Made by a program: the position numbers and the translations under genes | Origin: a virus | DNA: 64,000 bases | Strand: one strand, 5' to 3' | IMG/VR virus record: IMGVR_UViG_3300033156_000272 | Coordinates: 23,094 to 87,093 of that record | Shown: positions 1 through 64,000 of the stretch, in pieces | Layout: every line of letters starts with the position of its first letter | Position numbering within the stretch: position 1 is the first letter of the stretch | Notes under the pieces: model-generated | What the model was told of the DNA's origin: nothing | Seen by the model: only the letters and a program-made list of their open reading frames with translations | Database searches by the model: none

Positions 1-24
1 ACATCATCCGATCCAATCGAATTC

Positions 25-894
25 GTGCAGATTGATGATTATAACGTTCAAGTTGTTAACTCAGCTCCGCAAGAACTCATACCTGGTTTCCGTGGAGTAT
101 TTGAAGGGCTCTCCGGGATGCACAAACAATTTATTCGTGTGAGAGAAACATACGAGAACGCCGATGGCTATATGGATCGTGTCTCGAGCGACGAAGAAAT
201 CATCACTGGTATCTTTGTGATCCCGAGTAAAGTAACTGCTCCCCAACCTGAAGGTGGTGTTGACAGTGATACCGAGTGGCTATATACCAAATGTCAGGTA
301 AAGAAAGACGACATAATATACCCTCTCGATTATTCCGAATCACGTGAAATGGTATCTTTCATTAATGGCAACTATGATGAAGGGGGAACTTCTGCATGGA
401 GTCATCCTGAAATGGCCTGTGATGGAGATGAATATACTACAGCGAGTATACTGTCTCCTGACGCACCTGGAAACTTCTGGTTAAAAATACTAACACCAGA
501 TACTTTTAATGTTGATGAAACGATTACCAAGGTTGAGATAGGTGCAAAGCATGTTGTTGCGGGAGCGAAGGCAAATGCTTCTCTGACACTGCTTATTGGT
601 TTACAACCAGGAAACTCATACGACTTTACTCCGGTATCACCAAATGTCGTCCCTGAATTTAAGTTTGTAGATGTTACACTAGATCCCATTGCTCCTGATG
701 TGTGGACATTCAAAGATATTGATAATATTAGTGTTGTATATGAAATTGTTCATCCATTACAGGTTGAAGTGTTATTGTATGAAGTATTTATTCGAGTGAC
801 TACTGTGCGCAATGGTTCAAAATATAAAGTTACAAGCGTTCACGATTATGGTGATATATTGCTGTGTGAAGTGGTGAAAATACATGCTGAGTGA
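25..894 (+). CDS. Putative head-closure/neck protein with an inserted beta-sandwich domain (start uncertain)
   Basis: Upstream of the sheath gene; the 'VKKDDII...' and 'GSKYKVTSVHDYG..LLCEV' halves resemble head-closure proteins and are split by a roughly 160-aa acidic insert. Confidence 0.45.
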   Translation: MQIDDYNVQVVNSAPQELIPGFRGVFEGLSGMHKQFIRVRETYENADGYMDRVSSDEEIITGIFVIPSKVTAPQPEGGVDSDTEWLYTKCQVKKDDIIYPLDYSESREMVSFINGNYDEGGTSAWSHPEMACDGDEYTTASILSPDAPGNFWLKILTPDTFNVDETITKVEIGAKHVVAGAKANASLTLLIGLQPGNSYDFTPVSPNVVPEFKFVDVTLDPIAPDVWTFKDIDNISVVYEIVHPLQVEVLLYEVFIRVTTVRNGSKYKVTSVHDYGDILLCEVVKIHAE

Positions 895-1915
895 TTCTCA
901 AAAGAAGTTCATATATCAGAACATGCCGAGTACAGCAGAATATCTAACAGAGAATGCTGTATATCCCACTGGTGATGATGCTATTGAAAATCATCCCCAT
1001 GGTTCGTCTTCCAATTATAGTTGTGTTGATGATGATTTCCCAGATGAGGGAGATACTTATATTTATCCTCCGGGTGTTGTTGGTGATTTTAGCAAAGATA
1101 TATACACTATTGGTAGTGGCTTTGGTAGTGGAGATATTACGAAGGTTACTGTATACTGTCGTGTGAGAAAGGATCAACATTCTGCAGGTGCTCATGCTAA
1201 TTTTGGTATTGATATTGATGGAAGTGAGTATACAATGGGATATTTCGTTCCAACGGGTGAGTGGATAACATATACAAAATCATGGACTGCTAATCCTCAT
1301 ACGGCATATGATTGGAACTGGAACGATATTGCTAAAATCAAACTTCTCGTGCAATTACAAACTCCTGATACTGGTAGGATGATGTGTACACAGCTATATA
1401 TGGTAATTACGCATACTGGGAAGAATATTTCCTTCCGGAAGAGATACGCAAACCAGTGGGAGCTTGAACACAATAACGATGAGGAAATAACATATCCTGT
1501 GATATTACTCAGATATAGTACTCAAGATGATGCAAAGAATCCACTCGACGAACGCAGGTGGACGGACGAAAACTCTGATGATACTGTTACAATAGGGTAT
1601 GGTGCTGAATCAAAATCGCGTCTAATAATTGATGTAGTCTCACCGATGGTTAGTGTTGTGGGGAGAACATTAGCAGCAACTCGTGTAACGGATATGATGG
1701 CTAATCTCATATGGAAGTGGCTTAAGCGCCATGTATCACGTACTGATATGTCCTGTAATGATGTGAGTGACATAGTAGATCTTGATAATCTCATGCCTGG
1801 TCAGAATATCTCCAGGAAGAGAATTATTGCATTCGTAGTTCATAATGTTATCACTGAAAAGATAACTACTGAACAGCTAACAGATGTAAACTACGAGGTG
1901 GAAATAGATGACTAA
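884..1915 (+). CDS. Putative tail terminator/neck protein with an inserted domain
   Basis: Lies before the sheath gene; C-terminal half 'YPVILLRY...RLIIDVVS...VSDIVDLD...RKRI' is terminator-like; the N-terminal insert resembles that of the previous ORF. Confidence 0.45.
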   Translation: MLSDSQKKFIYQNMPSTAEYLTENAVYPTGDDAIENHPHGSSSNYSCVDDDFPDEGDTYIYPPGVVGDFSKDIYTIGSGFGSGDITKVTVYCRVRKDQHSAGAHANFGIDIDGSEYTMGYFVPTGEWITYTKSWTANPHTAYDWNWNDIAKIKLLVQLQTPDTGRMMCTQLYMVITHTGKNISFRKRYANQWELEHNNDEEITYPVILLRYSTQDDAKNPLDERRWTDENSDDTVTIGYGAESKSRLIIDVVSPMVSVVGRTLAATRVTDMMANLIWKWLKRHVSRTDMSCNDVSDIVDLDNLMPGQNISRKRIIAFVVHNVITEKITTEQLTDVNYEVEIDD

Positions 1916-2354
1916 AAAGGAAGCAACTGCAAAAACAACCGTTCAGCTGTTTTCCGTAGGCAAAATCTTGCAGAGAGGTGATACTGCAATTGTCGAGGCA
2001 GATCTCCCAGAAATCAAGAAAGCTGCCGAAATAGGCTTAATTAAGCTCGCGGAAATAAAGGCTGAAAGGCCCAAGAAGGAATTTCCTAAGAAGGAATTTC
2101 CTAAGAAGGAAGTTACTAAGAAGGAAGTTACTAAGAAGGAAGCACCCGAGAAACTGGCTCCTGCAGAGGAAGAAACTCCTAAAGAGGAAGAAACTCCTGT
2201 AGAAGAGCCCCCAAAAGAAGAAGCTCCCGAAAGTAAGAAGAAATCTTCAGGCAAAAAGAGAGCGGAGTGCCCAACATGTGGGAAGAAATACTACGACCTC
2301 AGTAAACACAACTGCCCCAAAGTTGAAGAGTCTTCTGAAAAAGACAACAAGTAA
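1908..2354 (+). CDS. Lys/Glu/Pro-rich low-complexity protein with a C-terminal CxxC-H-C zinc finger
   Basis: PKKEF/TKKEV repeats; 'CPTCGKKYYDLSKHNC'; GAGGTGG RBS. Confidence 0.7.
   Translation: MTKKEATAKTTVQLFSVGKILQRGDTAIVEADLPEIKKAAEIGLIKLAEIKAERPKKEFPKKEFPKKEVTKKEVTKKEAPEKLAPAEEETPKEEETPVEEPPKEEAPESKKKSSGKKRAECPTCGKKYYDLSKHNCPKVEESSEKDNK
2070..2144 (+). repeat. 5 x 15-nt in-frame tandem repeat (units such as CCTAAGAAGGAATTT, ACTAAGAAGGAAGTT)
   Basis: Read directly; encodes PKKEF PKKEF PKKEV TKKEV TKKEA. Confidence 0.9.
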
Positions 2355-2369
2355 GAATAGGTGATATAA

Positions 2370-3626
2370 ATGCCCGTAGATCCAATAATAGTGGACACAA
2401 CTATATCAGCGCGACCTAGCGAGAGACGTACCTATGGTGCCATATTAGTCATGGGTTTCTCATCTACAGGAACCGCAACTACCAACACGGTGTATCAAGT
2501 CTCTACCGTTACAGAAGCTGCTGCTTTGTTTGGCAGTGCGAGTGATGTGTACAAGGGAATAGAAGCTGCTTTCGTACAGGGAGCAGTTGAAGTATATGCC
2601 GTGTATGTGACCCCGTTAAACAAAACCGACATTGCTGTGGCTGCTGGAAGCGTTCAGGCGCTCTCAGAAGACAATATCCACGATATCTCTATAGCTGCGT
2701 TTACCATCGAGTATACTGATGGCGTTCCGACAGACCCGGGCGCAAACAAAGCGATGGTAAACTTGCTGACTGGAGATATATATATAAATGGTGCTGTTGC
2801 AAGCGATGTCAGCATTGACTATGTTAACTGGGACACAGATGGAGATGCTGAGGGTTGGGTTGAAGACAGTACTGCAAATATTGTCATCATATCCGACGCG
2901 AACGTTACAGATGATACCAAAATAGGTGACTTTGGTGGCCTTGTCGATCTCTGTGACGCACAGCATCTTGTGACAGCTCTACCCTGTGGTAAAGCTGCTG
3001 TAGTTGCCGACTGTATTACTGCTGCCGCGCTGTTCCCATCTCGGAACGTAGTAGTCGTTGCACACAATTCCGACGACGAAATAGCAGGTTCTGTGGCTGG
3101 AGTAATAGCAACTACCCTCCCCTGGGATAAGCTCATGTGGAAGGCAGTTAGCATAACGCAGAGTACCGAATATCGCAAGTCAGAGATAGGCACACTTGAA
3201 GCTGGCGACGTAAATGTTCTCTTTACGAGAGACCTAATTCGTATGTCTGACGGACTTACTACAAGTGTATCGAGCTTGTATAAATTCATCGATGTTGCGA
3301 GAACACAGTACTACCTGGAAGAGGGATTCAAGGATCGTCTTGGCGACCTGATGACGGGTGCTAAAATACCATACGAACAACGCGGAATTGATACCGTAAA
3401 AACCGCACTACAGAATGTGTGTGAAACCGCAGTTGCGTCTGGTGCAATACGGCAACCAACCACAATTGCTGGCGTAATTACCAAAGGATACGCAGTACAG
3501 GTCCCCAAATTTGTTGATGTATCATCGGCAGATATAGCGAGTAGGACGCTCAATGACGTGTATGTAATGGTGCAATTGTCTGGCGCAATTCAGACGATAG
3601 TGATAAACCTCAACATACAGATATAG
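2370..3626 (+). CDS. Contractile tail sheath protein (DUF3383-like)
   Basis: C-terminal 'FIDVARTQYYL...KIPYEQRGI...ADIASRTLNDV...LSGAIQTIVI' matches DUF3383-type sheaths; GGTGA RBS. Confidence 0.9.
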   Translation: MPVDPIIVDTTISARPSERRTYGAILVMGFSSTGTATTNTVYQVSTVTEAAALFGSASDVYKGIEAAFVQGAVEVYAVYVTPLNKTDIAVAAGSVQALSEDNIHDISIAAFTIEYTDGVPTDPGANKAMVNLLTGDIYINGAVASDVSIDYVNWDTDGDAEGWVEDSTANIVIISDANVTDDTKIGDFGGLVDLCDAQHLVTALPCGKAAVVADCITAAALFPSRNVVVVAHNSDDEIAGSVAGVIATTLPWDKLMWKAVSITQSTEYRKSEIGTLEAGDVNVLFTRDLIRMSDGLTTSVSSLYKFIDVARTQYYLEEGFKDRLGDLMTGAKIPYEQRGIDTVKTALQNVCETAVASGAIRQPTTIAGVITKGYAVQVPKFVDVSSADIASRTLNDVYVMVQLSGAIQTIVINLNIQI

Positions 3627-3638
3627 GTGGTGTAAATA

Positions 3639-4070
3639 ATGCCTGAACCAGCTGTATACGATATAAGAAAGGCCACGCTTAAAATAAACGGCGTAATAAT
3701 CGAAGGCATCGGTGAAGATGGATATGGAATCACTCCATCGGGTGAAACCACCCTAATCACTGGTCTCTTCGGGGAAAACGGTTTCAATGTAGACCCCAGT
3801 ACCGGCGCTGAAGCAACGGTTAATCTGCAAAGTACAAGCCCATCAAATGAAATGTTGACCTTGCTAAAGAAGGTACAAGACGCTGGCACGCAGCAGCCAT
3901 TCACGTTCGAAATTATCGTTGATTACGAATTTGTCGAAGCGTTTGGCTTCAAGTCACAGATAATCAACTACTGTCTGATTGTCGGCTGGCCTGAGCACGA
4001 GTCATCCAAAGAGTCAAACCAGTATGAATGGAAATTCATAGGCTATGGCTACGAGAGACAGCCCATATAA
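3639..4070 (+). CDS. Tail tube protein (DUF3277-like)
   Basis: 'YD....L.ING..IEG.GED', 'VNLQSTSPSNEML', 'EWKF'; directly follows the sheath gene. Confidence 0.85.
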   Translation: MPEPAVYDIRKATLKINGVIIEGIGEDGYGITPSGETTLITGLFGENGFNVDPSTGAEATVNLQSTSPSNEMLTLLKKVQDAGTQQPFTFEIIVDYEFVEAFGFKSQIINYCLIVGWPEHESSKESNQYEWKFIGYGYERQPI

Positions 4071-4083
4071 GGAGGTAAACCGC

Positions 4084-4440
4084 ATGAGTGAGGAAAACCC
4101 GATCGAAAGTGCGAGCCTTGAAGAATTGTATGTCAGAGACGAGACAGTCGAAAAAGAACTCTTCGGAGTGAACTTCGAATTTCGGGAACTCAGTGGTGAA
4201 GACCTACTGAACCTAGTGTCTGGTTGTACACTTCCGGATGGAAGCGTTGACAAGGTCAAGTACGCAAAATCGCTCTTCAAGAGAGCCATCTTAAAACCGA
4301 AAGAACTCGATGTTGGCAGATTGAAGGCAACTGTCCTGACCCAGCTAATTCAGGAAACTGAAGCTGCCTGTGGTCTCGGTGGTGATGCAATAAAAAACTT
4401 CGCAACAAGGTCAGAGGATATCCAGCCCTTTACCGAGTAG
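4084..4440 (+). CDS. Tail assembly chaperone (lambda gpG analogue)
   Basis: Between tube and tape measure; GGAGGT RBS before ATG at 4084; slippery A-AAA-AAC at 4392-4398. Confidence 0.8.
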   Translation: MSEENPIESASLEELYVRDETVEKELFGVNFEFRELSGEDLLNLVSGCTLPDGSVDKVKYAKSLFKRAILKPKELDVGRLKATVLTQLIQETEAACGLGGDAIKNFATRSEDIQPFTE

Positions 4441-4607
4441 CGTATGAGTGGAAGATCCCACCATCGCAGGTGAAGAAATGGAAAATCTCTGACCTGATGG
4501 AGTGTCAAGCGTATCTTGAGCTAATCGACGAAGCTCACAAGAACGGAGGAGGCAAGAGTAGCCGGTCCAAAAGCGGCAAGAAACTCTGCCAGTATCACTT
4601 TAAATAA
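4084..4607 (+). CDS. Tail assembly chaperone, -1 frameshift product (gpGT analogue)
   Basis: The -1 frame is open from the slippery site to TAA at 4605-4607 and reads KLRNKVRGYPALYRVAYEWKIPPSQVKKWKISDLMECQAYLELIDE...HFK. Confidence 0.75.
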
Positions 4608-4620
4608 GTAGGTGAAAACG

Positions 4621-7600
4621 ATGCCGATTGATATTCCCCTTGGAAATGTAGTAACAAGTTTCACAACACATGGTGAATCAGCAGTAGTAGCTGGTGCTAT
4701 GGCTGTGGACAAAAATCTCAACCAAGTGAGGAATACAGGAGACAGCCTCCGCAACACTTTTCTATTTCTTTCTTTTGGAATGCTCGCCGCTGGCGGGATG
4801 ATGTCTCGTATGGGAAAGCGATTGACAAACCTTTCTGATACGATGAGAGATACATACGCACAAATTGAGTTTGGTTCCGTTGTTGTAGGAACTATGCTCG
4901 GCAATGTAGATGAATCCATGAAAGAAGTCATGGAAACAGCAATAAGGCTTGGTCGTGAGACCGAGCGTACAGCTCAAGACGCTGTTGATGCAATGCGTAG
5001 GCTTGCAATGGCGGGTTTCGACACTGCAGAGACTATGGGTTCAGTCGAAGCAGTTCTTAAATTAGCAACAATCGCAGAGGTTGATGCTGCAGCGGCAGCA
5101 GAATTGGCTGCTGGTGTTTTTCGTTCATTTGGATTTGAAGCACAAACTGCAGCTGATGCTGCTGCGGGAATGACAGAAGTGGTTAGTATGCTTGCGGCGG
5201 CTGCCTCAAGTAGTGCCGCAACTGCAGGGGAGCTGGCCGAAGCACTAAAGTTCGTTGGTGTAGTTGCGCAAGAAGTAGGATATACTGTCGAATCTGTACT
5301 ATCTGCATTGATGATTGGTGCAGATAACATGGTTAAGGCTGGAATAGCTGGTCGTGGATTGCGTATGTCCCTACTCAAACTATCTGGTCGAGTGGAAGCT
5401 ATGAATGAAAATACGCTCTCACTTAGTGAAGCAATGCGAAAGTACAATCTCGAACTTTCTGACGCACAAGGAAACCTAAAGCCCCTCCCTGATCTCGTTG
5501 ATGAATTCAGCGAAAAGCTCGGAGATCTTACCCAAACAGAGAAACTATGGATTCTACAGCAACTCACGACTGTTCGTGGGAGCACGCTATGGCTTGCGAT
5601 GATGCAGGAAGGGGGAGACGCACTACGCCAGAATGAGGCCATGTTGCAGATTAGTGCGGCCAGAGAAGCCATATCTACAAAGACCAGAGAAGATTCAATT
5701 ACAGTGCTTAAGAGATATAGAAGTAATATAGAGGATAGTGCGTCTGGTCTTCAGTGGCTAGTTAATGAGATGGGGTATACGGTGGAGGAAGCCAATACAA
5801 TCAATGATGCAGTATTTGCGCTGGCCGATAATCAGTCTCGATGGAATACTGCACTAGAAGAATCAAAAGAGCTTTCTGCAATAACCGCAGCTCGACTAGA
5901 AACCCTTGCGGGAACACAATTACTCCTCAAATCTAGTATGGATGCTCTCTGGGCTAGTCTAGCAGAAGGGGTTATCCCTGTCTTCACGACATTCAACCAG
6001 ATAGTACGAAGTCTTGCAGATTGGTTATCAACCCTCCCTGGCCCAATAAAGGCAATCATAGCACTTCTTGTACTAGCAACTGGAGTAATCCTTACAATAT
6101 TAGGCGCTATGTTCAAGTGGGCTGGTACTATATTTATGCTTAATGCCGCGATCGCTGCTCTTGACAAAAAAGAGATGAAGAATATTGGTATAATGGGTCT
6201 CTGGTGGTTAAGCATAAAGAATATCTCTGGTGCGTCAAGGGGACTTGCTAGAGATGTTTTCCTCAAGAGCAGGGTAGTAGAGGCCGATAATAAAACCATC
6301 GCCTCTCATGTTACTCTCCTTTCTGCTGAAGCAGCTCAATACAATATAACAAGTGGCGCAGTAATGACAGAAGCGGTCATTATACACGAAAGTACTGGAG
6401 CAAAAATCAAACACAAACTCGCCACAATAGGACAGACAATCACCCTCAAGCTCAATACAATCGCCCTCAAAATAAGCACTGCAGTAACGGTATTTCACAC
6501 CAAGATTCTTCGCATGGCCACTACAGGAGAGGCTCTTCATGCTTCTGCAATTCTTTCGAAGACGGGTGCACTCCGAGGACAAATTCTTGTTCTCAAAATA
6601 TCAATTAGTGCAACAATAAGTCGTACTCTCGCAACAATAAAAGACACCATTGCAACAAAGCTATCTGCTGCTGCAGAATGGATTAGGACACACTCACTAC
6701 TAGCCGCAATAGCAACTACGGCCATGCTCACTGCAAAGATACTGTTCAATACAATTGCACTGGGGGCAAATCTAGCACTTATAGGGATGCATACTGCGGC
6801 CACTATTACATGGGCAGCTGCTAAGTGGGTGGCTACTGCTGCAACTGGCGTTCTCACTACTGCAATGTGGGCACTCAATGCTGCGATGTATGCAAACCCA
6901 CTGGTATGGATAATTGCTGGAATCGCCGGTCTGATTGCAATAATATACCTCCTAATCACCAATCTAGACAAGGTGGTTGAAGTCTTTAGTAAACTAGCAT
7001 CACTCATAGGGGGATTCTTTAAGTCCGTACTCGACGGAATAGTATCTTCAATCAGTTTTCTCGTTGGACTCTTTCAGTCACTTAGAGATATAATAGAAGA
7101 CACTCTCGGAACCTTCTGGGATATGGCTAGTGGGGTTGGAGCGCTTCTCGGCAATTCAATCATTCCCGATTATGTTGAACATGGTGTGGGTGAGATAGGC
7201 GATAGCTTTAAAAAGATGGAAGGTATGGCAACTAACTTCACGCAGAACGTTACAGCAGCTGTTGGGCCATCAGTTATTGAATCGCCAATTACTAATCCAC
7301 CAGTTATTGAACCACCAATTACTAATCTACCAATTACTAATCCACCAATTACTAATCTACCAATTACTAATCCACCAGTTATTGAACCACCAATTATTGA
7401 ACCACCAATTATTGAATCACCAATTATCAATCCACTGGCTATCGAGACATCACCAGTTATTGAACCACCAGTTAATGAATCATCGTCACTTTCTCGGGGT
7501 ATTGGCAACATATCACCAACACCGCCAGTAGAGCGCACAACATCTGTCAATGTTGGCTCGTCGATAGGTAGCGTTACCGTTGGCAGTGCAGAAGATTTGG

Positions 7601-7686
7601 ATAAGGTTGAAGAAATGATGAAACGTAGAGACGCAGAATTGATGAGAGAGATATCATTCAAGCTCAACAAGCAGAGAGGATTCTAA
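4621..7686 (+). CDS. Tape measure protein (TP901-type core)
   Basis: About 1020 aa, Ala-rich helical; 'AVDAMRRLAMAGF...VLKLA', 'ELAEALKFVG', 'MYANPLVWIIAGIAGLIA'; AGGTGA RBS before ATG at 4621. Confidence 0.92.
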   Translation: MPIDIPLGNVVTSFTTHGESAVVAGAMAVDKNLNQVRNTGDSLRNTFLFLSFGMLAAGGMMSRMGKRLTNLSDTMRDTYAQIEFGSVVVGTMLGNVDESMKEVMETAIRLGRETERTAQDAVDAMRRLAMAGFDTAETMGSVEAVLKLATIAEVDAAAAAELAAGVFRSFGFEAQTAADAAAGMTEVVSMLAAAASSSAATAGELAEALKFVGVVAQEVGYTVESVLSALMIGADNMVKAGIAGRGLRMSLLKLSGRVEAMNENTLSLSEAMRKYNLELSDAQGNLKPLPDLVDEFSEKLGDLTQTEKLWILQQLTTVRGSTLWLAMMQEGGDALRQNEAMLQISAAREAISTKTREDSITVLKRYRSNIEDSASGLQWLVNEMGYTVEEANTINDAVFALADNQSRWNTALEESKELSAITAARLETLAGTQLLLKSSMDALWASLAEGVIPVFTTFNQIVRSLADWLSTLPGPIKAIIALLVLATGVILTILGAMFKWAGTIFMLNAAIAALDKKEMKNIGIMGLWWLSIKNISGASRGLARDVFLKSRVVEADNKTIASHVTLLSAEAAQYNITSGAVMTEAVIIHESTGAKIKHKLATIGQTITLKLNTIALKISTAVTVFHTKILRMATTGEALHASAILSKTGALRGQILVLKISISATISRTLATIKDTIATKLSAAAEWIRTHSLLAAIATTAMLTAKILFNTIALGANLALIGMHTAATITWAAAKWVATAATGVLTTAMWALNAAMYANPLVWIIAGIAGLIAIIYLLITNLDKVVEVFSKLASLIGGFFKSVLDGIVSSISFLVGLFQSLRDIIEDTLGTFWDMASGVGALLGNSIIPDYVEHGVGEIGDSFKKMEGMATNFTQNVTAAVGPSVIESPITNPPVIEPPITNLPITNPPITNLPITNPPVIEPPIIEPPIIESPIINPLAIETSPVIEPPVNESSSLSRGIGNISPTPPVERTTSVNVGSSIGSVTVGSAEDLDKVEEMMKRRDAELMREISFKLNKQRGF
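7267..7479 (+). repeat. About 14 x 15-nt imperfect in-frame repeat (PPVIE/PPITN/LPITN)
   Basis: Units such as CCACCAGTTATTGAA and CCACCAATTACTAAT read directly. Confidence 0.9.
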
Positions 7687-8303
7687 TGATAGCATCAGAT
7701 ATAGATATCAAACTCAATGGCAATTGGTACCGTAGGGTCAATTCAATAATCACATACAAGAATAAGAAGGTGGTTGACTTAACAAAGCATCTGGTTGTCG
7801 ATAAACAAGTTGTATTTGATGCTAAAGCAAAGGAACCACAGATACTCGAAATAATTTTTATTGTCGACTTTAAGAGAGCAGAAGATATTAGATTCTTCAA
7901 TGACTTGCTCATTTCCACTGAAAGCATTTATGTTTCTATTATCAATACTACAGATATAAAATTCAATAATATGGCAATAGAAAAAATGAAGGTTACACGA
8001 ATACCAAGTTCGATATATAGCAGGACAGTAAATGTAAAATTCGTGGAGATTAAAGTAGACGAACAACTAGAAGAATACCCAATAACAGAAGATGATACTC
8101 TCCTAGATGTAGTTGATCGCATTACTGATATTAATCTCGATACCGGGGAAGAATATGGCGTGACGAGCGCCGATATAGAATATAACTGGAGTGATGCATA
8201 TGAAATATATGGCCTTCCCATTGTGTATGATGATGATCCAAATACTACAGAGAATACTCCTAGCGAAGACATAGACTCGTGGGACCATATAACACTAGGG
8301 TAG
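7686..8303 (+). CDS. Dit-like/tube-initiator baseplate protein, copy A
   Basis: Follows the tape measure gene; 'NNMAIEKMKVTR...VKFVEIKV' motif. Confidence 0.6.
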   Translation: MIASDIDIKLNGNWYRRVNSIITYKNKKVVDLTKHLVVDKQVVFDAKAKEPQILEIIFIVDFKRAEDIRFFNDLLISTESIYVSIINTTDIKFNNMAIEKMKVTRIPSSIYSRTVNVKFVEIKVDEQLEEYPITEDDTLLDVVDRITDINLDTGEEYGVTSADIEYNWSDAYEIYGLPIVYDDDPNTTENTPSEDIDSWDHITLG

Positions 8304-8308
8304 ATATA

Positions 8309-8620
8309 ATGAAAGTGAGAAGGTTTACGATCAAGCGTCAAGGCCTGCCAATGATGGAACACCTTAAGATAGACGAGGCATCCTACAAAATCAGAGTGTG
8401 GTGGAACGAGGGCTATGTTCTAAGCATGATGCGGATGATTAGTAGAGAGGTCGTAATATCTACACGAATATCTGGCCAAGGATTTCATACCGCGCGTAAT
8501 AGTAATGAACAGGTGTTATTTGGGCTATATGTGTCTTCATACTCAGAAGAACAATTCACTCTGGTATTAGTATGCAACCAAACAGAGTACAACGAACTGA
8601 GGGGGTTGGTACATGACTAA
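8309..8620 (+). CDS. Small baseplate (plug-like) protein, copy A
   Basis: 'YKIRVWWNEGYVL'; position in the baseplate module. Confidence 0.5.
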   Translation: MKVRRFTIKRQGLPMMEHLKIDEASYKIRVWWNEGYVLSMMRMISREVVISTRISGQGFHTARNSNEQVLFGLYVSSYSEEQFTLVLVCNQTEYNELRGLVHD

Positions 8621-9458
8621 TATTACATATGAGCAATGGATATCTCACCTAGACGAGGCAACTAATACAGGTGCATACGATGTCGTTCAGAAAACTCCCC
8701 CTCCTCCCTTCCTGGATACAGCTACTATAACACTCGGCATCGGAAATAAGATATATGAGGGCATTCGTTCAATTAGTGGTCTTGAATTCACTCTATCCGC
8801 AGATCTAAGTAAGTATCAAGTAGAAGGAAAGGATGTTGTATTTGACTCTAGCGAAATGGAACCAATAGATATTACTATTAATTTTATATTAGATATTAGA
8901 CAAATAGATATGAGACGCCTGCTGCAAACTTTAGAATCAGCACATGATAACCTATACTTATGCACTCTTGTTACATTTGAATTATATGTTTCTAACTTAG
9001 GGATTAAGAACCTTGAAATAACGAGAGTTCCAGGTGCAGTATACACAAGAATGATAAAGCTCCAACTCGAAGAGATTAAAATAGAGGAGTTGTCTGGAGA
9101 GGCTGCTCTCACGGATGATGAATTAACGAACATTACTAGTGAACTCAGGCAGATATCTCTAGATTCAAAACCAAAGAGTGTAACTATAAAACCCGAGGCA
9201 GCGACGATATATGGTGTCACAATTGGGCCTTCTACCGAATCTCTTCGTCAATTAGAACAGACAATGGATGATTATTATAATATTCAACAAGTCATCTCGC
9301 AGCTAGATTATGCACACCCATATCAGGCAACTGGTTGGGTAGCACCCGAACTTCCCGCATATGATACTAACGACATGACAGAGGAGCAATTCACCGAAAT
9401 GAGACTGTGGGCGGAAGAACTGGTTCCTCATATTATACCGGGAGAGTATGAAGAGTGA
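8613..9458 (+). CDS. Dit-like/tube-initiator baseplate protein, copy B
   Basis: 'SKYQVEG...EPIDITI...SNLGIKNLEITR...LQLEEIKI'; paralogous to 7686-8303. Confidence 0.6.
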   Translation: MTNITYEQWISHLDEATNTGAYDVVQKTPPPPFLDTATITLGIGNKIYEGIRSISGLEFTLSADLSKYQVEGKDVVFDSSEMEPIDITINFILDIRQIDMRRLLQTLESAHDNLYLCTLVTFELYVSNLGIKNLEITRVPGAVYTRMIKLQLEEIKIEELSGEAALTDDELTNITSELRQISLDSKPKSVTIKPEAATIYGVTIGPSTESLRQLEQTMDDYYNIQQVISQLDYAHPYQATGWVAPELPAYDTNDMTEEQFTEMRLWAEELVPHIIPGEYEE

Positions 9459-9781
9459 GAACTGTTGAAATAGAATATTCAGAATTGCCCGTCTATCGGT
9501 ACATTACAGTAGGAAAAGAGAAGTTCTATTTTCGTATGTGGTGGAACGAGGGATATGTAATACATTGTTTCAGAATGCAGGGTCCTGAAGTGGTACTTTC
9601 TTCCAGACTCACTCCCGCAAGCATTCACACATGCAGGAACTCTTATCAGCAATTCCTATTTGCACTTGCTATTGTGGATTATACAGAAAAATCAATAGTC
9701 ATTGCAATTATACAGAATCTATATGATCTAACAGAATTTATAGACCCGGAGGATCCAATATTTGACCCTATACGCGAATAA
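9455..9781 (+). CDS. Small baseplate (plug-like) protein, copy B
   Basis: 'FYFRMWWNEGYVI'; paralogous to 8309-8620. Confidence 0.5.
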   Translation: MRTVEIEYSELPVYRYITVGKEKFYFRMWWNEGYVIHCFRMQGPEVVLSSRLTPASIHTCRNSYQQFLFALAIVDYTEKSIVIAIIQNLYDLTEFIDPEDPIFDPIRE

Positions 9782-10862
9782 TCCAGGCGCAATACAGCCA
9801 AAATACGATATACCGTTTAAGTATGTGGAATTGCGCGTATTCACATCAGGAGGAGACAACTATATCCTCAAGAGTGCGACTAGACCTAACGGCCGTGGTT
9901 TCAATATACACTTCAGTGTAAATCTAGATGATACACTCGAGCCAGATACTGCAACTATCAAACTACACGGATTCAATAAACCAATCAGGAAGGGTGATAT
10001 TATAACCGTTAGAGCATTCTATATAAGGTCGAGAATGTATATTGATCCGGCATATGGAAGGATATTTTCGGGATCTGTTAAATTCATGCATGAAGAATAC
10101 CAGGATGGAGAGCGCATCATTACACTACAATGTATCAATAATGCATATAAGCTCCTCAGCCAGAAAGTTGGAGGGAAGTTTCCAAAAGGAACTCTTATCC
10201 GCGATGTGTGGCTTGTTCTTACATCTAATGTATTTGCCAACTACTTCGGTAAATCATGGACCGGGTGGGGGCGCATTGGAAGCATAAAAGGATTTACTAG
10301 TATACTTGCGGGGTGGGGGTTCTCAAATATGGTAGAAATTCTTCAAATGAACAGTCTCAGCAAATTGCGTAGCACATACCTTGAAGAAATTTCTACTGTC
10401 TTCTATATGCCATACTATCCACATCAGGCATTGACAGAGGAAATAGACTTTGATGTAAACGACACACTATATACCCACCTAGGCAGACTCGCTCAAGAGA
10501 CACAATGGAAAATATTTACGAGTGATAACAGAATATTCTTTGTCTCTCCCGACTGGAATGCTGGAGTGGTACCGTTCATGGTGAGAAAAGGAAAGCAATT
10601 CTATGTAGCGCATCCTATAGATAATGAATCAGATTATGCTGGCTCAACCCATCAGTTTAAGTTCAGATTCTATCCACAACTACGCCCCCATGTAGCATTT
10701 AGAATAGAGGAGGGAAGACTTTATCAGATTAAATCCGTAAACTATATGTGTGATGACTCAACTTTCTTCGCAGATGTTGGTGCTACTATTGGCCGAGTAG
10801 TAGACTATTCATACTATTACGGACTCAGAGAAGACTTTATAAGGGCAGGAGGTACAATATGA
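9762..10862 (+). CDS. Baseplate hub protein
   Basis: 'FNIHFSV...PDTATIKLHG...YGRIFSGSV...ITLQC' pattern of myovirus hubs; precedes the spike gene. Confidence 0.75.
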   Translation: MTLYANNPGAIQPKYDIPFKYVELRVFTSGGDNYILKSATRPNGRGFNIHFSVNLDDTLEPDTATIKLHGFNKPIRKGDIITVRAFYIRSRMYIDPAYGRIFSGSVKFMHEEYQDGERIITLQCINNAYKLLSQKVGGKFPKGTLIRDVWLVLTSNVFANYFGKSWTGWGRIGSIKGFTSILAGWGFSNMVEILQMNSLSKLRSTYLEEISTVFYMPYYPHQALTEEIDFDVNDTLYTHLGRLAQETQWKIFTSDNRIFFVSPDWNAGVVPFMVRKGKQFYVAHPIDNESDYAGSTHQFKFRFYPQLRPHVAFRIEEGRLYQIKSVNYMCDDSTFFADVGATIGRVVDYSYYYGLREDFIRAGGTI

Positions 10863-11413
10863 GCTTTGTAAAAGAAATAGAAGAACGCATTGCACACCAG
10901 CTAGCCAAAAACCGCATATGCATTCCTGGTATAATTACGAAAGTATATGATGATCTCTCAGTAGATGTAAAGGCCAAAGATACTACAATGCTTCCTCTTG
11001 GTCACGTGCCCGTAATGACGATTAAATACGGGGATACATATATTCTCTCTCGCCCGAAAGTTGACGATCAGGTTCTCATCCTGATGTCACAATATGACAT
11101 TCGTACTATGATCGAGAGGAAGGAGACATACACCCTCCAAAATCCCACATACGCACCTAGAGGGGCTGTTGTATTGTGTGGCTTCTTCGAGCGAGTAGAA
11201 GGGGTAGAATTTCCTGAAGAAGGGGTGATCAACATAAAGGGAAATGTGTCGATGTCCCCAAATCGTTGGTTTCAACCCCCACTATTAGATCATACAGAGG
11301 AAGGTATGATGGTTGTAGGATGGGGAATAGCAGAAGAAGGCCGCTTTTGGTTCAACACTACGCAACACAGGTTCCGCGGATGGAACGGAACAGTATTAGT
11401 AGATCTAAGCTAA
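10859..11413 (+). CDS. Baseplate spike (Gp138-like N-terminal OB domain)
   Basis: 'CIPGIITKV...VDVK...LGHVPV...PKVDDQVLILMSQYDI...AVVLCGF'. Confidence 0.8.
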   Translation: MSFVKEIEERIAHQLAKNRICIPGIITKVYDDLSVDVKAKDTTMLPLGHVPVMTIKYGDTYILSRPKVDDQVLILMSQYDIRTMIERKETYTLQNPTYAPRGAVVLCGFFERVEGVEFPEEGVINIKGNVSMSPNRWFQPPLLDHTEEGMMVVGWGIAEEGRFWFNTTQHRFRGWNGTVLVDLS

Positions 11414-11429
11414 ACAATAAGGTGATAAG

Positions 11430-12542
11430 ATGGCAACTATACCAACACTACTTGAACCGCCAGAACCGAACTATGGTGTAAAGACGTATGGTTTCGAAAG
11501 AAAACTATATACCACCATTCTCGAAGAAAAGAAACAGCTCGCTCGGCTACTACTCGGCGAAGATACATTTCTCGACGAAGGAAGTCAACTGCTACTTCTT
11601 CTCGAACTTATATCGTTCGAAGAAGCACGGCTGTGGGGAGTAATCGAGGATTCATATTTCGGTGGATTTGTACAAACAGCAACAGGAAGACAGCTTACGA
11701 GCTTAGCTGAACTGGTAGGTATATCGAGAATATCTGCAAAGCATGCATCTGGAAACCTTACTGTAACGGCTAACTCTGGAACATACATCCCTGCAACTAC
11801 ACTGTTCTCAACATCAGACGGCCGTCTCTACCTTACTACTCGTGCAGTAACATATGTTGTAACAGGAAGCATGTTCGTTGAAGTTCGCGCAGTATTTGCA
11901 GGACCAAGTGGAAATGTCGGTTCTGGAGAAATTGTAAACATAGTGAATCCGATAGTGGGTGTATCTACAGTCACTAATGCAGTATCATTTAACAACGGGC
12001 AGGAAGCTGAAACAGATGCCGTTCTCAGAGTGAGGTTGCAACAGACGTTCAAGAACCGGTATGGCACGGTCGAGGGAATTCGCGGAGCATTGTTGGAACT
12101 CGAAGGAATATCTGCAGTGGAAGTTGTTGAAAATACAGGAACGCATTCAGCAGCTCTATATATATACGACAAGACACCCCCAAATCAAGATATTGATGAC
12201 ATAGTTAGTAACTGGCGACCCGTGGGGATCAGCATTACATGGGCAGGAGTTACTACAGTCCCTATCTACGTAAGTTTGGACGTAGAATTTGAGGACGGAT
12301 ATGATGGATACGAAGGAACCCTAAAACAGAGCATAGTAGATTACATAATGGGTCTAGCTCCCGGAGATGATGTAGATTATGAATCCGTAATAGGTGCTGC
12401 TTGGTCTGCAGGGCATATCATTAAAATAAATGCCGTTAAAATAGACACAGTATCTCCTCCTGCCGGTGTGATAGATATCGTAATAGCTTCCGGGAATAAA
12501 GCAACGTGCCAGCTAGCAGATATAGACGTAACGCTCTTATAG
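11430..12542 (+). CDS. Baseplate J/gp47-like wedge protein
   Basis: 'TATGRQLTSLAELVGISR', 'GPSGNV', 'GQEAETDAVLRVR', 'RPVGI'. Confidence 0.92.
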   Translation: MATIPTLLEPPEPNYGVKTYGFERKLYTTILEEKKQLARLLLGEDTFLDEGSQLLLLLELISFEEARLWGVIEDSYFGGFVQTATGRQLTSLAELVGISRISAKHASGNLTVTANSGTYIPATTLFSTSDGRLYLTTRAVTYVVTGSMFVEVRAVFAGPSGNVGSGEIVNIVNPIVGVSTVTNAVSFNNGQEAETDAVLRVRLQQTFKNRYGTVEGIRGALLELEGISAVEVVENTGTHSAALYIYDKTPPNQDIDDIVSNWRPVGISITWAGVTTVPIYVSLDVEFEDGYDGYEGTLKQSIVDYIMGLAPGDDVDYESVIGAAWSAGHIIKINAVKIDTVSPPAGVIDIVIASGNKATCQLADIDVTLL

Positions 12543-12552
12543 GGGTGAAACT

Positions 12553-13839
12553 ATGACAATGAGAGACCCTCTGTATGAAGACAAATTCGATGGTCCATCC
12601 CCATATCTTAATCCAGATATATGGGCTACTGATAAAGGACCTACTCCACTCACAAGAAGATTCGGGAAGCTGTTTCGAGCCAGCAATCTATACATGAGAA
12701 CGATAGACGAAAAAGCACACGGTGCCTGGCTAATACGCGCATCTTTTCATATATCTGGTTCAAATCCATCTATATATTTCAACATGTCTCATTCTTCTGG
12801 GTTGTATCAGATATGGTTAGAACATATTTTTGACAAGTGGTATATCTATATAAACTGGAAAGAAGGTGCATCGTCTCCAACACTAGTAGCTCCATATATA
12901 ATAGCAACAGTGTCATCAGCCGACTTTGACAGTGATACATTTGTACAAGAACCATGTGTAATGTTCGTAAAACACACATATCACGTTGATGTATATTTTG
13001 GGTACCAACTCATAACTCGAATATACTTCAGAAAAGACCTAACTCCTATATATGATAAAATGTTATCACACTTGAGTCTGCAAATACTAAAGGATGTCGG
13101 GCTAGCATACTATGCATACTTCGAAGACAATTTCTGCTATGACTACGCAAACAATCTAACCTCTAAAATCCCCAAGTGGCAAACGATAGACAACTGGGAG
13201 TCTATTATAAATATACAAACAGAGATAGCCGAATTTGAATATATGAATATAAGCTTCCTAAATCTATACAAAAACATTAATGCCCATAAAACACAATCCT
13301 TGATAGGGTATATCGCATCACACGTAGGAGCGGCAGAAGAAACTGGCACTCACGATTCAATGGCCGCCCAGTGGAGCGCTACCGGTATAGAGCGCAATAT
13401 GTTTGGACCAGATTTTAAAGTGTTCAATTGGGCAAAACCTGGGGTTTTTCCTGACCACACCATATATCACGCACCTCCACGAGAATATGCATCTATATTC
13501 GTTACAGGCAAAATAGGAGGAATGCGCCCAGATACTAAACACGCATACAAAAACATAGTATGGGCTTCATACCCTGCAGCGACCGCCGTTGCGGTGTTCG
13601 ACAACTATCAGGACTCTGGTGCTTATGGTCATGTTACTCCCTTTGTACGCATGAAAACAGATCTTACAGCAAGTGTCGGGGCACCGAGACTACCAGATCG
13701 TTCTAGCTCCCTCTTCCAAACAAACTGGCACAATAAATTCAAGGTACTTGGACTGGTGTGTGATGATGTGGGGTTCGTAGGAGATTCAGAAGATACTGCA
13801 ATAACTTGCTATGATGAAGTAACATATACAATAACTTAA
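12553..13839 (+). CDS. Putative baseplate wedge/receptor-binding protein
   Basis: Directly follows baseplate J; aromatic, beta-rich N-terminal half. Function inferred from position only. Confidence 0.4.
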   Translation: MTMRDPLYEDKFDGPSPYLNPDIWATDKGPTPLTRRFGKLFRASNLYMRTIDEKAHGAWLIRASFHISGSNPSIYFNMSHSSGLYQIWLEHIFDKWYIYINWKEGASSPTLVAPYIIATVSSADFDSDTFVQEPCVMFVKHTYHVDVYFGYQLITRIYFRKDLTPIYDKMLSHLSLQILKDVGLAYYAYFEDNFCYDYANNLTSKIPKWQTIDNWESIINIQTEIAEFEYMNISFLNLYKNINAHKTQSLIGYIASHVGAAEETGTHDSMAAQWSATGIERNMFGPDFKVFNWAKPGVFPDHTIYHAPPREYASIFVTGKIGGMRPDTKHAYKNIVWASYPAATAVAVFDNYQDSGAYGHVTPFVRMKTDLTASVGAPRLPDRSSSLFQTNWHNKFKVLGLVCDDVGFVGDSEDTAITCYDEVTYTIT

Positions 13840-13852
13840 GGAGTGTAACATA

Positions 13853-14302
13853 ATGAAAGGAATAGTAGAAATAAGAATAGACAAGAAGATCGTGCTGGTA
13901 AAGGAAAACCAACTCCATGATGATCTCTTCTCTACCATTATCAATTCTCTAAGAACACAGACACCCGCACTAACAACAATTAAAGCTCTTAGTATCGGAG
14001 AAGGATGGAGTGGTGAGACTCGATGGGATAAGGATGTTGATACAGAGAATCAGAGGATAACTGCGTTCACGACAGCGAAAGGAGACACTACATATGGTTA
14101 TTATATAAAATACCGTTTCTTCTGGACAAATGCAACGGGGGGAGATATACTTCTCTCTACAATGGCAATGGTCTTCCAAGACGCAGATCCAGGGAGTAGG
14201 GATGTTTGTGCAGTAATGGAAGTTAGTGCAAATCCAGTGACCATAGCAAATGGACAGCAGCTCGATGTATACTGGAAAATAATTATGGACTATCACGCAT
14301 AG
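13853..14302 (+). CDS. Putative tail fibre attachment protein, paralog 1
   Basis: 'MKGIVEIRID...KENQL...ALSIGEG...LDVYWKI'; near the end of the tail operon. Confidence 0.5.
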   Translation: MKGIVEIRIDKKIVLVKENQLHDDLFSTIINSLRTQTPALTTIKALSIGEGWSGETRWDKDVDTENQRITAFTTAKGDTTYGYYIKYRFFWTNATGGDILLSTMAMVFQDADPGSRDVCAVMEVSANPVTIANGQQLDVYWKIIMDYHA

Positions 14303-14307
14303 GAGGA

Positions 14308-14790
14308 ATGAAAATGGAAGAAAAAATAAAGGTTCACGGCAAACTCACTATAGAAATAGGTGATAAAACTCACGAGATAGTGTTCAATCAAATCCAGCGA
14401 GACTTGCTTTATCGAATAATGACCGGTATCCATAGTACCGGCCCACCCCCGCCAACTCTAATATCTGCGGGAGATGGATACGTGCCTGGTGACTACGACG
14501 GCGACTTGACATCAGAAAAATATACAGCACCGATCATATCCACCGATGAAGGAATTACCCCTACTGGTCGATTCGTTCAATTCTATGGTACTTACACCAA
14601 CTTCACTGGCTTCACAATAACAGTTGATAGTTTAGTATTGGCGTGCGCTGGTGCTGTAGGAAGTAGACTTGTGTATGGTGCAGTAAAAGCCCCCTATTAT
14701 TCAACAGCATATCAACTTGATCTGTTAGATACTGAAGAAGCAAGACTACTGTGGGAAATTTTCTTCGACTATCACGACGAGGTGGTCTGA
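14308..14790 (+). CDS. Putative tail fibre attachment protein, paralog 2
   Basis: 'VHGKLTIEI...FNQI...ISAGDG...LLWEIFFDYH'; similar to the previous ORF. Confidence 0.5.
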   Translation: MKMEEKIKVHGKLTIEIGDKTHEIVFNQIQRDLLYRIMTGIHSTGPPPPTLISAGDGYVPGDYDGDLTSEKYTAPIISTDEGITPTGRFVQFYGTYTNFTGFTITVDSLVLACAGAVGSRLVYGAVKAPYYSTAYQLDLLDTEEARLLWEIFFDYHDEVV

Positions 14791-14922
14791 GGAGCAGAGC
14801 TCCAATGTGATGGAAGGGGACTGCTCACCATATTTCAGCTCTCAGTTCTGTGATGACTGGTTGATTAAGTGAAAGCCGCGATGAGCGAGGATACTCGGCG
14901 AATAAAACTGGATATTGCATCA

Positions 14923-15111
14923 TCAACGACCACCACCGTATAGTTTATTGCTCGCATTCAATTTCATCGTCGCTTTCATCCTCTCTTCAAATTCCTTTCT
15001 ACACTTCCCGCACATCTTAGCAACTCCCCCTGCTCTTATTGCTACTACGTTATTGCATCCCGGTCTTACACATTTAGCCAGGCGCATTCCTATGTTCCTG
15101 CATCTCATCAT
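14923..15111 (-). CDS. Small zinc-finger protein
   Basis: CxxxxC...CxxC motif. Confidence 0.5.
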   Translation of the reverse strand: MMRCRNIGMRLAKCVRPGCNNVVAIRAGGVAKMCGKCRKEFEERMKATMKLNASNKLYGGGR

Positions 15112-15115
15112 CTTG

Positions 15116-15307
15116 TCACCACCACGGAGGGCTCCCGGGAGTTCCTACCCATTTCCCGCCTGAGCACGCACATCGTACCTCAATGGGCTCATTCGTAATT
15201 TCATTGTCTGGCTGCAACGGATATCTGCAGTCGGGGCAGAACGGTACCCATACATGAAACGCAATCTTATCCGGCACATTCTTATTAGTCTTCCACATCC
15301 TATTCAC
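15116..15307 (-). CDS. Small zinc-ribbon protein
   Basis: CPDC...CxC motif; GGTGA RBS. Confidence 0.55.
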   Translation of the reverse strand: MNRMWKTNKNVPDKIAFHVWVPFCPDCRYPLQPDNEITNEPIEVRCACSGGKWVGTPGSPPWW

Positions 15308-15426
15308 CTATCCTTATTGTTTTCACTGTTATGTTATCAGTGGGAAACATACAATATGCACCAATGCACATTTTTAGATTCCACTCGTTCATCCACTCCT
15401 GTCCTAATTCATCAGGCCACTCAATT

Positions 15427-16119
15427 TCAAACATCGCTTTCACTAGACTCACCACCTTCTCCTCTCAGTGATAGTATGTCATCGTATATATTTCCTGCTA
15501 TTTCTTCATCTGCATTCATCAGCTTGAGAATCAGTTCATCGACGGGGATCGAAAACTTCGGTTTCGCGGCCTTGTCTTTCCCGGAGATGTCCTTTCTGTA
15601 ATATACATCTGTTCTTTTTATTGTCCATTCTCCTTGTGTGTATACCTGACTATATATGGCAAATCCCCTCCAGGCTGGATACCAATAACTAACAATGTCT
15701 TCTAAATCCCATGAATCGTGTTCCACTCTACCAAACGTGCCAACAGTAGTGTATGACATTAGAGTGTGGTGTTCATAATTCGGAATTGCGCAAGTCATGT
15801 GCCCACTATCACTATCCCACATTACCAGAAGGAGGGGCTTGTCACCGTTCAGGCATTCCGCGAAGAACCTTGCCCAGTCATCACAGTCGCCGAGGAAGTG
15901 GCCGGATTTGTCTCGCCTGTTCCACGTCTCCGCTGGGGTCTGCCAATAATCTTCCGTTGGGTCATCATGCACGTACTTGAAGCAATGGATCGCCGCGGAT
16001 CCACAGTGGCTCGTAGTACAACACCGATAGAGATACTCATGTAAGTCTTTTCTCTGCTTCAACTCTGGTCGAGCATAGTACATTATCCAATCATACACCT
16101 TATTCAATATATTATTCAT
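15427..16119 (-). CDS. Transglutaminase-like cysteine peptidase
   Basis: 'DYWQTPAET.......GDCDDWA...GHMTC' Cys/His signature. Confidence 0.8.
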   Translation of the reverse strand: MNNILNKVYDWIMYYARPELKQRKDLHEYLYRCCTTSHCGSAAIHCFKYVHDDPTEDYWQTPAETWNRRDKSGHFLGDCDDWARFFAECLNGDKPLLLVMWDSDSGHMTCAIPNYEHHTLMSYTTVGTFGRVEHDSWDLEDIVSYWYPAWRGFAIYSQVYTQGEWTIKRTDVYYRKDISGKDKAAKPKFSIPVDELILKLMNADEEIAGNIYDDILSLRGEGGESSESDV

Positions 16120-16676
16120 AACTCATCACCGTCTATTATTTTTCGTGCAATGTCTTCAATGGTCTCTACTTGAAACAAGTTTGAAGACTTAATCCTTAGG
16201 GGCTCAATTGTTAGATCATCGAGGATATCATCAAAGATCTCTTTTATTTCGGTCTGGAATATAATGTCTGTACTTCTGAAGCCATCTTCCTCTAGAGGCA
16301 TATCAGGTATCACATAAATCATGTAATCATATGTTTGCATCCATCTCTGCGCGAGAGAGAATAATACTTCATCACTACCTGAGTGATATTGGCAATAAAC
16401 ATAGTTATCCATTACGGTACGATCACAAATGAGGTACCTTGTTCCTGGTCTTCTGGCCTCTTCTATTTCGCGCACAATCTGAGAGGCTATTAACCAGAGC
16501 TGGGTGAAATCATCACCTTGCTCATTTACCGGCCACCCTGTTTTTCTCGCCAATTCTGTAAGTACATCGACGCCACTTGCTATCCGCGAGAGCTCGGCGC
16601 TAAGATAAAATGCGGCGGATGTTTTACCAGAACCGTGAGTTCCACTTAGCCCAACTTTAATCGCCATATTACCCAC
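16116..16676 (-). CDS. P-loop nucleotide kinase (AAA_28/NadR-like)
   Basis: Walker A GTHGSGKTS; 'ICDRTVMDNYVY'; 'EDGFR'. Confidence 0.85.
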   Translation of the reverse strand: MGNMAIKVGLSGTHGSGKTSAAFYLSAELSRIASGVDVLTELARKTGWPVNEQGDDFTQLWLIASQIVREIEEARRPGTRYLICDRTVMDNYVYCQYHSGSDEVLFSLAQRWMQTYDYMIYVIPDMPLEEDGFRSTDIIFQTEIKEIFDDILDDLTIEPLRIKSSNLFQVETIEDIARKIIDGDEL

Positions 16677-17134
16677 TCCCTGGGATACATAGAGTGCAGT
16701 CTACCAGTATAATAAAGCCCTTCTCTATTGCACATGCAAGACAATAGTCATTATTGTGCCGACTGATATACGAGTGTCCTTGTAACATTGCGTTTCGACA
16801 AGTACTACAGTATAGTGCCATTGTATCATCTCCTATTGTGTTTAAAATATTTACAGTCCGCACGAGCATTTGCTTCTCGACGTGCCCTTACACGACGTCT
16901 CATATTTTCAATCTCTATTTCATATTCTTGACACGAAACTATGCCCCAACCAATTCCCGACATATAACCTACGGCCATCTGGTGCATCCCGCATCGATTG
17001 CACGTTCGGTAACCCGATGCATCTTTTCTCCACTTATGTATCCAACATTTTTTGGTCATATTACTATCTCCTAATAGCAGGAAACTTCACGGAACGCGAC
17101 CGTCACCACAAGTCTTCGCCGCTAGGCGAATGAC

Positions 17135-17398
17135 TCATAGTTCCTTCTCTCTCTGAAGTCGTAGCTCAACTTCGCTCTTCACTTCTACCCAGTGGAGTAG
17201 TTTGAACAAGACGAATAGTGCTGCCGCAAGTGCACTGTAGTTCATGGGGTGGACATCTACATATCTGGATATATCTGGGGGCCATGAATAAAAGAACACC
17301 GCGTGTTGTATTAACGCAAGTCCAATCATCCAAGATATTGCATATAGCAGTATGTTATACACTGCTAATAGCTCATAGTAGTATTTTCCGTGTTTCAT
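17135..17398 (-). CDS. Small membrane protein (two predicted TM segments)
   Basis: Two hydrophobic stretches; GAGGAGG RBS before MKHG. Confidence 0.5.
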   Translation of the reverse strand: MKHGKYYYELLAVYNILLYAISWMIGLALIQHAVFFYSWPPDISRYVDVHPMNYSALAAALFVLFKLLHWVEVKSEVELRLQREKEL

Positions 17399-17779
17399 TA
17401 TAATTCCTCCTCTTCTATGCACATGCCACATATGAATCTATAATCATTATGTCCTGCTGCATTAACGCATGGTACTCTATCCATTAGTATTAGGTGAATA
17501 GGGCACACTTTTTGGTATATGAGTGCACTGCGCAAGAATTTGGTGAACTGTTTCTCATCAAGTGCACGAACTCCAAATGCTTCAAACTCAACAGAGATTA
17601 TGTGCCCAAGTTCTTTATATGTAATTTTTTCGCTCATAATACCCACACTCGTCATTCATTATATCCACTCATGTAAGCCACATGACGTACAAGTAATTGT
17701 TTTTCCCAGTCCTGTGTTAAGTATAATTGTGAATGTTGTTCCGTAACATCCTCTGCAGTGTACTAATCCGTCGTCCATG

Positions 17780-18514
17780 TTATTCACAATCCAGTAGGCG
17801 ATCATATAATAATGGGTCATTTGTATCGTTTTTCTCGAATGCTTCACTTCTAAACCTACACGAGTCACACTTCCCGCAACACTTCCGGCCTCCAGAGTAA
17901 CAGGACCAGGTGTGTTCGTATGGAACTCCGAGCTCAATTCCTTTCTTGACAATTGCTTGTTTATCCATGTTCATCAGAGGTGTGAGAATCTTGATAGGAT
18001 TTCCTTCTATTCCTCTCTTGTTTGCAAGCTTGGAGAGTTCGTTCCATTTCATAATGAATTCTGGTCTACAATCAGGATAACCACTGAAATCGATAGCATT
18101 AACTCCGAGGTATATTGCCCTAGCATTTATGGTTTCTGCATAAGAGAGACATATAGCAATAAATATGTTATTCCTTCCAGGAACGTAGCTTATAGGAATA
18201 CCACCATCATACCCATCAGTTGGAACGGTTAACTTCTTATCTGTAAGTGCACTTCCGCCAAATTCTCCGAGAAACTTGATATTTATGATTTTGTGGTGTA
18301 TCCAATAATCGTGTGCTAGTTGTTTTGCTTTCTTGAGCTCTACTTTGTGTCTCTGTCCATATGAAAACGTTATCGCATGAACCAGATCCGCAGGATAATT
18401 GTGTCTCACTATTCCGAGTACAGTTGCACTATCTAATCCGCCAGACAAAACCACAACTACTGGGGGTGTATCTATTTCTATACACTTTCCGATTTTTTCT
18501 GCTGTCTCCATCAA
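17780..18514 (-). CDS. queC: 7-cyano-7-deazaguanine synthase
   Basis: 'LSGGLDS', 'YGQRH', 'YVPGRN', 'YPDCRPEF', 'TWSCY...CGKCDSC'. Confidence 0.97.
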   Translation of the reverse strand: MMETAEKIGKCIEIDTPPVVVVLSGGLDSATVLGIVRHNYPADLVHAITFSYGQRHKVELKKAKQLAHDYWIHHKIINIKFLGEFGGSALTDKKLTVPTDGYDGGIPISYVPGRNNIFIAICLSYAETINARAIYLGVNAIDFSGYPDCRPEFIMKWNELSKLANKRGIEGNPIKILTPLMNMDKQAIVKKGIELGVPYEHTWSCYSGGRKCCGKCDSCRFRSEAFEKNDTNDPLLYDRLLDCE

Positions 18515-18552
18515 TCATCCCTCCTTACTATTGCCTCAAACATTGCGTTCAT

Positions 18553-19377
18553 TCACTCCAGCTCCTTGTCGTTTAACATATGTGCGATAGCAATTGCATC
18601 GTGTGCGTGTATGCTCTCTACACTAGTTACTTGTACTTCTGCGGCTAGTATCTTAAATCCTTTGTTGGAGAACCTGATCTCGAGTGCATTTACTATCTCT
18701 CTGGCAGCATCCTCCACGAATCGCGGATTCTCGTAGGCCTCTTCTGTTACGGCTTTCTCATCAACTCTCTTGAGTACTGCGTATACTTGTGCACTTGCAC
18801 ACTTGGATGCGACTTCATATACATCCTCAATTCCTATTACTGTACTTCCAGCGAGTTGGTGAATAGTGACATTAATGATGGCTCTTTGATTGTGTGCACC
18901 GTAGTCCGATATCTCTTTGCTACAGGGGCACAATGTCGTTGCTGGCATGCTCACTGTCATTAGTTGAACATTTCCATTTACGGAGAAGGATACGTCCATA
19001 GGTATTGCTCCTTTCTCTCCGGTTATAGGTGCTGTTGTTTCTACGAAGTAAGTGAATCCCATAGATATAGTGCCATCGGCAGCTTCTTGTTCTTGTAGTA
19101 TCTTTATGAGGATGTTATTAAGCTCACTTAAGTCAATATCCTGGAAATCCTTGCTATGAAGAGTCTTAACAATACGACTCATGTGTATTCCTCTCTGGTC
19201 TTTTGACAATCCCACTATGACAGATATGTCTGCTTCTACTTGTTGCATGCCACCACGTGCAAAGTCTTTTACTCTCACGGGTAGTCTCACGTTCGAAACG
19301 CCAGCCTTCACTGGAATTTTTATTGTTGGTTCCGTTACCTGTACATCAGGGAGCTCATATATATCTTCTTCGGTCAT
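18553..19377 (-). CDS. folE2: GTP cyclohydrolase IB (FolE2/MptA family)
   Basis: 'LPDVQ', 'RGIHMSR', 'TLCPCSKEIS.YGAHNQR', 'NPRFVED', 'ESIHAHDA'. Confidence 0.95.
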   Translation of the reverse strand: MTEEDIYELPDVQVTEPTIKIPVKAGVSNVRLPVRVKDFARGGMQQVEADISVIVGLSKDQRGIHMSRIVKTLHSKDFQDIDLSELNNILIKILQEQEAADGTISMGFTYFVETTAPITGEKGAIPMDVSFSVNGNVQLMTVSMPATTLCPCSKEISDYGAHNQRAIINVTIHQLAGSTVIGIEDVYEVASKCASAQVYAVLKRVDEKAVTEEAYENPRFVEDAAREIVNALEIRFSNKGFKILAAEVQVTSVESIHAHDAIAIAHMLNDKELE

Positions 19378-20258
19378 TATTTTACCTCCGTATTGGGGTA
19401 TGCTGCTATTACTCTATATCCATATTTTTTGATGAGAGAGTCGTACTCTCCTAGTAGGCACTCTTGTATGAAAGGACACCATCCGCAAAGTATCCCTACA
19501 TTTTTTGGGAAGAGTCCTGTTGAACTCTCACTTCTCACTTTTGCGAGCTTTCTATAGAAGGCTGCTACTGTCTGGTTCTTGAATTCGAACTGGAACACCC
19601 CCTTCTCTTTCGGGAATATTATCCTCCCGTACTTGATGGGTTTCGGATTGATCTTATGTACCTCTATTAGATGCTTATACCCCATAAGTTCGAATCGATA
19701 CTTACTATCCATGTACTTGTGATATATCCCTGTCTTATAGTCACTTATGATGCAGTACTTCCCATCGGGTGTATAATCGAGCCTATCTGATGTCCCCGTA
19801 AAGTTAACATCTGGGTCAGTATCATCAAGGGATTGTTCCACTGTAATGGGTGGCCAATATTCAGGGGATGCACAATCTTCAAACCATTCTACATCCATTT
19901 CTATCATGTTGTCGAATAGCATGTCAAGGATGCTGTTAAAACCATATGGAAGTCTCTTCTTATGGTGGCTTACTATATCTTCTGCGGTCATTTTGGTGAG
20001 TTTCTCTGGAGTGAGGTCGTTATATACTTTTTCCATTGAATTATGGAATGCTGTACCAATTACCATGGCGTCTGACTCATCTCCCTGTATCCCAATAAGG
20101 AACGACAACGCAAATCTGTATCTACAGTTGTCGAATGATTGGCAACCAGACTTTCTTAGTTGCATGTGCCCTACGTCTTCGGGGAGAATGTAGTACTCTC
20201 TTGGTCGGTTGGGGTCGAAGTAATTATATAGTCTCATTGGATGTATCATTTTTTTCAC
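19377..20258 (-). CDS. Cas4-like PD-(D/E)XK exonuclease with a probable Fe-S cluster
   Basis: 'GTAFH', 'GTSDRLD...ISDYKTG', C-terminal 'CGWCPFIQEC' plus an N-terminal Cys. Confidence 0.88.
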   Translation of the reverse strand: MKKMIHPMRLYNYFDPNRPREYYILPEDVGHMQLRKSGCQSFDNCRYRFALSFLIGIQGDESDAMVIGTAFHNSMEKVYNDLTPEKLTKMTAEDIVSHHKKRLPYGFNSILDMLFDNMIEMDVEWFEDCASPEYWPPITVEQSLDDTDPDVNFTGTSDRLDYTPDGKYCIISDYKTGIYHKYMDSKYRFELMGYKHLIEVHKINPKPIKYGRIIFPKEKGVFQFEFKNQTVAAFYRKLAKVRSESSTGLFPKNVGILCGWCPFIQECLLGEYDSLIKKYGYRVIAAYPNTEVK

Positions 20259-20922
20259 TTCCCATCGGGTTTATTGCTCCTTCATATATGAGCTTCATGA
20301 AATGAGAATCCTCGTAATTAATTCCTTGGCGAATCCAGTTAGTGTTGTTCTTTTGTATATACATTCTATATATGTCTTCTGGAGTTGCACCGAGTGCGTC
20401 GAACCACGCTAGTAGGAAGTGTAAGAGATCCACTCCTTCTTCTATAGCATGTTCTCTATCAATCGGGTGTTCTTCCTTCCACCATCGATAGTTTAGTTCT
20501 TCTTGCATCTCTGCTAGCTCTTGCCCCATAGCGATTAGTGATTTTTGTAACCATTCTTCTGTAGTTACATTTTGCGGCTTGACAAAATCCGTGAATTGCT
20601 TGTTCCTAAAGAATATATGAGAGAGTCTGTCGTGCTGTATTGATGGATGCAGGTACTTATTGAGATGTGTTTCTATATTGTATAATTCTTTGGATATTAT
20701 ATTCCCATCTTCTTTCTGTTCAATCATGTGTGATAGTATGCGAACACGAGTTTCTATATCAAGTGATTCTATTCCTTTTATGCGTGTCTCTATGAGCAGG
20801 TTCTTTACCTTGTCGAGAATCTTTCTAGCCTCTCTAAGTGCACTATCATCAACAGAAGCGGGAGCAGTTGTTATGTATGTTTCTTCGTCCTTCATTCTCC
20901 TTCCCCCTCGTAGTAAGGACAT
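20224..20922 (-). CDS. Dimeric dUTPase / all-alpha NTP pyrophosphatase (start probably near 20895)
   Basis: 'ELAEM..ELNYRWWK...IEEGVDLLHFLL...YIQKN..NWIRQ'. Confidence 0.9.
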   Translation of the reverse strand: MSLLRGGRRMKDEETYITTAPASVDDSALREARKILDKVKNLLIETRIKGIESLDIETRVRILSHMIEQKEDGNIISKELYNIETHLNKYLHPSIQHDRLSHIFFRNKQFTDFVKPQNVTTEEWLQKSLIAMGQELAEMQEELNYRWWKEEHPIDREHAIEEGVDLLHFLLAWFDALGATPEDIYRMYIQKNNTNWIRQGINYEDSHFMKLIYEGAINPMGSEKNDTSNETI

Positions 20923-21320
20923 TCACCTGATAGTTCTTGCTTCAGGGAATCTTTGCATACTGGATAATGATTGCACGTGTTACATTCTGGGCGAATCACA
21001 CCAAGTATTTCTCCTTGTAGTTCTACTGTGATATGAACTCTTGCATCGTCGTACTTGCTACCATATATATTCAAGTAGTCAGCAACTTCCCATAATAGTC
21101 TGAGACCAGCGTATCTATCCATGCTGAGTTGTTGTTCTGCAGTGGTGAGACCTCTGAGTTCAGTATAGTGCTTCTCTTCTATTATGGACGTTATCCATCG
21201 ACCATTATCACCTACATACTTGACTACATATCCATTGTCTACTGCTGTTAAATGCATTTGTATACATGATGATATGATTGTGTTATACATCTCTTCTTCG
21301 GTTTCTTCGTCGAGCGTCAT
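20892..21320 (-). CDS. Hypothetical protein with a Cys-rich C-terminus
   Basis: Coupled ORF within the operon; CxxCxxxxxC...C. Confidence 0.6.
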   Translation of the reverse strand: MTLDEETEEEMYNTIISSCIQMHLTAVDNGYVVKYVGDNGRWITSIIEEKHYTELRGLTTAEQQLSMDRYAGLRLLWEVADYLNIYGSKYDDARVHITVELQGEILGVIRPECNTCNHYPVCKDSLKQELSGECPYYEGEGE

Positions 21321-21943
21321 TAATTCCCTCTCCTGAGTTTAACTTCAAATCTAGAGTCTAAGAAGTCTGCATATGATACAATTCGCTCTTCAATAGTATC
21401 AGGACCGGGTAAGTATTTGTACCAATGTCCACCGTGACACAAAATCATCCTACTCACGTCTCTAACTTCTTCGGGGGGTAGGTGCAACCCCAGTGTTTTC
21501 TTCGCCCACTGATGACCCTTACTGGCATGGTTCTTGTTACTTGCTCCTTCGATCTTTGCGTAATCGTGGAAAAAGCATGCGAATACTATAAGGTCTATTC
21601 TATCTTGAGTCATTCCTATTTGTAATGCCATATGTTGAGCGAGTCTCATTACATTTGCAGTATGTTTGACCAATATCGTACTCCTATAGATACCATCTGC
21701 TTTCTTCTCTAAATGGTACTTCTGACTCGGAGAACACGGTACAGTATGCCAGAGTTTTATTTTTGTATCATAGTAGTCCTTGCATAGCGCTCTCTTATCT
21801 TTGTCTGCTATCAGTGCAAGCGACTCCATCATCAGATAATGAGACTTGCTATCAAACTCATCAAACTCCTTTATCGATGGTTTCTTTACTCCTTCGAATT
21901 CTTCTTTACTCATTGGCATGTTGAACTTCCTCCGCGTATCCAC
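21320..21943 (-). CDS. HD-domain phosphohydrolase
   Basis: 'KHT..V', 'FFHDYAK', 'NHA..G', 'ILCHGG', 'VSYADFLDS'. Confidence 0.88.
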   Translation of the reverse strand: MDTRRKFNMPMSKEEFEGVKKPSIKEFDEFDSKSHYLMMESLALIADKDKRALCKDYYDTKIKLWHTVPCSPSQKYHLEKKADGIYRSTILVKHTANVMRLAQHMALQIGMTQDRIDLIVFACFFHDYAKIEGASNKNHASKGHQWAKKTLGLHLPPEEVRDVSRMILCHGGHWYKYLPGPDTIEERIVSYADFLDSRFEVKLRRGN

Positions 21944-22106
21944 AGTAAGTGCAGAACATTACAATCTCTTTCGTATCTACATCCATTACTTCTGTGAAGG
22001 TGTGCTTCTCGCATTTCGGACAATCATATAGTTCTTTGTTGGTCGTTAGTCTTACTGCTCTGGGGCTAAATTTCATTTTCTCTTTCCTCCATTTATGCGA
22101 ATGCAA
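21906..22106 (-). CDS. Small zinc-ribbon protein
   Basis: CPKC...CTYCG. Confidence 0.6.
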   Translation of the reverse strand: MHSHKWRKEKMKFSPRAVRLTTNKELYDCPKCEKHTFTEVMDVDTKEIVMFCTYCGYAEEVQHANE

Positions 22107-24522
22107 ACAGTTTCGTTTGCTTCTGGTCTTGTAATATCATTTTGGTAGTGGTATCAATAACATCAAGGATCGGGTCTATCTTATTCTCTATGATCTTCTC
22201 TGTCTGTAGTTTCCAGTCTACCTTGTCTCTCCACGAGATGTTGTACTCGTCTGTCATTTCGAACTCTTTATTCTTTTTGAGTCCGATCCAATCAACATCA
22301 TATATATTGGTTTTCAGCTGAATTCCCTTCTCTTCACAGGCCTTAGGAGCTGTAACATACAGTCTTACACGCCACCAGAACTTCTTCTGCAACAGTACTT
22401 TGTAGTATCTCTCACCACTGAGAGGAGTTTTGTTGAATATATGATCGTAGTAATATAATCCCTTCTTGCTACTTGGTCTATAGTACTCTTCTAGTGGCTT
22501 TGCAACCTTTTGCGGGAGTCCTATCGACTCGAGTGGTTCAGAAGATGCCTTGGCAACTAACTCCTTGATAAAAATGCTAATCTGATTTTCTCCTGCCCCA
22601 CTGAGTATATAATCAAGTAGCTGTTTTTGTGCATATCTACTCCACTTAGCAGCATCGGAACGACGTGCCTCAAATCCTTTGATGTCGAGTTCTCTGATGG
22701 CTGCTCCTTTATTCCATACACGCATCCCGGCGTATCTCTTCTTCTTTCCGTGGAAGAGAATTCGTTCATACACCTTCTCAAACTCTATACGAGGCACGAA
22801 TCTCCAGCTTTCTTCTACTGCCATCTGATCAAATAGCGAATTAACAGTTTCTTCTATCTTCTTCCCCTTCTCTACAGGATTCTCTCCAACCTCAATCAAT
22901 ACGGAATCTGTATCCCCATATATTGGATTGTATCCCAGCTCTTTAGAGAACTCCATGGTCTTTAGAATCATCTTTCTGCCCATGAAAGTTGTACACTCTG
23001 AAATTTGCGGAACGTACAATCTACTAAATGGAAACGCAAACTGCCCATACATAGCTGCAATTAGTTGCTTAATTCCATACTGCATGTTATCGAGTATATT
23101 GTACTTGTTAATGAGGTCCTTGCTCATCGGGTTCTTATTGAGATCCAATTTAAGCATAGACATATCATCCTTTACTTTCATGCGTGCTACAGACAATCGC
23201 TCGAAGATTCGCGGAACAATACCAGGCGTTTTCATATCAACCCATACATTAGCAATCTTCTTCCATCCAGCAATCTCTTTTGTACTGAGAGTCTCTGGAG
23301 ATAGATTATTGCTCCTTATTATAGTAGGATACATCTGCGAGAAGTCGAGTGCGATAACGTTATCATACAACCCTTTCTTTGGTTGAAATACGAATGCACC
23401 CTCATACTTAAGTCTCTCTTCTTTATGTCGGCGGGCGAGTGCATAATGTCCGTGGAATTCGCGGAGAAGCAGTATCTCCACGTACCTCGTTGTCGTTAGT
23501 GTGTCATTAAGACTACACCCTACAACTCTGCTGACGCCATCAAACTGATTGACTATACCGTGCTTGTTGTCAATGGCCCAAGTGCGTTCTACATCACGTT
23601 TATTGTATTCGAGAATTATGTCTATGTGTTTTCGATTCATATAATTTTCGTAATCAAAATCATCAGCTTCCATACTAACCCCATATTGATCTTCTCGCGA
23701 AGCAACCCCTTCTAGTGTATAATCCTCAAACGTCTTTCCCTGGAAGTATTTCTTAAACCCGTCCATCAAGTCAAAGATCTGAATTCCTACTATCTTCTTG
23801 TCATTCATTCCTGTCTCACGAATTATTCTGACGGGACTCATCCTCTCTGCTTCAACCTTGCATCTCTTTGCTCTATTGACTATTGTCTTTACGTCAAACT
23901 GAGGGTTCCACCCGATCCAAACGTCTGGCTGTTTTTCTTTGATCCAATCAATAAATGCCATGATCATGTGTCGCTCTTCACTAGGTTTACATGCAGTCAT
24001 GGTGAAGTCTTCAATCTCTCCGGTATTGGGATTATGGTATTTTGCTACAATTGTAAGAATCATGTTTCTTGCTTTATCGGGGTCGGGGAATGCTCCGCGA
24101 GTTTCTACTTCTGTATCAACGTGGACTCTTGTTAGGCGGCATTCGGGATTTTCTGCGGGTATCACATCTCCAGTATCTGTGATTTGAAATCCTGCAAATA
24201 TCTTACGGTCGATGAGACATCTAATCTCGTAAAGTACGTCACTTTCAAAAGTGTATGAAAAGGTATCTCTTTTCTTAGCAACGTCGCTCGGTATTCTTGT
24301 TTCTACTTTCGAACAATTAACAATCTTGGGGCCAGACTTAGCTGTCTTAATCCCCTTATAAACCCCTCCAGGATCCTCGTAGTAAAAATACGGTGCTGGT
24401 GAATTCCACCCAAAGCACTTCTTTTCCTTGCCGTCAGGAGAACGTCCTATGAGGAAAATAACGGGCTCGTTCTCTATGATTTTATAGCAAGAATCAACCA
24501 GTAAGTAGTTCATCAATATCAC
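22093..24522 (-). CDS. polB: Family B DNA polymerase
   Basis: Exonuclease motifs DTE, 'GWN..FD', 'YNKRDV'; polymerase motifs 'DFSQMYP', 'K...AAMYG', 'YGDTDS', 'KKRYAG'; C-terminal PIP-box-like 'QTKLFAF'. Confidence 0.97.
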   Translation of the reverse strand: MILMNYLLVDSCYKIIENEPVIFLIGRSPDGKEKKCFGWNSPAPYFYYEDPGGVYKGIKTAKSGPKIVNCSKVETRIPSDVAKKRDTFSYTFESDVLYEIRCLIDRKIFAGFQITDTGDVIPAENPECRLTRVHVDTEVETRGAFPDPDKARNMILTIVAKYHNPNTGEIEDFTMTACKPSEERHMIMAFIDWIKEKQPDVWIGWNPQFDVKTIVNRAKRCKVEAERMSPVRIIRETGMNDKKIVGIQIFDLMDGFKKYFQGKTFEDYTLEGVASREDQYGVSMEADDFDYENYMNRKHIDIILEYNKRDVERTWAIDNKHGIVNQFDGVSRVVGCSLNDTLTTTRYVEILLLREFHGHYALARRHKEERLKYEGAFVFQPKKGLYDNVIALDFSQMYPTIIRSNNLSPETLSTKEIAGWKKIANVWVDMKTPGIVPRIFERLSVARMKVKDDMSMLKLDLNKNPMSKDLINKYNILDNMQYGIKQLIAAMYGQFAFPFSRLYVPQISECTTFMGRKMILKTMEFSKELGYNPIYGDTDSVLIEVGENPVEKGKKIEETVNSLFDQMAVEESWRFVPRIEFEKVYERILFHGKKKRYAGMRVWNKGAAIRELDIKGFEARRSDAAKWSRYAQKQLLDYILSGAGENQISIFIKELVAKASSEPLESIGLPQKVAKPLEEYYRPSSKKGLYYYDHIFNKTPLSGERYYKVLLQKKFWWRVRLYVTAPKACEEKGIQLKTNIYDVDWIGLKKNKEFEMTDEYNISWRDKVDWKLQTEKIIENKIDPILDVIDTTTKMILQDQKQTKLFAFA

Positions 24523-25246
24523 TTGTTTCCAGTGCCTTCTGCTCTAACCACTTGGTGAGCTTAATGGCGATTGTTTTTCTAACATCATCCCAGATCCAGT
24601 TGTATTCGATATCAATATCAAGAGCATCTCTTAATATGTTGATGGAGTCGTTGTTAATTCTCTCTCGAATACAACCAATCTCTGTCGCCTTGATTGGCAG
24701 TGTTGTGTCGAAAGAGTTTGCAACTCCTCTGATGAGTGCGAACTCTTCCATGCTGTTGATCCCCAGAACATGAATTTTTGTCGGAGGGATGATTCTTCTC
24801 AATCCTCTCGCAAGTTCAACTCTGTCAAAAGGGAGGTGTTTTGGTAGTGCAAACCCGTCAACCGGATATCTATCATTATTGAGGAGGTCAGCCTTCTCCA
24901 TCGCCTCTTCTGGGGTGTCTGCCCACAATGAAGCATACACAGCTATTCTGTCATCGTCTCCTAGTCGGTGATAAAATTGTGGGAGGAAGTCCCGAGTCAT
25001 TTCATTAGTGAGTTCAGGCTCCTTCATCTGATCGGGAGCAATAATAGCTACACTCTTAACTCCAGCATTTAAGAGCTCTTGAGCTAGCATAATGAGTGTC
25101 ATATTGTCAACAGAGCAATCCTCGTAGGCTCCGTTGTCAAGCATTACACCCTTATTCTTGTAGTCACCAAAATCGCATATTCTCGTACGCGTAGCGACCA
25201 AAAAATAAGAGTCGAAGGGGGTTGGGGTAGGTTGGTAGTACTTCAT
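24494..25246 (-). CDS. TGT/DpdA-like TIM-barrel guanine transglycosylase-family protein
   Basis: 'VMLDNGAYE', 'IIAPD', 'IHVLG', 'NSFDTT.P'; co-occurs with folE2/queCDE; overlaps polB. Confidence 0.75.
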   Translation of the reverse strand: MKYYQPTPTPFDSYFLVATRTRICDFGDYKNKGVMLDNGAYEDCSVDNMTLIMLAQELLNAGVKSVAIIAPDQMKEPELTNEMTRDFLPQFYHRLGDDDRIAVYASLWADTPEEAMEKADLLNNDRYPVDGFALPKHLPFDRVELARGLRRIIPPTKIHVLGINSMEEFALIRGVANSFDTTLPIKATEIGCIRERINNDSINILRDALDIDIEYNWIWDDVRKTIAIKLTKWLEQKALETSDIDELLTG

Positions 25247-25250
25247 GAGT

Positions 25251-26150
25251 TTATCCTTCTGGCTTTTCGAAGTCGTCTATGAGTTCTCTCAATCCATACC
25301 ATTCAGCCTTGTCGTTTGTTACCCTGGCTACGAGGTACTTCTTTCCCTCGAGGTGTAGCGCACCTTTGGCTTTGTCGACAGTAGCCCAGATTTCAACCTT
25401 TTCCGTTTCAGGGTGCTGAGAACGTTCGAGGCTTATCTTCTGAAACATCATACCAGGGGTAGTGCTTACCCAGTCTGGGTGATAACCTGTTATCTGGAGT
25501 TCTCTTCCGCCACCGGCCTTGGGAACGTATTTCTTAGCTGCCTTCAAGTGTGTGGTACAAATAAACCTGCACTTAAGTGACCGGAGGAGTAACACTGCAG
25601 TATTGAAGTGTCTGTTTCTATTGCTCCATTGCCACTGATCTTTAATCTGTGTTTTGGGGTCTATCTTGAGGTCTTCATACCTCATTACATACTCACACCA
25701 TTTAAGCAGTGTATCGAGTCCGTCACAAGCTACTGTGGCTATATTTAGGGACTGTTCATTCCTCACGATGTATCTAATTACACTTAGCAACTTCACGTAT
25801 GAAGCCACATAGTCAATTCCTCCGTTATCATCAACAACTAAACAGTTGAGGATAACTATAGATTCATCTCCCGGAAAATACTTGTCCTTCAGTGGGCCAC
25901 AGCTATCATCGAGATCCAGAACGAAGATGTCCTTCTTTTCTTTAATATCTTTCTTCGTTCTGCTATCCAGAAGTATCCCAGACTTACCAACGCCATCAAA
26001 TCCGACGAGAGCCATGCATATCGGAGAGCATTTCGTGTTCCTGCTGATTTCTATTAGTTTCTCTACTTCATCATCCGAGAGAACATTATTCTCTACAAAT
26101 GCATCAGCGCCTTCTTCTACTTTTCCTGCTTTCTTGCTTCCGAGTGACAT
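25251..26150 (-). CDS. AAA_24/Sak4-like P-loop ATPase (recombination/annealing)
   Basis: 'GFDGVGKS', 'VLDLD', 'VACDGLD', 'FICTTH'; adjacent to the SSB-like gene. Confidence 0.75.
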   Translation of the reverse strand: MSLGSKKAGKVEEGADAFVENNVLSDDEVEKLIEISRNTKCSPICMALVGFDGVGKSGILLDSRTKKDIKEKKDIFVLDLDDSCGPLKDKYFPGDESIVILNCLVVDDNGGIDYVASYVKLLSVIRYIVRNEQSLNIATVACDGLDTLLKWCEYVMRYEDLKIDPKTQIKDQWQWSNRNRHFNTAVLLLRSLKCRFICTTHLKAAKKYVPKAGGGRELQITGYHPDWVSTTPGMMFQKISLERSQHPETEKVEIWATVDKAKGALHLEGKKYLVARVTNDKAEWYGLRELIDDFEKPEG

Positions 26151-26161
26151 GTATCATCGCC

Positions 26162-27211
26162 TCAATTTACGCGCTCTACGGCGTTCATTGGTGATTCGTC
26201 AGCCGGTATCTTAGACTCCTCGGGTGCATATAGACCAGTTACCTGTATAACAACACGCTCTTCGTCGTTGTAGGTAGACAGATTGGGTCGTCCGCAAACG
26301 ATCACTCTGCTTCCCTGCCCGAAATCAATTGCGTCGAACAGATATTCCGGTATGAAACACACAATACCAGGGTCTTCTATGTCACGAGTTTCGTCGTCCA
26401 GAACCATCATTCGCGATCCACCACGTTCGTCTCTTGCAATAAACGCAACATCACCCATAGTTATAGTGAATCGCTGGTTATCGTCGGCAACCTGGTCAAA
26501 GTAGGTTTCTATAGCACCAAGTTCTATTGCGTGTCCTTCGAGATCTCCCTCTATATCTTCGAGTATAACATCAAAGTCACTATCTGGTGCATCTGCTACG
26601 TCGAATACTATTCGGCTATACGGGTTCAACAGCCTGAATCCCTCGGCAGGCGACTTCTTGCTGAGATTCGCACGGAAGCTACTCCACTTGAATACAGGAA
26701 TATCGATCTTTCCTGCCAACTGATTTCCCAGAATCATTTTGAAGGGCCAAAGATTGCCATCTTCATCCTTTGCGACTCCTTTCACATTCTGCAGAAATTC
26801 GTTCTCAGGAAGAGGCTTTCCGAAGTTGTTGTTTGGTCTGCTTCCTATCGCTTCCCTAGTATCTAACGGGATTCCATTATCGTCGGTAAAACCCTCGTCA
26901 ACTGCCTTGTCGGGATCCGTCTTGAAAAGCTCTATAGCTGCCGCCCTGGTACTTGCAATTATATCAAAGGGATTCTCTATAGAGAACAAAAATCCCTCAT
27001 AGGTTTTCGCAGGGCTTCTAAGCTGGCTTTTGAAGTCAGATCGCAGCTGTGCCAGAACGCGCTTTTGAATTAGTGTGTCGTCTGCGTCAGGCAATGCTTC
27101 CCGCATCTGCACATTTTCCTTCTCTACCAGCTCTTTGAAGGCATCTGATCCGATGCCTAGCTTTTCCTTGAAGAGCTTTTCTAGCTCTTTCATTACGTCT
27201 TTCTTAGCCAT
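26162..27211 (-). CDS. Putative OB-fold single-stranded DNA-binding protein (RPA-like)
   Basis: Acidic; C-terminal OB-like 'MGDV..I....RMMVLDD...CF....FGQGSRVIVCG...IQVTGLY'; within the replication module. Confidence 0.65.
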   Translation of the reverse strand: MAKKDVMKELEKLFKEKLGIGSDAFKELVEKENVQMREALPDADDTLIQKRVLAQLRSDFKSQLRSPAKTYEGFLFSIENPFDIIASTRAAAIELFKTDPDKAVDEGFTDDNGIPLDTREAIGSRPNNNFGKPLPENEFLQNVKGVAKDEDGNLWPFKMILGNQLAGKIDIPVFKWSSFRANLSKKSPAEGFRLLNPYSRIVFDVADAPDSDFDVILEDIEGDLEGHAIELGAIETYFDQVADDNQRFTITMGDVAFIARDERGGSRMMVLDDETRDIEDPGIVCFIPEYLFDAIDFGQGSRVIVCGRPNLSTYNDEERVVIQVTGLYAPEESKIPADESPMNAVERVN

Positions 27212-27229
27212 TTTATTTTTCCTCCTTGT

Positions 27230-27285
27230 TTTTACTCATCACGCTTTTACTCATCACGCTTTTACTCATCACGCTTTTACTCATC
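27230..27285. repeat. 3.7 x 15-nt perfect tandem repeat (TTTTACTCATCACGC)
   Basis: Read directly; repeats the GAT GAG TAA end of the AbrB-like gene. Confidence 0.95.
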
Positions 27286-27471
27286 GGTTTCCATATCATC
27301 TTCATGGTCTTTTTCGAATGCATACTTCTCTTTTCCTTCAGGCGATAGAACTCGCACTACTTGCAAGAAGATTACATCTCCTGCTTCGATGCCCAGTAGG
27401 TCGCGAATTTTTTTACGAACCGTGACCTGGCTGTTTTTCGCTACTGTCGACTCAAATACTTGTTGTTCCAT
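27277..27471 (-). CDS. AbrB/MazE-like transcription regulator
   Basis: 'STVAKNSQVTVRKKIRDLLGIEAGDVI'. Confidence 0.85.
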   Translation of the reverse strand: MEQQVFESTVAKNSQVTVRKKIRDLLGIEAGDVIFLQVVRVLSPEGKEKYAFEKDHEDDMETDE

Positions 27472-27529
27472 GATGTCACCGATATGTTCGTGTGGTATTT
27501 TTCCACTATTATAGTTATCCCTTTAATAG

Positions 27530-27551
27530 TATTAATACTATATGTAATTAC
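27530..27551 (-). promoter_or_regulatory. Promoter: GTAATTAC-N6-TATTAATA
   Basis: Matches the recurring consensus; upstream of the AbrB/SSB/PolB operon. Confidence 0.6.
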
Positions 27552-28074
27552 ATTTTCAATGGTTCTTCTTCACTGGAAACTGCCACCTTCTTCACGGTCT
27601 TCTTCTCTATCAGCTGTACCCTTGTAATGTCCATCTTAGGATGAATTTCTCTAAACATTTTCAGTGCAGTCTCTAGATCGTCGGCCTCATATACTCCGAC
27701 GACTTTTGCAAGTGTCCATCGAACCGTTGTGTTACTCATTGATCAGGTCACCCCTCTCAATGTAAAATCCAGTTGTTGCTATTATACACACGATCCACAG
27801 TATGAGCATACCACACAGAGCGTTTCCAGATAATAAATTATGTTCAACTAATAACTTAGTAAAGTAGAACAATAGTATAAGTACTACTATTCGTGTGATA
27901 CCACCAAAGTCTAGTTTCCATGCCATTGAATTCATTAGATCACCTCAATCAATTAACTCTAATGCTTCCTCTTCTATACTTATGGACCAGTGAATGGTAG
28001 GCAGGTCCATTACTCGTTTCATGGATCGATATCAATACATGACTTAATTCTACCGGATCTGTTATAATACACAC

Positions 28075-28344
28075 TCATATCACCTCGGGGAGATAATAAT
28101 ATCCTTCATCATCAGTTATGTAGAATCTTCTAGTTCTTGGAATATTCATTCCTGAAAATATATCGAATATATCATTACCATTCCTCACTACTACTGACAT
28201 AGGATATCTTCCATGTCCACAACAACAACCCAGTGTCTCTACGCCACATTCATTAAGAGAAACTATGAACTCTTGCATACAACCATCTACTCTAAATTTT
28301 CTTCCCCTTACTTGTATCATTCTTGAGTTTCTTGTATTACACAC
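28075..28344 (-). CDS. Hypothetical viral protein with a CCxGH motif
   Basis: 'VD.C....V..LN..GVET..CCCGHG'. Confidence 0.65.
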   Translation of the reverse strand: MCNTRNSRMIQVRGRKFRVDGCMQEFIVSLNECGVETLGCCCGHGRYPMSVVVRNGNDIFDIFSGMNIPRTRRFYITDDEGYYYLPEVI

Positions 28345-28986
28345 TCATATCACTTCCATTGCGTATAATATATTACGAACATGAGCCCAGTTTTTCACCC
28401 TGAGGAACCCCCCTTCAAATGCGTTGAGATGCCTGTTCCAAGGCTGATCGATGCATAATACTCTCTTGTCATTGTCAACCGCAGTACTGATTGTATTTGG
28501 ATTATCATCAATTACTATATCAATCCAATCAAAAGTTTTTGTTCTGTGATCCATAGAAACGAAAAGTACGGAATAAGGTATCCCAGAAAATTGTTCATGA
28601 AGCCAGTCGAATTTTTGTCGAACCTGCCCTCCATCGTATGTATGGGTTACAAAATAGATTGTATGAAGATTTTTTACAAGAAGCTCTATCACTTCTCTAG
28701 AGTTATCAAACGGGGGGCCGGTATATTCCACATTAACAAACTCTTGCTTGATTCTATCGGCATTCCATTTCTTCAGATATTCTTCAATTCCCCATCCTTT
28801 GATATTAGCTGTTGTGAGGCGTGTATCAAATTCTTCATTATACTTGTTAATGAGTGGTTGTACATTGTCATACAAAGTGCTGTCTATATCTATTCCGACG
28901 TTTAGTCCTTTCTTTACCATGTTCATTGCTCCTATATATTTTCTATTTGTCGCTCGTACATTTCTCATATTTGTCGCTCGTAACAA
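28345..28986 (-). CDS. HAD-family 5'(3')-deoxyribonucleotidase (start probably near 28924)
   Basis: 'GIDIDSTL', 'IYFVT', 'IVIDDNP', 'DQPWNR'. Confidence 0.9.
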   Translation of the reverse strand: MLRATNMRNVRATNRKYIGAMNMVKKGLNVGIDIDSTLYDNVQPLINKYNEEFDTRLTTANIKGWGIEEYLKKWNADRIKQEFVNVEYTGPPFDNSREVIELLVKNLHTIYFVTHTYDGGQVRQKFDWLHEQFSGIPYSVLFVSMDHRTKTFDWIDIVIDDNPNTISTAVDNDKRVLCIDQPWNRHLNAFEGGFLRVKNWAHVRNILYAMEVI

Positions 28987-29311
28987 AGAGTAGTTTCACT
29001 ACTCTTTCTGTTCAGATGGCCGCGTTCCGCGAAGTTTCCTATTACGACCATCTTGTACTTTTCGCACCTTGTCTTTCCGCTCGCCAGCCATATATGCGCG
29101 CACCACCGTCTTCGCAAGATTTATTCTGTCCAGTTTGGTCTCAAACGCCATTGTGCACGATTCTGATACGCCTCGTCTCTCGAGCTCATTCATAATATAT
29201 GCGGCCTCTAAGACTAATATTTCTGTCCGTTCTTCGTCGATTCTGAGGAACAGATTTTTCATAGTTGTCCCGTTTTTTAGTGTCAATTTATCCATCATTA
29301 AGTCTCCTTCA

Positions 29312-30478
29312 TTAATCTACAATCACCACTAGAGTCTTTGCTCTTCCCCCGCCTTTGGTGTTTTCGTCCTTTATAAACTTAATCATACTCATGCGGGACA
29401 TTGCCTGTAGAATATCAGAGCTACGCCTCCAATCCATCCCGAATACGGCAAGCTTCTTTTTGACTTCGGTAACCGTTGCATAGTTCATCTCTTTTAATAT
29501 TTCGAATACCTGTGTGAACTCGGTCCCTCTGTTCAGCTCTCCTCTCCACATATTTTCCATCTTGAATAGTTTGTAGAGTTCAGGAAATGCCTTAATTGTG
29601 AGATGCTTGTCGAACGTTTTGGCTCTTGCAATATTCATTCCGAGGGCAAACCGCTCATACAAGGGCTCCTCGTAGTGAGGAACATCTATTTCATCGAGCC
29701 ATTTATATATCATGGGATCATAAGAGACTGACGTTATGGCCTTTAACCCTTCCTTCATGTGTTCAATATCCTTTCTGATTTCCATAAGGATTCTAACATT
29801 CGGTCTGATATTTCTGCCGTCTCTTCTTGCTAGCTTGATTGCATGGCGCTCTTGTTCATTAGGTATGAATATCATGAACATCAACCTTCGCGGAAGACCA
29901 GAGGAGAGATCTATGCGACACGGCTGGCTACCCGTCCACAGCGATAGTCTTGTCTGATATTGTATCTTTCCCATGGCGAGGCGCTTTATTACAAACCCTT
30001 GGTCAAGTGCCGTAAGCATAGCATTATCTAGATTGACGGAATGTTCCATTTTCATGGCGTTTGTTAAGGCCGCGAATTCGTCGATCCCTAAGATTCCGTT
30101 GCGATGTTCATATGCTGCACCCGGTACTTCAGTAGGATCGCCGTCTATCATACGAATACTTCCGGTGAACGCTGCTTCTGTCATTACACCTTCCATCCCG
30201 TGTGGTACGCCGCCACCATATAGTATACTCCCTTTGCCTATGAGAAACTTTTGCAGTATGGTGGTTTTGAGATATCCGGGTGGTGCAACGAAGAAGATAT
30301 TCATCCTCATTTGAGGGATCTTGCCGCCTTCGTAATAGAACTCTCGTTTCTGATTTTCCAGGTTGAAGAGATGCGCGCCTACACTCGCAGAGTAGAACGG
30401 TACGAACCGCTCATGGTAGACTATCCTTGCGTGATCGAAATACTCTAGCGTACTATCGTAGAACGTCAATTGTTTCAC
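29312..30478 (-). CDS. Short MCM-like AAA+ helicase with a C-terminal winged helix
   Basis: Walker A 'APPGYLKT', 'MTEAAFTGSI', Walker B 'GILGIDEF', 'ALDQG', arginine finger 'GLPRR'. Confidence 0.7.
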   Translation of the reverse strand: MKQLTFYDSTLEYFDHARIVYHERFVPFYSASVGAHLFNLENQKREFYYEGGKIPQMRMNIFFVAPPGYLKTTILQKFLIGKGSILYGGGVPHGMEGVMTEAAFTGSIRMIDGDPTEVPGAAYEHRNGILGIDEFAALTNAMKMEHSVNLDNAMLTALDQGFVIKRLAMGKIQYQTRLSLWTGSQPCRIDLSSGLPRRLMFMIFIPNEQERHAIKLARRDGRNIRPNVRILMEIRKDIEHMKEGLKAITSVSYDPMIYKWLDEIDVPHYEEPLYERFALGMNIARAKTFDKHLTIKAFPELYKLFKMENMWRGELNRGTEFTQVFEILKEMNYATVTEVKKKLAVFGMDWRRSSDILQAMSRMSMIKFIKDENTKGGGRAKTLVVIVD

Positions 30479-31158
30479 CCGTTCAGCTTCCGGTGTATTG
30501 TCCTAGCAGTTACTGGTCCAACACCGTTCACTGACACGAGTTGTTTATGGTCCGCCTCTGCGACACCATGGAGACTTACGAATCTATCAAGTAGCTTCTT
30601 AGCTGTGTTTCTTGTTACACCCGGTATAAACTCAGTGAGTATATCTACTGGAGTTAATTCTGCTTTGGTCCTGGCTAACTGCTGCTTCCCATATTTCCCT
30701 TCTTTTATTTTTTCAAATATCCGTTTTACAAGTTCGATTGCTTGATCGTCAGTTTCCACCCAAAGTATATGGAAATTGTTTCTAACCATGATTGATGCAA
30801 GTGAGCCGTAGATAACACTTGTGTTCACTTTCATCTTCATCTTTGCCATTCGCAGAATTACATCGTCTAATCTTCCAACTATGAGGAGTATGCGCAGAGG
30901 ATAGTGTCTCGTCATCATCTCCGTTTGTTTGAATATCCTTCTCGACTGTATAGAGTTTACGAGATCTTGCACCCGCTTGCGCTCTATGCCTACTAGCCAT
31001 TCACTGTGGCCATCTTTTTCTTTTTTACGCAGCGCAAAATCTCCACATTGTAATGCCATCTTTGTATAATCAAGTTTCCTTCTGTCTGCTATTGCAAACA
31101 CAAAGGACTTCTCTCTACTGTCCATTGCTATCTCATATTCATCAGACATTTTAACCAC
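30475..31158 (-). CDS. ERCC4/XPF-family structure-specific nuclease with HhH motifs
   Basis: 'DSRE', 'GDF', 'IERK..QDL..S', 'IPGV', 'GVGPVTA'. Confidence 0.93.
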   Translation of the reverse strand: MVKMSDEYEIAMDSREKSFVFAIADRRKLDYTKMALQCGDFALRKKEKDGHSEWLVGIERKRVQDLVNSIQSRRIFKQTEMMTRHYPLRILLIVGRLDDVILRMAKMKMKVNTSVIYGSLASIMVRNNFHILWVETDDQAIELVKRIFEKIKEGKYGKQQLARTKAELTPVDILTEFIPGVTRNTAKKLLDRFVSLHGVAEADHKQLVSVNGVGPVTARTIHRKLNG

Positions 31159-31173
31159 CTACTGCTAATTTCA

Positions 31174-31698
31174 TTACTCGATCTTTCGTGCATAAATTTC
31201 TATTTCCCCTAGTGCGTATGTCTCTATTTCTATACCCTCATAACCTAGTTCAAACAGGGTACTCCTATAATACTGATTGAATGCAAGTATATCATCATAG
31301 CGGTCGTCTACTTCAACCATTTTTGCTGGGTCAGGACAGAGTAGGAATACTACATGCGGGTGTGGAGATATCCAAATAAACCATCTAGATATCTTCTTTA
31401 ATGATGGAACATTATACTTCTGAGATAGATACCTGCCATATACTACAGCATCTATATAACATCTGTCCAGTAATGTTACTTTATTGAATCGTAATTTTAT
31501 GTACTGTTTCGCTCTGTCAAACGCGAACAATACTTCACGAATTTTTAACCAAGTTTTATTATCCGTAACTGGTAATTTCCTCATCAGAGGAGCTGCGTGG
31601 ATGTTCTCCATCTTCTCCCCGAACCGCTCTCTTATCAGCGTCGTCTTTCCTGCTTTGTCGACACCAATTACTGCTATTAGTTCTTTTTTCACTTTCAT
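31174..31698 (-). CDS. Thymidylate-kinase-like dNMP kinase
   Basis: 'GVDKAGKTT', 'LFAFDR', 'LLDRCY', 'PHVVFLL'. Confidence 0.8.
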   Translation of the reverse strand: MKVKKELIAVIGVDKAGKTTLIRERFGEKMENIHAAPLMRKLPVTDNKTWLKIREVLFAFDRAKQYIKLRFNKVTLLDRCYIDAVVYGRYLSQKYNVPSLKKISRWFIWISPHPHVVFLLCPDPAKMVEVDDRYDDILAFNQYYRSTLFELGYEGIEIETYALGEIEIYARKIE

Positions 31699-32050
31699 TG
31701 GATTCCTCCGTTTTTCGGGTTTTATTCATTCGAGCAAGATCCTGTACGTTCTGACCAAGCGACCATAATAGAAATATAATACGCAGGTCACGGGAATTAA
31801 TATATTCATCTGTTGGAGTCTCCATCAGGGCTCTCTCCAGCGTCCATTCGCTTCATATGTAATAGAAAGTCTGCCATTAGTCCATTAAATTCGGACTCGA
31901 GAAGCGCGCACGTTTCATATGCAACACAACCCGTATTCCGTTCTTTTTCGTTCTGCCACTTTTTCAAGTATGAACGAATCAGCCTCTTAGATTCTGATAG
32001 TACTTCTTCTGCATTCAAACAATTTCCTCCTTACTTTATCACGATAGTAA

Positions 32051-32072
32051 TATATAAATGGGTTGGTGTTAC
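32051..32072 (-). promoter_or_regulatory. Promoter: GTAACACC-N6-TTTATATA
   Basis: Matches the recurring consensus; intergenic. Confidence 0.6.
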
Positions 32073-32074
32073 TA

Positions 32075-32398
32075 TTACTCTAATCCTGAGCGATGTCGAT
32101 CTTTGAGTTCGGCGATCTTACCTGAGTTCCATGAGCTAACCCTTGAAAAGAACCCGGTCACTCTGGTCATCTGCTGAATGTTCCTACCATTGTGCAGTTG
32201 GCGTATTATGTCGTTGGATGTTACGTTACTCATGTTGGCTGTATCTATTATGATAGCACATTCATCTTCGTCGTCTTCAAACTTGATTATGATGCTACCC
32301 GGTTTTTCTGGGTGTTCTGACCATACTAGTCTGTCGTACGACTCTAAAAACTTATCTAGTTCTTTTCTGTCCATGTTTATACACCTCTTGTATTCCAT
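32075..32398 (-). CDS. Stand-alone NrdD-like glycyl-radical C-terminal domain
   Basis: 'MTRVTGFFSRVSSWNSGKIAELKDRHR' matches the NrdD C-terminus. Confidence 0.8.
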   Translation of the reverse strand: MEYKRCINMDRKELDKFLESYDRLVWSEHPEKPGSIIIKFEDDEDECAIIIDTANMSNVTSNDIIRQLHNGRNIQQMTRVTGFFSRVSSWNSGKIAELKDRHRSGLE

Positions 32399-33452
32399 TA
32401 AACGCCATTAGGCCGAGTTCAATTCCTTGGATCGCAAGTCGTTTTCCGCTGGGCATTATGATAAGTACGTGACCATCATCAGAGCCACTTCCGGATGCAA
32501 ATCCAACGCGCTCTGCGTAGTTATCTCTCTGTACAGCACATCCTGCATTAATTATAAGTCTCTGAAGCCCGCCGACCTTGCTCTGGCAAACTCCGGGATT
32601 ATGGGTATGTGCGTGTATTAGTATGTCGCAGTCTCTGGCCCTCTCTGCGTTGTCAAACAATACGGCTCTAAATCCTGCCTGAAAAGGATGATACTGTGAA
32701 TGTCCCTTTCCCTTGTGTCGTGCGTATATGCGGGTGAGGTGATCTCCCACTCTGAGTGCTGCGGGTTCGCCGTACCATCCATATTTCGTCTCGCTGTATG
32801 TTTGGGCAATATGACCAGATATATCAAAGTGGTCGGATATGTAACTGCGAGCTTCGTGGTTTCCCTCCCATAAACATAAAAGCTTCCTTTTGCATAGCCC
32901 AAGCAAGTAGGTCACCATATCTAGCTGCTCGCTCTTAGCTACAAGATCAATCGCGTCGTCGGGAGCCTTTGTGTTGAGAGAGTTGTCAATTATATCTCCG
33001 ATGAGAAAGAGATAACAGTTCGGTGTCTTTCCTACCTGTTCAAACACCCACTTGGTATATGGATAGCGAGCGGCTGCTAGACCAAGGTGCGAGTCTGCAA
33101 GTATTACTATTGCGGTTGGTCCTTTGAATTCCCCGAGCCAAACATATCCCTCTGCAGGGAGCTTCTCCTTCAATACTTCACTAAGGTCACTCACCTTGTT
33201 GAATAACCTTTCTCCATACCTTTCCCTCTCTGTACGAATGAAATATAATGTCTTATATCCCACGCGACTAGAGGTAATTGGATATTGCCATCCCATCTTT
33301 TTGCATCGCTTCTTTATACGGTGCATTGCCTGTTGAACTTGTGGCACTGTAAATCCAAGTTCCTTACCTAACTCTGCTGATGTTGTTCCGTCTTCATGAG
33401 ATGTTATTGCATCTATTACTAGTGATTCCTTATCTGTAAGTATTATATTCAT
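32352..33452 (-). CDS. HTH plus calcineurin-like metallophosphoesterase
   Basis: 'ADSHLG', 'GDIID', 'GNHE', 'RHKG', 'HAHTH'; N-terminal HTH. Confidence 0.88.
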   Translation of the reverse strand: MNIILTDKESLVIDAITSHEDGTTSAELGKELGFTVPQVQQAMHRIKKRCKKMGWQYPITSSRVGYKTLYFIRTERERYGERLFNKVSDLSEVLKEKLPAEGYVWLGEFKGPTAIVILADSHLGLAAARYPYTKWVFEQVGKTPNCYLFLIGDIIDNSLNTKAPDDAIDLVAKSEQLDMVTYLLGLCKRKLLCLWEGNHEARSYISDHFDISGHIAQTYSETKYGWYGEPAALRVGDHLTRIYARHKGKGHSQYHPFQAGFRAVLFDNAERARDCDILIHAHTHNPGVCQSKVGGLQRLIINAGCAVQRDNYAERVGFASGSGSDDGHVLIIMPSGKRLAIQGIELGLMAFNGIQEVYKHGQKRTR

Positions 33453-33893
33453 ATTTTCACCTTAGGCATTTGGGGCAAATTCCTTCTTCATCTGATATGA
33501 TGTTGCATTGACAACTTGTTTTATATCCTTTGTGACACCGTCGGCATAAATATATGCACATATCATTTCTCCAAGAATTTGTCGAGTTGATCCTTCACGA
33601 TCTTGTACATCTCAATCTTCTTGGTGAGCTCTTGCTTATCTTCTTCAAGATTGAATATTTGTACTTGCATCTCTTCAATGAGTTCGTCTCTGGCAACTAT
33701 CTCTGACATAATCTTCTCGAATATTTTTTCAATATCAGCTTTCTCTATCATCACTTTCACCCTCCTCGAACGATTCCAGTGTCCCGTATACACATCGCTT
33801 AATAGCTGCCTGCTCGATGGAAGTGAGTTGTATCTTCTCCTTTCCCCTCTCGAGCAAGTTTTTAAGAATTAAGCGAGCTGATTCATTGTCCAC

Positions 33894-34637
33894 TCATATC
33901 CCTCTTGTTTTCTCTGGCCAGACAATCTTATGGATCTGTAGAACAAACTTCACACAGGTGAAGGGCATGAGGGATTGTAATTTGATCACTCCATCAGCAA
34001 CAGCTTGTGCATTCACGCATTTGTTATTGTCGTCAAATATTGGAGATATGTGTACCTCTGGATTATTTCCCAACTTACTCACTATATCAGGTATGAGAGT
34101 TATATGCTTCCATTCTCCGACAACAAACTTGAGGCAATCACAGTCATCTAGTGCTTCATAGTTGTTGGGGTGAAAGTATGCATTAAATTTATAGTCACAT
34201 ACAAAACAGTCGACCCATGGAAAGGATTCTATGTTCTGTGTACCGTTCGTTTCTAGTACAATGTGAAAATCTTCTTCGGAAAGCGCACTCAGAAGTCTGT
34301 CCATGTTTGCGTGTATAAGTGGCTCTCCGCCAGTTATACATATACTATTAATTTTGGTGTCTTCTCTTATCGTCACGATTTCTGCCATGATGTCATTGAC
34401 AGACATCACTTTCCCGTGGTGTGCATACTTTGAATCACAATAATCGCAATTCAAGTTGCACCCTGCTACACGAATGAATATCTCAGGAAGGCCCTGCATT
34501 GGACCCTCCCCTTGTAGCGATACGAATATCTCGACAACCTCTAGGGGGGCGTCATAATATTCTTCTGCAGATATATCTTCGTATAACGATTCTACATCTT
34601 CGTTCTTCGGTTCAGTTTCTTGTTTAGTCTGAGACAT
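33894..34637 (-). CDS. queE: 7-carboxy-7-deazaguanine synthase (radical SAM)
   Basis: 'EIFVSLQGEG', 'FIRVAGCNLNCDYCDS', 'TGGEP', 'ETNGT', 'LQIHKIVW'. Confidence 0.95.
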   Translation of the reverse strand: MSQTKQETEPKNEDVESLYEDISAEEYYDAPLEVVEIFVSLQGEGPMQGLPEIFIRVAGCNLNCDYCDSKYAHHGKVMSVNDIMAEIVTIREDTKINSICITGGEPLIHANMDRLLSALSEEDFHIVLETNGTQNIESFPWVDCFVCDYKFNAYFHPNNYEALDDCDCLKFVVGEWKHITLIPDIVSKLGNNPEVHISPIFDDNNKCVNAQAVADGVIKLQSLMPFTCVKFVLQIHKIVWPEKTRGI

Positions 34638-34673
34638 TTTATCTGCCTCCTATTTACTATATAGTTGTAATAT

Positions 34674-34695
34674 TATAAGTACTATTTGTAATTAC
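34674..34695 (-). promoter_or_regulatory. Promoter: GTAATTAC-N6-TACTTATA
   Basis: Matches the recurring consensus; upstream of queE. Confidence 0.55.
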
Positions 34696-36105
34696 TTATC
34701 CCAGCTCACCAACTATCGTAGTTCGTAATATCGGCCGTTATATACTGCTTTGAGTACTTTGCTACTGCGAGTATCTGCATTCCAATCCCGGATTCTCTGC
34801 ACTCAAACCATATATCATCGGTGCCTCTGTGAATGCTCTTGAACTGCTCCCATCGAGCCACCTCTGTTTCATTTAGTATTATTCTTTTCATACTACACCC
34901 CTCCATATTCTTGGTTGCACCACGGACAATGGCACACAGGGATAATGGCCTCATCCTTCTCTGCATCTGCTATCACATTCATTATCTCATCGAGCACAGA
35001 ACAAAGCGGTTCGGGTAGGTCTTTTATTTGGCTCCTGAGATACCGCTCGGTTTCCTTATCCATCGAAGTTACTTCCTTTTTGCTTTATATATACACTTGA
35101 GTATGGGAAAATGATCTAAACATTCTTGTTTGTATAAGCAACTATCGCAGATGGTCGGAGTATTCTTTAGCATCTCTATTAGCTCACAGTTGGTTATCTC
35201 ACTCATTGGGCTCATTCCACCAGACTATTTCGGTCCATCCAAATGGACCCCTTTCTTTATTTATTTCCATAAGATGTTGTACACAGACATTTGACCAAGA
35301 ACCTTCGCGCTCGAAAAATATCTCGCAGTAAGCTCTGGCAGTACATCCTTTAACATCGCACGTTGGCCATAATCGAAGGACGAACAATCGAAGGTGGTTA
35401 ATTAACCATTCTTTGAAGTCCCACCATCTCCAACGTACGTTCGTGTACCAAGGGATACTTATCTTGCTCCCCTCTGGGAATACCTCTTCCCACGAACACA
35501 TGCGTGAATGTGCTTTCGTTCTGTCCTGTGTTTGGATTGCTGCTTCAAGAGAATTGTACATCATTCACCTTTTTACTGGGAATTTGTAGTCGCTTGTCTT
35601 TGGTGCGTATTTGAACAAGAACCAAGCGAGTTCGCGCCTTGCCCTTTTGTTCGATAGTCGCAGTCCCGTCATGACGAACTTGACTGCCCACTCTCGATAT
35701 TCATCTTCTTCTGCCATCGTCCACTCGAGCTTTGACCACTGTTCCTGCGCGTCCTCGGCATGTCTGTCAAAGTCTGGCCACTTCTCAAATAGCTTGTCGA
35801 GAAGGTTATCTACTACTTCTTCTATTTTCATATATCTTTCCTCCCCACGATTGAGAGCAATTTGTCGTATATTGTTATAGTATGTTCCAATGCTTCATCG
35901 ATCCTTTCTTGTGGGATCTCTTGAGCATCGATCTTCGCGGCTTCGTACTCGGCCGAATTACAACATCCGTCACAACCATGACTCCACCAAGCAGAGTCGT
36001 TAGTATGTTCTAGAGGCACTCTAACTGTATGGCCAACTCCGTGAATACATATCCATTCCAATCGCCCGTCACCACGCAATACAAAGTTATAGCTTCCTTC
36101 TTTCA

Positions 36106-36468
36106 TTAGCCTTCCTCCAGCAGTTCTGGGTTATCATAGATGTTACCAATGATTTCTCCTTTGTGAAATTCGAGATGCATTTGGTCATCAAACATAGCCC
36201 AAAAGAAATGTTCTATATCTTTGATTACATACTGATAACCATTTTTGAATCGCACTACATCCCCTTCGTATATCTCCCTGACGTACTTATCCTTCTTGCT
36301 TGTGTATTGACCAACACTTTCAGGTACTACAATGGTGGTAGCCATCATCCGGTATGAAATATTATCCTTCGGATAATGTATCTTATGCTCATTATTACTA
36401 TAAAGATAATAGCCGTAGACCCAATCGCCGCCATCAATCTCTTTTCCTCTGAACTTTATCTCTCTCAT
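36106..36468 (-). CDS. YopX-family protein
   Basis: 'MREIKFRGK...WVYG...VGQYT..KDK...EIYEGD...IIGNIYDNPELLE'. Confidence 0.95.
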   Translation of the reverse strand: MREIKFRGKEIDGGDWVYGYYLYSNNEHKIHYPKDNISYRMMATTIVVPESVGQYTSKKDKYVREIYEGDVVRFKNGYQYVIKDIEHFFWAMFDDQMHLEFHKGEIIGNIYDNPELLEEG

Positions 36469-36689
36469 TCTATTTCACCTTCCCAGGCAGCCTCCTCTCC
36501 CCAAGCAGCCTCCTCTCTCCAAGACGCCTTTATCATTTCCATCATATCATCCCTGGTCAGTTCGCCCTCGATGATATGGCCTGTGCCGTTACACTCTTCG
36601 CACATCTGTTTATGAGGGAAAATCGCCACTGCTGCTACGTCGTAAATTATTCCCTTTCCGCTACATTTCTTACAGTGAGTTACTTTCAT
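36465..36689 (-). CDS. DnaJ-type zinc-finger microprotein
   Basis: Two CxxCxGxG motifs; EEAAW repeat at the C-terminus. Confidence 0.7.
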   Translation of the reverse strand: MKVTHCKKCSGKGIIYDVAAVAIFPHKQMCEECNGTGHIIEGELTRDDMMEMIKASWREEAAWGEEAAWEGEIE

Positions 36690-39600
36690 TTCATCGTCTC
36701 CAACTCGACCATAAAGATACGCCTTATCTCATCCCCTGTTATTCTTCGCCACCGTTTATTGAGCGGGGGAAAATGTAGATAATCTCCTTCATCACTTTTT
36801 AGCGCCGTAGATGCATAAAATTCTGCGCTATTGGTACTACAATCTAATATTCTCTTGTATACCATATTCCTCCATCTGAAATAACCTACTTGTATGATCT
36901 GCCCCTGATTCGCTACTGGTTCGATAAAATGTAACATTCACTCACCCCCCATCGTTTTCATAGCAACGACCTTCCAAAAAGCAAAGGGCATATCAGTCTT
37001 GTTCAGTTTCGCACAGTAGTCTTGCGCTAACGTTTTTGTGGGGAATGTCTCTCGATACATTCCTCGTGAGCTGTGTTTTAGGCCGTAGACCATCTCTGGT
37101 GCACCATGTGGCGGGGTAGCCGCCGAATCTCCGGTCATACATGGATTTTGTTTGTAATGTTTCACTTGTAGGATACTCGTAAGAGAAACTAGAGATTTCC
37201 CGTCTAGTAAAATCTCTATCCCATTATCTCTTCGGTACACACCGAATATTCCTAGTTCTGTTTTTATCAGTCTGCCACTATATAGCTCATTCATCTAATC
37301 ACCTTCTTTCCATCTCGTCTATATAATCCCCCTCTGCACAGTTAAGACACAGCCATACTACCTTCCCATCTTTCCTGTAGTAGGCCCAGTCGCTTGTGTC
37401 CACATCTTCTTCGGCTATTTCTCTACCACATCTGCATTTTATCATTCCACATCCTCCAAATCCTGGATCTCTCTCACCCTGTGCTCAGCCATCTCGGAAC
37501 CCATACTCAATACGTGGTCCAAATATGAATCCACCATGATAGGCAACCCAAAGAAAAGCTCTGTCTTGTAACCGCACATACATACTATTCGTTTCATTCA
37601 CTCACCTCATTCTTCCAACGGCGGAGGAGTTGTATCACACACCCCACTCAACCTATCTGGACATTCCTTCGCACAATACCGCCTCGACACCCTCCAACTC
37701 CTATCCTTCTTACATGCCACAGTCGCAGTATCATATGGCCATTTAGTCATACGTGCTCACCTCCCCCAGTCGGATACTTCCTCACCTTCTCCTCGGAGTT
37801 CATATCACCTATGCGAATTAATGGTGTTCCAATAGCTCGATGATAAGTAACACAATCTAAACACAAATCTTTGGGCGGGGGAAAGGAGGGGTCAAAGCTA
37901 CAACATTCACTCATTCACCTCACCTCCCAAAGATGTTCAGGATCGTAGACAAAAGTCATTGACGCGTTATCATCTATTTTGTAGTCTCTTTCATCCCGGT
38001 TCCCTTCATTATGCTTGACAAGCCATCCGGTAGGAAGCCTAGCACGCTGAGTACAATACCTTTCCTGCTCTTCCACTAATTCCCATTCTAACTTCATTCA
38101 CATCATCTCCTTTTTCCAATCTACCTGCCTACCACAACCAGGACAGAAGTGGGTATCTTCTGTTATGGCTTTGCAGTGGCAATTTGAACATTCATACCAA
38201 TTACACCACACATCTGTTTTGTATGCAAGAGTTGGATAGCACATATTTTCTTCGTCTTCAGTGCACAGTATGTTGTCCTTTAGATGCTGAGCAGGGCTCC
38301 CTTTCTCTATCTTTTCGATGTGAACTATCACCAGGTCATTAGGTTGTAGGTTTAATGATTCTTTCTTTTTCGATAACCAGTTGTCGAGTAATTTCACTTT
38401 TCTTATTTCCATTTACTTATTCCTCCGCGTTTCCTTTCCATGTATATTCGCCCTCATCTCCGAAAGCATGTTCACCATCACAATCTCTATTTCCATCACT
38501 CATTCCTCCTGAGCTTTCCATATGCATTGTTTAAGAGATGATCGTGATACTTCTCTGGGATGTATATCCACCCGCCACTAGAATGTTCGAGTTGGCATAG
38601 CTTGCAGAATTGGCATTGTCTCAATTCTTCTATTGTTTGCCCGAAGTGATTTATTGCATATAGCCAAGTGTGAATCTTGAATATATGACAGAGAAACTTT
38701 CGAAACATATACACTTACCCTATGAACATTTTTATCATTATTATACCGCCGACAATTGTGAAATTGAGTCCGCCGAATAATAAACAGCCACCTACAAAGT
38801 CATCATGATTGCCATGAATGGACCCGAATAACATTCCACCAAAAAAGGTCGCTGAAATCGTGGACCAAACCAGTAGAAATACTTGTTCTATCATTATATC
38901 ACCTCATATTAATATGTGTAAGAGCCACCTACCGATGCGCGCGTTTCTCTAGACTTCTTAACTGCAAGTTCGAAGTTATCTTTTAACACCTTCTGACATT
39001 GGTTTTTAAGTTCCGTTGTTGACCTGTCGTGAGACTTGGCTTCTATGCTCACTGTTACTTCATGCGTAGCTATAGTTGCCTTGAACTCGTTGAATTGCTC
39101 TTCCTTCTTCTCGTCCTTCTTCTCTTCGCATCCACAATCATCGGTCATCAGGAATCCTCCTTTCCATATCGTTTGTTCCACTCGGCATAAGAAATTTGTA
39201 CCTCCTTAAACACCACGTCATCTATTTTTATGCCGAAACTAACAGTCTCGTTTGGTTGTGTAACAATATGATTACGTCTATTGCCATTAAAGAAATAAAC
39301 CTTCTTCCCGTCGGGGAATTTGTAGTAGTACATTGTGTTCAACATATCACGCTCACTTATTCAACCCGGGAAACTTCTCTTCGGCAGACATCTTGTCTTT
39401 GAGCTTCCGGACTTCAGTCTCTCCTCTGTCCATAGTCCTCTTCATGGTATTGGGTTTCACTAGCTTCAAGAACAACCTCCCTCTCTTGAATCTGGTTATC
39501 TTGAAACTTAATCCCTTAACCTCAACTATCTCGCCCTCGTGAAAAGGTTTGCTATATCTCGCTCTATTGCTCTCTGGTATCTCGTCGTAAGGTACTACTT

Positions 39601-39755
39601 CTCCGGTGTCTTCATTCATCTATATCACCACCATTTCTGCACTTTGGGCATCTGCATATATCTGTACACTGGTCGGGATCATCCTCTGTAACTTCTAGTC
39701 CTTCATTTCTGCAAAAGAAATGCAACCCACAGTTTTTACAAATTGCCATATCTAC

Positions 39756-40214
39756 TCACATCTCCACAATCATATGGCCCGTGCCATTACACTTCTTGCA
39801 CTTCAGCCAAACAGTTCTGCGAGGTATTGTATTATATTCTAACTGGTCGACTATCTCGCCTCTTCCACCACACTCATCACAATGCGTGAATGTTGCAATG
39901 TTGTTATAGTTTATTCGTTCGTCGGCCATTGATTTTGTTAAACAATCTTCTGTGGGTTGCGGGTCTGGGAATCCTATCACTCTTCTATTTGGAGGGGAAA
40001 GAGGGATTTCTCCCTCGGGTTTTGGTTCTTGCGGCATTACGTCAGAGATTAAGTGACCTATCCCACTGGAATCGTCTTCCAATAGAAATTTCACTGCCTC
40101 TATTCCGTTTTTACATCCGCCTTTTACTATGCGTGTATTTGCGAACATGGCATAGTAATGTTCTCCATCTTGGTCCATTCCTACTATTATGTTTACTTCA
40201 TTCATTGTACTCAT
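39756..40214 (-). CDS. Protein with a C-terminal DnaJ-type zinc finger
   Basis: CDECGGRG...CKKCNGTG. Confidence 0.65.
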   Translation of the reverse strand: MSTMNEVNIIVGMDQDGEHYYAMFANTRIVKGGCKNGIEAVKFLLEDDSSGIGHLISDVMPQEPKPEGEIPLSPPNRRVIGFPDPQPTEDCLTKSMADERINYNNIATFTHCDECGGRGEIVDQLEYNTIPRRTVWLKCKKCNGTGHMIVEM

Positions 40215-40389
40215 CCCCTTAGTATGCTGCGTAGTTCATTTTGGATGTATGAAAGGTCTTCATGATAGTTGTCTAACAGCTCCAACTTATCTTCATCGGC
40301 AGCTGTCTTATTCCAGTGAAGACCGAGATCTGTGACACTCGCCAGACAATTACTCACTATGATCTCTAGTCGCAACAATCTGTTCAACA

Positions 40390-40920
40390 TTATTTTCTTC
40401 CGCATCTGATCCGCTCCATCTCTTTGTTGTGTTCTTCATCACATTTGTCACAGCGACACTGTACATATCCATCCGAGCGAATAGTACCGGGCTTCCCGCA
40501 AGTTTCACATGTTCTGCGCGATATTGAAGTTGCGAAATCTATTGCTCCGTAAAAGTAGGTAGATCCATCTTTGCGCCAATTAGTTATCTTTTCCCACTGT
40601 TCATCGGTAAGAGGCTTTTCGTTAAACGATTCACACTCCTCTCTAGAATAGTTATACATCACAGTGTATACACGCAACTCGCCCCACTTCTCCTTAATTT
40701 GAGAGAATTCTACTCTCGGGTAGTGCCTCCAGTTTCTCTTCATATTGAAGTCGATGAAACGGCATAACGTTTCGAGTAAGTCATACCACCCGTCATCACA
40801 CCCGAGGCCGAAGGCCATCGGACATATCATCTCACCTTTCTTCGGTACGTATGTTGCTTGTACAAACAACTCTGGGTATGATTTATATAGCTTATCTTGT
40901 AGTTCTGCTCTCATTTGCAT
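40390..40920 (-). CDS. Conserved viral hypothetical protein
   Basis: 'CDDGWY.L', 'QIKEKWGELRVY', 'CETCGKPG...C..C'. Confidence 0.75.
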   Translation of the reverse strand: MQMRAELQDKLYKSYPELFVQATYVPKKGEMICPMAFGLGCDDGWYDLLETLCRFIDFNMKRNWRHYPRVEFSQIKEKWGELRVYTVMYNYSREECESFNEKPLTDEQWEKITNWRKDGSTYFYGAIDFATSISRRTCETCGKPGTIRSDGYVQCRCDKCDEEHNKEMERIRCGRK

Positions 40921-42441
40921 TCCTCCTTATCTGCTAGTTCTTTATTCGGCGTAAATACATTCACACCAATATGAACTCTAAGTTTTTGGCAGTTAGTTAG
41001 CACTGGTTACTCCCCCCATTCAGTTCCAGGAGGTGCACCAACAGGATTCTCTATATTCAGCTTACTCACCTTCTTAGTTAAGATGTCGATGTGCATTTGC
41101 ATGTATGATATGGTAGCACATAAAGCGTAATTGTCACAATTTGTACACCCTTCAAATTCGCAGAAAGCCCTAGGATCGGGTCCCAAGTGGTCTTTCAGGC
41201 TAGTGTTGCACTTAGAATAGGGTATTTTGGTTTTCGTCATACACTCTCCCTCCTCGCTTCTTTCTAATGGCCCCACTGGTCCCTTTACTATTCGATGAAG
41301 ATTCCTCTTCCCCGTTAGTACGTTTTCTGTCTTCATCAGAATCGGATTCCTCGAGTCCGGAACTCCCGCTTTCTTGTGCATCTTTACTAGTGGGTTCGGG
41401 GTCGTCGCTTTGGGGTTTATAGTTATCCCTCCGTAATTCCCTGGCGGAAGATCTCCTTGCTCTTTCCTTCTCGTAGTCTTCCTTATTGAATCTGCAGTAT
41501 TCATCTTCATCACCATTGTAGTATCTACATTCTCCATTCTCGTATAGGTGTGCTATCTTACATATAATCGCCGAGTTCTGTGAACAATGGTATATGGGAC
41601 ATAAGTATGGTGTTGATCTCTGTTGAGAATCCTTTTCCATATTGTTTCCTCCTTTCCTCTTCCATCTTGTCAAAGAAAAACTTGGCGGTCTTTCTGTCTA
41701 AGCTCCTTTCGTTCCAGATAGCCCATCGAACACATGCATCATCGAATGATTTTGCACTGTCTTCTATTGATTGATTGGGTAACCATATTGCAGATACTGG
41801 ACAATTTTCAACATGTGCCTTGAGCTTGTGGAGTACTTTCTCCTTTGCACCAAGCTCTACAAAACTACCTATAATTTCTTTTTCTATGTCAACTTCCTTT
41901 ATATTAAAATCAAAGGTTCCCGTCTTTGTAACTCCCTCTGCGTCTTTTACAAATACCGCAAATATCTCACCATTGACTCCATCCCAGGTGAATTGCGGTC
42001 TGCGAAAGTTAAACCTAAATCCGTGCTTTAAGAATAGTCTTTTTAGGGCCACTTTGTTGTTATGATATGCCTGGCCATCAAGTATAAACGTTCTCATTCT
42101 ACTCATAGATAGTATTCCCCATCTGGTTCTGGTATTGGAATTGGCGATATGCCAACGTGCTTCATCTCAACTTGCTCTACTGTGGATTCCTGCTCCTTCT
42201 TGAAGAGCGACTTTCCACATACCTCACTTACCAGTATGAACGCGAGGCCAGCTGCTTCCTTCCTATCTGACTGCATCATTATTATATCGACAGAACTTCT
42301 TCTGTAGATGCAACGAAGAGTTGGGTATCTGTCTTCCAATACTCGTCCCATTGTAGAGATTTCTGCTGGTCGTGCTTTTATAGTCAAGCAAGGCATATGG
42401 ATATGTATTTTCATATTTCATATAGTATATCGCTGTCGTCG

Positions 42442-42467
42442 TATATAAATGCGTTGTAATTACAACG
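42442..42467 (-). promoter_or_regulatory. Promoter GTAATTAC-N6-TTTATATA, overlapping the 16-bp palindrome CGTTGTAATTACAACG
   Basis: Read directly; intergenic. Confidence 0.7.
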
Positions 42468-42926
42468 ACCTACTCGTCATCAGACAGATTGGTACTCTCG
42501 CAGATTGGACAGTACATGTTGGGAGGATGGCCAAAGTCAGTGTGGCTGGTGTATCCGCAGTTGTTACATTCTATCATTGTATCACGTCTCTCCATGCTTT
42601 TGAGTCCCCGGTTTGACAAGACTTAATCCCTTTATCAATTTCCGCCTTCTCTTCGGGAGTGAGGTTTATGGTGTCTGTCTCTTCAATATAGTGAGGCATC
42701 TTCCTGAATGCAGTATTCGAGAAGCCAGAGAGCTTGCGGACAGCTCTAGAGAAAGCCATTTCAGTTCCAACAATAGTATCGAATGTATCGCTCTCGTTAC
42801 ATATTGATATTCCCTCTGCCTTGTATCCATCGTATGTATATACGATAACCTTGATCCATCGTCTTTCCGGCAACATTATTCTCACCACACGATATATCGT
42901 TAGTGGTAAAGCTCTTTCCGTGGTAG

Positions 42927-43000
42927 TGAGCCTGGAGGGATTCGAACCCCCGATCAATGGATTAAAAGTCCATAGCCATACCTAGCTAGGCCACAGGCTC
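42927..43000 (-). tRNA. tRNA-Lys(UUU)
   Basis: Acceptor GAGCCTG/CAGGCTC, anticodon arm ATGGA-CTTTTAA-TCCAT, T arm GGGGG-TTCGAAT-CCCTC. Confidence 0.93.
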
Positions 43001-43362
43001 TCTGAAGGCACGGTTAGCCACTCTGGATGCTTTCGAATGCAGCCCCGAGCTTTCTTTATTAGGTCATATGCATTATGTATTCCATTACTATGGTATTTGT
43101 ATAAGTAGTACGCTACTACTAGTGGACTTCTATCAATTCCAGCGTTACAGAATATGAGTACTTGTTTATTTGCATCACGATACGCGCGGATAATACTAGT
43201 GAGTGCGTTATAGTGATTCATGTTCACTTTCGTGGTTTTTTCATTGACATCAGCTATGTCACGACAATCAACAATGCGCCATCTACTATTATACTCATGG
43301 ATACTGATAAACTCTGCATCGTACACATCGCCGATCCATATTCCAGGGATAATCTCATCCAT
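42982..43362 (-). CDS. Dual-specificity phosphatase (CX5R)
   Basis: 'EIIPGIWIG', 'FCNAGIDRS', 'AYDLIKKAR'. Confidence 0.9.
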   Translation of the reverse strand: MDEIIPGIWIGDVYDAEFISIHEYNSRWRIVDCRDIADVNEKTTKVNMNHYNALTSIIRAYRDANKQVLIFCNAGIDRSPLVVAYYLYKYHSNGIHNAYDLIKKARGCIRKHPEWLTVPSESLWPS

Positions 43363-43547
43363 AATGACACCTTATTAGTTCCATTCGATTGTTATTTCAC
43401 CACTACATTCACCATCAGAACAGTATGCATTGATGTTCTTCTTTATCCAATCGAGTACATCGTCCTGGTATTTGTCCGTCAGTAGTTCCAGCATTTCTTC
43501 TACCATCTTGCATTCAGTATCCATCGTTCATTCCTCCTGATATTCAG

Positions 43548-43616
43548 ACCCGAGCGCAGGACTCAAACCTGCTTTTGTCGACGCATCAACTGAGACACAC
43601 TCAGGTGTCACCCGGG
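43548..43616 (-). ncRNA. tRNA-like RNA (acceptor and T arm, non-canonical middle)
   Basis: CCCGGGT/GCTCGGG; T arm GCAGG-TTTGAGT-CCTGC; internal CTGAG/CTCAG hairpin. Confidence 0.5.
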
Positions 43617-43625
43617 ATGATGAAT

Positions 43626-43791
43626 AGGCCGGGTAGGGATTTGAACCCACGACGGAAGTCCTGTTGCTAAGACTACTCGAACCGCGCGCCATGTACAAGC
43701 AACGTACGCTGAGATCTTTGTCTCGTAGGCGCTCTGGGAGGCCTCCTTAATGCACTCCCTTCTGGTGCATTACCTGACTATGCTACCGGCC
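43626..43791 (-). ncRNA. Expanded tRNA-like RNA (about 166 nt)
   Basis: GGCCGG/CCGGCC acceptor, D arm GCAT-AGTCAGGTA-ATGC, T loop TTCAAAT; a multi-hairpin insert replaces the anticodon arm. Confidence 0.65.
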
Positions 43792-43804
43792 ATTTTGCGA
43801 ATGT

Positions 43805-43878
43805 TGGTGCTCGCGGAAGGATTTGAACCTTCATCACCATAAAACACTGGTGTCATCGCCAGGTTAAACTACGCGAGC
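43805..43878 (-). tRNA. Atypical tRNA with encoded CCA and an 8-nt anticodon loop (identity undetermined)
   Basis: GCTCGCG/CGCGAGC-A-CCA; T arm GAAGG-TTCAAAT-CCTTC; ACCA-GTGTTTTA-TGGT. Confidence 0.6.
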
Positions 43879-43994
43879 AAGTCGTGGCTTTTTGATAACG
43901 CAGAAGCCTAACTGCCAACTTGGTCGGCTAATCACCCAGCCCGGTGGTAACACCATGGCCACTTCGCCTAGCCGAAACCATGCTCCAGGATTTT

Positions 43995-44093
43995 ATCGAA
44001 TTTTGTATCCTGTTCCCTAATCGTTCATCATTTTGAACTTTGACTCTTAATCGTTGAGTCCTGATGTTTGAATGTTGAACTTTCTAGTTCATC
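43995..44093 (-). repeat. About 12-13 degenerate 7-nt repeats (e.g. GTTCAAA, ATTCAAA, ACTCAAC)
   Basis: GTTCAAC ATTCAAA CATCAGG ACTCAAC GATTAAG AGTCAAA GTTCAAA (AT) GATGAAC GATTAGG GAACAGG ATACAAA. Confidence 0.7.
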
Positions 44094-44099
44094 AGTCTA

Positions 44100-44172
44100 T
44101 AATATGGTGGGATTCGAACCCACGACCTCAATCTCATATAGATTGCGCTCTACCAGACAGAGCTTCATATAT
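44100..44172 (-). ncRNA. tRNA-like domain embedded in the larger RNA (pseudo tRNA-Ile UAU)
   Basis: D arm GCTC/GAGC, CAATC-TATATGA-GATTG, T arm GTGGG-TTCGAAT-CCCAC; only a 5-bp acceptor, A8, A33, no CCA. Confidence 0.75.
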
Positions 44173-44260
44173 CCATCGAAGAACTCTTAACCCAGAGCTT
44201 AGGGGGAACGAGTTTACCCGCTCGTTCCACACGGGGGCGTGTCTTTAGGTTTTCGAGTGA

Positions 44261-44893
44261 TTAGCCGACGTTAATTGTTATCTTGGTCACGGCATTGCAC
44301 TCGCTCAAGGACTGGTCTACATCAGCCTTGAACTCATCTATCTCTTTGTCGAGTTTCTCGATGAGCTTCTCAATGCCTGCAGGATCAAAGAGTGACATAG
44401 CATTGGTATCACGATACGACTTGCTGATGTTCTCTACATCAATGTTCTGTACACCTTCTTTTCCCGCAATTTTCTCTAACATGGTTTTCAGGCTTACTTC
44501 CACACTGCTATTGGCCAACTCTACCTGGTCTTTGAGATGTGCAAACTGTGTTCTCATCTGCATGAGAAGAATTTCATCATACTGAATGCTACCCTTCCTC
44601 TCTATGGCACCCGCCACAGTATAACTTTCTCCTGCAATCTTTACAGAAGTAGATGCGTTCGACGCAACAACTGCGGTTTTGATGATGTTTCTGCGCTCAA
44701 TCATTGCACGGATACTCTGCAAGTTCTTTCTGCAATGTTTCTCCATATCTTCCTTCGAAGTACGGTGTACGGTAGTGGTCTCTTTTCCTCGTACTGCCGA
44801 TAGGAATATTGCATTTACGGTCTCCTTCAGTATGCGCTTATCGAGGAGCTTCAACTCCACTAGCGCACGTGTTACGGTCATTTCTTCCATCAT
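44261..44893 (-). CDS. DUF6847/DIP1984-like ('septicolysin'-annotated) coiled-coil protein
   Basis: 'TVTRALVELKLLDKRI', 'SNASTSVKIAGESYTVAGAIERK', 'VDQSLSECNAVTKITI'; family recognised from memory; GGAGG RBS. Confidence 0.6.
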   Translation of the reverse strand: MMEEMTVTRALVELKLLDKRILKETVNAIFLSAVRGKETTTVHRTSKEDMEKHCRKNLQSIRAMIERRNIIKTAVVASNASTSVKIAGESYTVAGAIERKGSIQYDEILLMQMRTQFAHLKDQVELANSSVEVSLKTMLEKIAGKEGVQNIDVENISKSYRDTNAMSLFDPAGIEKLIEKLDKEIDEFKADVDQSLSECNAVTKITINVG

Positions 44894-44904
44894 TCATTCC
44901 TCCG

Positions 44905-45195
44905 TTGGACGAGTCGGGAATTTAACCCATATAATCGTCCATGATGACATGTTGTTTCGTGAGAGCGACTCACTGGCACATACATGTAAAGCCAAGGCGA
45001 TTGCATCCGACATGCCCACCGTCGGGGAATATGTTACGACGTGTCTGGAGTCACACCAGATTGCGCAGGGGAAGCCTGCTGGTTCCCTTCACGTCGATAG
45101 AGTTGCCGGGTTTTTCTATACCGCGCCGGCTAGCGGTTCCAGCAAGGAGATGCTGGTTGCAGGGGTTTAGAGAGGGGTTCAGGGGGATTCGTCAA
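44905..45195 (-). ncRNA. About 290-nt highly structured RNA with paired ends and a T-arm-like 3' end
   Basis: GACGAATC/GACTCGTC-CA closing helix; GGG-TTAAATT-CCC; at least 7 hairpins; complementary loops. Confidence 0.65.
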
Positions 45196-45345
45196 TTTCT
45201 ACAGGCTTACCATACATTTGCATGGCTGCCTCTATTATTACGTGGCCCATTAGTAGTAGTTCCGATGGCTTCAAATTAGTATAGTGGAATTCTACGAGGT
45301 CATCCTCAATCCTTAGTTCTATTTTGCGACTCATTATACCACTCC

Positions 45346-45390
45346 TGGTGGGGGGTTGAACATAACGGCATGCTTAAAGTTCTTCCCCCC
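45346..45390 (-). ncRNA. Minihelix-like hairpin ending in ACCA
   Basis: GGGGGG-AA-GAAC...GTTC-AA-CCCCCC-ACCA. Confidence 0.45.
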
Positions 45391-45399
45391 TTGATGTAG

Positions 45400-45461
45400 T
45401 GGGAACGGCAGGACTTTAACCTGCGTCATCTTCTGCAGAGAATCGTTTGCTCCACGCTCCC
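45400..45461 (-). ncRNA. Truncated tRNA-like RNA (62 nt)
   Basis: GGGAGCG/CGTTCCC-A; T arm GCAGG-TTAAAGT-CCTGC; vestigial D and anticodon arms. Confidence 0.55.
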
Positions 45462-45797
45462 TTACTGTAACTCATCAATCATTATTGTTTTGTGCTTAAC
45501 AGGACTTTCCCACTCTTCATCATTGATTTGCGCAATGAGCGCTTCCGACCACCATTCTACAGCATGCTGGTGTTCTCCGGTTACCACTCGTTTGTCTACT
45601 GTGACAGACTTCCCTGATATAATTGCACCGTGTTCTCTAAGTCTATTCTTTGCTTCCCTGAACGGATAACAAGATACAGTTACCCCTCCAAGTATTCTAT
45701 GGAAGATGCTTATGGCAGCACAAATGCCACCTATAATCAACCCTTGCTTTTTTGCTTCATCAACCAATGCCTGCACCTTCTCGTCTTCCCAGAACAT
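45462..45797 (-). pseudogene. N-terminally truncated DJ-1/PfpI-family protein
   Basis: 'WEDEKVQALV...IIGGICAA...VSCYP...GA....SVTVDKRVVTG'; the family's N-terminal third is absent. Confidence 0.6.
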
Positions 45798-46098
45798 TTT
45801 AGTGAGTCCAAATGCACCACTAGTTGTTGTATATTGACTTTGGTTTCTGGGGCATCCCGCTAGTATCCACTTTTCCAGAGTACAAGTTACTCTCCATAAA
45901 CATCTTAATGATTGGGTAACTTACTCGACCTCTGCGTCTCACATCAGACATGGATGGCATATCTTCTGGGTCTACTTCAATTATTTTCACTATTCTAACA
46001 TCTCCTTTTATTTGGTAGAACAGCCAGGCATTAAAGCCATCGTGCTCATGAGGATGAGAGTCAGGGGGCGAACCCCCATCATCTCGGGGTTGTGACGA

Positions 46099-46392
46099 TT
46101 ACTCGTCTTCCTCGCTGTCGTCGTCCTCTCCCGGCTCTCCGCCAATCCAAAGGTAATGGATGTGTGCATCGACAGCTTTCTTCTCCACCAGTCCTCTCTC
46201 GACCATCTTGTTGACAGCCTGGTTGATGGTGGGTTTCGCGAGACCGGTTGCTTCGTGTATTTCCGCAACGGTAAATGCCTCGTCCTCGTGTTCGAAAAGG
46301 TACTTCATGATCGCTGGTTTCACGGTTCCCTTTGGTCTGCCTGTGGGTTCTACCCCTTTGCTGTCGAAATCGTCTCTACTTACTGGGCTCAT
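46099..46392 (-). CDS. Winged-HTH DNA-binding protein
   Basis: 'IMKYL....EAFTVAEIHEATGLAKPTINQAVNKMVERGLVEK'. Confidence 0.85.
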   Translation of the reverse strand: MSPVSRDDFDSKGVEPTGRPKGTVKPAIMKYLFEHEDEAFTVAEIHEATGLAKPTINQAVNKMVERGLVEKKAVDAHIHYLWIGGEPGEDDDSEEDE

Positions 46393-46500
46393 TGTTTTTC
46401 AACTCCTTTGTTTCTGCTTCTTCACACTGAAGAATGTGATGTGTGATTATGGTAATTTTGTATTTTATCATATCTTACATATATGGTATCCGTGTTATAG

Positions 46501-46522
46501 TATATAACCGTTTCGGAGTTAC
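46501..46522 (-). promoter_or_regulatory. Promoter: GTAACTCC-N6-GTTATATA
   Basis: Matches the recurring consensus; nearest candidate promoter upstream of the RNA island. Confidence 0.55.
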
Positions 46523-46625
46523 TTTGACTAGCTCGACAATCTATCTGATTGCTCGCGACCTTCATCCGGATCATAGTGCATCGTTCCTTATGCTTAGATT
46601 TTGTTGCTAATATAGTATAGCTTTT

Positions 46626-46651
46626 ATAGTATATATAGTTTTTGTTTTTAC
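46626..46651 (-). promoter_or_regulatory. Promoter repeat CAAAAACTATATATACTAT (copy 1)
   Basis: The identical 19-mer occurs at 46626, 51212 and 62466; BRE/TATA-like. Confidence 0.75.
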
Positions 46652-47226
46652 ACTGAGGGGATTACCCTTAATTTAGTGTCTCTGCTCCATATACGGGATA
46701 CCACTTCATCTCGTATTCATAGAAATTTTGTGTTATGTGCATCCAGCAACTTATATGACACGGCCCCTGTCTAGTTGGTACATAGAGAGCATCTATAACC
46801 ATGCTTTTGTTGCATATGTAGCACTTACAGTTTGGATCATCTTTCTTGTTTGTCATTATATCACCCTGCTACTGGATTTGGCTGCACGATCTGAAGCTCT
46901 CCGCACTCTTCGCACTGCAGTACACCAACCTGTAGCACGAGATCCACCTTTCTAACGAGTCCCTTGTTTCCTTTACATTTAGCACACTCAAATCCCGTAA
47001 CGTAGCAATGTAGTTTCATATTTTCACCTATCCAAATGATGGATCAAATTCCTCATTCTCTCTAATTGCTGCATCTAGTTCTACCATATCTTTAACCTTT
47101 ATATATAGAACAGGGGCATCGTCTTCATGCTCATGGTACCAATACACTTCAACTATTCCCTTTTTGTGGTACTCGTGTATTATTTGTTCCATTTCATACG
47201 GAAACATATTTAGATGGTATGCTAAC

Positions 47227-47508
47227 TCATTTATCGTATAAGCCAGCCTCTCCATCTTCTTTCGCGGGTTTGCGTTCTTCTTCCTCTTGTTTTTCTTGCC
47301 GAATAGAGACATACATCATACCTCGTTTCTTCTTTTTGTCAACTTTAATTCGCTTGACTTTGATTTTTCCTTCTTCCTCGAGGGAGCGAATCGCTCCATA
47401 TATAGAACGCATATCTTCCTCAAGAGCTGACGTTATCTCTGCAACTGTGAACGCCCAAGTGGGATTCATTCCCAGAAATGACATCAACCTTCTTTGTAGT
47501 TCATACAT
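47227..47508 (-). CDS. Winged-HTH DNA-binding protein
   Basis: 'AFTVAEITSAL....RSIYGAIRSLEEEGKIK'. Confidence 0.8.
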   Translation of the reverse strand: MYELQRRLMSFLGMNPTWAFTVAEITSALEEDMRSIYGAIRSLEEEGKIKVKRIKVDKKKKRGMMYVSIRQEKQEEEERKPAKEDGEAGLYDK

Positions 47509-47786
47509 TATAAACCATGACCTGGTATTAATATATCTAATCCTAATACACGCAACGCCAGATCTATATCTGCCTCATTTATTACCACTCGATGACCGTG
47601 CTTAGCCATGTACGCAGATTGCTCTGCAACAAGAGTGAATAACTTGTCTAATACAACTACCATTCTTGCTTCTGCAGGACTCCCAAGAGTACCATCTATG
47701 TGTTGCTCAATTATGCGTTTTATGGTTTTCCGAGGAATGGTCACCCTGTGTATATACTGTCGTGCACTCTTCTCTTCTGGTAGCAT
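47508..47786 (-). CDS. Archaeal histone-fold protein
   Basis: 'IPRKTIKRII...AEARMVVVLD......AEQSAYMAKHGHRVVINEADIDLALR' aligns by eye with the HMf-type pattern. Confidence 0.8.
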   Translation of the reverse strand: MLPEEKSARQYIHRVTIPRKTIKRIIEQHIDGTLGSPAEARMVVVLDKLFTLVAEQSAYMAKHGHRVVINEADIDLALRVLGLDILIPGHGL

Positions 47787-48683
47787 TTTATTTTACCTCC
47801 TTCTTCTTTGGTATCTTGATACCGAATGACTCTTCCCACTTTTTGTCCAAATATGGGCATATAATATCATGATGTAGGAGAGTACCAGCAAGCCGCTTCT
47901 CGGTACATCTTCTTAAACCGAGTCCGTTGCTGTAAAATCTTCTACATCTTCTGCAGTCTCTTCTATATCTAGGTCCAGGAAACGCCATTCTCTAATCGCC
48001 TCAATGTCAATGTTTTTCGAATTTCGATTGCCAACAGGTGCAATGTATCTTTTTGTTCTACCAACCTTATGTACAACTATAGCACGCTTCTCTAGAATCA
48101 TGTCTAGTAATACCAGAGATTCTGTGTATGTTGTCTTAAAAGTGTAAGCTATCCATTTAATGAGAACAGCATGACTAATTCCGTCGGGTTCTGTCTTTTG
48201 TGCATCCGCAATATATTCGAATACCTTATTTATGATACCAACTCGAACAGTTCCAGTAGTCATCGTCGACTCGACGAAACAGCTCTTATCTACACTACAC
48301 TTGTTTTCCAACTTAGGACACTCGAGGGGTATTGTGCACCCACATCTATACAGTCCTTTAGTCACACGTCGCAAGTTCTTGCCGCATATAGTAGTTATCA
48401 CCTTATCCAATTTCATAATGCTTCTTCACTACCAGTATAGGCAGCCCCCCAAACATTTTGAGATCTGTCACCTTCACGAATATATGCGGACTCTTTGGAG
48501 AGCTCGCATTCGAGATGGTTAAGAATAAATTCCCTGCCTTGCTATCAATAGAGTCTATCCGGAACACATGTAACATTCCGTCATCTTCGTTCTCTACGAC
48601 CACATTAGTTCGCGGAACTACTATCAACTCCATTTTCTGCTTTGTTATACATGCAACCGTTGTTTCATACCTTCTGTGTGATA

Positions 48684-48959
48684 TCATGTCTTTTCCTCCT
48701 TTATAGCCCAGTAGATTATTTTGTTAATCATCTGCCGGGTTATCTTATCTTTGCGTAACAGAGCATGTAATGCAACGTATACGCATGCTGGCTTTGATAT
48801 TTCAAGCTCTTGCTGTATCTCTGTCTGTGTAAACGCCAATTCCTTGTTGTCTTCCAGGAAATTGTGTATTGCGTCCTGATTCTTCCCAACAGTCTTGGGT
48901 TTGTCGATCGGGAGATCTTCAGCCTCCTCAAATTCATTTACTGGCATTGGCACAGTCAT
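48684..48959 (-). CDS. Winged-HTH DNA-binding protein
   Basis: 'IHNFL....LAFTQTEIQQEL...VYVALHALLRKDKI'. Confidence 0.8.
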   Translation of the reverse strand: MTVPMPVNEFEEAEDLPIDKPKTVGKNQDAIHNFLEDNKELAFTQTEIQQELEISKPACVYVALHALLRKDKITRQMINKIIYWAIKEEKT

Positions 48960-49228
48960 CCCTCGTCAATAAGTTCAGTAATAATATCATTATCTGGTCC
49001 TATACATACAACAGCAGATGCATCATTCTTCGTGATTATAAAATCGAACGCACTTACAATTGCATGTATGTTCATGCCATACCCACGCAACTTGGTTACC
49101 ACATCTTTGGTAGATCTCTCATCAGATATATATATGCGGTCGGCGTGAACCGTGTATTCTGACTTTATCAATAGTTCAGTTCTCATATTTTTGATTCTCT
49201 TTCTCATGATCATATCTCCATTTATCAG

Positions 49229-49720
49229 CTAGCGTTCCCAAGGGAATACGAGTCGTTTATCTATAGTGTGTCCATATCCTGCTATGGCGAATGTGCTCGA
49301 CAATCCTTGCGGAACATTAATTGCATCAGCACAAAAGCCCACGAATATGTGTACGTCACAAGGCAATATTCCTGCCATCCTACATATCATATCGAGCGTT
49401 TTTCCAGTCTCGCATATGTCGTCAATTAGGATGTCTCCTTTCTGTACAGGGCCACTAACTTTCAATGGAATGCCTGTAAGGTGCGAGAGCTTTACTCCCA
49501 AGATCAGGCCTCCTCGCGGAATTCCATAGAGAGAACCAATACTGCCTCCTCCTTTCATTACTTCTATGGCACGGGCAATCTCCTTGCATATTTCATCTAT
49601 TAACTCCCATGACACATAATATGCTTCTTCATATACTGTTATGTCAGGAGGTTTCACAACAAGATGAGAGTGGAGATCGTCTATTTCAACTTCCTCAATG
49701 TCTCTGGATATTAGTACCAT
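49229..49720 (-). CDS. Type I phosphoribosyltransferase (purine PRT-like)
   Basis: 'YGIPRGGLILG', 'ILIDDICETGKTL', 'VFPWE'. Confidence 0.9.
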   Translation of the reverse strand: MVLISRDIEEVEIDDLHSHLVVKPPDITVYEEAYYVSWELIDEICKEIARAIEVMKGGGSIGSLYGIPRGGLILGVKLSHLTGIPLKVSGPVQKGDILIDDICETGKTLDMICRMAGILPCDVHIFVGFCADAINVPQGLSSTFAIAGYGHTIDKRLVFPWER

Positions 49721-50094
49721 CAGCTCACCTTCCTAATTAACCTCACTTTCTCGAACATTTCAACACCATCCATAATCGATGTCGATATAGACATTATATC
49801 ATCTGATATAACAGTAACGCCATATCTATTGATCACATGATACGCGTGTAGACGTGCATTATTTATCTTCCCTTTACATTCTACCTCCCATATCTCTACA
49901 GATGGATCAATTATGCAACTACCTCTTGCAATATCAATATCATTATACACTAGTAAATGATATCCTAGTCTTGCTGCTACTGGATGTGCTTTAACCCACT
50001 TATTGGGCTTATATCTCACACATAAAGTCGGGTGATCCATCACACTAGAGAAGAGCTCTCCGTTCTGGTTCACCACTACCTTGTAGAATGTCGT

Positions 50095-50442
50095 TCATAT
50101 CACCTCGAACACTCCTTCAGGGTGTTGATTCGCCCATTTCAGTAGTAAATTGAGTGCATATCCAGCATTTCCAGGAGTAGGTGACCAATAGTCACCAGAT
50201 CTGGCTACTCCGAATTCTGCAATAGCTTTTTCTAGAGCAGCAATGCAATGTTTTGCCTTCTTGCCATCTAGCCACAGCAATCCGTCATCGTGGAGAAACC
50301 GCATGTAAAACCACGAGTAGTTGTATGTTATATTAAGGCTTGCTTCTATGGTACCGCCTACAACATAATTACCGCCTTCGCTGTGCTTCTCGACCTGTAG
50401 TGTGTTGCCATCCAAGTCAATAAGTCGTACATCAAAGCTCAT
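50095..50442 (-). CDS. Conserved viral hypothetical protein
   Basis: 'LNITYNYS', 'DYWSPTPGNA...L..WA.QHPEGVF'. Confidence 0.7.
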   Translation of the reverse strand: MSFDVRLIDLDGNTLQVEKHSEGGNYVVGGTIEASLNITYNYSWFYMRFLHDDGLLWLDGKKAKHCIAALEKAIAEFGVARSGDYWSPTPGNAGYALNLLLKWANQHPEGVFEVI

Positions 50443-50446
50443 TGTT

Positions 50447-50665
50447 TCACCTCCGTATAAATATCACGCGCAATCGCTCGTTGTAGTTATTGGGGTTCTG
50501 CATGATCTTTTTGTGTATCTGACTCCTTATTCGCCGCACGACATTTCTCGCATCTCGAGTACTCGTTTCGAGGTGCTCGCCGAGCTCAACATATGTGTAC
50601 CCGAGCTCAGGGTCGGCTTTCAACAGTTCCAATATTTTCGTTTCTTTGTCTTCTATTTTCATCAA
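50447..50665 (-). CDS. Small HTH protein
   Basis: 'ILELL.....YTYVELGEHLETSTRDARNVVRRIR'. Confidence 0.7.
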   Translation of the reverse strand: MMKIEDKETKILELLKADPELGYTYVELGEHLETSTRDARNVVRRIRSQIHKKIMQNPNNYNERLRVIFIRR

Positions 50666-51211
50666 GATTTCCTCCTAGGCTTATTACCTGCTTCCGAAGA
50701 GCGAGGATTTCTGTCAATTTGAATTTGTTATCATGTGCTAGCATTTCTATATCGTGACAACTCATACACTGGTGAAGATTTGCTTCCACTCGACAAGGGA
50801 GTATTATCCATCTTCCACAGTCTATACACTTAGTTAGAAGTGTCATCTTTCTCCTCCAGCTCTCCCACTTTGTCGTCGAAGATATACATTCCATGAATAG
50901 GGCATCCTTTCACCCACGGTCCTGTATGCGTAATACGTATTTCTTTACCAAGTAGAGTACGTACCTTGTCATGATCTCCTGCTGATCTGTGGTGATTGGT
51001 CAGCTTTCTTCCACATCTTTTGCCATCAGTGTTGATCGTTCGCTGACAATATTCTTCTTGCATCTTAAGCGCATCTTTCATCTTTCTTCGTCGTGCCATT
51101 ATATTTCCTCCTGTTGAATGTTGAATGTAACCCATAGATGTATGGTGTGCACATATGGTAGTATGATCTTTGCTATCATAATTTCATTATCTCCATATAG
51201 TAATAGATTTA

Positions 51212-51237
51212 ATAGTATATATAGTTTTTGGTTTTAC
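51212..51237 (-). promoter_or_regulatory. Promoter repeat CAAAAACTATATATACTAT (copy 2)
   Basis: Identical 19-mer; intergenic. Confidence 0.75.
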
Positions 51238-51493
51238 ACTAGTCGCCCATCCCTAAGGGAAATGTACTATTTGTCATGTGTAAGTTGGTACTTGAGTCGT
51301 TCAATCATAGTTTCACACTCTCCTCTGAGTTGTCTGATATCATCAACAACATTCTCTATGTCTTCTTCATCTCCCTCTAGGGATAATTTCCCTTTATGTA
51401 CCCATTCAGTATCTACCATATTGGTGACACATATATCCTCAATAGCGTGTTCCATTTCAAAGCTCTGGTCGTTGGTGTCTATTTCTATTCGCA

Positions 51494-51688
51494 TCATTTC
51501 ATCTCCTTTATTCTGCTTATCAGAGGGACACGAATATCTGTATAACATCCTCCTGTTAAGATTGTTATCTTCCCTGTCTGTACAGCAAGCAAGTTGCCAC
51601 TAGTGCGTTCTCCATCTCCCCAGAATACTACTACGTTTCTGTTTATCAGGTGGAGCATCTGTTGCGCCGTTACATTATTATGAACCAT
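51494..51688 (-). CDS. Possible Sm/Hfq-like fold protein
   Basis: 64 aa; 'LHLINRNVVVFWGDGERTSGNLLAV....I.I......I....ISRI'. Confidence 0.4.
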   Translation of the reverse strand: MVHNNVTAQQMLHLINRNVVVFWGDGERTSGNLLAVQTGKITILTGGCYTDIRVPLISRIKEMK

Positions 51689-53822
51689 TACTATTCCCCT
51701 CCTCTAGTAGTAAGAGAGCCTCATCAAAGGCGTTTAACTTCTCTTCTTTGGCGATGATGTTCAACTTTCCCACTTCTACTATCTCATTCCATACTTCTTT
51801 AGGGATCGCAACTGTAATACTATTTCGGGAGGCTGTAAAGTTTGCCTTCCTGATCTCTAAGTATACATTCTCTCCGTCGAAACACTCCTCATAGAAGTGA
51901 TAGGGATGTTTTTCCTCTGGACTTCTGTGCTTAATTGAACATTTGGTGCTCATCATATCACTCCTTTATTCTACCTTCTTCCAATACTTGTGTGTGCCTT
52001 CCCCTTCTGTCAATATGCTAAGAGTGTATTCACCAGAGATGGCATTCATTCCTACAGCATCAATATGCACGCTAAAACCCATACTCCTAAGTACTGTCTC
52101 TAGGGTGCTTTGGTCATCTTCACAACATTTCAGTCGTATGTACTTGTCCATATTCATTTCGGATTCCTCCGTTAGCGAGAATGTAGTACAGTACCCCGGG
52201 AAACATGAAAACCAGGACACTCCTCTGTACTATCATTCTTTTCGCCTAAAGGCGAAATTAGGGTGACGCCTGCGCGTTCCGCGACTTACCTAATATCTTG
52301 GGTCTTTGTGCCATGATCCTCCTGGGATGCAAAACGCGGCCGGTATTTTGCTACTTGCATCGAACACATTTACTGGGCCCCATATGTGAGGTTCTGCGCC
52401 GAGTATCTCCACAATTGCCGCCCTTGCCTCTCTTTCGTTGTATGCAATTGCAATTGCTAGACCGTCGCCGGAGTTCGGGCAGAATTCCTCCCACACAAAT
52501 ACTTTGAGCTTCTTTTCACAGGTATCGCCCTTTGAGCTATGAGCTAGCGGGCAAGTGTTTGGTTTGTCGTAGATTTGCTTTAATCCGTTCATGTTTATCA
52601 GTCCTGTTTTTGTGTTTTGGTGGAGGAAGACAGAGTTGAACTGTCATTCCTGCAAATATGTTGGGAAGGGGGTTGAAATGCCCAGGCACTAAGCCTTGCT
52701 CACCGGTCATCGCTGAAACCATTCAGCTGTTATTTTATACCAGTTGCTCGTGGGTATATCTTTGAAGTGGATTTCTCCGGTTCCTTCTTCAAAGTAGACA
52801 TGCGATGGTGTTAGATCTTGGTGCTCGAGCAGTCTTACCACGGCACTGAGAAGGTTTTCCACATTTGTTGTCATTCATTCACTACTCCCATATCATTGTT
52901 GTATTTCTTTTCGGGCAGCCTGGCAGGAACTTGTATGCATTGTGTATCCTATTGTCGGGCTCTCTGATTATTCTGCACGTTACTCCAGTATATGCTGTGT
53001 TGTGCTGATATGAGATGAACGGGCAGTCTATGCATCCTTTTACTGTAGTAGTTTCCATGTGTTTATTCTCCTTCCATGTATGCTTCGAACATCCGATCTA
53101 CTTTGCCGCTGAATGATCCGTTGTCGCTGTACAGAGAGTCCACGCTAACTCCACCAGAATCAATCTCTTCACTTATGATGTCCAGTATTGTATCGATCTC
53201 TTGTGCAGGGAAGTCGTCTGTGAAATAGTCGCATGCGTAGTCCCAGTCGCGACCGATCATCCAGCCTTCAAATAGTTCGTCTATCTTCTGTTTGACTCCT
53301 GCATAGTTTTCATAGATGTCCTCGTACCAGTCGATCTCTTCTTCTTGTAGCAATATCATGAGTGCTTCTTTAATGCTTCCACTGTCGTCCTCCCAGAATT
53401 TATCCCATGCTTCGTCTTCTGGTCGGTTTCCCGGTATGTCGCACTCTCTGCATCCTGGTGGGAGATTCCCTCTACTCGGTGGTAGATCGCTCATGATGGT
53501 ACCCTCCTGCAGAGACTAGGTATGCAATGCCACTACATACACAGCCCAATATTGGATCTCCTCTGAGTGCGGTGATGATACCAGCACCCACCATCATGAA
53601 TACTATTGCTGTGTCCATCAGTATAAGTGTTTTGACCCTGTTCATTGTTCCATCTCCGTTGTTTCTCTGTCAGGGGCGTTTTTTGGCACCTTTCTGAGTG
53701 CGCGGTTTTGCTTGTTTATGTGATGAGGGTGTCGGTGCTTCTTGCTGTGCTTTGCGTCTGTTACTCCCATGTTCACGAACGTTCGCCTGGCGTATTTGTC
53801 TATCGGCCTTCCTTCGTCGAAT

Positions 53823-54326
53823 CTATCCTTTATTCTCTTCGGTAGTCTGTTCATTAGATTTCACCTGTCCTGTCTTGTCGAGTACAACGATGTATGGCAT
53901 TCCTCCTGGGAAGATGTTCCACATCTCTCGTGGCATAAGGAACTTGCATAGACCGAGCCCGATTCCCATTATGAAGAGTCCTTCCATCATATATTGCATT
54001 CCTGTCCACTGTGTTCCGTCTTTCCTGTTACAGGCATTTAAGAAGGACCATCCTCCGCCACCCGACTCCGTGAATTCAGTCGGTAGTTGCATGAGCATAC
54101 TTCTTATTTCTTCTCTATGAGATTCGAGTCGTTCTCTGTTGAAGCTAAAGCTTGCCATTATTCCCTGAACATGGTTGCAGGCGTCTGATTTTATCATTTC
54201 TTCGTCAGTCATTCCTTCGTTTTCGTCTTTGTCGAACAAACAGTCCGTTATTATGCTATTCACGTTGTTGCTTGTCAATTCCATCATGCATTCCTCCCTT
54301 GTCTTGTCATGTCCCAGTGGTCGCAT
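53823..54326 (-). CDS. Conserved viral hypothetical protein
   Basis: 'GGGWSFLNAC..KDG.QWTG', 'PGGMPY'. Confidence 0.7.
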   Translation of the reverse strand: MRPLGHDKTREECMMELTSNNVNSIITDCLFDKDENEGMTDEEMIKSDACNHVQGIMASFSFNRERLESHREEIRSMLMQLPTEFTESGGGGWSFLNACNRKDGTQWTGMQYMMEGLFIMGIGLGLCKFLMPREMWNIFPGGMPYIVVLDKTGQVKSNEQTTEENKG

Positions 54327-54694
54327 CCGGGCCAGCTGTCTTCGTTCCAGAACGACTCACACCATCGAATTGCTTGTAGTCTGGTCATGTTTTCGCGTGC
54401 TTCAATGTATGTTACGAATGCTTCGAATGCATCTAGGGTGTCGATGTCGCCGTCGAATTCGTCCTCGAAGTCGTTGAATAGGTTGTCTATGCATTCGTCG
54501 ATGTGCGGCTCGTTGTACATACTTTCCTGGTCTCTTACGTGGTATTGTGCGCCAAGTCTTTCGGAGTATGTTTCTGTGCTATCGTCATCTGGTGTGTAGC
54601 AGTAGGATAATCCTCCTTTCAGTCTGATCGATATCACTCCTTGGCTGTCTATGTGGAAGTGGGTTATTGGCGGTCGTTTCTTATTTATTGCCTT

Positions 54695-54743
54695 TTCTCT
54701 ATCTGTTCTTTCTCTATCTGTTCTTTCTCTATCTGTTCTTTCT
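54695..54743. repeat. 3 x 15-nt perfect in-frame repeat (ERTDR)
   Basis: TTCTCTATCTGTTCT three times at the N-terminus of ORF 54284-54751. Confidence 0.95.
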
Positions 54744-55717
54744 GTTTTCATGTCCGTCTCCTCCCTTTGTATTTTTGGGGCTTGTTGCTTTCTTTCGGTG
54801 GTATTGATGTTATGTTTCTGATTGCCACCTTTCCTTGTTTCATTAATAATTCTTCCTGTATGCGCTTGTTCACGCCGGTCTGCTTCGGTATGCTCTTGTA
54901 GTTGAGTACTGTTTCGTCTTTTATTGACAGTTTCTTCCTGAGCTTCTTGAACCAGAATTCGTTTTCAAATGTTATCGATACGAGCAGTATATCCATATAC
55001 TGCATTGCCATGTTGTGCAATTTTATGGGGGACATTGTTGTTGTCTCTGGGTGTGATTTCACGCGGTTGTATGCATGCGATAGTGTGTCATATGCCGATG
55101 ATAGATCGGCTATAGTGTCCTTCCCTCCCATCCTAGGATCATCGCGGATATGTTTCAGCGTTGCTATGTATGCATCGTCGTACGACATTCGCATTGATAG
55201 ACTTACTATGCAAGCCGCTTTTTGTGTTCTCCCGATGTGTCTCCTGTAATGCTTGTGACAGTAGCTCATAGGTGTACCTCCTTCAGTAGTGTTACTTGTT
55301 TGTACATTGATGTGCCGGATGGCCACTGTCCCATGTGTTGTGCGTCCAGCCCGTCCTCTGAAACCCAGCGCCAATCGAGCATTTGAGGGAGTGTTACTTT
55401 GTCCTTGCATGCGACCAAGAACAATGTGTCGTGGAACGCTGTATAGTTACCTGCCCATTTGCGTATGTCCCCCTTCGTGTCGAACACACATATGTGATAT
55501 CCTGCTTTTGCATATTGTCGCTTTGCGCGAGTGGGCTTACCTTTTGCGTATATTACTCCGGGGAGGTGTCTCTGTCTTCCTAGGTACTCACAGAACGCAA
55601 CGTTTGACACGAGAATCTTGCGTCCTTTGTATTTATACTCCTTCACTATCTTGTAGGCGAGTATTTCGTCATCTTCTATTTCGATAGTGTCGTTGGTGAG
55701 GGGAATCCTTACTACTT

Positions 55718-56197
55718 TCACAATGCCACTCTCCTCTTCCTGGTGCAGTCGGCGCGTGCTGTTGAACTTTCCCACACAGATACAGAAACTGTAACTACTT
55801 GGTCAAACTTGTCTAGTATGCTTTCTGCTATATACTCTGCCAGGTGTTCTGCGGTGATCGTCTCTATGGGTAAATCCTCGACCATCTTTCCCGGAACGAT
55901 TATCTCTCCCCAAGGGTGGTTGATTATTGCAACGCGGTGCTCTTCATATTTTTTATTATTGTTCCACGTTATCAGATCCATCGGTACTAGGAGTTTGTGG
56001 TCCAGCTGGTCTACTATTTCTTTGATGCTTGTGAAGTCGACCAACATCCCGTCGGGTTGCACCTTCCCTGTGAGCTCTAGCTCCACTTTCCATGTGTGGC
56101 CGTGTATATTTCTGCAAGGGGTATTTGTTGTGTGGACAAAGTGTGCTGCATCGAACTTAAGCGTCTTGTGTATCGTCGTCATGATCTTCTCCTCCAT
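55718..56197 (-). CDS. queD: 6-carboxytetrahydropterin synthase
   Basis: 'FDAAH......CRNIHGHTW', 'GMLVDF', 'LDHK', 'TAEHLA', 'VWES'. Confidence 0.95.
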   Translation of the reverse strand: MEEKIMTTIHKTLKFDAAHFVHTTNTPCRNIHGHTWKVELELTGKVQPDGMLVDFTSIKEIVDQLDHKLLVPMDLITWNNNKKYEEHRVAIINHPWGEIIVPGKMVEDLPIETITAEHLAEYIAESILDKFDQVVTVSVSVWESSTARADCTRKRRVAL

Positions 56198-58594
56198 CGA
56201 TCATCTGGCACGTTTGTATTATCTGTCCGACGAGGCGCATCGTTTCCCTGCATCCGGCCTGTACGATATTGTTGGGTATGTCTTCATCTATATCTTCATC
56301 GGACAGAATGTGTTTTGATAGTGACAATAGGGATGAATATTCCATCGCAACTTCGGGGTGTATCCTCAATCTCACTATAACCATCTCGTCGTTGTCATCT
56401 GCTACTTCTAGCTTCTTGAATTCTGCCGTTACGCTCTCATAGGCAGGATTTTTCTTCGCTGCTTCTACGTCAATCAACGCAAGGGGCAGCAGTTTTTCTA
56501 GTTGTTTGTCATTCATGTTTCATTCCTCCATGGTCTTCTTTGCCAGCTCGATGAGTGAAACTGGGACCGGGATGCTAGAGTTTCCATTCAAGACTTTGAA
56601 TGTTTCAATTATATACTGCATCCCGAGTGATATTGCTATGGATTTTATTTCGAGTGCCAGATCCTCGTCGTCTGTTGCTTGTTTGAGGAGTTCCTCTACG
56701 AATGCAACTGTTACTGCTGTGTCTGCGTTCACTGTTAGTGGGGTCACTATCTTTTTGTCCTCGGTTAGTGTGTATTTTTCGATTCTCTGGCGGATCTCAT
56801 TCTGGTGGTCGATGGGTATTTCTTCTTCCCAGCCTGATTTTAGTCCATGCTCCATCACAAGCCTTGCTTCTTCTTCATTCATGTTGTCATCTCCTTATAT
56901 CTTGCTGTGTCCGTGTGGGTGTTTGTTGTCCGTTCCGTGCCTGTGCTTGTGCTTTTTGCAGTAGTAGAAACCTGCGCTACATCTCCATCGGGCAGTCTTC
57001 TTGCAATTGGGCACATCACACTTTGGCCTTTGCTCCGGTATGTTGGGTTCGTATGTTAGTGTCGTACCGTACTGGCCTTTCTCCATTATATGTACCATTT
57101 TTCGTTCTCCTTAATGCTGTTTAAGGGGGTTATTTCTTCCTGCTGTGTACTGCCCACAGTGATATGATTTCTTGATTTCTTATCGTAGTTTCTTGCGAAG
57201 AATCAGGGGTTTCAACCCAGTACTCTTCATGCATTGGGGCCTTTTGTATACCGCTCCTCCTGCGCGGTGAGGTGAAACATGGTTAAGATGTATCCTTGGT
57301 GTTTTCGGTATCTCCCCCTTCCCGGAACAATTGCAGCTGCCTTTCGATGTCTAGTGACTCTGGGTCATGTTGCAATTCTTCATCGTGCTCCGTTATTATT
57401 CGATCCATGGCTATTGGCGATCTTATCCTATCGTCGTATAGTTCACTATAGCAATTGCCACACAGTCCGTGTATCCTTGCCTTTCTATTGCAGTCTGTTA
57501 TACCACATGTTCCGTCTTCGTTATGTGGTATGTTCTCGAATACGTTGCTTCTGTCCACCTTGGAATCTCTTCCAATGTGCACTTTACCATTGCGGGCCAT
57601 GTACTTGCTGCGCTTATGATGGCACTCAGCATTACAGTAGTACCGGTATTGGCCTTTCACATGCCTCCCTGTCGGTATTTCGAATATCTTCCCGCACCAT
57701 CTGCATCTGCCATATCTCCCTTGTGCTTTATGTATGGTCATTATACAACAACTCCCTCCAGTCGATATCTAATAGGTCAAGCAGGTTTATGTAAGCTTCG
57801 TACTCATCTCTTCCTGTGCCCTTGAGAATACTATCAAGATGATACGTGGGTTCGCTGTCTTCTGGTAGCTTCTTCATGACAGTATGGTATATGGTTGCAG
57901 TATGCATGCCACCTGATTTGTCTTTGCTGATGTTATTTCCATAACCCAGTGAACGTGCTCCTTCGCGGAGATGGCGTGCCCAGAAGTCTAGCTGTCTAAC
58001 CCTCACCATACCGCGCTCTGCGCGTACTCTGAGCTTGTCCCATTCATTTCCTGACATATATACTTTGGGATTGTTGTGCATTGTCCATTTGTTGTTGTCA
58101 AATTCTGTAATGTCGCTTATGTGGACTGTGTACAAGCCGCATGACTCATGTACTACGTTTTCTATCATGCATAGTGATGCTCCTATGTCGTCGTCTACTC
58201 GTTCAGCGAACAGTATGTAGTTTCCGGGCTCTATTGGCTTGCCTTCCAGTACCATTACTATTTCTCCCATGCGAGGGCTTGTTTCATGTTTGACTATTGG
58301 ATTATTGATGTCCTTCACTACGATTGAGTTCATTCATTTCACCTTGATCGAGCCAGTTGTTCACCTTTTCTTTGCTTCCCCAGCAGGCCGATGGTGCATT
58401 GTTGTAGAACCATCTTACATATGCGGGGATTATCTGTATGCTTGTAGAGTCTGCTGTTCTGCAGGCTCGTATCAGGTCATTGCAGATAACCCCTGACAGG
58501 AAGTCTCCCACTGGGGTATGGTGTTCTGTGTATCCTTTTATTGATTCCATCATGTGTTCTGGTATTCTGTCTGTGTCTCTTGGGTCGTCCATTG

Positions 58595-58915
58595 TCACAT
58601 TCCTCCATGCATTTGTCTTGCAATTTCTATCATGACTTCGCGTTTCCCGCACATTATGCATCCGCCGAGTAGGAGTCCTGATAGGCCTTCTTTCATGTCC
58701 TCCTTGGTCGATCCCTTTACTGCTTCTACCAGTTCAATGAAGGCGGCTGCAGACTGTTTGTCAATTGCTATCGTGAACTCTACCCTTGCGTTTTCGCCAT
58801 AGTGTCCTTCGACAAGTGCATGTTTTAGCAGTTCCCTGTATACTGGTTGTCTCAGTCCCGGTACCATGTTTCTTCCATACTTTTCCACTATTTTCATTGC
58901 TTCCTGTTCGTTCAT
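58595..58915 (-). CDS. Hypothetical protein, paralog A
   Basis: Aligns with 59264-59584 (QEA.KIV..Y...ELLK..LVEG...AID). Confidence 0.7.
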   Translation of the reverse strand: MNEQEAMKIVEKYGRNMVPGLRQPVYRELLKHALVEGHYGENARVEFTIAIDKQSAAAFIELVEAVKGSTKEDMKEGLSGLLLGGCIMCGKREVMIEIARQMHGGM

Positions 58916-59263
58916 ATATGTTCCACCTCTTTCATTCTATCTGATATCTCCTTGAGTTTCTCTTGCTTTTCCATGTATCATTCTTCTTAGATGATCCTTG
59001 AAAGTCGGTTGAAGAAGTTGTGTGCGTCGATCAGACTGCTGTTGTATATTTGCGTGTGCGTTGATCCGTCACGGGTTGATTCTCCTATCACTGGCAGATC
59101 TAGGTCGCACCAATAGCCGAGTGCTTCGCGTAGTAGCATTTCCAGTTTGTGCTCGGTCCTCAATCCTTCGGCTAAGTCTTCTGGATCTGCTGCGTCTCGG
59201 TCTCTGTGTATCATTTCTGATATTTCTTCGTCGAGCAGTTCTAGTGCGTTCTTGTTTAGCATA

Positions 59264-59584
59264 CTACATTCCTCCTTTTATTGCTGCTATTATTATTTCT
59301 TTGGCAACGCGGTTACATCCAGCCTGTATGCAACTGCTCAGTATCGTTCCTGTTAGGTCTTCCGGTATGTCTACCAGCATTGGTTTTGTGGCTTCGATCA
59401 GGCCTAGCAGTAAAGCTATAGATGGTTGGTCTATTGCTACCGTGATCTCAACGTCCGGCTCGTCTGGCACACTCCCTTCTACTAGTGGGAGCTTCATCAG
59501 TTCTTCGACCACATTGTCATGCATTCCTGTCATTATGTGTTCGTGGTATGTTCTTACTATCTTCGATGCTTCTTGTCTGTTCAT
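59264..59584 (-). CDS. Hypothetical protein, paralog B
   Basis: Aligns with 58595-58915. Confidence 0.7.
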   Translation of the reverse strand: MNRQEASKIVRTYHEHIMTGMHDNVVEELMKLPLVEGSVPDEPDVEITVAIDQPSIALLLGLIEATKPMLVDIPEDLTGTILSSCIQAGCNRVAKEIIIAAIKGGM

Positions 59585-61122
59585 GTTTCATTCCTCGATT
59601 GGGGGGTTATTTCTTCCTGTGTTGTGTTTCTCATTGTTAGAATTTTTGCAGAAGTGCACATTTTGTTTACCAGCTGCACCCCTATGGTTTCAATCTCGTC
59701 ATTTAGTGCGAATGTCTCTCCGTATAGGTCTTTTGTGCGTTCTATATTGACCCTTGTGGTTTCTGATATGTCAATCAACTCACTCTTGCTGAGTCTTGTG
59801 TCTCCAGAGGTCATCCTTCTGAATATTCTTGCTTCATATATTAGGTTGAGTGTTTGTATTTCGTTGTTTGTGTATTGCATATTTATCATCCCATCTTGTT
59901 TATCTGGCAGAGATGCTCTACTGCGCGGCTGAATACTGGTTGTCCGTCGAGGAGTTCGTCAATGAGTTCTATCATGACGTCTCTGGCGATCGTGGTGTCA
60001 GCGGGCTTATTGTAGTGCCGCACTACTACTTTCAGGTCGAGGTCGTATTCTGCTAGTGCCTCTGTGATGTCGTCTATCAGCATTATGTTGTTGCCGTCGT
60101 CATCCACCCAGAAGTTGTCTCCGTGTTCCATTAGTGCTTTTCGTATTGTTTCCATGTCGTTGTCGTTCATGTACTATCCTCCCTCGATATTCTGTAGGTC
60201 AATAGATTCATATGCAAATGTATCTGTATGTCTTCCTACTACCTGGTCGTACATCCTAACCAGTCTGAAAGCCTCGTCGTTAAACCTGAACGATATCTTC
60301 CATACTGTTCGATCTGTGTCATTTGCATAACGTAGTGCTTCTGCAAACGTATCGAAGAACCTGAGTTCTCCTTCTTGGTTTCTTGTCTGAAATTCTTCTG
60401 CCATTACTTATTCCTCCTTGAGCATTATAAAATCAGGATGACGTTCTCCTAGTACTACTTCGAGTGCGTCAATGTATCTTCCCGCTGACATAGTTTCTTC
60501 AACTTTGTCGCATACCCACTCTTTGTGTTTGAATATTCTCCATCTGGGTGGCCTGTGTCCGCCGTTTATTATATCCTCAAAGTGTTTATTAGCTGCTTTG
60601 AGTTCTTTTCGTATGTTCTCTTCACTTATCATGAGTTATTCCTCCTTCTTAACGAGTGATATTCTTAGCTGTACAGAGGCCTCATATACTGTTTCGAGGT
60701 CATCCTTGATCCATTCTTTAGCGCCAGTCTTGGCTACCAGCTCGGCGGCCAATTTGTTGTCCACTGTACACATTTCCACATAAGGTACCGAATGTAACTG
60801 ATGATATCTGCGTAGAACACATATACATACATCCTCGAAGCTCAGTTCTATTGCATCTTCGTCAACCGGTTTTGGATCGCTTTCTTTTTCCATGTTGATC
60901 ACTCCTCCACTTCTTTTCTTCTTGCTGGCTGTTAATTCTCTTGTTTCATCATCCATGAGTTATTCCTCCAGTATACTGAGTAATTCATCTATATCCTCTA
61001 TACCTGCATCTCTCAATCTATTCTTTGCGTCGTTTGCAAATGACAGGGCGTACTTCATTGCAATATTCATGTTTTATTCCTCCTTGAGTATTATGTTGCT
61101 GTTTACTTGTTTCGTACTACAC

Positions 61123-62385
61123 TCATGCATACATCTCTCCTTGTGACTGGTTATTCTTCATTATCTCTTTGATGTTGTTTCTTATGTTCTTCGTTGTGAG
61201 TTCTTGTTTGAATATTATGCAATCTTCGAAGCCGGCACGAATGTCACTCCCTGTTATTCCACTCATTCCTTTGATGACAGCCTCACTGTCGATGTGTTCT
61301 GCGTCGAACTTCTTTGTGTAGTACGCCACTATCTTTTTCGATTGCTGGTATTCTGGCCTGTCGATTATCATTATTGGGCCAAATCTCCCTACGCGCAACA
61401 GTGCGGCGTCGAGGTCTCCAGGGCGATTCGTTGTGGCAAAGAATTTTACATTGCTGCTGTCACTCACTCCGTCAAGCAACCTGAGTAGTTGGTATACACT
61501 CGATCTGTTCACATCGCGATTTAGTCCGAGTTCGTCTATTTCGTCTATGAAGACTATTAGTTTTCTGTCGCTGTGTTTTAGGATGCGATGTAACATCGGG
61601 ATGTACTTCTCGAATCCTTGCTGTACGCTGACATTGAAATGAAACCAATTGGGCGTCCTTTTGATCACCTCCTTGGCGATCATGCTCTTTCCGCAACCAG
61701 GTGGTCCTGCGAGTAGGATATGTCTGTTCGATATTCTGGGATCCTCTACTGTTATTATATTCATGCAGCGTTCTATTTGGGTATCGTAGCCAGCTAGGTC
61801 AATGTTTCCAGTGTCTACCGATAGTTCGCGTTCAAGTACTACCTCTACTACTCTATTGAACATTTCGTATTCGTTATAGAATACTGCTAGTACTGCGCTG
61901 AGTCCGAGCATCCCATCGAGCGTGGGACTGAAGCTTACATAGGCATTCTGCTGGTGTCTGATTATGGTAACGTCGGCAACCACATTAAGTATGCCCACCT
62001 CACATCCGTGGTAGTTTTCTGTCAGTGTGAGTCCTTCTTCAGCTATGATCGGCTTGTATCCTTCTGTTGAACTGATGTACTTGCGCATCTTTATTAAGTA
62101 TCCTTCGCGGTGTTTTCTGTAGGGTTCTTTATACCTTCCTTTCAGTACTACAGGGTCATAGTAGTGTTTGTAGTCAAAGAAGATGTTATTCAGTACCCCA
62201 TTACCGAGATCAGTTATGCGACTTTGTATCTGGATCTTTGTGTCTTTCTTCTTGGCTTCTGATTCTTTGCGTCTTTTGCGTTTGTCTTCAAGCTCCGCCT
62301 CCTTCGCGGCTTTTACAGCGGCCGCCACCATACGTGTGTTGGCATCCCTTGTATCTTCGTCTTCTGTCTTTGATATGTTTTTCAT
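61123..62385 (-). CDS. AAA+ ATPase (classic clade)
   Basis: 'GPPGCGKS', 'VFIDEID', 'LLDG', 'TTNRP..LDAALLR.GRF'. Confidence 0.93.
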   Translation of the reverse strand: MKNISKTEDEDTRDANTRMVAAAVKAAKEAELEDKRKRRKESEAKKKDTKIQIQSRITDLGNGVLNNIFFDYKHYYDPVVLKGRYKEPYRKHREGYLIKMRKYISSTEGYKPIIAEEGLTLTENYHGCEVGILNVVADVTIIRHQQNAYVSFSPTLDGMLGLSAVLAVFYNEYEMFNRVVEVVLERELSVDTGNIDLAGYDTQIERCMNIITVEDPRISNRHILLAGPPGCGKSMIAKEVIKRTPNWFHFNVSVQQGFEKYIPMLHRILKHSDRKLIVFIDEIDELGLNRDVNRSSVYQLLRLLDGVSDSSNVKFFATTNRPGDLDAALLRVGRFGPIMIIDRPEYQQSKKIVAYYTKKFDAEHIDSEAVIKGMSGITGSDIRAGFEDCIIFKQELTTKNIRNNIKEIMKNNQSQGEMYA

Positions 62386-62465
62386 GTTTCATTCCTCATT
62401 GTTTGTTGTACTGCACTGTTGAGCTAAGATTCTTAATATATTGCTCCATATATAATATAGCTTTA

Positions 62466-62491
62466 ATAGTATATATAGTTTTTGGTTAGGT
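62466..62491 (-). promoter_or_regulatory. Promoter repeat CAAAAACTATATATACTAT (copy 3)
   Basis: Identical 19-mer upstream of the first minus-strand gene. Confidence 0.75.
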
Positions 62492-62587
62492 ACTGGTCGC
62501 ATATTCCAAAGGGAGGAGTCCTTTGGTCGCATTCCCATGTGGATCATTACTACACTCCTTACTCCACTTACTATATTGCTGTTCTAG

Positions 62588-62611
62588 TATATAAGGGTGT
62601 TGTAATTACAA
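62588..62611 (-). promoter_or_regulatory. Promoter: GTAATTAC-N6-CTTATATA
   Basis: Matches the recurring consensus; contains the palindrome TTGTAATTACAA. Confidence 0.65.
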
Positions 62612-62939
62612 TGGTTTATGTATCCTATCATTCCGCATTGTCGTACTACACTACTACTTGTGGATCCTTCCTTGCTCCCAAACGTTAAAGAGAACAGCGA
62701 GCTTTCTATTATAATATATATTATATAATATATACATACCACATTGTCGTACTATGCTGTTCATTCCTCCATATTGTCGTACTACACTGTATACTCCTAA
62801 TATATCGCGCAGTTGGTTCCAAGGGAACTTATACCCCGGGATGGCCCAATGAATATGATGGAAAATATTAGACCTGTTTGTGGTCTATAAAAATAATAAG
62901 AGACCCCCTTTTTTTTGCGAGAAAAGTAGGTAGAGATAA

Positions 62940-63860
62940 CCTGCTCATCGGAGGTATTATTGAAAAAAATGTTCGATCAGCCGGATACATTTCCCGGTTG
63001 TGGATTTACCGTAGCACGAATTGCGCCACATAGAGCGGCTCAACGTGGCTATTTGCGAAAAATAGCATGTCGCCTCCGGGGGGGGGCGCCAAAGTATTAC
63101 CGATCAGCGAGAAGAACAAGATCGAGAGGCTCATCGGCGATATCGCATGGGTTACATATTCACATGGCCGAACAGGCTAGACCGCCGTAAATTCGTCGGG
63201 TAACAACTAAAACATGTAGACCCATCTAGATTGCAGCTAATCTCCTGGACAGCCAGCTTACTTCAGCGAGGAAATCGAAAAAAAACGCGCGATGAGCCTT
63301 AAACATTTCACTAGTCGGGATTTCCCGATCACCCCCCGAGGAGAGGCTCAACAGCGATATCTTGGGGGGGTAAGAATGTCAGAGTGATCGACGGATGACA
63401 AAGATACGCTCAACAGCGCGCATTTTTAAATCTAGCTCTATATTGCGGCTATTCTTCGCTGCGGGGAGGGCGCAGAATATCGTGTCGAGGTGCTCATCGG
63501 CGATATTTTGGGAGTTACATGTAGCTAATGTCGTGAGATGGGATCTTGGTATTTCCCTAAACGCGGTATATTCACTGTGCGAAAAATATTGTACGGGTTA
63601 CATATTCACATGGCCGACTCACATGGCGGGATGTGAATTCGTCGGGTAATAATCAAAATGGGTATATCCATGTGAATTCGTCGGGTAATAACTAAAATGG
63701 GTAGACTCATAGTGTCCGCATTCAGTGCGCAAATAGCCTCATTCTTCTTCTCTGGGGAGCAGACATCGACACGAGTTGCATGTTGCATTCATTGCGCAAA
63801 TATTCACTTCTTCCTTCTCTAGGGATCAGGCATCGTGTCTCCATTCATTGCGCAAACTGT
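62940..63860. repeat. Non-coding region with several families of direct repeats (putative origin or terminus)
   Basis: About 6 GCTCAWCRGCGATAT-like copies; a 23-mer twice; a 39-mer in tandem plus a third copy; CATTCAKTGCGCAAA three times. Confidence 0.75.
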
Positions 63861-64000
63861 CATGGTGCTGGTTTCTTGTGGGCCGGAAGGTAGGTAGGAA
63901 GGAAGGCAGGCCGGACCTATTGGGAGGGAGCATGTGGTGTGGCCCAGCCAGGCTGGCACTAAGGAGTTCTCCTTTTGGGATCGTGGGTCTAGCGTGATGG

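What the first reader, a model, noticed from the sequence alone, without database searches (positions are those of the whole stretch)
43626..43791. tRNA scaffold carrying a ~105-nt multibranch domain instead of an anticodon arm
Seen: a normal D arm and T loop with GAAG/CTTC closing the hairpins GGGAG/CTCCC, GCGCC/GGCGC (enclosing GAGA/TCTC and GTAC/GTAC) and AGTCTT/AGGACT. An alternative 8-bp helix TAATGCAC/GTGCATTA would disrupt the D arm. I could not rebuild a canonical anticodon arm by removing an intron. Inference: a natural tRNA-scaffolded cargo RNA or a switch.
Basis: partly seen in the sequence, partly recalled or inferred. Interest (0 to 1): 0.7.

Follow-up and report, generated by a model that had tools for sequence, protein, structure and literature searches.

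The report
Broken lysine-tRNA look-alike in archaeal virus
A virus that probably infects archaea carries a gene that starts and ends like a lysine tRNA but has about 110 unrelated bases where the decoding arm should be, so it cannot read codons and is most likely a decayed or re-used tRNA.

Summary
The sequence features are real. They lie on the minus strand, 43792 to 43626, in the tRNA island of an 87-kb tailed virus. The ends form an acceptor helix, a D arm and a T arm. Their sequence is that of archaeal tRNA-Lys. About 110 nt lie between the D arm and the T arm.

It failed. Excising one to three BHB-flanked candidates gave nothing better than shuffled controls. The same pipeline resolved natural intron-bearing archaeal tRNAs and two intron-bearing tRNA genes of related viruses.

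The multibranch fold is no more stable than shuffled sequence (z -0.08). The proposed closing helix GAAG/CTTC has zero pairing probability. The frame has defects: a U·U at 1-72, a bulged T stem and a 6- or 8-nt hairpin loop.

A related virus carries, in a partly syntenic place, a 138-nt RNA with a perfect tRNA-Lys frame and an 82-nt, non-homologous centre. That is the only support for the scaffold idea.

Most likely this is a non-decoding tRNA-Lys relic, possibly still cut at its tRNA-like ends. No RNA data and no close homologue were available. The scan had noted this island on this window only.

The parts
43786..43792 (-). acceptor 5' strand TGGCCGG; the first base makes a U·U with position 72
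   Evidence: six G-C pairs, mean pair probability 0.88
43767..43783 (-). D arm GCAT-AGTCAGGTA-ATGC, preceded by U8 A9 at 43785-43784
   Evidence: aligned to model positions 1-29 of the tRNA-Lys model with high posterior; two pair swaps compared with 80 of 80 family members; pair probability only 0.20.
43656..43765 (-). 110-nt centre that stands where a 17-nt anticodon arm should be
   Evidence: z -0.08; no copy elsewhere in the genome; no similarity to the centre of the G001 element.
43736..43759 (-). hairpin GGGAG ... CTCCC
   Evidence: probability 0.52
43686..43732 (-). GCGCC ... GGCGC helix enclosing the GAGA/TCTC and GTAC/GTAC hairpins. It can also be drawn as a relaxed BHB (H TACG/TGTA, bulges AGA and CAT, 30-nt candidate intron 43692-43721).
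   Evidence: About two such 9-bp BHB-like matches are expected by chance in the element (my estimate). Two were seen.
43657..43674 (-). hairpin AGTCTT-AGCAAC-AGGACT, the only anticodon-arm-like hairpin. Its loop is 6 or 8 nt, not 7.
   Evidence: probability 0.72
43748..43772 (-). alternative 8-bp helix TAATGCAC / GTGCATTA that competes with the D stem
   Evidence: probability 0.45 against 0.20 for the D stem
43651..43655 (-). variable-loop-like CCGTC directly before the T stem
   Evidence: family consensus nGGTC
43633..43650 (-). T arm GTGGG-TTCAAAT-CCC(T)AC with one bulged T
   Evidence: Without the extra T it equals the T arm of the G001 element and of a tRNA-Lys of relative G022.
43625..43632 (-). 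acceptor 3' strand CCGGCCT plus discriminator A; no encoded CCA

Best explanation
This is a tRNA-Lys-derived gene of an archaeal tailed virus that has lost its decoding arm. The acceptor, D and T parts come from the archaeal tRNA-Lys family. About 110 nt of unrelated sequence, with no fold beyond chance, now sit between the D arm and the T arm. They cannot be removed as bulge-helix-bulge introns, so the RNA cannot read a codon. It is most likely a relic of a once larger viral tRNA array. It is probably co-transcribed with the island. If it still does anything, it probably does so through its tRNA-like top half, as a cutting site for RNase P and tRNase Z or as a decoy, not through a selected cargo fold. 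Shown: the descent of the frame, the lack of an anticodon arm, the lack of BHB introns and the lack of excess structure. Inferred: transcription, end processing and relic status.
For: Frame identity:
- The 5' frame pattern shared with the G001 element hit 109 metagenome stretches. Of the 80 returned as loci, 66 are 73 nt long, and 63 of those are tRNA-Lys by ARAGORN.
- The same pattern hit 71 genome stretches. By title 65 are archaeal. Of the 52 of normal length, 50 are tRNA-Lys.
- A covariance model built from 16 such tRNA-Lys aligns the 5' half (19.3 bits, E 0.064) and the 3' half (11.9 bits, E 2.8) separately.

Not a tRNA:
- ARAGORN and Rfam do not call the element, even at E up to 10.
- No 5-bp stem with a 7-nt loop, U33 and R37 has BHB support.

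No BHB introns:
- With one to three excisions the real element gives 7 ARAGORN-positive products, best weakest-motif quality 6.
- All 10 of 10 shuffled-centre controls reach that quality.
- As positive controls I ran 7 natural intron-bearing tRNAs with the same 5' frame. All 7 gave a product of 70-78 nt, and 4 of the 7 did so through a strong BHB to Lys or Met.
- The pipeline also resolved the G003 tRNA-Pro and the first G001 gene.

No selected fold and frame defects:
- The centre has z -0.08.
- The frame has U·U at 1-72, a bulged T stem and a 6- or 8-nt hairpin loop.

Context of array decay:
- Closer relatives G021 and G022 (terminase 44-45% identical) have 18 and 17 matches to the tRNA-Lys-derived model R1, nearly all of ordinary tRNA length.
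- This island has one canonical tRNA-Lys (76.1 bits) and several deviant tRNA-like elements.
Against: - The six G-C acceptor pairs, the T loop and the D arm are intact.
- The D stem differs from 80 of 80 family members by two swaps that keep pairing (T-A to A-T, C-G or T·G to T-A). This suggests the structure was under selection for some time, unless the element descends from a tRNA with that stem.
- Viral genomes rarely keep dead sequence, yet the island keeps several tRNA-like elements with paired ends.
- A related virus has, downstream of a homologous 97-aa gene (41% over 83 aa), a 138-nt RNA with a perfect tRNA-Lys frame (56.3 bits with an 82-nt insert) and very stable folding (z -5.12, 0 of 200 shuffles). 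It also lacks a usable anticodon loop. That looks like a kept design, not decay.
- No transcript, population or close-homologue data exist to show relaxed selection.
Confidence: 0.5

Rival explanations
1. It is a member of a small class of virus-encoded RNAs that keep a tRNA-Lys frame and carry a fast-evolving structured domain in place of the anticodon arm. The frame would give processing by RNase P and tRNase Z, CCA addition and stability. The RNA would act as a decoy for enzymes or immune nucleases that recognise tRNA-Lys, or would carry a cargo.
For: - A second instance in related virus G001 (G001:6309-6446 = L087:1387-1524) has perfect acceptor, D and T arms, 56.3 bits to the tRNA-Lys model with an 82-nt local insert, and z -5.12.
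- That instance is partly syntenic with this element.
- The D stem of this element carries compensatory swaps.
- The neighbouring deviant tRNA-like elements all keep their top halves.
- In bacteria, phage tRNAs, tRNA-Lys among them, are known to counter tRNA-cleaving defences (abstracts of PMC11464382, PMC11555353 and PMC12409363, seen in the listing).
Against: - There are only two instances, and their centres share no sequence or motif.
- The centre of this element folds no better than shuffles.
- Its frame has three defects.
- No further member turned up in 7 more whole relative records fetched and scanned with the script (G002, G004-G007, G009, G012; G008 gave only weak candidates of 100 and 123 nt). 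Model R1 also found none in 50 records, and IMG/VR held no other match to the 5'-frame pattern.
- No partner protein was identified.
Confidence: 0.25
2. It is a multi-intron archaeal pre-tRNA whose introns use relaxed or unusual splice motifs that my search does not model. Splicing would give a working tRNA, for example Lys (a UCUUA pentamer lies at 43668-43672) or a type-II Ser-like tRNA read from the GCGCC/GGCGC helix (loop UACGAG|U, anticodon CGA, followed by a long extra arm).
For: - Related viruses do carry BHB-intron tRNA genes. G003 has tRNA-Pro(UGG) with a 59-nt intron and a strict hBHBh' motif. G001 has a gene with a 63-nt intron and a strict motif.
- Cellular tRNA-Lys genes with this 5' frame reach 97 to 308 nt in total length, the excess over 73 nt being intron, and some have more than one intron.
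- A relaxed hBH motif with a 5-bp outer helix exists at 43686-43732.
- 3 of my 7 positive controls were resolved only ambiguously, so multi-intron cases can be missed.
Against: - No combination of up to three candidates beats shuffled controls.
- No CTCTTAA- or CTTTTAA-type loop is present.
- The Ser-like reading has A33 and leaves 33 nt (43733-43765) unexplained.
- The Lys-like reading leaves a 6-nt surplus, too short for an intron.
- About two BHB-like 9-bp matches are expected by chance (my estimate; two were seen).
Confidence: 0.12
3. It is a conformational switch. The 8-bp helix TAATGCAC/GTGCATTA and the D stem are mutually exclusive, and the choice controls processing or downstream expression.
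For: In the ensemble the two structures compete at 0.45 against 0.20. A small ORF with a strong Shine-Dalgarno-like GGAGG follows about 100 nt downstream.
Against: An 8-bp match at that spacing is expected about 0.1 times by chance (my estimate). No ligand pocket, no Rfam riboswitch match, no conservation and no terminator or sequestering helix tied to the choice were found. The G001 element has no such alternative.
Confidence: 0.04
4. It is not an RNA of its own: untranscribed spacer DNA that resembles tRNA ends by chance or by old recombination between two tRNA genes.
For: No promoter or terminator signal is enriched in the region (promoters 31 against 41.5 +/- 6.2, terminators 14 against 11.0 +/- 3.6). 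The model R1 reports the two halves only as separate weak hits.
Against: The scanner control makes chance unlikely. The two ends pair with each other over six G-C pairs. The element lies 14 nt from the next tRNA-like gene, on the coding strand of a one-directional gene block.
Confidence: 0.05

Closest known systems
Archaeal intron-containing pre-tRNA (bulge-helix-bulge introns), in particular tRNA-Lys genes of Methanocellales, Methanothrix, Archaeoglobaceae and Thermoprotei
   Same: Same 5' frame (acceptor and D arm), same type of T arm, comparable gene length (97-308 nt in genomes). Related viruses carry true examples.
   Different: There is no intact exonic anticodon arm and no BHB motif better than chance. 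The true examples keep the CTCTTAA or CTTTTAA loop and a clear hBHBh' motif.
138-nt tRNA-Lys-framed RNA of related virus G001 (IMGVR_UViG_3300037011_000606, 6309-6446)
   Same: tRNA-Lys frame, a long centre in place of the anticodon arm, no usable anticodon loop, position next to another tRNA gene and downstream of a homologous small gene.
   Different: Its frame is perfect and its fold very stable (z -5.12). This element has three frame defects and z -1.33. The two centres are unrelated in sequence.
Bacterial YrlA (Y RNA-like) tRNA mimics
   Same: A non-decoding RNA that keeps D, T and acceptor-like parts of a tRNA. Outside G001, the only IMG/VR match to the 5'-frame pattern has this look: a permuted tRNA-like module upstream of an ORF. 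The papers are PMC4201824 and bioRxiv 10.1101/312249, of which I saw the listing and abstracts only.
   Different: From recall, YrlA is circularly permuted (acceptor closed by a loop, ends in the Ro-binding stem) and sits next to rsr. Here the ends are the acceptor ends, no Rfam Y RNA match was found and no rsr was seen nearby. Reading the ORF in L215 as rsr is my own recall and was not tested.
tRNA-like processing modules (mascRNA of MALAT1, gammaherpesvirus tRNA-miRNA units, mitochondrial tRNA punctuation)
   Same: A tRNA-like top half could serve as an RNase P and tRNase Z cutting signal inside a longer transcript. The island alternates tRNA-like elements with ORFs.
   Different: Those systems are eukaryotic and are named here from recall. 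Rfam mascRNA matched only the canonical tRNA-Lys, below threshold (23.4 bits). No processing data exist here.
Pseudo-tRNAs in phage tRNA arrays
   Same: The element lies in a viral tRNA island and has several lesions. Relatives have full arrays.
   Different: A 110-nt replacement of the anticodon arm with preserved, mutually pairing ends is not the usual pattern of point decay (statement from general knowledge).

Membership tests
Canonical tRNA (Rfam RF00005 / ARAGORN) | score at or above the family threshold (29 bits) or an ARAGORN call | tested here: not met
   No match at the gathering score or at E up to 10. No ARAGORN call with or without the intron option. A low-threshold run gave only a poor Ala(cgc) call with a 71-nt intron.
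Canonical tRNA (Rfam RF00005 / ARAGORN) | 7-bp acceptor stem, D arm and T arm in register | tested here: inconclusive
   Six G-C pairs plus U·U at 1-72. The D arm is intact. The T stem has one bulged T.
Canonical tRNA (Rfam RF00005 / ARAGORN) | 5-bp anticodon stem with a 7-nt loop, U33 and purine 37 | tested here: not met
   The only hairpin in place has a 6- or 8-nt loop. The search for stem + U33 + R37, with or without a 37/38 intron, gave 3 candidates, all with 0-1 of 4 central-helix pairs.
Archaeal BHB-intron pre-tRNA | hBHBh' or relaxed BHB motif at each exon-intron junction | tested here: not met
   Strict motifs: none useful. Relaxed motifs: 76 candidates, no better than 10 of 10 shuffled centres.
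Archaeal BHB-intron pre-tRNA | excision yields a cloverleaf of 70-95 nt | tested here: not met
   As positive controls I ran 7 natural intron-bearing tRNAs with the same 5' frame. All 7 gave a product of 70-78 nt, 4 of them through a strong BHB. The G003 tRNA-Pro and the first G001 gene were also resolved.
Archaeal BHB-intron pre-tRNA | a host with a splicing endonuclease and ligase | not testable with these tools
   The host is unknown. The virus itself encodes no RtcB, EndA or Rnl-type ligase. Relatives with BHB introns imply archaeal hosts.
Archaeal tRNA-Lys family (by descent of the frame) | 5' frame GGCCGR-TAGC-NN-AG-Y-CAGGTA-NN-GC and a matching T arm and acceptor | tested here: met
   The pattern is met by construction (it was derived from this element and G001). 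The other carriers are tRNA-Lys in 63 of 66 normal-length metagenome hits and 50 of 52 normal-length genome hits. The model R1 aligns both halves.
tmRNA | tRNA-like domain plus a tag reading frame | tested here: not met
   The ARAGORN tmRNA search found none.
Bacterial tRNA with a group I intron | a group I core (about 200 nt or more) in the anticodon loop | tested here: not met
   No Rfam intron match at E up to 10. The insert is only about 90-110 nt. The size limit is stated from recall.
YrlA / Y RNA | permuted tRNA-like module with a Ro-binding stem, next to rsr | tested here: not met
   No Rfam match. The element is not permuted. I did not search for an rsr gene with a profile.

The most novel reading that the evidence does not exclude
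Some archaeal tailed viruses may encode a class of non-decoding RNAs built on a tRNA-Lys frame, with the anticodon arm replaced by an 80-110-nt, rapidly changing domain (this element and G001:6309-6446). They would be matured like tRNAs and act as decoys or sponges for host factors that recognise tRNA-Lys, for example tRNA-cleaving defence nucleases, or as carriers of a small functional RNA. This would be an archaeal counterpart of the phage tRNA counter-defence known in bacteria.
Probability: 0.25. Interest if true: 0.75.

Novelty: new variant of a known kind. Interest (0 to 1): 0.4.

Why it matters
If it is a relic, it shows how viral tRNA arrays decay, and it warns that standard tRNA finders fail in these viruses. 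ARAGORN did not call this element in the window. Rfam found no tRNA in G001 or G003, which carry BHB-intron genes.

If the scaffold reading is right, it would be the first natural tRNA-framed carrier or decoy RNA in archaeal viruses. It would also link archaeal virus-host conflict to tRNA-Lys, as recently found for bacteria.

In either case the frame points to an archaeal host. The pattern's genome hits are 65 of 71 archaeal, many of them Methanothrix and Methanocellales.

Tried and rejected
Searches that found nothing:
- blastn of 42800-44300 against the phage collection: no match.
- Exact patterns from the 5' and 3' ends in IMG/VR: none.
- Exact 21-mer of the D arm in species genomes: none.
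- The search for related loci with single proteins (the 210-aa neighbour, PolB): no relative.
- DNA search of the island in 12 relatives: only short matches with E 0.038 or worse. One of them led to the G001 element.
- BLAST of the element against its own genome: no copy of the centre.
- Earlier scan notes: only this window's own notes, no relatives.
- Sequencing runs: none was listed and no RNA holder was listed.

Readings rejected:
- C/D-box guide RNA inside an intron, as in haloarchaeal tRNA-Trp (recalled): no UGAUGA or CUGA box was seen on reading the sequence.
- Group I intron, tmRNA, Y RNA, GOLLD and ROOL: no Rfam or ARAGORN match.
- Long-variable-arm (type II) readings from ARAGORN after single deletions: poor anticodon stems.
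- A second BHB-like motif (43650-43679): it would damage the T stem, so I rejected it.
- Two fused tRNA halves: the ends pair with each other, and the model hit for an inner 5' half is weak (11.9 bits, E 2.8).

Host evidence is mixed:
- PolB and the sheath best match haloarchaeal viruses.
- The terminase best matches Streptomyces phages at 26% identity.
- The 210-aa neighbour has Firmicute homologues.
- The histone-fold match is below threshold (20.2 against 26.4 bits).
- The flanks of provirus G002 were not decisive.

Supplementary files of papers were not opened. Tables of tRNA genes of archaeal tailed viruses (PMC8651126, of which I read passages only) might list intron-bearing viral tRNAs.

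Full report
Where and what. The window is bases 23094-87093 of an 87,093-bp IMG/VR virus record with direct terminal repeats. It encodes a tail sheath, a tape-measure protein, a family B DNA polymerase and a large terminase. The finding lies on the minus strand. Read from 43792 down to 43626, it starts with TGGCCGG-TA-GCAT-AGTCAGGTA-ATGC-A. It ends with CCGTC-GTGGG-TTCAAAT-CCC(T)AC-CCGGCCT-A. It sits 14 nt downstream of another tRNA-like gene, in an island that holds one canonical tRNA-Lys(UUU) (42927-43000, 68.7 bits to Rfam tRNA) and two deviant tRNA calls (43805-43878 and 44100-44172).

Checking the observation. ARAGORN and Rfam do not call the element, even at E up to 10. I wrote a scanner for a T arm, a pairing acceptor, U8 and a D arm at a total length of 100-260 nt. 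It found one hit in the whole genome, this element. It found 0.33 hits per replicate in 757,326 shuffled bases. The tRNA-like frame is therefore real.

The multibranch domain is a different matter. Dinucleotide shuffles average -30.1 +/- 3.4 (z -0.08), and 136 of 300 fold at least as well. The whole element has z -1.33. Pair probabilities in the full-length ensemble are: acceptor 0.88, D stem 0.20, rival 8-bp helix 0.45, T stem 0.23, GAAG/CTTC 0.00. The frame also has a U·U at 1-72 and a bulged T in the T stem.

Which tRNA it comes from. The 5' frame resembles that of an element in a related virus (see below). The IUPAC pattern common to both hit 109 metagenome stretches. Of the 80 returned as loci, 66 are 73-nt genes. 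ARAGORN reads 57 of these as Lys(CTT), 6 as Lys(TTT), 2 as Met and 1 as Ala. In species genomes the pattern hit 71 stretches. By record title 65 are archaeal: Methanothrix and Methanotrichaceae, Methanocellales, Archaeoglobaceae, Thermoprotei and haloarchaea. Six are bacterial. Of the 52 of normal length, 50 are tRNA-Lys.

A covariance model built from 16 distinct tRNA-Lys of this set gave these scores:
- the window's canonical tRNA-Lys: 76.1 bits;
- the 44101-44172 element: 50.4 bits;
- the 5' half of this element (43734-43792): 19.3 bits, E 0.064;
- the 3' half of this element (43626-43682): 11.9 bits, E 2.8.

The D stem differs from all 80 metagenome family members by two swaps that keep pairing.

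Is the host archaeal? PolB best matches haloarchaeal myoviruses over its full length at about 25% identity; all 15 listed rows are such viruses. The sheath matches only Halobacterium phage ChaoS9, 2 records. Sigma-70-type promoters and intrinsic terminators are not enriched. The strongest evidence comes from relatives. I aligned 17 terminase homologues (51% identity or less) and used the alignment to find 80 related IMG/VR loci. Rfam tRNA found nothing in the complete relatives G001 and G003. My scanner, however, found long tRNA genes in them.
- G003:79434-79564 (minus) has a textbook hBHBh' motif: outer helix 6 bp, central helix TTTG/CAAA, bulges GGA and ATA, inner helix 7 bp. It has a 59-nt intron at 37/38. 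After excision in silico ARAGORN calls a 74-nt tRNA-Pro(TGG).
- G001:6169-6304 has a strict motif and a 63-nt intron, and becomes a 72-nt tRNA call.

These viruses therefore rely on an archaeal splicing endonuclease. The mixed signals are that the terminase best matches Streptomyces phages and that the neighbouring 210-aa gene has Firmicute homologues.

Testing the intron reading.
- A strict BHB scan gave no useful motif.
- All single deletions of 8-139 nt gave 35 ARAGORN calls. The best deletes 43676-43766 and yields a 77-nt cloverleaf with an 8-nt anticodon loop. The others have poor stems.
- A direct search for a 5-bp stem, U33 and R37, with or without a 37/38 intron, gave 3 candidates with 0-1 of 4 central-helix pairs.
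- Combinations of up to three relaxed BHB candidates (76 candidates, 437 products of 70-95 nt) gave 7 ARAGORN-positive products, with a weakest-motif quality of 6. Ten controls with a shuffled centre gave 1-9 positives with quality 6-10, so 10 of 10 reach the observed value.
- The pipeline is sensitive. In 7 natural intron-bearing tRNAs with the same 5' frame it found a product of 70-78 nt in all 7. In 4 of them it did so through a strong BHB to the expected Lys or Met; 3 were ambiguous.

The best BHB-like motif here (GCGCC|TACG|AGA ... TGTA|CAT|GGCGC, candidate intron 43692-43721) has no inner helix, gives a loop with A33, and leaves 33 nt unexplained. About two such 9-bp matches are expected by chance (my estimate), and two were seen. 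The virus encodes no RtcB, EndA or Rnl-type ligase.

A second instance. G001:6309-6446 (L087:1387-1524) lies directly after the intron-bearing gene of G001. It is a 138-nt RNA with a perfect 7-bp acceptor, D arm and T arm. It scores 56.3 bits to the tRNA-Lys model with an 82-nt local insert, and folds at -64.5 kcal/mol against -44.7 +/- 3.9 for shuffles (z -5.12; 0 of 200 as good). It has a stem CGAGT/GCTCG followed by AGGTC. No 7-nt loop with U33 can be made from the 30 nt inside that stem (my reading). A 42-nt hairpin interrupts its T stem. BHB excision does no better than shuffles. An identical copy lies on a metagenome contig (L266). It sits downstream of a gene 41% identical over 83 aa to the window's 97-aa ORF 46099-46392. 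The centres of the two elements do not align.

No further member turned up:
- 7 more whole relative records fetched and scanned with the script (G002, G004-G007, G009, G012) held none; G008 gave only weak candidates of 100 and 123 nt, and G002 holds one unclear 98-nt element;
- 50 records searched with the tRNA-Lys-derived model R1 had matches in 20, and all listed hits are 50-96 nt long;
- IMG/VR held 2 stretches matching the 5'-frame pattern: G001 itself and a permuted tRNA-like module that I read, from recall, as a YrlA next to rsr.

Relatives G021 and G022 have 18 and 17 matches to model R1, nearly all of ordinary tRNA length. Among the 147 tRNAs ARAGORN called in the fetched loci, a tRNA-Lys of G022 is the best match to the frame of this element, with 16 of 27 and 20 of 31 positions identical.

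Interpretation. Four things are shown. The frame descends from archaeal-type tRNA-Lys. There is no anticodon arm. There are no BHB introns detectable above chance. The centre has no excess structure. The most economical reading is a non-decoding relic in a shrinking tRNA array. It may still be cut by RNase P and tRNase Z, because its top half is largely intact; that step is inferred. The G001 element, the compensatory D-stem swaps and the several top-half-preserving neighbours keep a functional tRNA-framed RNA class alive as a rival. The counter-defence role of phage tRNAs in bacteria gives a possible rationale (abstracts of PMC11464382, PMC11555353 and PMC12409363, seen in the listing). PMC8651126 notes tRNA genes and possible intron-removal ligases in archaeal tailed viruses; I read passages only. 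My three searches listed no paper on tRNA-framed non-decoding RNAs in archaeal viruses. That is not proof that none exists.

Verdict. The element is a new variant of a known kind (tRNA-derived, non-decoding) and of moderate interest. The scan had noted this island only on this same window.

Noticed in passing
G003:C1:79434-79564 (minus; within L184) and G001:C1:6169-6304 (within L176/L087): Related complete viruses carry tRNA genes with textbook bulge-helix-bulge introns of 59 and 63 nt. The first becomes tRNA-Pro(UGG). The second has a Tyr-like loop CGGTAAA with G at position 33. Rfam tRNA found nothing in either genome.
   Followed up: yes
L087:1387-1524 (= G001:C1:6309-6446); identical copy in L266: A 138-nt RNA with a perfect tRNA-Lys frame. 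It has an extended hairpin in place of the anticodon loop, a 42-nt hairpin inside the T stem, two GACG tetraloops, and z -5.12. It could not be resolved into a tRNA by BHB excision.
   Followed up: partly
window 43805-43878, 44100-44172, 45400-45461, 43547-43616 (all minus): Other deviant tRNA-like elements of the island. 43805-43878 has an anticodon arm 3 nt too short with a UUUU-containing loop. 44100-44172 has the loop UAUAUGA with A33 and a flawed acceptor end. 45400-45461 is a 62-nt mini tRNA-like that starts right after a stop codon (19.5 bits to the tRNA-Lys model). 43547-43616 is a 70-nt element that ARAGORN calls only at low threshold.
   Followed up: partly
window 44261-44893 (minus) and loci L094-L173: The 210-aa gene (phrog_1491, labelled tail fiber) belongs to a family that sits inside phage tRNA arrays. 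38 of 80 IMG/VR loci have a tRNA within about 1 kb of the gene, and all 238 tRNAs called lie on the gene's strand. Homologues occur in Firmicute genomes. The tail-fibre label looks doubtful.
   Followed up: partly
window 44894-44910 and 43525-43541 (minus): Two ORFs of the island (starts at 44893 and 43524) share nearly the same ribosome-site and start context, GGAGGAATGAA(T/C)GATGGA. The second ORF is only 49 codons long (43375-43524).
   Followed up: no
window 42982-43000: The 126-aa ORF (42982-43362, weak match to dual-specificity phosphatase) overlaps the 5' end of the canonical tRNA-Lys by 19 nt.
   Followed up: no
L326, L341, L342, L347, L368, L384 (species genomes: Methanocellales and one Halobacteriota single-cell genome): The cellular tRNA-Lys(CUU) genes in these loci are 179 to 308 nt long. 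They are interrupted after CTCTTAACC, in the 3' strand of the anticodon stem, by introns of about 106-235 nt.
   Followed up: no
L215:1380-1560 (minus): A permuted tRNA-like module (T arm, acceptor closed by a loop, D arm) lies directly upstream of an ORF in a high-GC provirus-like contig. The same contig appears as Actinomadura rubrisoli. I read it as a YrlA next to rsr, from recall only.
   Followed up: no
G002:C1 near 13941 (minus), 98 nt: An element with a 7-bp terminal helix and a T arm (GTAGG-TTCAACA-CCTAC) but no D arm and no BHB solution, in a provirus related by its terminase.
   Followed up: partly

What the first reader, a model, noticed from the sequence alone, without database searches (positions are those of the whole stretch)
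44100..44172. tRNA mimic nested inside the closed RNA
Seen: canonical D, anticodon and T arms but only a 5-bp acceptor, A8, A33 and no CCA; nominal anticodon UAU. Known: archaea normally read AUA with agmatidine-modified CAU, so UAU is rare. Inference: a bait or sensor domain whose cleavage could open the RNP, or a tRNA gene that inserted into a tolerant loop.
Basis: partly seen in the sequence, partly recalled or inferred. Interest (0 to 1): 0.7.

Follow-up and report, generated by a model that had tools for sequence, protein, structure and literature searches.

The report
tRNA-shaped module inside a phage RNA
A tRNA-like gene with a nominal isoleucine anticodon sits in the variable middle of a widespread but undescribed virus RNA, where relatives sometimes carry other tRNA look-alikes, so it is probably a built-in tRNA-shaped domain, not an ordinary tRNA.

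Summary
On the minus strand at 44100-44172, ARAGORN and Rfam both call a tRNA (40.6 bits, anticodon UAU). It has clean D, anticodon and T arms, a 5-bp all-but-one A-U acceptor, A8, A33, G37 and no CCA.

The "closed RNA" around it (43923-44269) is real. It belongs to a conserved ~255-430-nt RNA family that follows the phrog_1491 gene in 231 of 244 loci examined: T5-like and other large phages, and Bacillota chromosomes. Its closing helix covaries strongly, and no Rfam family matches it. Earlier follow-ups of this scan found the same family in T5-like phages.

The tRNA lies in the family's variable linker. tRNA-like modules occur there in 11 of 135 sequence clusters:
- 4 in normal topology, this one included;
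- 3 circularly permuted, with weak, below-cutoff matches to the Rfam YrlA model;
- 4 as a T-arm only.

Free-standing tRNA-Ile(UAU) genes beside the same RNA elsewhere have the canonical CUUAUAA loop; this one has UAUAUGA.

Best reading (0.5): a tRNA-derived accessory domain kept inside the RNA. Rivals: a working AUA decoder cut out by RNase P/Z (0.3; AUA is 49% of this virus's Ile codons), or a decaying relic (0.15). The bait/sensor idea is untested. No expression data could be obtained.

The parts
44100..44172 (-). tRNA-like module, nominal anticodon UAU. Acceptor 5 bp, A8/U14, A33, G37, intact D/T elbow, no CCA.
   Evidence: ARAGORN; Rfam RF00005 40.6 bits; fold
43923..44269 (-). Whole closed RNA (347 nt), a member of the conserved RNA family that follows the phrog_1491 gene.
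   Evidence: nhmmer 3'-domain HMM E 9.3e-29; fold z -4.33, 0 of 100 shuffles as stable; family covariation
44254..44269 (-). P1 closing helix, 5' arm. It overlaps the TAA stop of the upstream gene.
43923..43938 (-). P1 closing helix, 3' arm, preceded by the conserved GGCTG.
44205..44241 (-). 5' domain. Two interleaved helices (CCCG..CGGG and GGAACGAG..CTCGTTCC) read as an H-type pseudoknot. It is preceded by the conserved CGAAAACC-TAAAG junction (44242-44253).
   Evidence: Read by eye on the 5'-domain alignment. No pair count was made and covariation was not tallied.
44173..44204 (-). Linker, 5' spacer before the tRNA-like module. 44177-44184 can pair with 44087-44094 (7 of 8).
   Evidence: Sequence. 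The pairing was worked out by hand; the MFE fold pairs this stretch differently, so it is not established.
44086..44099 (-). Linker, 3' spacer after the tRNA-like module.
   Evidence: sequence
44001..44085 (-). A-rich array with 7-nt periodicity (AAAGNTC-type units), conserved in the family.
   Evidence: alignments
43939..44000 (-). 3' domain. Holds the conserved TTCGATAAAATCC (43988-44000), a covarying 5-bp helix, a hairpin and GGCTG.
44261..44893 (-). 210-aa phrog_1491 gene (labelled 'tail fiber protein', function unknown), the constant upstream neighbour of the RNA.
   Evidence: PHROGs E 1.1e-57; 122 relatives; 732 phage records

Best explanation
The element is a tRNA-derived module in the variable linker of a conserved, so far unnamed viral RNA. 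That RNA is transcribed just behind the phrog_1491 gene.

Shown:
- The RNA family and its covarying closing helix.
- The module sits between the 5' pseudoknot domain and the A-rich heptamer array.
- Relatives carry tRNA-like modules at that same place, in normal, permuted or T-arm-only form.

Inferred:
- In this virus the module stays covalently part of the RNA as an L-shaped domain that shows a tRNA elbow and body. It would be read by proteins that recognise tRNA shape, such as processing, modification or tRNA-targeting enzymes, or by the partner protein.
- It no longer works as a normal decoder, because the U-turn base (33), position 37 and the end of the acceptor stem are off-type.
- It probably began as a viral tRNA gene that landed in, or was recruited into, the linker.
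For: 1. Real tRNA fold with the core kept. All 14 pairs of the D, anticodon and T stems are Watson-Crick. G18G19, the UUCGAAU T loop, G15/C48 and G53-C61 are present, and A8/U14 are changed reciprocally.
2. The decoding and acceptor ends are off-type. The loop is UAUAUGA, against CUUAUAA in both free-standing tRNA-Ile(UAU) genes next to the same RNA family (L015, L056). The acceptor has 5 bp and there is no CCA.
3. The score is low for this setting. In one search, 35 of 38 free-standing tRNA hits score above 40.6 bits.
4. The host RNA is real. The 3'-domain HMM hits 82 of 84 sequences and 231 of 244. P1 is at least 12 bp in 50 of 82 loci, against at least 10 bp in 37 of 246 offset control windows. 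In P1, 12 of 14 pairs show double changes.
5. The module is optional and recurrent. Over all 80 IMG/VR loci, Rfam finds a tRNA inside the RNA in 2 (L026 and L050). L097 adds one at 40.2 bits with C37. In all, 11 of 135 clusters hold a tRNA-like module in the linker.
6. Three lineages (L075, L156, L239) carry a permuted form: T arm, then a loop-closed acceptor, then a D arm, joined to the RNA through the anticodon stem. That form cannot decode. These match Rfam YrlA below its cutoff (38.9, 36.3 and 29.2 bits against 69; fold).
7. In the T-arm-only clade the stem covaries (GCTGG/CCAGC against CGGGG/CCCCG) while the loop is kept.
8. Chen et al. 2014 (PMC4201824, passages read) say that only the YrlA with a 7-bp acceptor is cut by RNase P. 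[quoted passage not shown]
Against: - The anticodon UAU fits the virus's commonest Ile codon: ATA is 865 of 1755 Ile codons in 98 ORFs. The only high-scoring tRNA in the genome is Lys(UUU). That is the usual pattern for working phage tRNAs.
- ARAGORN and Rfam both call the element above their default thresholds.
- L026's nested tRNA is nearly canonical (61.6 bits), so nested tRNAs may simply be tRNA genes.
- From recall, not tested here: substitutions at U33 weaken but do not abolish tRNA function in vitro.
- About 92% of clusters lack any such module, so the RNA does not need it.
- This virus has no close relative (best protein identity 47%), so selection on this copy cannot be measured.
- There are no expression or processing data.
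Confidence: 0.5

Rival explanations
1. It is a working viral tRNA-Ile(UAU). It is transcribed within the RNA precursor, released by RNase P and RNase Z, given CCA and charged. That supplies an AUA decoder and leaves the host RNA as two pieces held together by the 16-bp P1 helix.
For: - ATA is 49% of Ile codons, 39 per 1000.
- The cloverleaf and tertiary pairs are intact, and both tRNA finders call it.
- It lies in a tRNA island with tRNA-Lys(UUU).
- In relatives, tRNAs abut the RNA: 5 nt after P1 in L056 and 17 nt in L010. This fits co-transcription and shared processing.
Against: - A33 and G37 differ from the CUUAUAA loop of free-standing phage tRNA-Ile(UAU).
- The acceptor has only 5 bp, 4 of them A-U.
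- The score lies in the lowest tenth of neighbouring tRNAs.
- Other normal-topology nested copies are also defective: L050 lacks a proper acceptor (Rfam model positions 5-66 only), and L097 has C37.
Confidence: 0.3
2. It is a decaying tRNA pseudogene with no function, left in a part of the RNA that tolerates insertions.
For: - Low score, off-type bases at 8, 14, 33 and 37, and a frayed acceptor end.
- Only 11 of 135 clusters have any module, and each normal-topology case is a singleton cluster.
- The linker varies from roughly 30 to 150 nt without conservation.
Against: - All 14 pairs in the three inner stems and all elbow bases are intact. The 8/14 change is reciprocal rather than one-sided, and random decay should also hit the stems.
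- Permuted and T-arm-only modules elsewhere are kept, with covarying stems.
Confidence: 0.15
3. It is a bait or sensor. A tRNA-targeting nuclease or processing enzyme cuts the module and so switches the ribonucleoprotein on or off.
For: Indirect only:
- The module sits between the two conserved halves of the RNA, so a cut would leave them joined by P1 alone.
- The M. smegmatis YrlA tRNA-like domain is cut by RNase P and stays bound as two halves (PMC4201824, passage read).
Against: - No data bear on cleavage, on a nuclease, or on protein binding.
- Most family members lack the module.
Confidence: 0.05

Closest known systems
GOLLD RNA with a tRNA in its linker (large ornate phage RNA found near tRNA islands)
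   Same: - A structured phage non-coding RNA in a tRNA island.
- It carries a tRNA between two conserved domains (Kretsch et al., passages read).
- Its function is unknown.
   Different: - No Rfam match to GOLLD or ROOL here, or in any of the 80 IMG/VR loci.
- This RNA is 255-430 nt, not ~800 nt.
- It has a different architecture.
- It is always tied to one protein gene (phrog_1491).
YrlA / bacterial Y RNAs (Rfam RF02553) with a tRNA-like domain (Chen et al. 2014, PMC4201824)
   Same: - A non-coding RNA closed by a long terminal stem and carrying a tRNA-shaped domain that does not decode.
- Three family members (L075, L156, L239) hold a module of the same permuted topology. They match the YrlA model over the T arm, acceptor hairpin and D arm.
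   Different: - The matches fall far below the family cutoff (29-39 bits against 69), and the Ro-binding stem is not matched.
- The window's own module has normal tRNA topology and gives no YrlA hit at E up to 10.
- The neighbouring protein is not Ro60/Rsr: Pfam finds nothing and it has no solved relative.
Ordinary phage tRNA-Ile(UAU) genes
   Same: - Cloverleaf and UAU anticodon.
- Lies in a viral tRNA cluster.
- Matches heavy AUA use.
- About 79% identity over 58-59 nt to Streptomyces phage tRNA-Ile.
   Different: - A33 and G37 in place of U33 and A37.
- A 5-bp acceptor.
- A8/U14 in place of U8/A14.
- Embedded inside another RNA gene.
The same phrog_1491-associated RNA in T5-like phages
   Same: - Same family: a T5-like locus (L082) has the 3' domain (E 8e-8) and a 21-bp P1.
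- Same position behind the same gene.
   Different: The T5-like copy has no tRNA-like module in its linker.

Membership tests
tRNA (Rfam RF00005), canonical elongator tRNA-Ile(UAU) | Cloverleaf scoring above the family threshold | tested here: met
   40.6 bits against 29. ARAGORN calls it at default settings.
tRNA (Rfam RF00005), canonical elongator tRNA-Ile(UAU) | 7-bp acceptor stem with a free discriminator base (plus CCA, encoded or added) | tested here: not met
   5 bp, then U2/U71 and A1/A72 mismatches. No CCA is encoded. Whether CCA is added cannot be tested here.
tRNA (Rfam RF00005), canonical elongator tRNA-Ile(UAU) | U33 and A37 in a 7-nt anticodon loop | tested here: not met
   The loop is UAUAUGA (A33, G37). 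Free-standing tRNA-Ile(UAU) in L015 and L056 have CUUAUAA.
tRNA (Rfam RF00005), canonical elongator tRNA-Ile(UAU) | Core and elbow tertiary bases (U8-A14, G15-C48, G18G19, T54-A58, C56, G53-C61) | tested here: inconclusive
   All are present except 8/14, which read A8/U14. That this reciprocal change keeps the pair is inference.
tRNA (Rfam RF00005), canonical elongator tRNA-Ile(UAU) | Processed to ~75 nt and aminoacylated | not testable with these tools
   No sequencing run was listed.
phrog_1491-associated structured RNA (unnamed, not in Rfam 15) | Lies directly behind a phrog_1491 gene on the same strand | tested here: met
   The gene is 44261-44893(-), phrog_1491 E 1.1e-57. The RNA starts 8 nt before the end of the stop codon.
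phrog_1491-associated structured RNA (unnamed, not in Rfam 15) | Conserved 3' domain (heptamer array, TTCGATAAAATCC, covarying helix, GGCTG) | tested here: met
   nhmmer E 9.3e-29 at 43927-44100; alignment. The window sequence was among the 23 sequences used to build that HMM, so its own score is partly circular. The 59 other hits were not training sequences.
phrog_1491-associated structured RNA (unnamed, not in Rfam 15) | Long closing helix P1 joining the two ends | tested here: met
   16 bp. Covariation of P1 across 26 members is shown.
GOLLD / ROOL RNAs | Match to the Rfam covariance model | tested here: not met
   No hit at the gathering score in the window, and none at E up to 10 in 42000-45500.
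YrlA (Rfam RF02553) | Match to the covariance model; permuted tRNA-like domain on a Ro-binding stem | tested here: not met
   No hit in 42000-45500 at E up to 10. The window's module has normal topology. Relatives L156, L075 and L239 match only below the cutoff.

The most novel reading that the evidence does not exclude
The phrog_1491 protein and its RNA form a widespread viral and Bacillota ribonucleoprotein that acts on, or hides from, the cell's tRNA-handling machinery. tRNA-shaped modules were recruited into its linker at least seven separate times, in two topologies (normal, as here, and YrlA-like permuted). They serve as docking or decoy domains, for example against tRNA-cleaving defence nucleases. 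This would be a phage counterpart of the Ro60-Y RNA particle.
Probability: 0.2. Interest if true: 0.8.

Novelty: new variant of a known kind. Interest (0 to 1): 0.6.

Why it matters
Large phage RNAs that sit among tRNA genes (GOLLD, ROOL) still have no known function. Here a third, smaller and far more widespread family repeatedly takes tRNA-shaped modules into the same linker, including permuted modules that cannot decode. It is present in T5-like phages, in other large phages and in many Bacillota chromosomes, and it is always tied to one protein gene. That recurrence links the family to the tRNA world and gives a concrete handle for experiments: which tRNA-binding factor recognises the module, and is the RNA cut there? 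For annotation, it warns that a 'tRNA-Ile' call in such a place should not be counted as added decoding capacity without checking the loop and the acceptor.

Tried and rejected
- **Close relatives of the virus.** Single-protein scans of viral contigs found none, with the 210-aa protein or with PolB. A pattern scan for the tRNA body with a free anticodon loop also found none. No within-lineage comparison of this copy was therefore possible.
- **DNA search of cultured phages with the whole RNA.** It found only generic tRNA similarity (9 records, 12-14% of the query covered).
- **Expression.** The look-up of sequencing runs listed no run. This is no evidence either way.
- **ARAGORN at 80% thresholds on the RNA regions.** It gave many calls on both strands with odd anticodons. 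I judged these unreliable and did not use them.
- **MAFFT alignment of full-length RNAs (A2, 439 columns).** It misaligns the 5' pseudoknot and the linker and was too wide for build_rna_model. No covariance model was built, and family membership rests on an nhmmer profile and helix searches in my own scripts.
- **Splicing-type bulge-helix-bulge motif.** Considered for P1 and rejected, because P1 is an uninterrupted 16-bp helix.
- **Transposon-like terminal inverted repeats.** Considered and rejected, because the arms differ in sequence in every locus yet stay complementary, as an RNA helix would.
- **Function of the neighbouring protein.**
  - Pfam found nothing.
  - A PDB profile search found only coiled-coil noise, best E 0.021.
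  - The protein atlas gave unnamed clusters and a weak DUF6847 lead at 0.87.
- **Host domain: not settled.**
  - PolB's best cultured matches are haloarchaeal tailed viruses at 25% identity.
  - There is a weak histone-fold hit below the cutoff.
  - One relative lies on a Bathyarchaeia MAG contig.
  - The module's relatives are otherwise bacterial.
- **Literature.** Four full-text searches turned up no description of this RNA family. Fremin et al. 2023 (PMC10690425, passages read) list 10,006 candidate viral RNAs in supplements that I could not open, and this family may be among them.

Full report
**What is at the coordinates**

The window is the last 64 kb of an 87,093-bp IMG/VR virus record with direct terminal repeats. 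It is a tailed virus with a tape-measure-like protein and a family B DNA polymerase.

On the minus strand, ARAGORN calls tRNA-Ile(tat) at 44098-44173. Rfam's tRNA model matches 44100-44172 at 40.6 bits, against a gathering score of 29, with E 3.8e-5 for the whole window.

The cmscan alignment and the sequence give:
- **Acceptor:** AUAUAUG / CAUAUUA. Only G7-C66 to A3-U70 pair.
- **Positions 8 and 9:** A8 and A9.
- **D arm:** stem GCUC/GAGC. The loop reads U14 G15 ... G18 G19 ... A21.
- **Position 26:** G.
- **Anticodon arm:** stem CAAUC/GAUUG, loop U32 A33 U34 A35 U36 G37 A38.
- **Variable loop:** AGGUC.
- **T arm:** GUGGG-UUCGAAU-CCCAC.
- **3' end:** no CCA.

Two things were not noted: G37, and the reciprocal change at the 8/14 tertiary pair (A8/U14 where tRNAs have U8/A14). 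That this keeps the pair is my inference.

Folded alone, the stretch gives the cloverleaf with a 5-bp acceptor. It can also extend the anticodon stem by U32-A38, leaving a 5-nt loop.

**The surrounding "closed RNA" is real**

A perfect 13-nt inverted repeat (43923-43935 / 44257-44269), 16 bp with G-U pairs, encloses 347 nt. That stretch folds far better than shuffles: z -4.33, with 0 of 100 shuffles as stable.

The 5' arm overlaps the stop codon of a 210-aa ORF (44261-44893, minus strand). That ORF is a member of phrog_1491 (E 1.1e-57). The phrog carries the label "tail fiber protein", but no function is known:
- Pfam finds nothing.
- A PDB profile search finds only coiled-coil noise.
- The protein atlas gives unnamed clusters.

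The protein has 122 relatives at E <= 0.001 among 303 candidates. It occurs in 732 cultured phage records, including T5-like Salmonella and Escherichia phages, Pseudomonas Otagovirus, Bacillus Bastillevirinae, Vibrio phages and jumbo phages. In each of the three records I opened, 400-500 unannotated bases follow the gene.

I fetched 80 viral, 80 metagenomic and 80 prokaryotic-genome loci with an alignment of the protein. A profile of the RNA's 3' domain, built in my own script, hits directly downstream of the gene in 82 of 84 sequences in the first round. Over all sequences it hits in 231 of 244. The metagenome misses are mostly short contigs that end close behind the gene. The window's RNA was one of the 23 sequences used to build that profile.

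The closing helix is at least 12 bp in 50 of 82 loci. In control windows offset by 150-350 nt, it reaches at least 10 bp in 37 of 246, with a maximum of 14. Its sequence differs from locus to locus while the arms stay complementary. On 26 short members, RNAalifold finds P1 with double-sided changes at 12 of 14 pairs. It also finds a second 5-bp helix in which 17 of 26 sequences changed on both sides at two pairs.

The shared plan of the family is:
1. P1.
2. A conserved CGAAAAYC-TAAAC junction.
3. Two interleaved helices that I read by eye as a pseudoknot.
4. A variable linker.
5. An A-rich array with 7-nt period.
6. The conserved TTCGATAAAATCC.
7. A helix and a hairpin.
8. GGCTG.
9. The return strand of P1.

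No Rfam 15 family matches the RNA in the window or in any of the 80 viral loci. Four literature searches found no description, but the supplements of Fremin et al. 2023 could not be opened. Earlier follow-ups of this scan reached the same view of this family in T5-like phages. I confirmed that link myself: locus L082 has a 21-bp P1 and a 3'-domain hit.

The helix overlaps the stop codon only in this window. Elsewhere it starts 4-38 nt after the stop.

**Where the tRNA sits, and what relatives have there**

The tRNA occupies the variable linker, between the 5' domain and the heptamer array. The linker is unconserved and ranges from roughly 30 to 150 nt.

Over all 80 viral loci, Rfam finds a tRNA inside the RNA in 2:
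- **L026:** 61.6 bits, anticodon UGA on a short-variable-arm body.
- **L050:** 48.8 bits, model positions 5-66 only, so no proper acceptor.

All other tRNAs lie outside. Some lie immediately after P1: 5 nt in L056 and 17 nt in L010. The metagenomic set adds L097 at 40.2 bits, a long-variable-arm body with loop CUAAACA, which puts a pyrimidine at position 37.

A T-arm search found such hairpins in 10 of 82 linkers and in 0 of 82 equal-sized coding controls.

Three lineages (L075, L156, L239) hold a circularly permuted tRNA-like domain. The order is anticodon-stem strand, variable loop, T arm, a loop-closed acceptor (7 bp in L075), D arm, then the other anticodon-stem strand. All three match the Rfam YrlA model across exactly those elements. 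The scores are below its cutoff: 38.9, 36.3 and 29.2 bits against 69, with E 1e-5 to 6e-3.

A further clade keeps only a T-arm minihelix whose stem covaries.

After removing duplicates, there are 196 unique RNAs in 135 clusters at 85% identity. Of those clusters, 4 have a normal-topology module, 3 a permuted one and 4 a T-arm only. These are lower bounds. The metagenomic and genomic sets were screened only with ARAGORN at default settings and a motif search, apart from the eight loci.

**Working tRNA or built-in domain?**

*For a working tRNA:*
- ATA is the commonest Ile codon of this virus: 865 of 1755, or 39 per 1000 codons, in 98 ORFs.
- The one high-scoring tRNA of the genome is Lys(UUU).
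- The inner stems and the elbow are flawless.

*Against:*
- The two free-standing tRNA-Ile(UAU) genes that lie beside the same RNA family in other viruses both have the standard loop CUUAUAA. This one has UAUAUGA.
- The acceptor has 5 pairs, 4 of them A-U.
- Its score is exceeded by 35 of 38 free-standing tRNA hits.
- Two of the other three normal-topology modules show defects of the same sort (L050, L097).
- The permuted modules show that this linker keeps tRNA-shaped bodies that cannot decode.

Chen et al. 2014 (PMC4201824, passages read) report that among Y RNAs only the one with a 7-bp acceptor is cut by RNase P. They call acceptor length a major determinant of that cleavage. By that rule, this module would be a poor substrate, which is inference.

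I therefore put:
- 0.5 on a tRNA-derived domain retained within the RNA;
- 0.3 on a released, working tRNA;
- 0.15 on a functionless relic;
- 0.05 on the specific bait or sensor switch.

**Comparison with what is known**

The nearest precedents are:
- tRNAs in the linker of GOLLD RNA (Kretsch et al., passage read);
- the tRNA-like domain of YrlA/Y RNAs.

The window's RNA is a member of neither family, because both model matches were tested and not met. It works like them in one respect: a structured RNA closed by a long stem carries a tRNA-shaped part.

The host is unresolved. There are hints of an archaeal host:
- PolB is nearest to haloarchaeal viruses, at 25% identity.
- A weak histone-fold hit falls below the cutoff.
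- One relative lies on a Bathyarchaeia MAG contig.
- AUA and AGA use is heavy.

Against these stands a family that is otherwise bacterial and bacteriophage-borne.

**Limits**

- No RNA data could be obtained.
- No covariance model of the family was built.
- The pseudoknot and the possible helix that encloses the module in the linker (44177-44184 with 44087-44094) were read by hand and are not established.

Noticed in passing
window 43808-43878 (-): A second tRNA-like gene lies 45 nt after the RNA's closing helix (Rfam 43.9 bits). Its anticodon stem CACCA/UGGUG encloses an 8-nt loop, and ARAGORN cannot name an anticodon. So another off-type decoder sits in the same island.
   Followed up: partly
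window 45400-45461 (-): A weak tRNA match (30.4 bits, E 0.0014) with a much shortened D region and anticodon loop.
   Followed up: no
window 43626-43791 (-): A stretch with tRNA-like ends (a GGCCGG... 5' end and a TTCAAAT T-loop) around about 100 nt of extra structure. Neither ARAGORN nor Rfam calls it, and by hand the T stem has only 3 good pairs.
   Followed up: partly
window 43520-43537 and 44886-44903: A near-identical 18-nt repeat covers the ribosome-binding site and start of the phrog_1491 gene, and also the start of a small ORF at about 43374-43526. Repeat D11 (43492-43506 / 44879-44893) extends it. This may be a duplicated gene start.
   Followed up: no
L022 2651-2738, L027 2651-2738, L012 4410-4517: Rfam skipping-rope RNA lies about 260 nt upstream of the phrog_1491 gene in two loci. 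A drum RNA lies about 430 nt downstream of the family RNA in a third. Several orphan phage RNA classes therefore cluster around this gene.
   Followed up: no
L164-L243 (prokaryotic genomes): The gene-plus-RNA module is present in 80 of 80 genome loci. Most are Bacillota chromosomes (Brevibacillus, Bacillus pumilus group, Sporosarcina, Psychrobacillus). Only 6 of the 80 have any tRNA within 1.5 kb, so the tie to tRNA islands is a phage trait and not a property of the module.
   Followed up: partly
L175 (Candidatus Bathyarchaeia MAG contig, 59 kb): One relative of the module (43% protein identity, 3'-domain E 3.8e-25) lies on a contig binned as archaeal. It may be an archaeal virus or a binning error.
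   Followed up: no
L239 2153-2361: This linker holds two T-arm hairpins. The second belongs to a YrlA-like permuted module, so the RNA may hold two tRNA-like parts.
   Followed up: partly
window 42982-43362 (-) and 45462-45797 (-): A dual-specificity phosphatase domain protein (Pfam DSPc, E 2.4e-14) and a short DJ-1/PfpI-like protein (E 2.3e-7, covering only the C-terminal half of the profile) flank the tRNA island.
   Followed up: no
whole virus record (G000): Codon use is rich in ATA (49% of Ile) and AGA (38% of Arg) at about 42-45% G+C. This is unusual for bacteria of that composition and is one hint of an archaeal host.
   Followed up: partly

What the first reader, a model, noticed from the sequence alone, without database searches (positions are those of the whole stretch)
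44905..45195. Second ornate RNA (~290 nt) immediately upstream of the same gene
Seen on the minus strand: ends pair (GACGAATC/GACTCGTC-CA) next to a T-arm-like GGG-TTAAATT-CCC. A 5' tract has three CCCCT runs. Hairpins include CCAGCA/TGCTGG, ACCGC/GCGGT and ATAGA/TCTAT, the last two with complementary loops (GCCGG at 45126-45130, CCGGC at 45105-45109). CGACGTG/CACGTCG encloses GGGAA/TTCCC and TCTGG/CCAGA, followed by CCGAC/GTCGG, TGGC/GCCA and GTGAG/CTCAC. It ends right at the RBS of the DUF6847-like gene. The layout recalls tmRNA but lacks Ala identity. Inference: an undescribed large ncRNA, possibly part of the same system.
Basis: partly seen in the sequence, partly recalled or inferred. Interest (0 to 1): 0.8.

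Follow-up and report, generated by a model that had tools for sequence, protein, structure and literature searches.

The report
tRNA-derived spacer in viral tRNA island
The 285-base gap before this viral gene is a hairpin-rich non-coding stretch built partly from cut-down tRNA genes, one of them an alanine tRNA that has lost its middle, and it most likely marks where host tRNA-trimming enzymes cut the viral message; it does not look like one new large RNA.

Summary
The listed hairpins all exist. Perfect short hairpins are far denser than chance: 9 against 2.5±1.6 in shuffles, reached by 0 of 1000. The stretch is non-coding. A single ornate ~290-nt RNA is not supported. Whole-region folding is no better than shuffles (z -1.29). 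The proposed end-to-end pairing has a mismatch, its 5' strand lies inside a coding ORF, and 118 of 2000 shuffles give an equal partner. No tmRNA, tRNA or other Rfam family reaches threshold.

The spacer belongs to a 2.5-kb tRNA island unique to this probably archaeal 87-kb virus. It holds two tRNA-derived modules. One is a 60-nt anticodon-arm-less tRNA look-alike (45096-45037). The other is a 35-nt minihelix (44940-44906) whose T-arm and 3' strand match the 3' end of archaeal tRNA-Ala genes, with the G3:U70 alanine mark changed to A:U.

Best reading: t-element-like cutting marks for RNase P and tRNase Z in a polycistronic transcript. This is unproven, because no relatives or RNA data exist. 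This scan's earlier notes reported similar minihelices in methanogen viruses on other DNA.

The parts
44894..45178 (-). 285-nt non-coding spacer between the stop of a 51-aa ORF (45334-45179) and the start of the 210-aa phrog_1491 gene (44893-44261)
   Evidence: ORF map and sequence. Codon-usage scores of all frames in it run from -0.19 to 0.01, against 0.26+-0.17 for in-frame gene windows. There are 9 perfect hairpins against 2.49+-1.60 in shuffles.
45161..45186 (-). C-rich tract with three CCCCT runs. The first overlaps the ORF51 stop codon.
   Evidence: Sequence. In the MFE fold one run pairs with the SD of the downstream gene, but this is a prediction only.
45101..45162 (-). Two hairpins plus a tail that can form a 5-bp pseudoknot or kissing contact (GCCGG 45130-45126 with CCGGC 45109-45105). 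It weakly resembles the Rfam family Proteo-phage-1.
   Evidence: RF03044 scores 20.4 bits against a gathering score of 42. E is 0.18 for the 341-nt search, 1.6 for 3 kb, and 0.0106 for this family alone against the genome. The fold z is -1.11.
45037..45096 (-). TLS-A, a 60-nt tRNA look-alike without an anticodon arm. It has a 7-bp terminal helix, a 2-nt spacer, a 5-bp hairpin, an 8-nt linker, and a 5-bp hairpin with a 7-nt loop that abuts the 3' strand.
   Evidence: Found by my acceptor-plus-T-arm geometry scan, whose background is 18.3+-4.4 hits per genome on both strands, or about 0.03 expected in 285 nt. The MFE and centroid folds give this structure, with z -1.72 and 12 of 200 shuffles as good. 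The tRNA model does not match it.
44947..45036 (-). Linker with three or four short hairpins (CCGAC/GTCGG, TGGC/GCCA, GTGAG/CTCAC)
   Evidence: The fold z is -1.50 with 15 of 200 shuffles as good. No homologue was found.
44906..44940 (-). TLS-B, a tRNA-Ala-derived minihelix. It has a 6-bp acceptor helix (GGACGA/TCGTCC), a T-arm (GGG-TTAAATT-CCC) and a discriminator A, and it lacks D and anticodon arms. An AT-rich TATA-like hexamer (44934-44929) sits at the deletion joint.
   Evidence: Its 3' 22 nt, with three T-loop positions left free, match 9 genome loci, 6 of them archaeal. In a Methanosarcinales and a Thermoplasmatota MAG the match is the 3' end of tRNA-Ala(CGC). The fold z is -2.64 with 3 of 200 shuffles as good. 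It belongs to repeat family D1 together with the island's tRNA T-arms.
44886..44903 (-). SD and start-codon module of the 210-aa gene. A 94%-identical copy precedes the 49-aa ORF at 43537-43520, also just after a tRNA-like element.
   Evidence: Repeat family D3 and sequences.

Best explanation
The stretch is not one large RNA gene. It is the non-coding spacer of a viral tRNA island, assembled partly from cut-down tRNA genes.

Shown:
- It is non-coding and hairpin-dense.
- It lies on the same strand as the island's three tRNAs called by both ARAGORN and the Rfam tRNA model, plus a fourth tRNA-model match (45400-45461, 30.4 bits) and further tRNA-like elements.
- It contains a 60-nt anticodon-arm-less tRNA look-alike (TLS-A).
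- Two to three bases before the ribosome-binding site it contains a 35-nt acceptor-stem/T-arm minihelix (TLS-B). TLS-B descends from an archaeal-type tRNA-Ala gene by loss of roughly positions 10-48. The alanine identity pair G3:U70 has been converted to A3:U70.

Inferred:
- The island is transcribed as one long message. No run of 5 or more T lies on that strand over 3.25 kb.
- Host RNase P and tRNase Z recognise the tRNA-like modules as they recognise t-elements. They cut on either side of them, which releases the tRNAs, separates the short ORF messages, and gives the 210-aa gene's mRNA a 5' end just upstream of its SD.
- TLS-A, TLS-B and the hairpin linkers would be by-products or short-lived small RNAs, and TLS-B could not be charged with alanine.
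For: Context:
- All 4 matches of the Rfam tRNA model in the 87-kb virus lie within window 42927-45461 on the minus strand.
- The acceptor-plus-T-arm geometry scan finds 5 distinct elements there, where about 0.27 are expected.

TLS-B ancestry:
- The pattern search gave 9 genome hits, 6 of them archaeal. ARAGORN calls tRNA-Ala(CGC) at the Methanosarcinales and Thermoplasmatota hits, and both end in the same 3' 23 nt except for two T-loop bases.
- The local 5' strand keeps 5 of 7 acceptor bases plus the following TA.

Punctuation pattern:
- All 3 small or medium ORFs inside the island are immediately preceded by a tRNA-like 3' end. The gaps are 3 nt (TLS-B to SD), 4 nt (hairpin 45390-45350 ending in ACCA, then GGAG) and 11 nt (element 43616-43549).
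- The SD/start module is duplicated together with the preceding tRNA-like end (D1 and D3).
- No T5+ run occurs on the minus strand from 46100 to 42850, against 0.86 per kb genome-wide (Poisson P 0.06).

Precedent:
- t-elements are cut by RNase P and tRNase Z in the archaeon Haloferax volcanii (passages of PMC4326828) and in plant mitochondria (passages of PMC1920247).
- In phage T4 an ORF, eight tRNAs and the species I and II RNAs share one precursor transcript (passage of PMC2330249).
Against: - There is no RNA evidence at all, since no sequencing run was listed.
- No covariation test is possible, because no relative carries the island.
- An internal deletion of a tRNA gene leaves the acceptor strands complementary by descent, so the intact helix of TLS-B does not by itself show selection.
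- Neither TLS-A nor TLS-B matches the tRNA covariance model even at E<=10 in a 341-nt search.
- The T-loops differ from those of the island's real tRNAs.
- Fold z-scores are modest, from -1.1 to -2.6.
- A TATA-like hexamer at the minihelix joint predicts a transcription start at nearly the same base, so a primary 5' end would explain the geometry equally well.
- The archaeal host is an inference. The island's tRNA-Lys is only 72-74% identical over most of its length to the five MAGs tested.
Confidence: 0.5

Rival explanations
1. Debris of decaying tRNA genes. The spacer would be what remains of tRNA genes, at least a tRNA-Ala gene, after deletions in a fast-turning-over accessory island, and its hairpins would have no present function.
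For: - The island is absent from the five nearest PolB relatives, so it is accessory.
- TLS-B has lost the alanine identity pair and two bases of the T-loop seen in the cellular tRNA-Ala genes.
- The tRNA model does not score either module.
- The island also holds a tRNA with a 6-nt anticodon loop and other aberrant tRNA-like genes.
- A DJ-1/PfpI gene just upstream of the spacer lacks the N-terminal part of its domain, which suggests local rearrangement.
Against: - Hairpin density is far above shuffles (0 of 1000).
- All 17 stem pairs of TLS-A are Watson-Crick, although its loops bear no resemblance to tRNA loops. Neutral decay should break stems as fast as it changes loops.
- Three separate ORFs each sit directly behind a tRNA-like 3' end.
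Confidence: 0.25
2. Promoter plus 5' leader. The AT-rich hexamer at 44934-44929 would be the TATA box of an archaeal-type promoter for the 210-aa gene, starting transcription about 26 nt downstream at about 44906-44905. The upstream hairpins would then be the 3' trailer of the ORF51 message or protein-binding DNA.
For: - Similar AT-rich boxes lie 30-70 nt upstream of other genes of the virus, for example before the starts at 42414, 16676, 34637 and 62385.
- The hairpin before ORF51 also encloses an AT-rich box at a comparable distance.
- The hairpin count is the same on both strands, so a DNA-level role is not excluded.
Against: - The bases between the box and the predicted start are exactly the T-arm and 3' acceptor strand of a tRNA-Ala. 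A promoter does not require this.
- A single AT-rich hexamer in a 43% GC genome is weak evidence. I ran no statistical test of promoter motifs.
- The third ORF-preceding element (43616-43549) has no such box.
Confidence: 0.12
3. One large structured ncRNA of about 290 nt. It would be closed by pairing of 45195-45188 with 44915-44908, tmRNA-like or a cognate RNA partner of the downstream protein.
For: - Hairpin density is high.
- A 7-of-8 long-range partner exists, and only 118 of 2000 shuffles give one.
- The 3' end derives from tRNA-Ala, as does the tRNA-like domain of tmRNA (the tmRNA comparison is recalled knowledge).
- Homologues of the gene sit in tRNA islands that also carry known small-RNA motifs: skipping-rope in phage Jenst and drum in phage D-1873.
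Against: - The whole-region fold z is -1.29.
- The 5' strand lies inside coding sequence.
- The fold prefers the local partner.
- There is no G3:U70, no tag frame, no ARAGORN tmRNA and no Rfam tmRNA, RNase P or SRP match at E<=10.
- Nothing similar lies upstream of 68 homologous loci.
Confidence: 0.06
4. Viral attachment site. The tRNA-Ala 3' fragment would be the core of an attP for integration into a host tRNA-Ala gene.
For: The same 3' motif occurs in 17 IMG/VR contigs. Most carry only the 3' fragment of a tRNA with no tRNA gene called, which is the usual look of att cores.
Against: - No tyrosine or serine recombinase was found in the complete 87-kb genome, which has direct terminal repeats.
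- The T-loop differs at two positions from the cellular genes, so integration would not restore a normal tRNA.
- A complementary 5' strand sits right next to the fragment. An att core does not need one.
Confidence: 0.02

Closest known systems
t-elements: tRNA-like processing signals of Haloferax volcanii (upstream of 5S rRNA) and of plant mitochondria
   Same: They are tRNA-like structures without decoding function, placed directly next to another RNA whose end they define, and they are cut by RNase P and tRNase Z (passages of PMC4326828; passages of PMC1920247). TLS-B and TLS-A have the acceptor-plus-T-arm geometry and abut an SD or another module.
   Different: - Cleavage here is untested.
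- The setting is a viral tRNA island.
- TLS-B can be traced to a specific tRNA, tRNA-Ala, with its identity pair erased.
- I read only passages of those papers, and I did not read the primary Haloferax papers they cite (Holzle 2008, 2012).
Phage T4 tRNA gene cluster with species I and II RNAs and the embedded segB ORF
   Same: One precursor transcript carries tRNAs, extra small stable RNAs and an ORF whose message must be cut out (passage of PMC2330249). Here too, ORFs are interleaved with tRNAs and tRNA-like RNAs on one strand.
   Different: - The host domain is probably different.
- No sequence similarity was seen.
- No Rfam model matched.
- Stability of the products here is unknown.
tmRNA
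   Same: Its tRNA-like domain consists of an acceptor stem and T-arm of alanine type without an anticodon arm (recalled knowledge). TLS-B is of that type by descent.
   Different: - There is no G3:U70.
- There is no tag reading frame or pseudoknot series.
- ARAGORN and the Rfam tmRNA models are negative.
- The tRNA-like part is closed by a local 5' strand, not by the far 5' end.
Proteo-phage-1 RNA motif (Rfam RF03044)
   Same: Positions 45162-45101 align over the full model. They give two hairpins, AGCCGG in the second loop and CCGGCA in the 3' tail, which are complementary to each other.
   Different: - The score is 20.4 bits against a gathering score of 42.
- Both hairpin loops are much shorter.
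- The E-value is not significant once all 4227 families are counted.
- The control search rang weakly in 10 of 14 unrelated genomes.
- No paper text on the motif was found, and supplements are closed.

Membership tests
tmRNA | Match to tmRNA covariance models or ARAGORN tmRNA detection | tested here: not met
   No tmRNA family matched at E<=10 in the 341-nt or 3-kb searches. ARAGORN -m found none at the default threshold. At a lowered threshold it gave only a permuted call elsewhere, at 43324-43898.
tmRNA | G3:U70 alanine identity pair in the acceptor stem | tested here: not met
The role of G3:U70 is recalled knowledge.
tmRNA | Internal tag reading frame ending in a stop | tested here: not met
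   ARAGORN reports no tag peptide here. The frames in the stretch show no coding signal.
tRNA (RF00005) | Score of at least 29 bits against the tRNA covariance model | tested here: not met
   The whole virus has only 4 matches, none within 44894-45195.
tRNA with an intron | A cloverleaf is restored after removing one insert | tested here: not met
   ARAGORN at its default threshold found 0 tRNAs among 64,183 single-deletion variants of 45260-44880. At a lowered threshold it gave 3 weak 88-90-nt calls (one search used a wrong option). ARAGORN -i was also negative. Two or more inserts were not tested.
t-element (tRNA-like processing signal) | Acceptor-like helix stacked on a T-arm-like hairpin, with no decoding arm | tested here: met
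   TLS-A spans 45096-45037 and TLS-B spans 44940-44906. TLS-B is homologous to the tRNA-Ala 3' end.
t-element (tRNA-like processing signal) | RNA ends generated at its borders by RNase P and tRNase Z | not testable with these tools
Proteo-phage-1 (RF03044) | Score at or above the gathering score of 42 bits | tested here: not met
   The score is 20.4 bits.
Cognate RNA of the phrog_1491 protein family | A similar RNA upstream of homologous genes | tested here: not met
   Across 68 loci the best blastn E was 0.73 and nhmmer found nothing. The upstream gap has a median of 110 nt. Rfam at gathering threshold on 20 of these loci found only tRNAs upstream; the other 48 loci were not scanned with Rfam.

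The most novel reading that the evidence does not exclude
The spacer is processed into a set of stable tRNA mimics: a 60-nt anticodon-less tRNA body, and an alanine-type minihelix whose identity pair has been deliberately erased so that it cannot be charged. These would act as decoys or competitors for host enzymes that bind the top half of tRNAs, such as tRNA-targeting defence nucleases, the CCA-adding enzyme or modification enzymes. That would make it a viral anti-host RNA array rather than mere punctuation.
Probability: 0.07. Interest if true: 0.7.

Novelty: new member of a known kind. Interest (0 to 1): 0.33.

Why it matters
If the modules are cut as predicted, this adds a case in which a probably archaeal tailed virus uses cut-down tRNAs to punctuate a polycistronic message. 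That mechanism has been shown experimentally only for cellular t-elements (Haloferax, plant mitochondria). This case comes with a rare, traceable origin: a tRNA-Ala gene minus its D and anticodon arms, with the charging signal removed.

It also warns annotators that hairpin-dense, GC-rich gaps in viral tRNA islands can be composites of tRNA fragments, not new RNA families. The side observation that the phrog_1491 gene family is enriched next to phage tRNA clusters may help to assign that widespread protein a function.

Tried and rejected
Tried without result:
- blastn of 44200-45500 against 50,697 phage records gave no match.
- Close-relative searches with the 210-aa protein in IMG/VR and JGI metagenomes found none. 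The same search with PolB in IMG/VR found none.
- The exact 23-nt 3' motif has no match in IMG/VR.
- Sequencing runs: none was listed and no RNA holder was listed.
- Distant PolB relatives fetched from IMG/VR (35 loci): the five nearest were searched whole. They lack the 210-aa gene and any tRNA.
- The five loci nearest by the 210-aa gene lack a PolB match.
- The TLS-A 3' pattern in IMG/VR gave 3 unrelated hits with no tRNA.
- A self-search of the virus found no paralogue of the spacer.
- A look-up of look-alike stretches in this scan's earlier findings found none.
- A full-text paper search for Proteo-phage-1 returned 0 papers. The supplement of the paper that defined it could not be consulted because supplements are closed.

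Considered and rejected:
- tmRNA, intron-bearing tRNA, attP and a protein-coding region: see the membership tests and the rival explanations.
- Host assignment from tRNA-Lys similarity to five MAGs was uninformative, at 72-74% identity.
- The PolB matches in four MAGs are ordinary cellular polymerases at 27-31% identity.
- One search used ARAGORN's -ss option by mistake. One search repeated the test properly.
- My promoter look was by eye on crude gene calls and is not a statistical test.

Full report
CONTEXT

The window is bases 23094-87093 of an 87,093-bp IMG/VR virus record with direct terminal repeats, rated complete. It encodes a tail sheath, a tape measure, a baseplate wedge and a family-B DNA polymerase.

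The polymerase's best near-full-length matches among 50,697 phage records are haloarchaeal tailed viruses at about 25% identity. The virus also carries an ERCC4 plus helix-hairpin-helix nuclease and FolE2. Together with the archaeal tRNA match described below, this makes an archaeal host likely, but the host is not established. The island's tRNA-Lys is only 72-74% identical over most of its length to the five MAGs I could test.

THE LOCUS

All genes around the finding are on the minus strand. The finding covers the gap between a 51-aa ORF (45334-45179) and a 210-aa gene (44893-44261). The gene matches PHROG 1491 at E 1e-57. That family is labelled tail fiber protein, has no Pfam match, and its real function is unknown.

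The gap is 285 nt (45178-44894). That ORF has a codon-usage score as good as the virus's long genes: 0.37 against 0.26+-0.17.

The gap sits in a 2.5-kb island (42927-45461). The island holds the only four matches to the Rfam tRNA model in the whole virus. These are tRNA-Lys(UUU), a tRNA with a 6-nt anticodon loop, tRNA-Ile(UAU), and a 62-nt match of 30.4 bits at 45400-45461.

THE OBSERVATION

Counted objectively, the stretch has 9 perfect hairpins of at least 5 bp with loops of 3-14 nt. Dinucleotide shuffles give 2.49+-1.60, and 0 of 1000 reach 9. Only 0.86% of 1736 equal-size windows of the virus reach 9. GC is 53% against 43% for the window. No frame in the stretch has a coding signal, with scores from -0.19 to 0.01. 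The two long plus-strand ORFs that cross it are antisense to real genes and have no family match beyond one weak PHROG hit. So the stretch is non-coding, and its hairpin density is real.

By contrast, the minimum free energy of the whole stretch is not better than shuffles. It gives z -1.29 with 11 of 100 as good on the minus strand, and z -1.78 with 6 of 100 on the plus strand. Its parts give z values from -1.1 to -2.6.

The proposed closing helix is 7 of 8 with an A.C mismatch, and 118 of 2000 shuffles of the upstream sequence offer an equal partner. The fold instead pairs the 3' strand with GGACGA only five bases upstream of the T-arm.

KNOWN FAMILIES

Rfam at gathering thresholds finds only tRNAs in the window. 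At E<=10 on the stretch itself, the only match is Proteo-phage-1 (RF03044) at 45162-45101, with 20.4 bits against a gathering score of 42. E is 0.18 for the 341-nt search and 1.6 for a 3-kb search.

The score is still not significant over 4227 families, and the same model rings weakly in 10 of 14 control genomes. I treat it as a lead only.

ARAGORN finds no tRNA or tmRNA in the stretch, with or without intron search. It also finds none in any of 64,183 variants with one segment deleted.

WHAT THE PARTS ARE

I scanned for tRNA top-half geometry: a 7-bp terminal helix whose 3' strand directly follows a 5-bp hairpin with a 7-nt loop. The scan finds 27 sites in the virus, against 18.3+-4.4 in 30 shuffles, so the motif alone is common. 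However, five distinct elements cluster on the minus strand of the island, where 0.27 are expected. One of them lies in the finding, at 45096-45037, where about 0.03 is expected.

This element, TLS-A, has a 7-bp helix, a 2-nt spacer, a 5-bp hairpin, an 8-nt linker in place of the anticodon arm, and a 5-bp hairpin with a 7-nt loop abutting the 3' strand. All of its stem pairs are Watson-Crick.

The 3' element, TLS-B (44940-44906), belongs to a repeat family formed by the T-arms of the island's tRNAs (D1).

I searched one genome for each of 185,579 species for TLS-B's T-stem and 3' strand, leaving three loop positions free. This gave 9 hits, 6 of them archaeal: two Methanosarcinales, two Nitrosopumilus, one Bathyarchaeia and one Thermoplasmatota. 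In one Methanosarcinales MAG and the Thermoplasmatota MAG, the hit is the 3' end of a gene that ARAGORN calls tRNA-Ala(CGC).

Aligned with these (and by eye for the 5' strand), TLS-B is that tRNA with the D arm, anticodon arm and variable loop removed. The 3' strand and the 3' half of the T-stem are identical. Two T-loop bases differ. The 5' strand keeps 5 of 7 bases and the following TA. The third base is A where the cellular genes have G, so the G:U pair at position 3:70 has become A:U. By recalled knowledge, that pair marks tRNA-Ala for its synthetase.

NO COMPARATIVE TEST IS POSSIBLE

Homologues of the 210-aa gene are common, with 740 phage records and 122 metagenomic proteins, none above 47% identity.

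In 63 IMG/VR loci and 5 annotated phage loci, nothing resembles the stretch and the upstream gap is short, with a median of 110 nt. The five loci nearest by this gene lack a PolB match. The virus's nearest PolB relatives (35-40% identity) include three complete genomes of 89-95 kb. These have neither the gene nor any tRNA. The island is thus an accessory insert known only from this virus. No run holding the sequence was listed.

MECHANISM

Three ORFs lie inside the island, and each begins right after a tRNA-like 3' end:
- TLS-B ends 3 nt before the SD of the 210-aa gene.
- A GGGGGG/CCCCCC hairpin (45390-45350), followed by ACCA, ends at the SD of the 51-aa ORF.
- A cloverleaf-like element (43616-43549) ends 11 nt before the SD of a 49-aa ORF.

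The SD/start module behind TLS-B is repeated at 94% identity behind the third element (D3). There is no run of five or more T on this strand for 3.25 kb (Poisson P 0.06). This fits one long transcript if the host terminates at oligo-T, as archaea are known to do (recalled).

In Haloferax, tRNA-like t-elements are cut by RNase P and tRNase Z and have been used to excise an RNA placed between them (PMC4326828, passages). In Arabidopsis mitochondria they define mRNA ends (PMC1920247, passages). In T4, an ORF shares a precursor with eight tRNAs and two extra small RNAs (PMC2330249, passage).

I therefore think the most likely role of the two modules is punctuation of the message, with the hairpin linkers as by-products. 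I put this at about one half. The description of the parts is much firmer than the mechanism.

RIVALS

The chief rival is functionless debris of tRNA genes. An internal deletion leaves the acceptor strands complementary by descent, so TLS-B's helix proves little.

A second rival is a promoter. The AT-rich hexamer created at the deletion joint (44934-44929) lies where a TATA box would place a transcription start at about 44906. That is the same base at which tRNase Z would cut. Similar boxes precede other genes (by eye).

The single large RNA and the attachment-site readings are unlikely, for the reasons given under the rival explanations. No integrase of either class was found.

EARLIER NOTES OF THIS SCAN

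A first-reader note on this window (e1-6126270) lists the same island of tRNA mimics. Notes on other genomes report acceptor/T-arm minihelices and anticodon-less tRNAs in methanogen viruses, read as t-element-like signals. These are unchecked AI notes and not evidence. They show that the scan has met this kind of element before on other DNA.

VERDICT

The element is a new member of a known kind (tRNA-derived processing-signal-like elements in a viral tRNA island), not a new class of large RNA. Its interest is modest. The traceable tRNA-Ala origin with the erased identity pair is the most distinctive point.

Noticed in passing
window 44261-44893, with loci L007-L069 and L002-L006: The phrog_1491 gene family (210 aa, function unknown) is enriched next to phage tRNA clusters. 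30 of 63 IMG/VR loci have a tRNA within 1.5 kb, always on the same strand and mostly downstream. The control is 5 of 35 PolB loci (Fisher P 0.001). In phages pVp-1, Jenst and D-1873 tRNAs lie directly upstream. In Jenst a skipping-rope RNA starts 10 nt after the gene, and in D-1873 a drum RNA lies downstream.
   Followed up: partly
window 45400-45461 and 43549-43616 (minus strand): Two further tRNA-like elements share an identical T-stem (repeat D5). The first scores 30.4 bits as a tRNA but has a collapsed D/anticodon region. The second folds as a four-arm cloverleaf (z -2.23) that the tRNA model does not match.
   Followed up: partly
window 45350-45390 (minus strand): A GGGGGG/CCCCCC hairpin is followed by ACCA and then directly by the SD of the 51-aa ORF. 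It resembles an acceptor-stem mimic with an encoded CCA end.
   Followed up: no
window 45462-45990 (minus strand): A DJ-1/PfpI gene fragment matches only profile positions 78-163 of 165, so its N-terminal part is missing. It is preceded by a 56-aa ORF in another frame with no family match.
   Followed up: no
window 43805-43878 and 43625-43792 (minus strand): ARAGORN calls a tRNA with a two-base anticodon (6-nt loop). Only at a lowered threshold does it call a 168-nt tRNA-Ala with a 71-nt insert.
   Followed up: no
L107 (Methanosarcinales MAG contig CAZJFT010000014.1), around 2744-2865: A 121-nt tRNA-like gene has a 45-nt insert and the same 3' end as TLS-B. On the same 8-kb locus there is a weak match (27% over 130 aa, E 6e-5) to the window's ORF 8613-9458. 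This could be a related viral or proviral contig.
   Followed up: partly
L122-L138 (IMG/VR contigs): Most of the 17 contigs are AT-rich viral contigs that carry only the 3' ~27 nt of a Nitrosopumilus-type tRNA with no tRNA gene called. These look like attachment-site cores.
   Followed up: no
window ~62500-63000, 42208-42500 and 4908-5200: These are other windows of the virus with 10-14 perfect short hairpins per 302 nt, more than in the finding itself.
   Followed up: no
window ~27212-27280 (minus strand, upstream of the gene starting at 27211): Three to four tandem copies of a 15-nt unit lie directly before the SD of the 349-aa gene (seen in the upstream listing).
   Followed up: no
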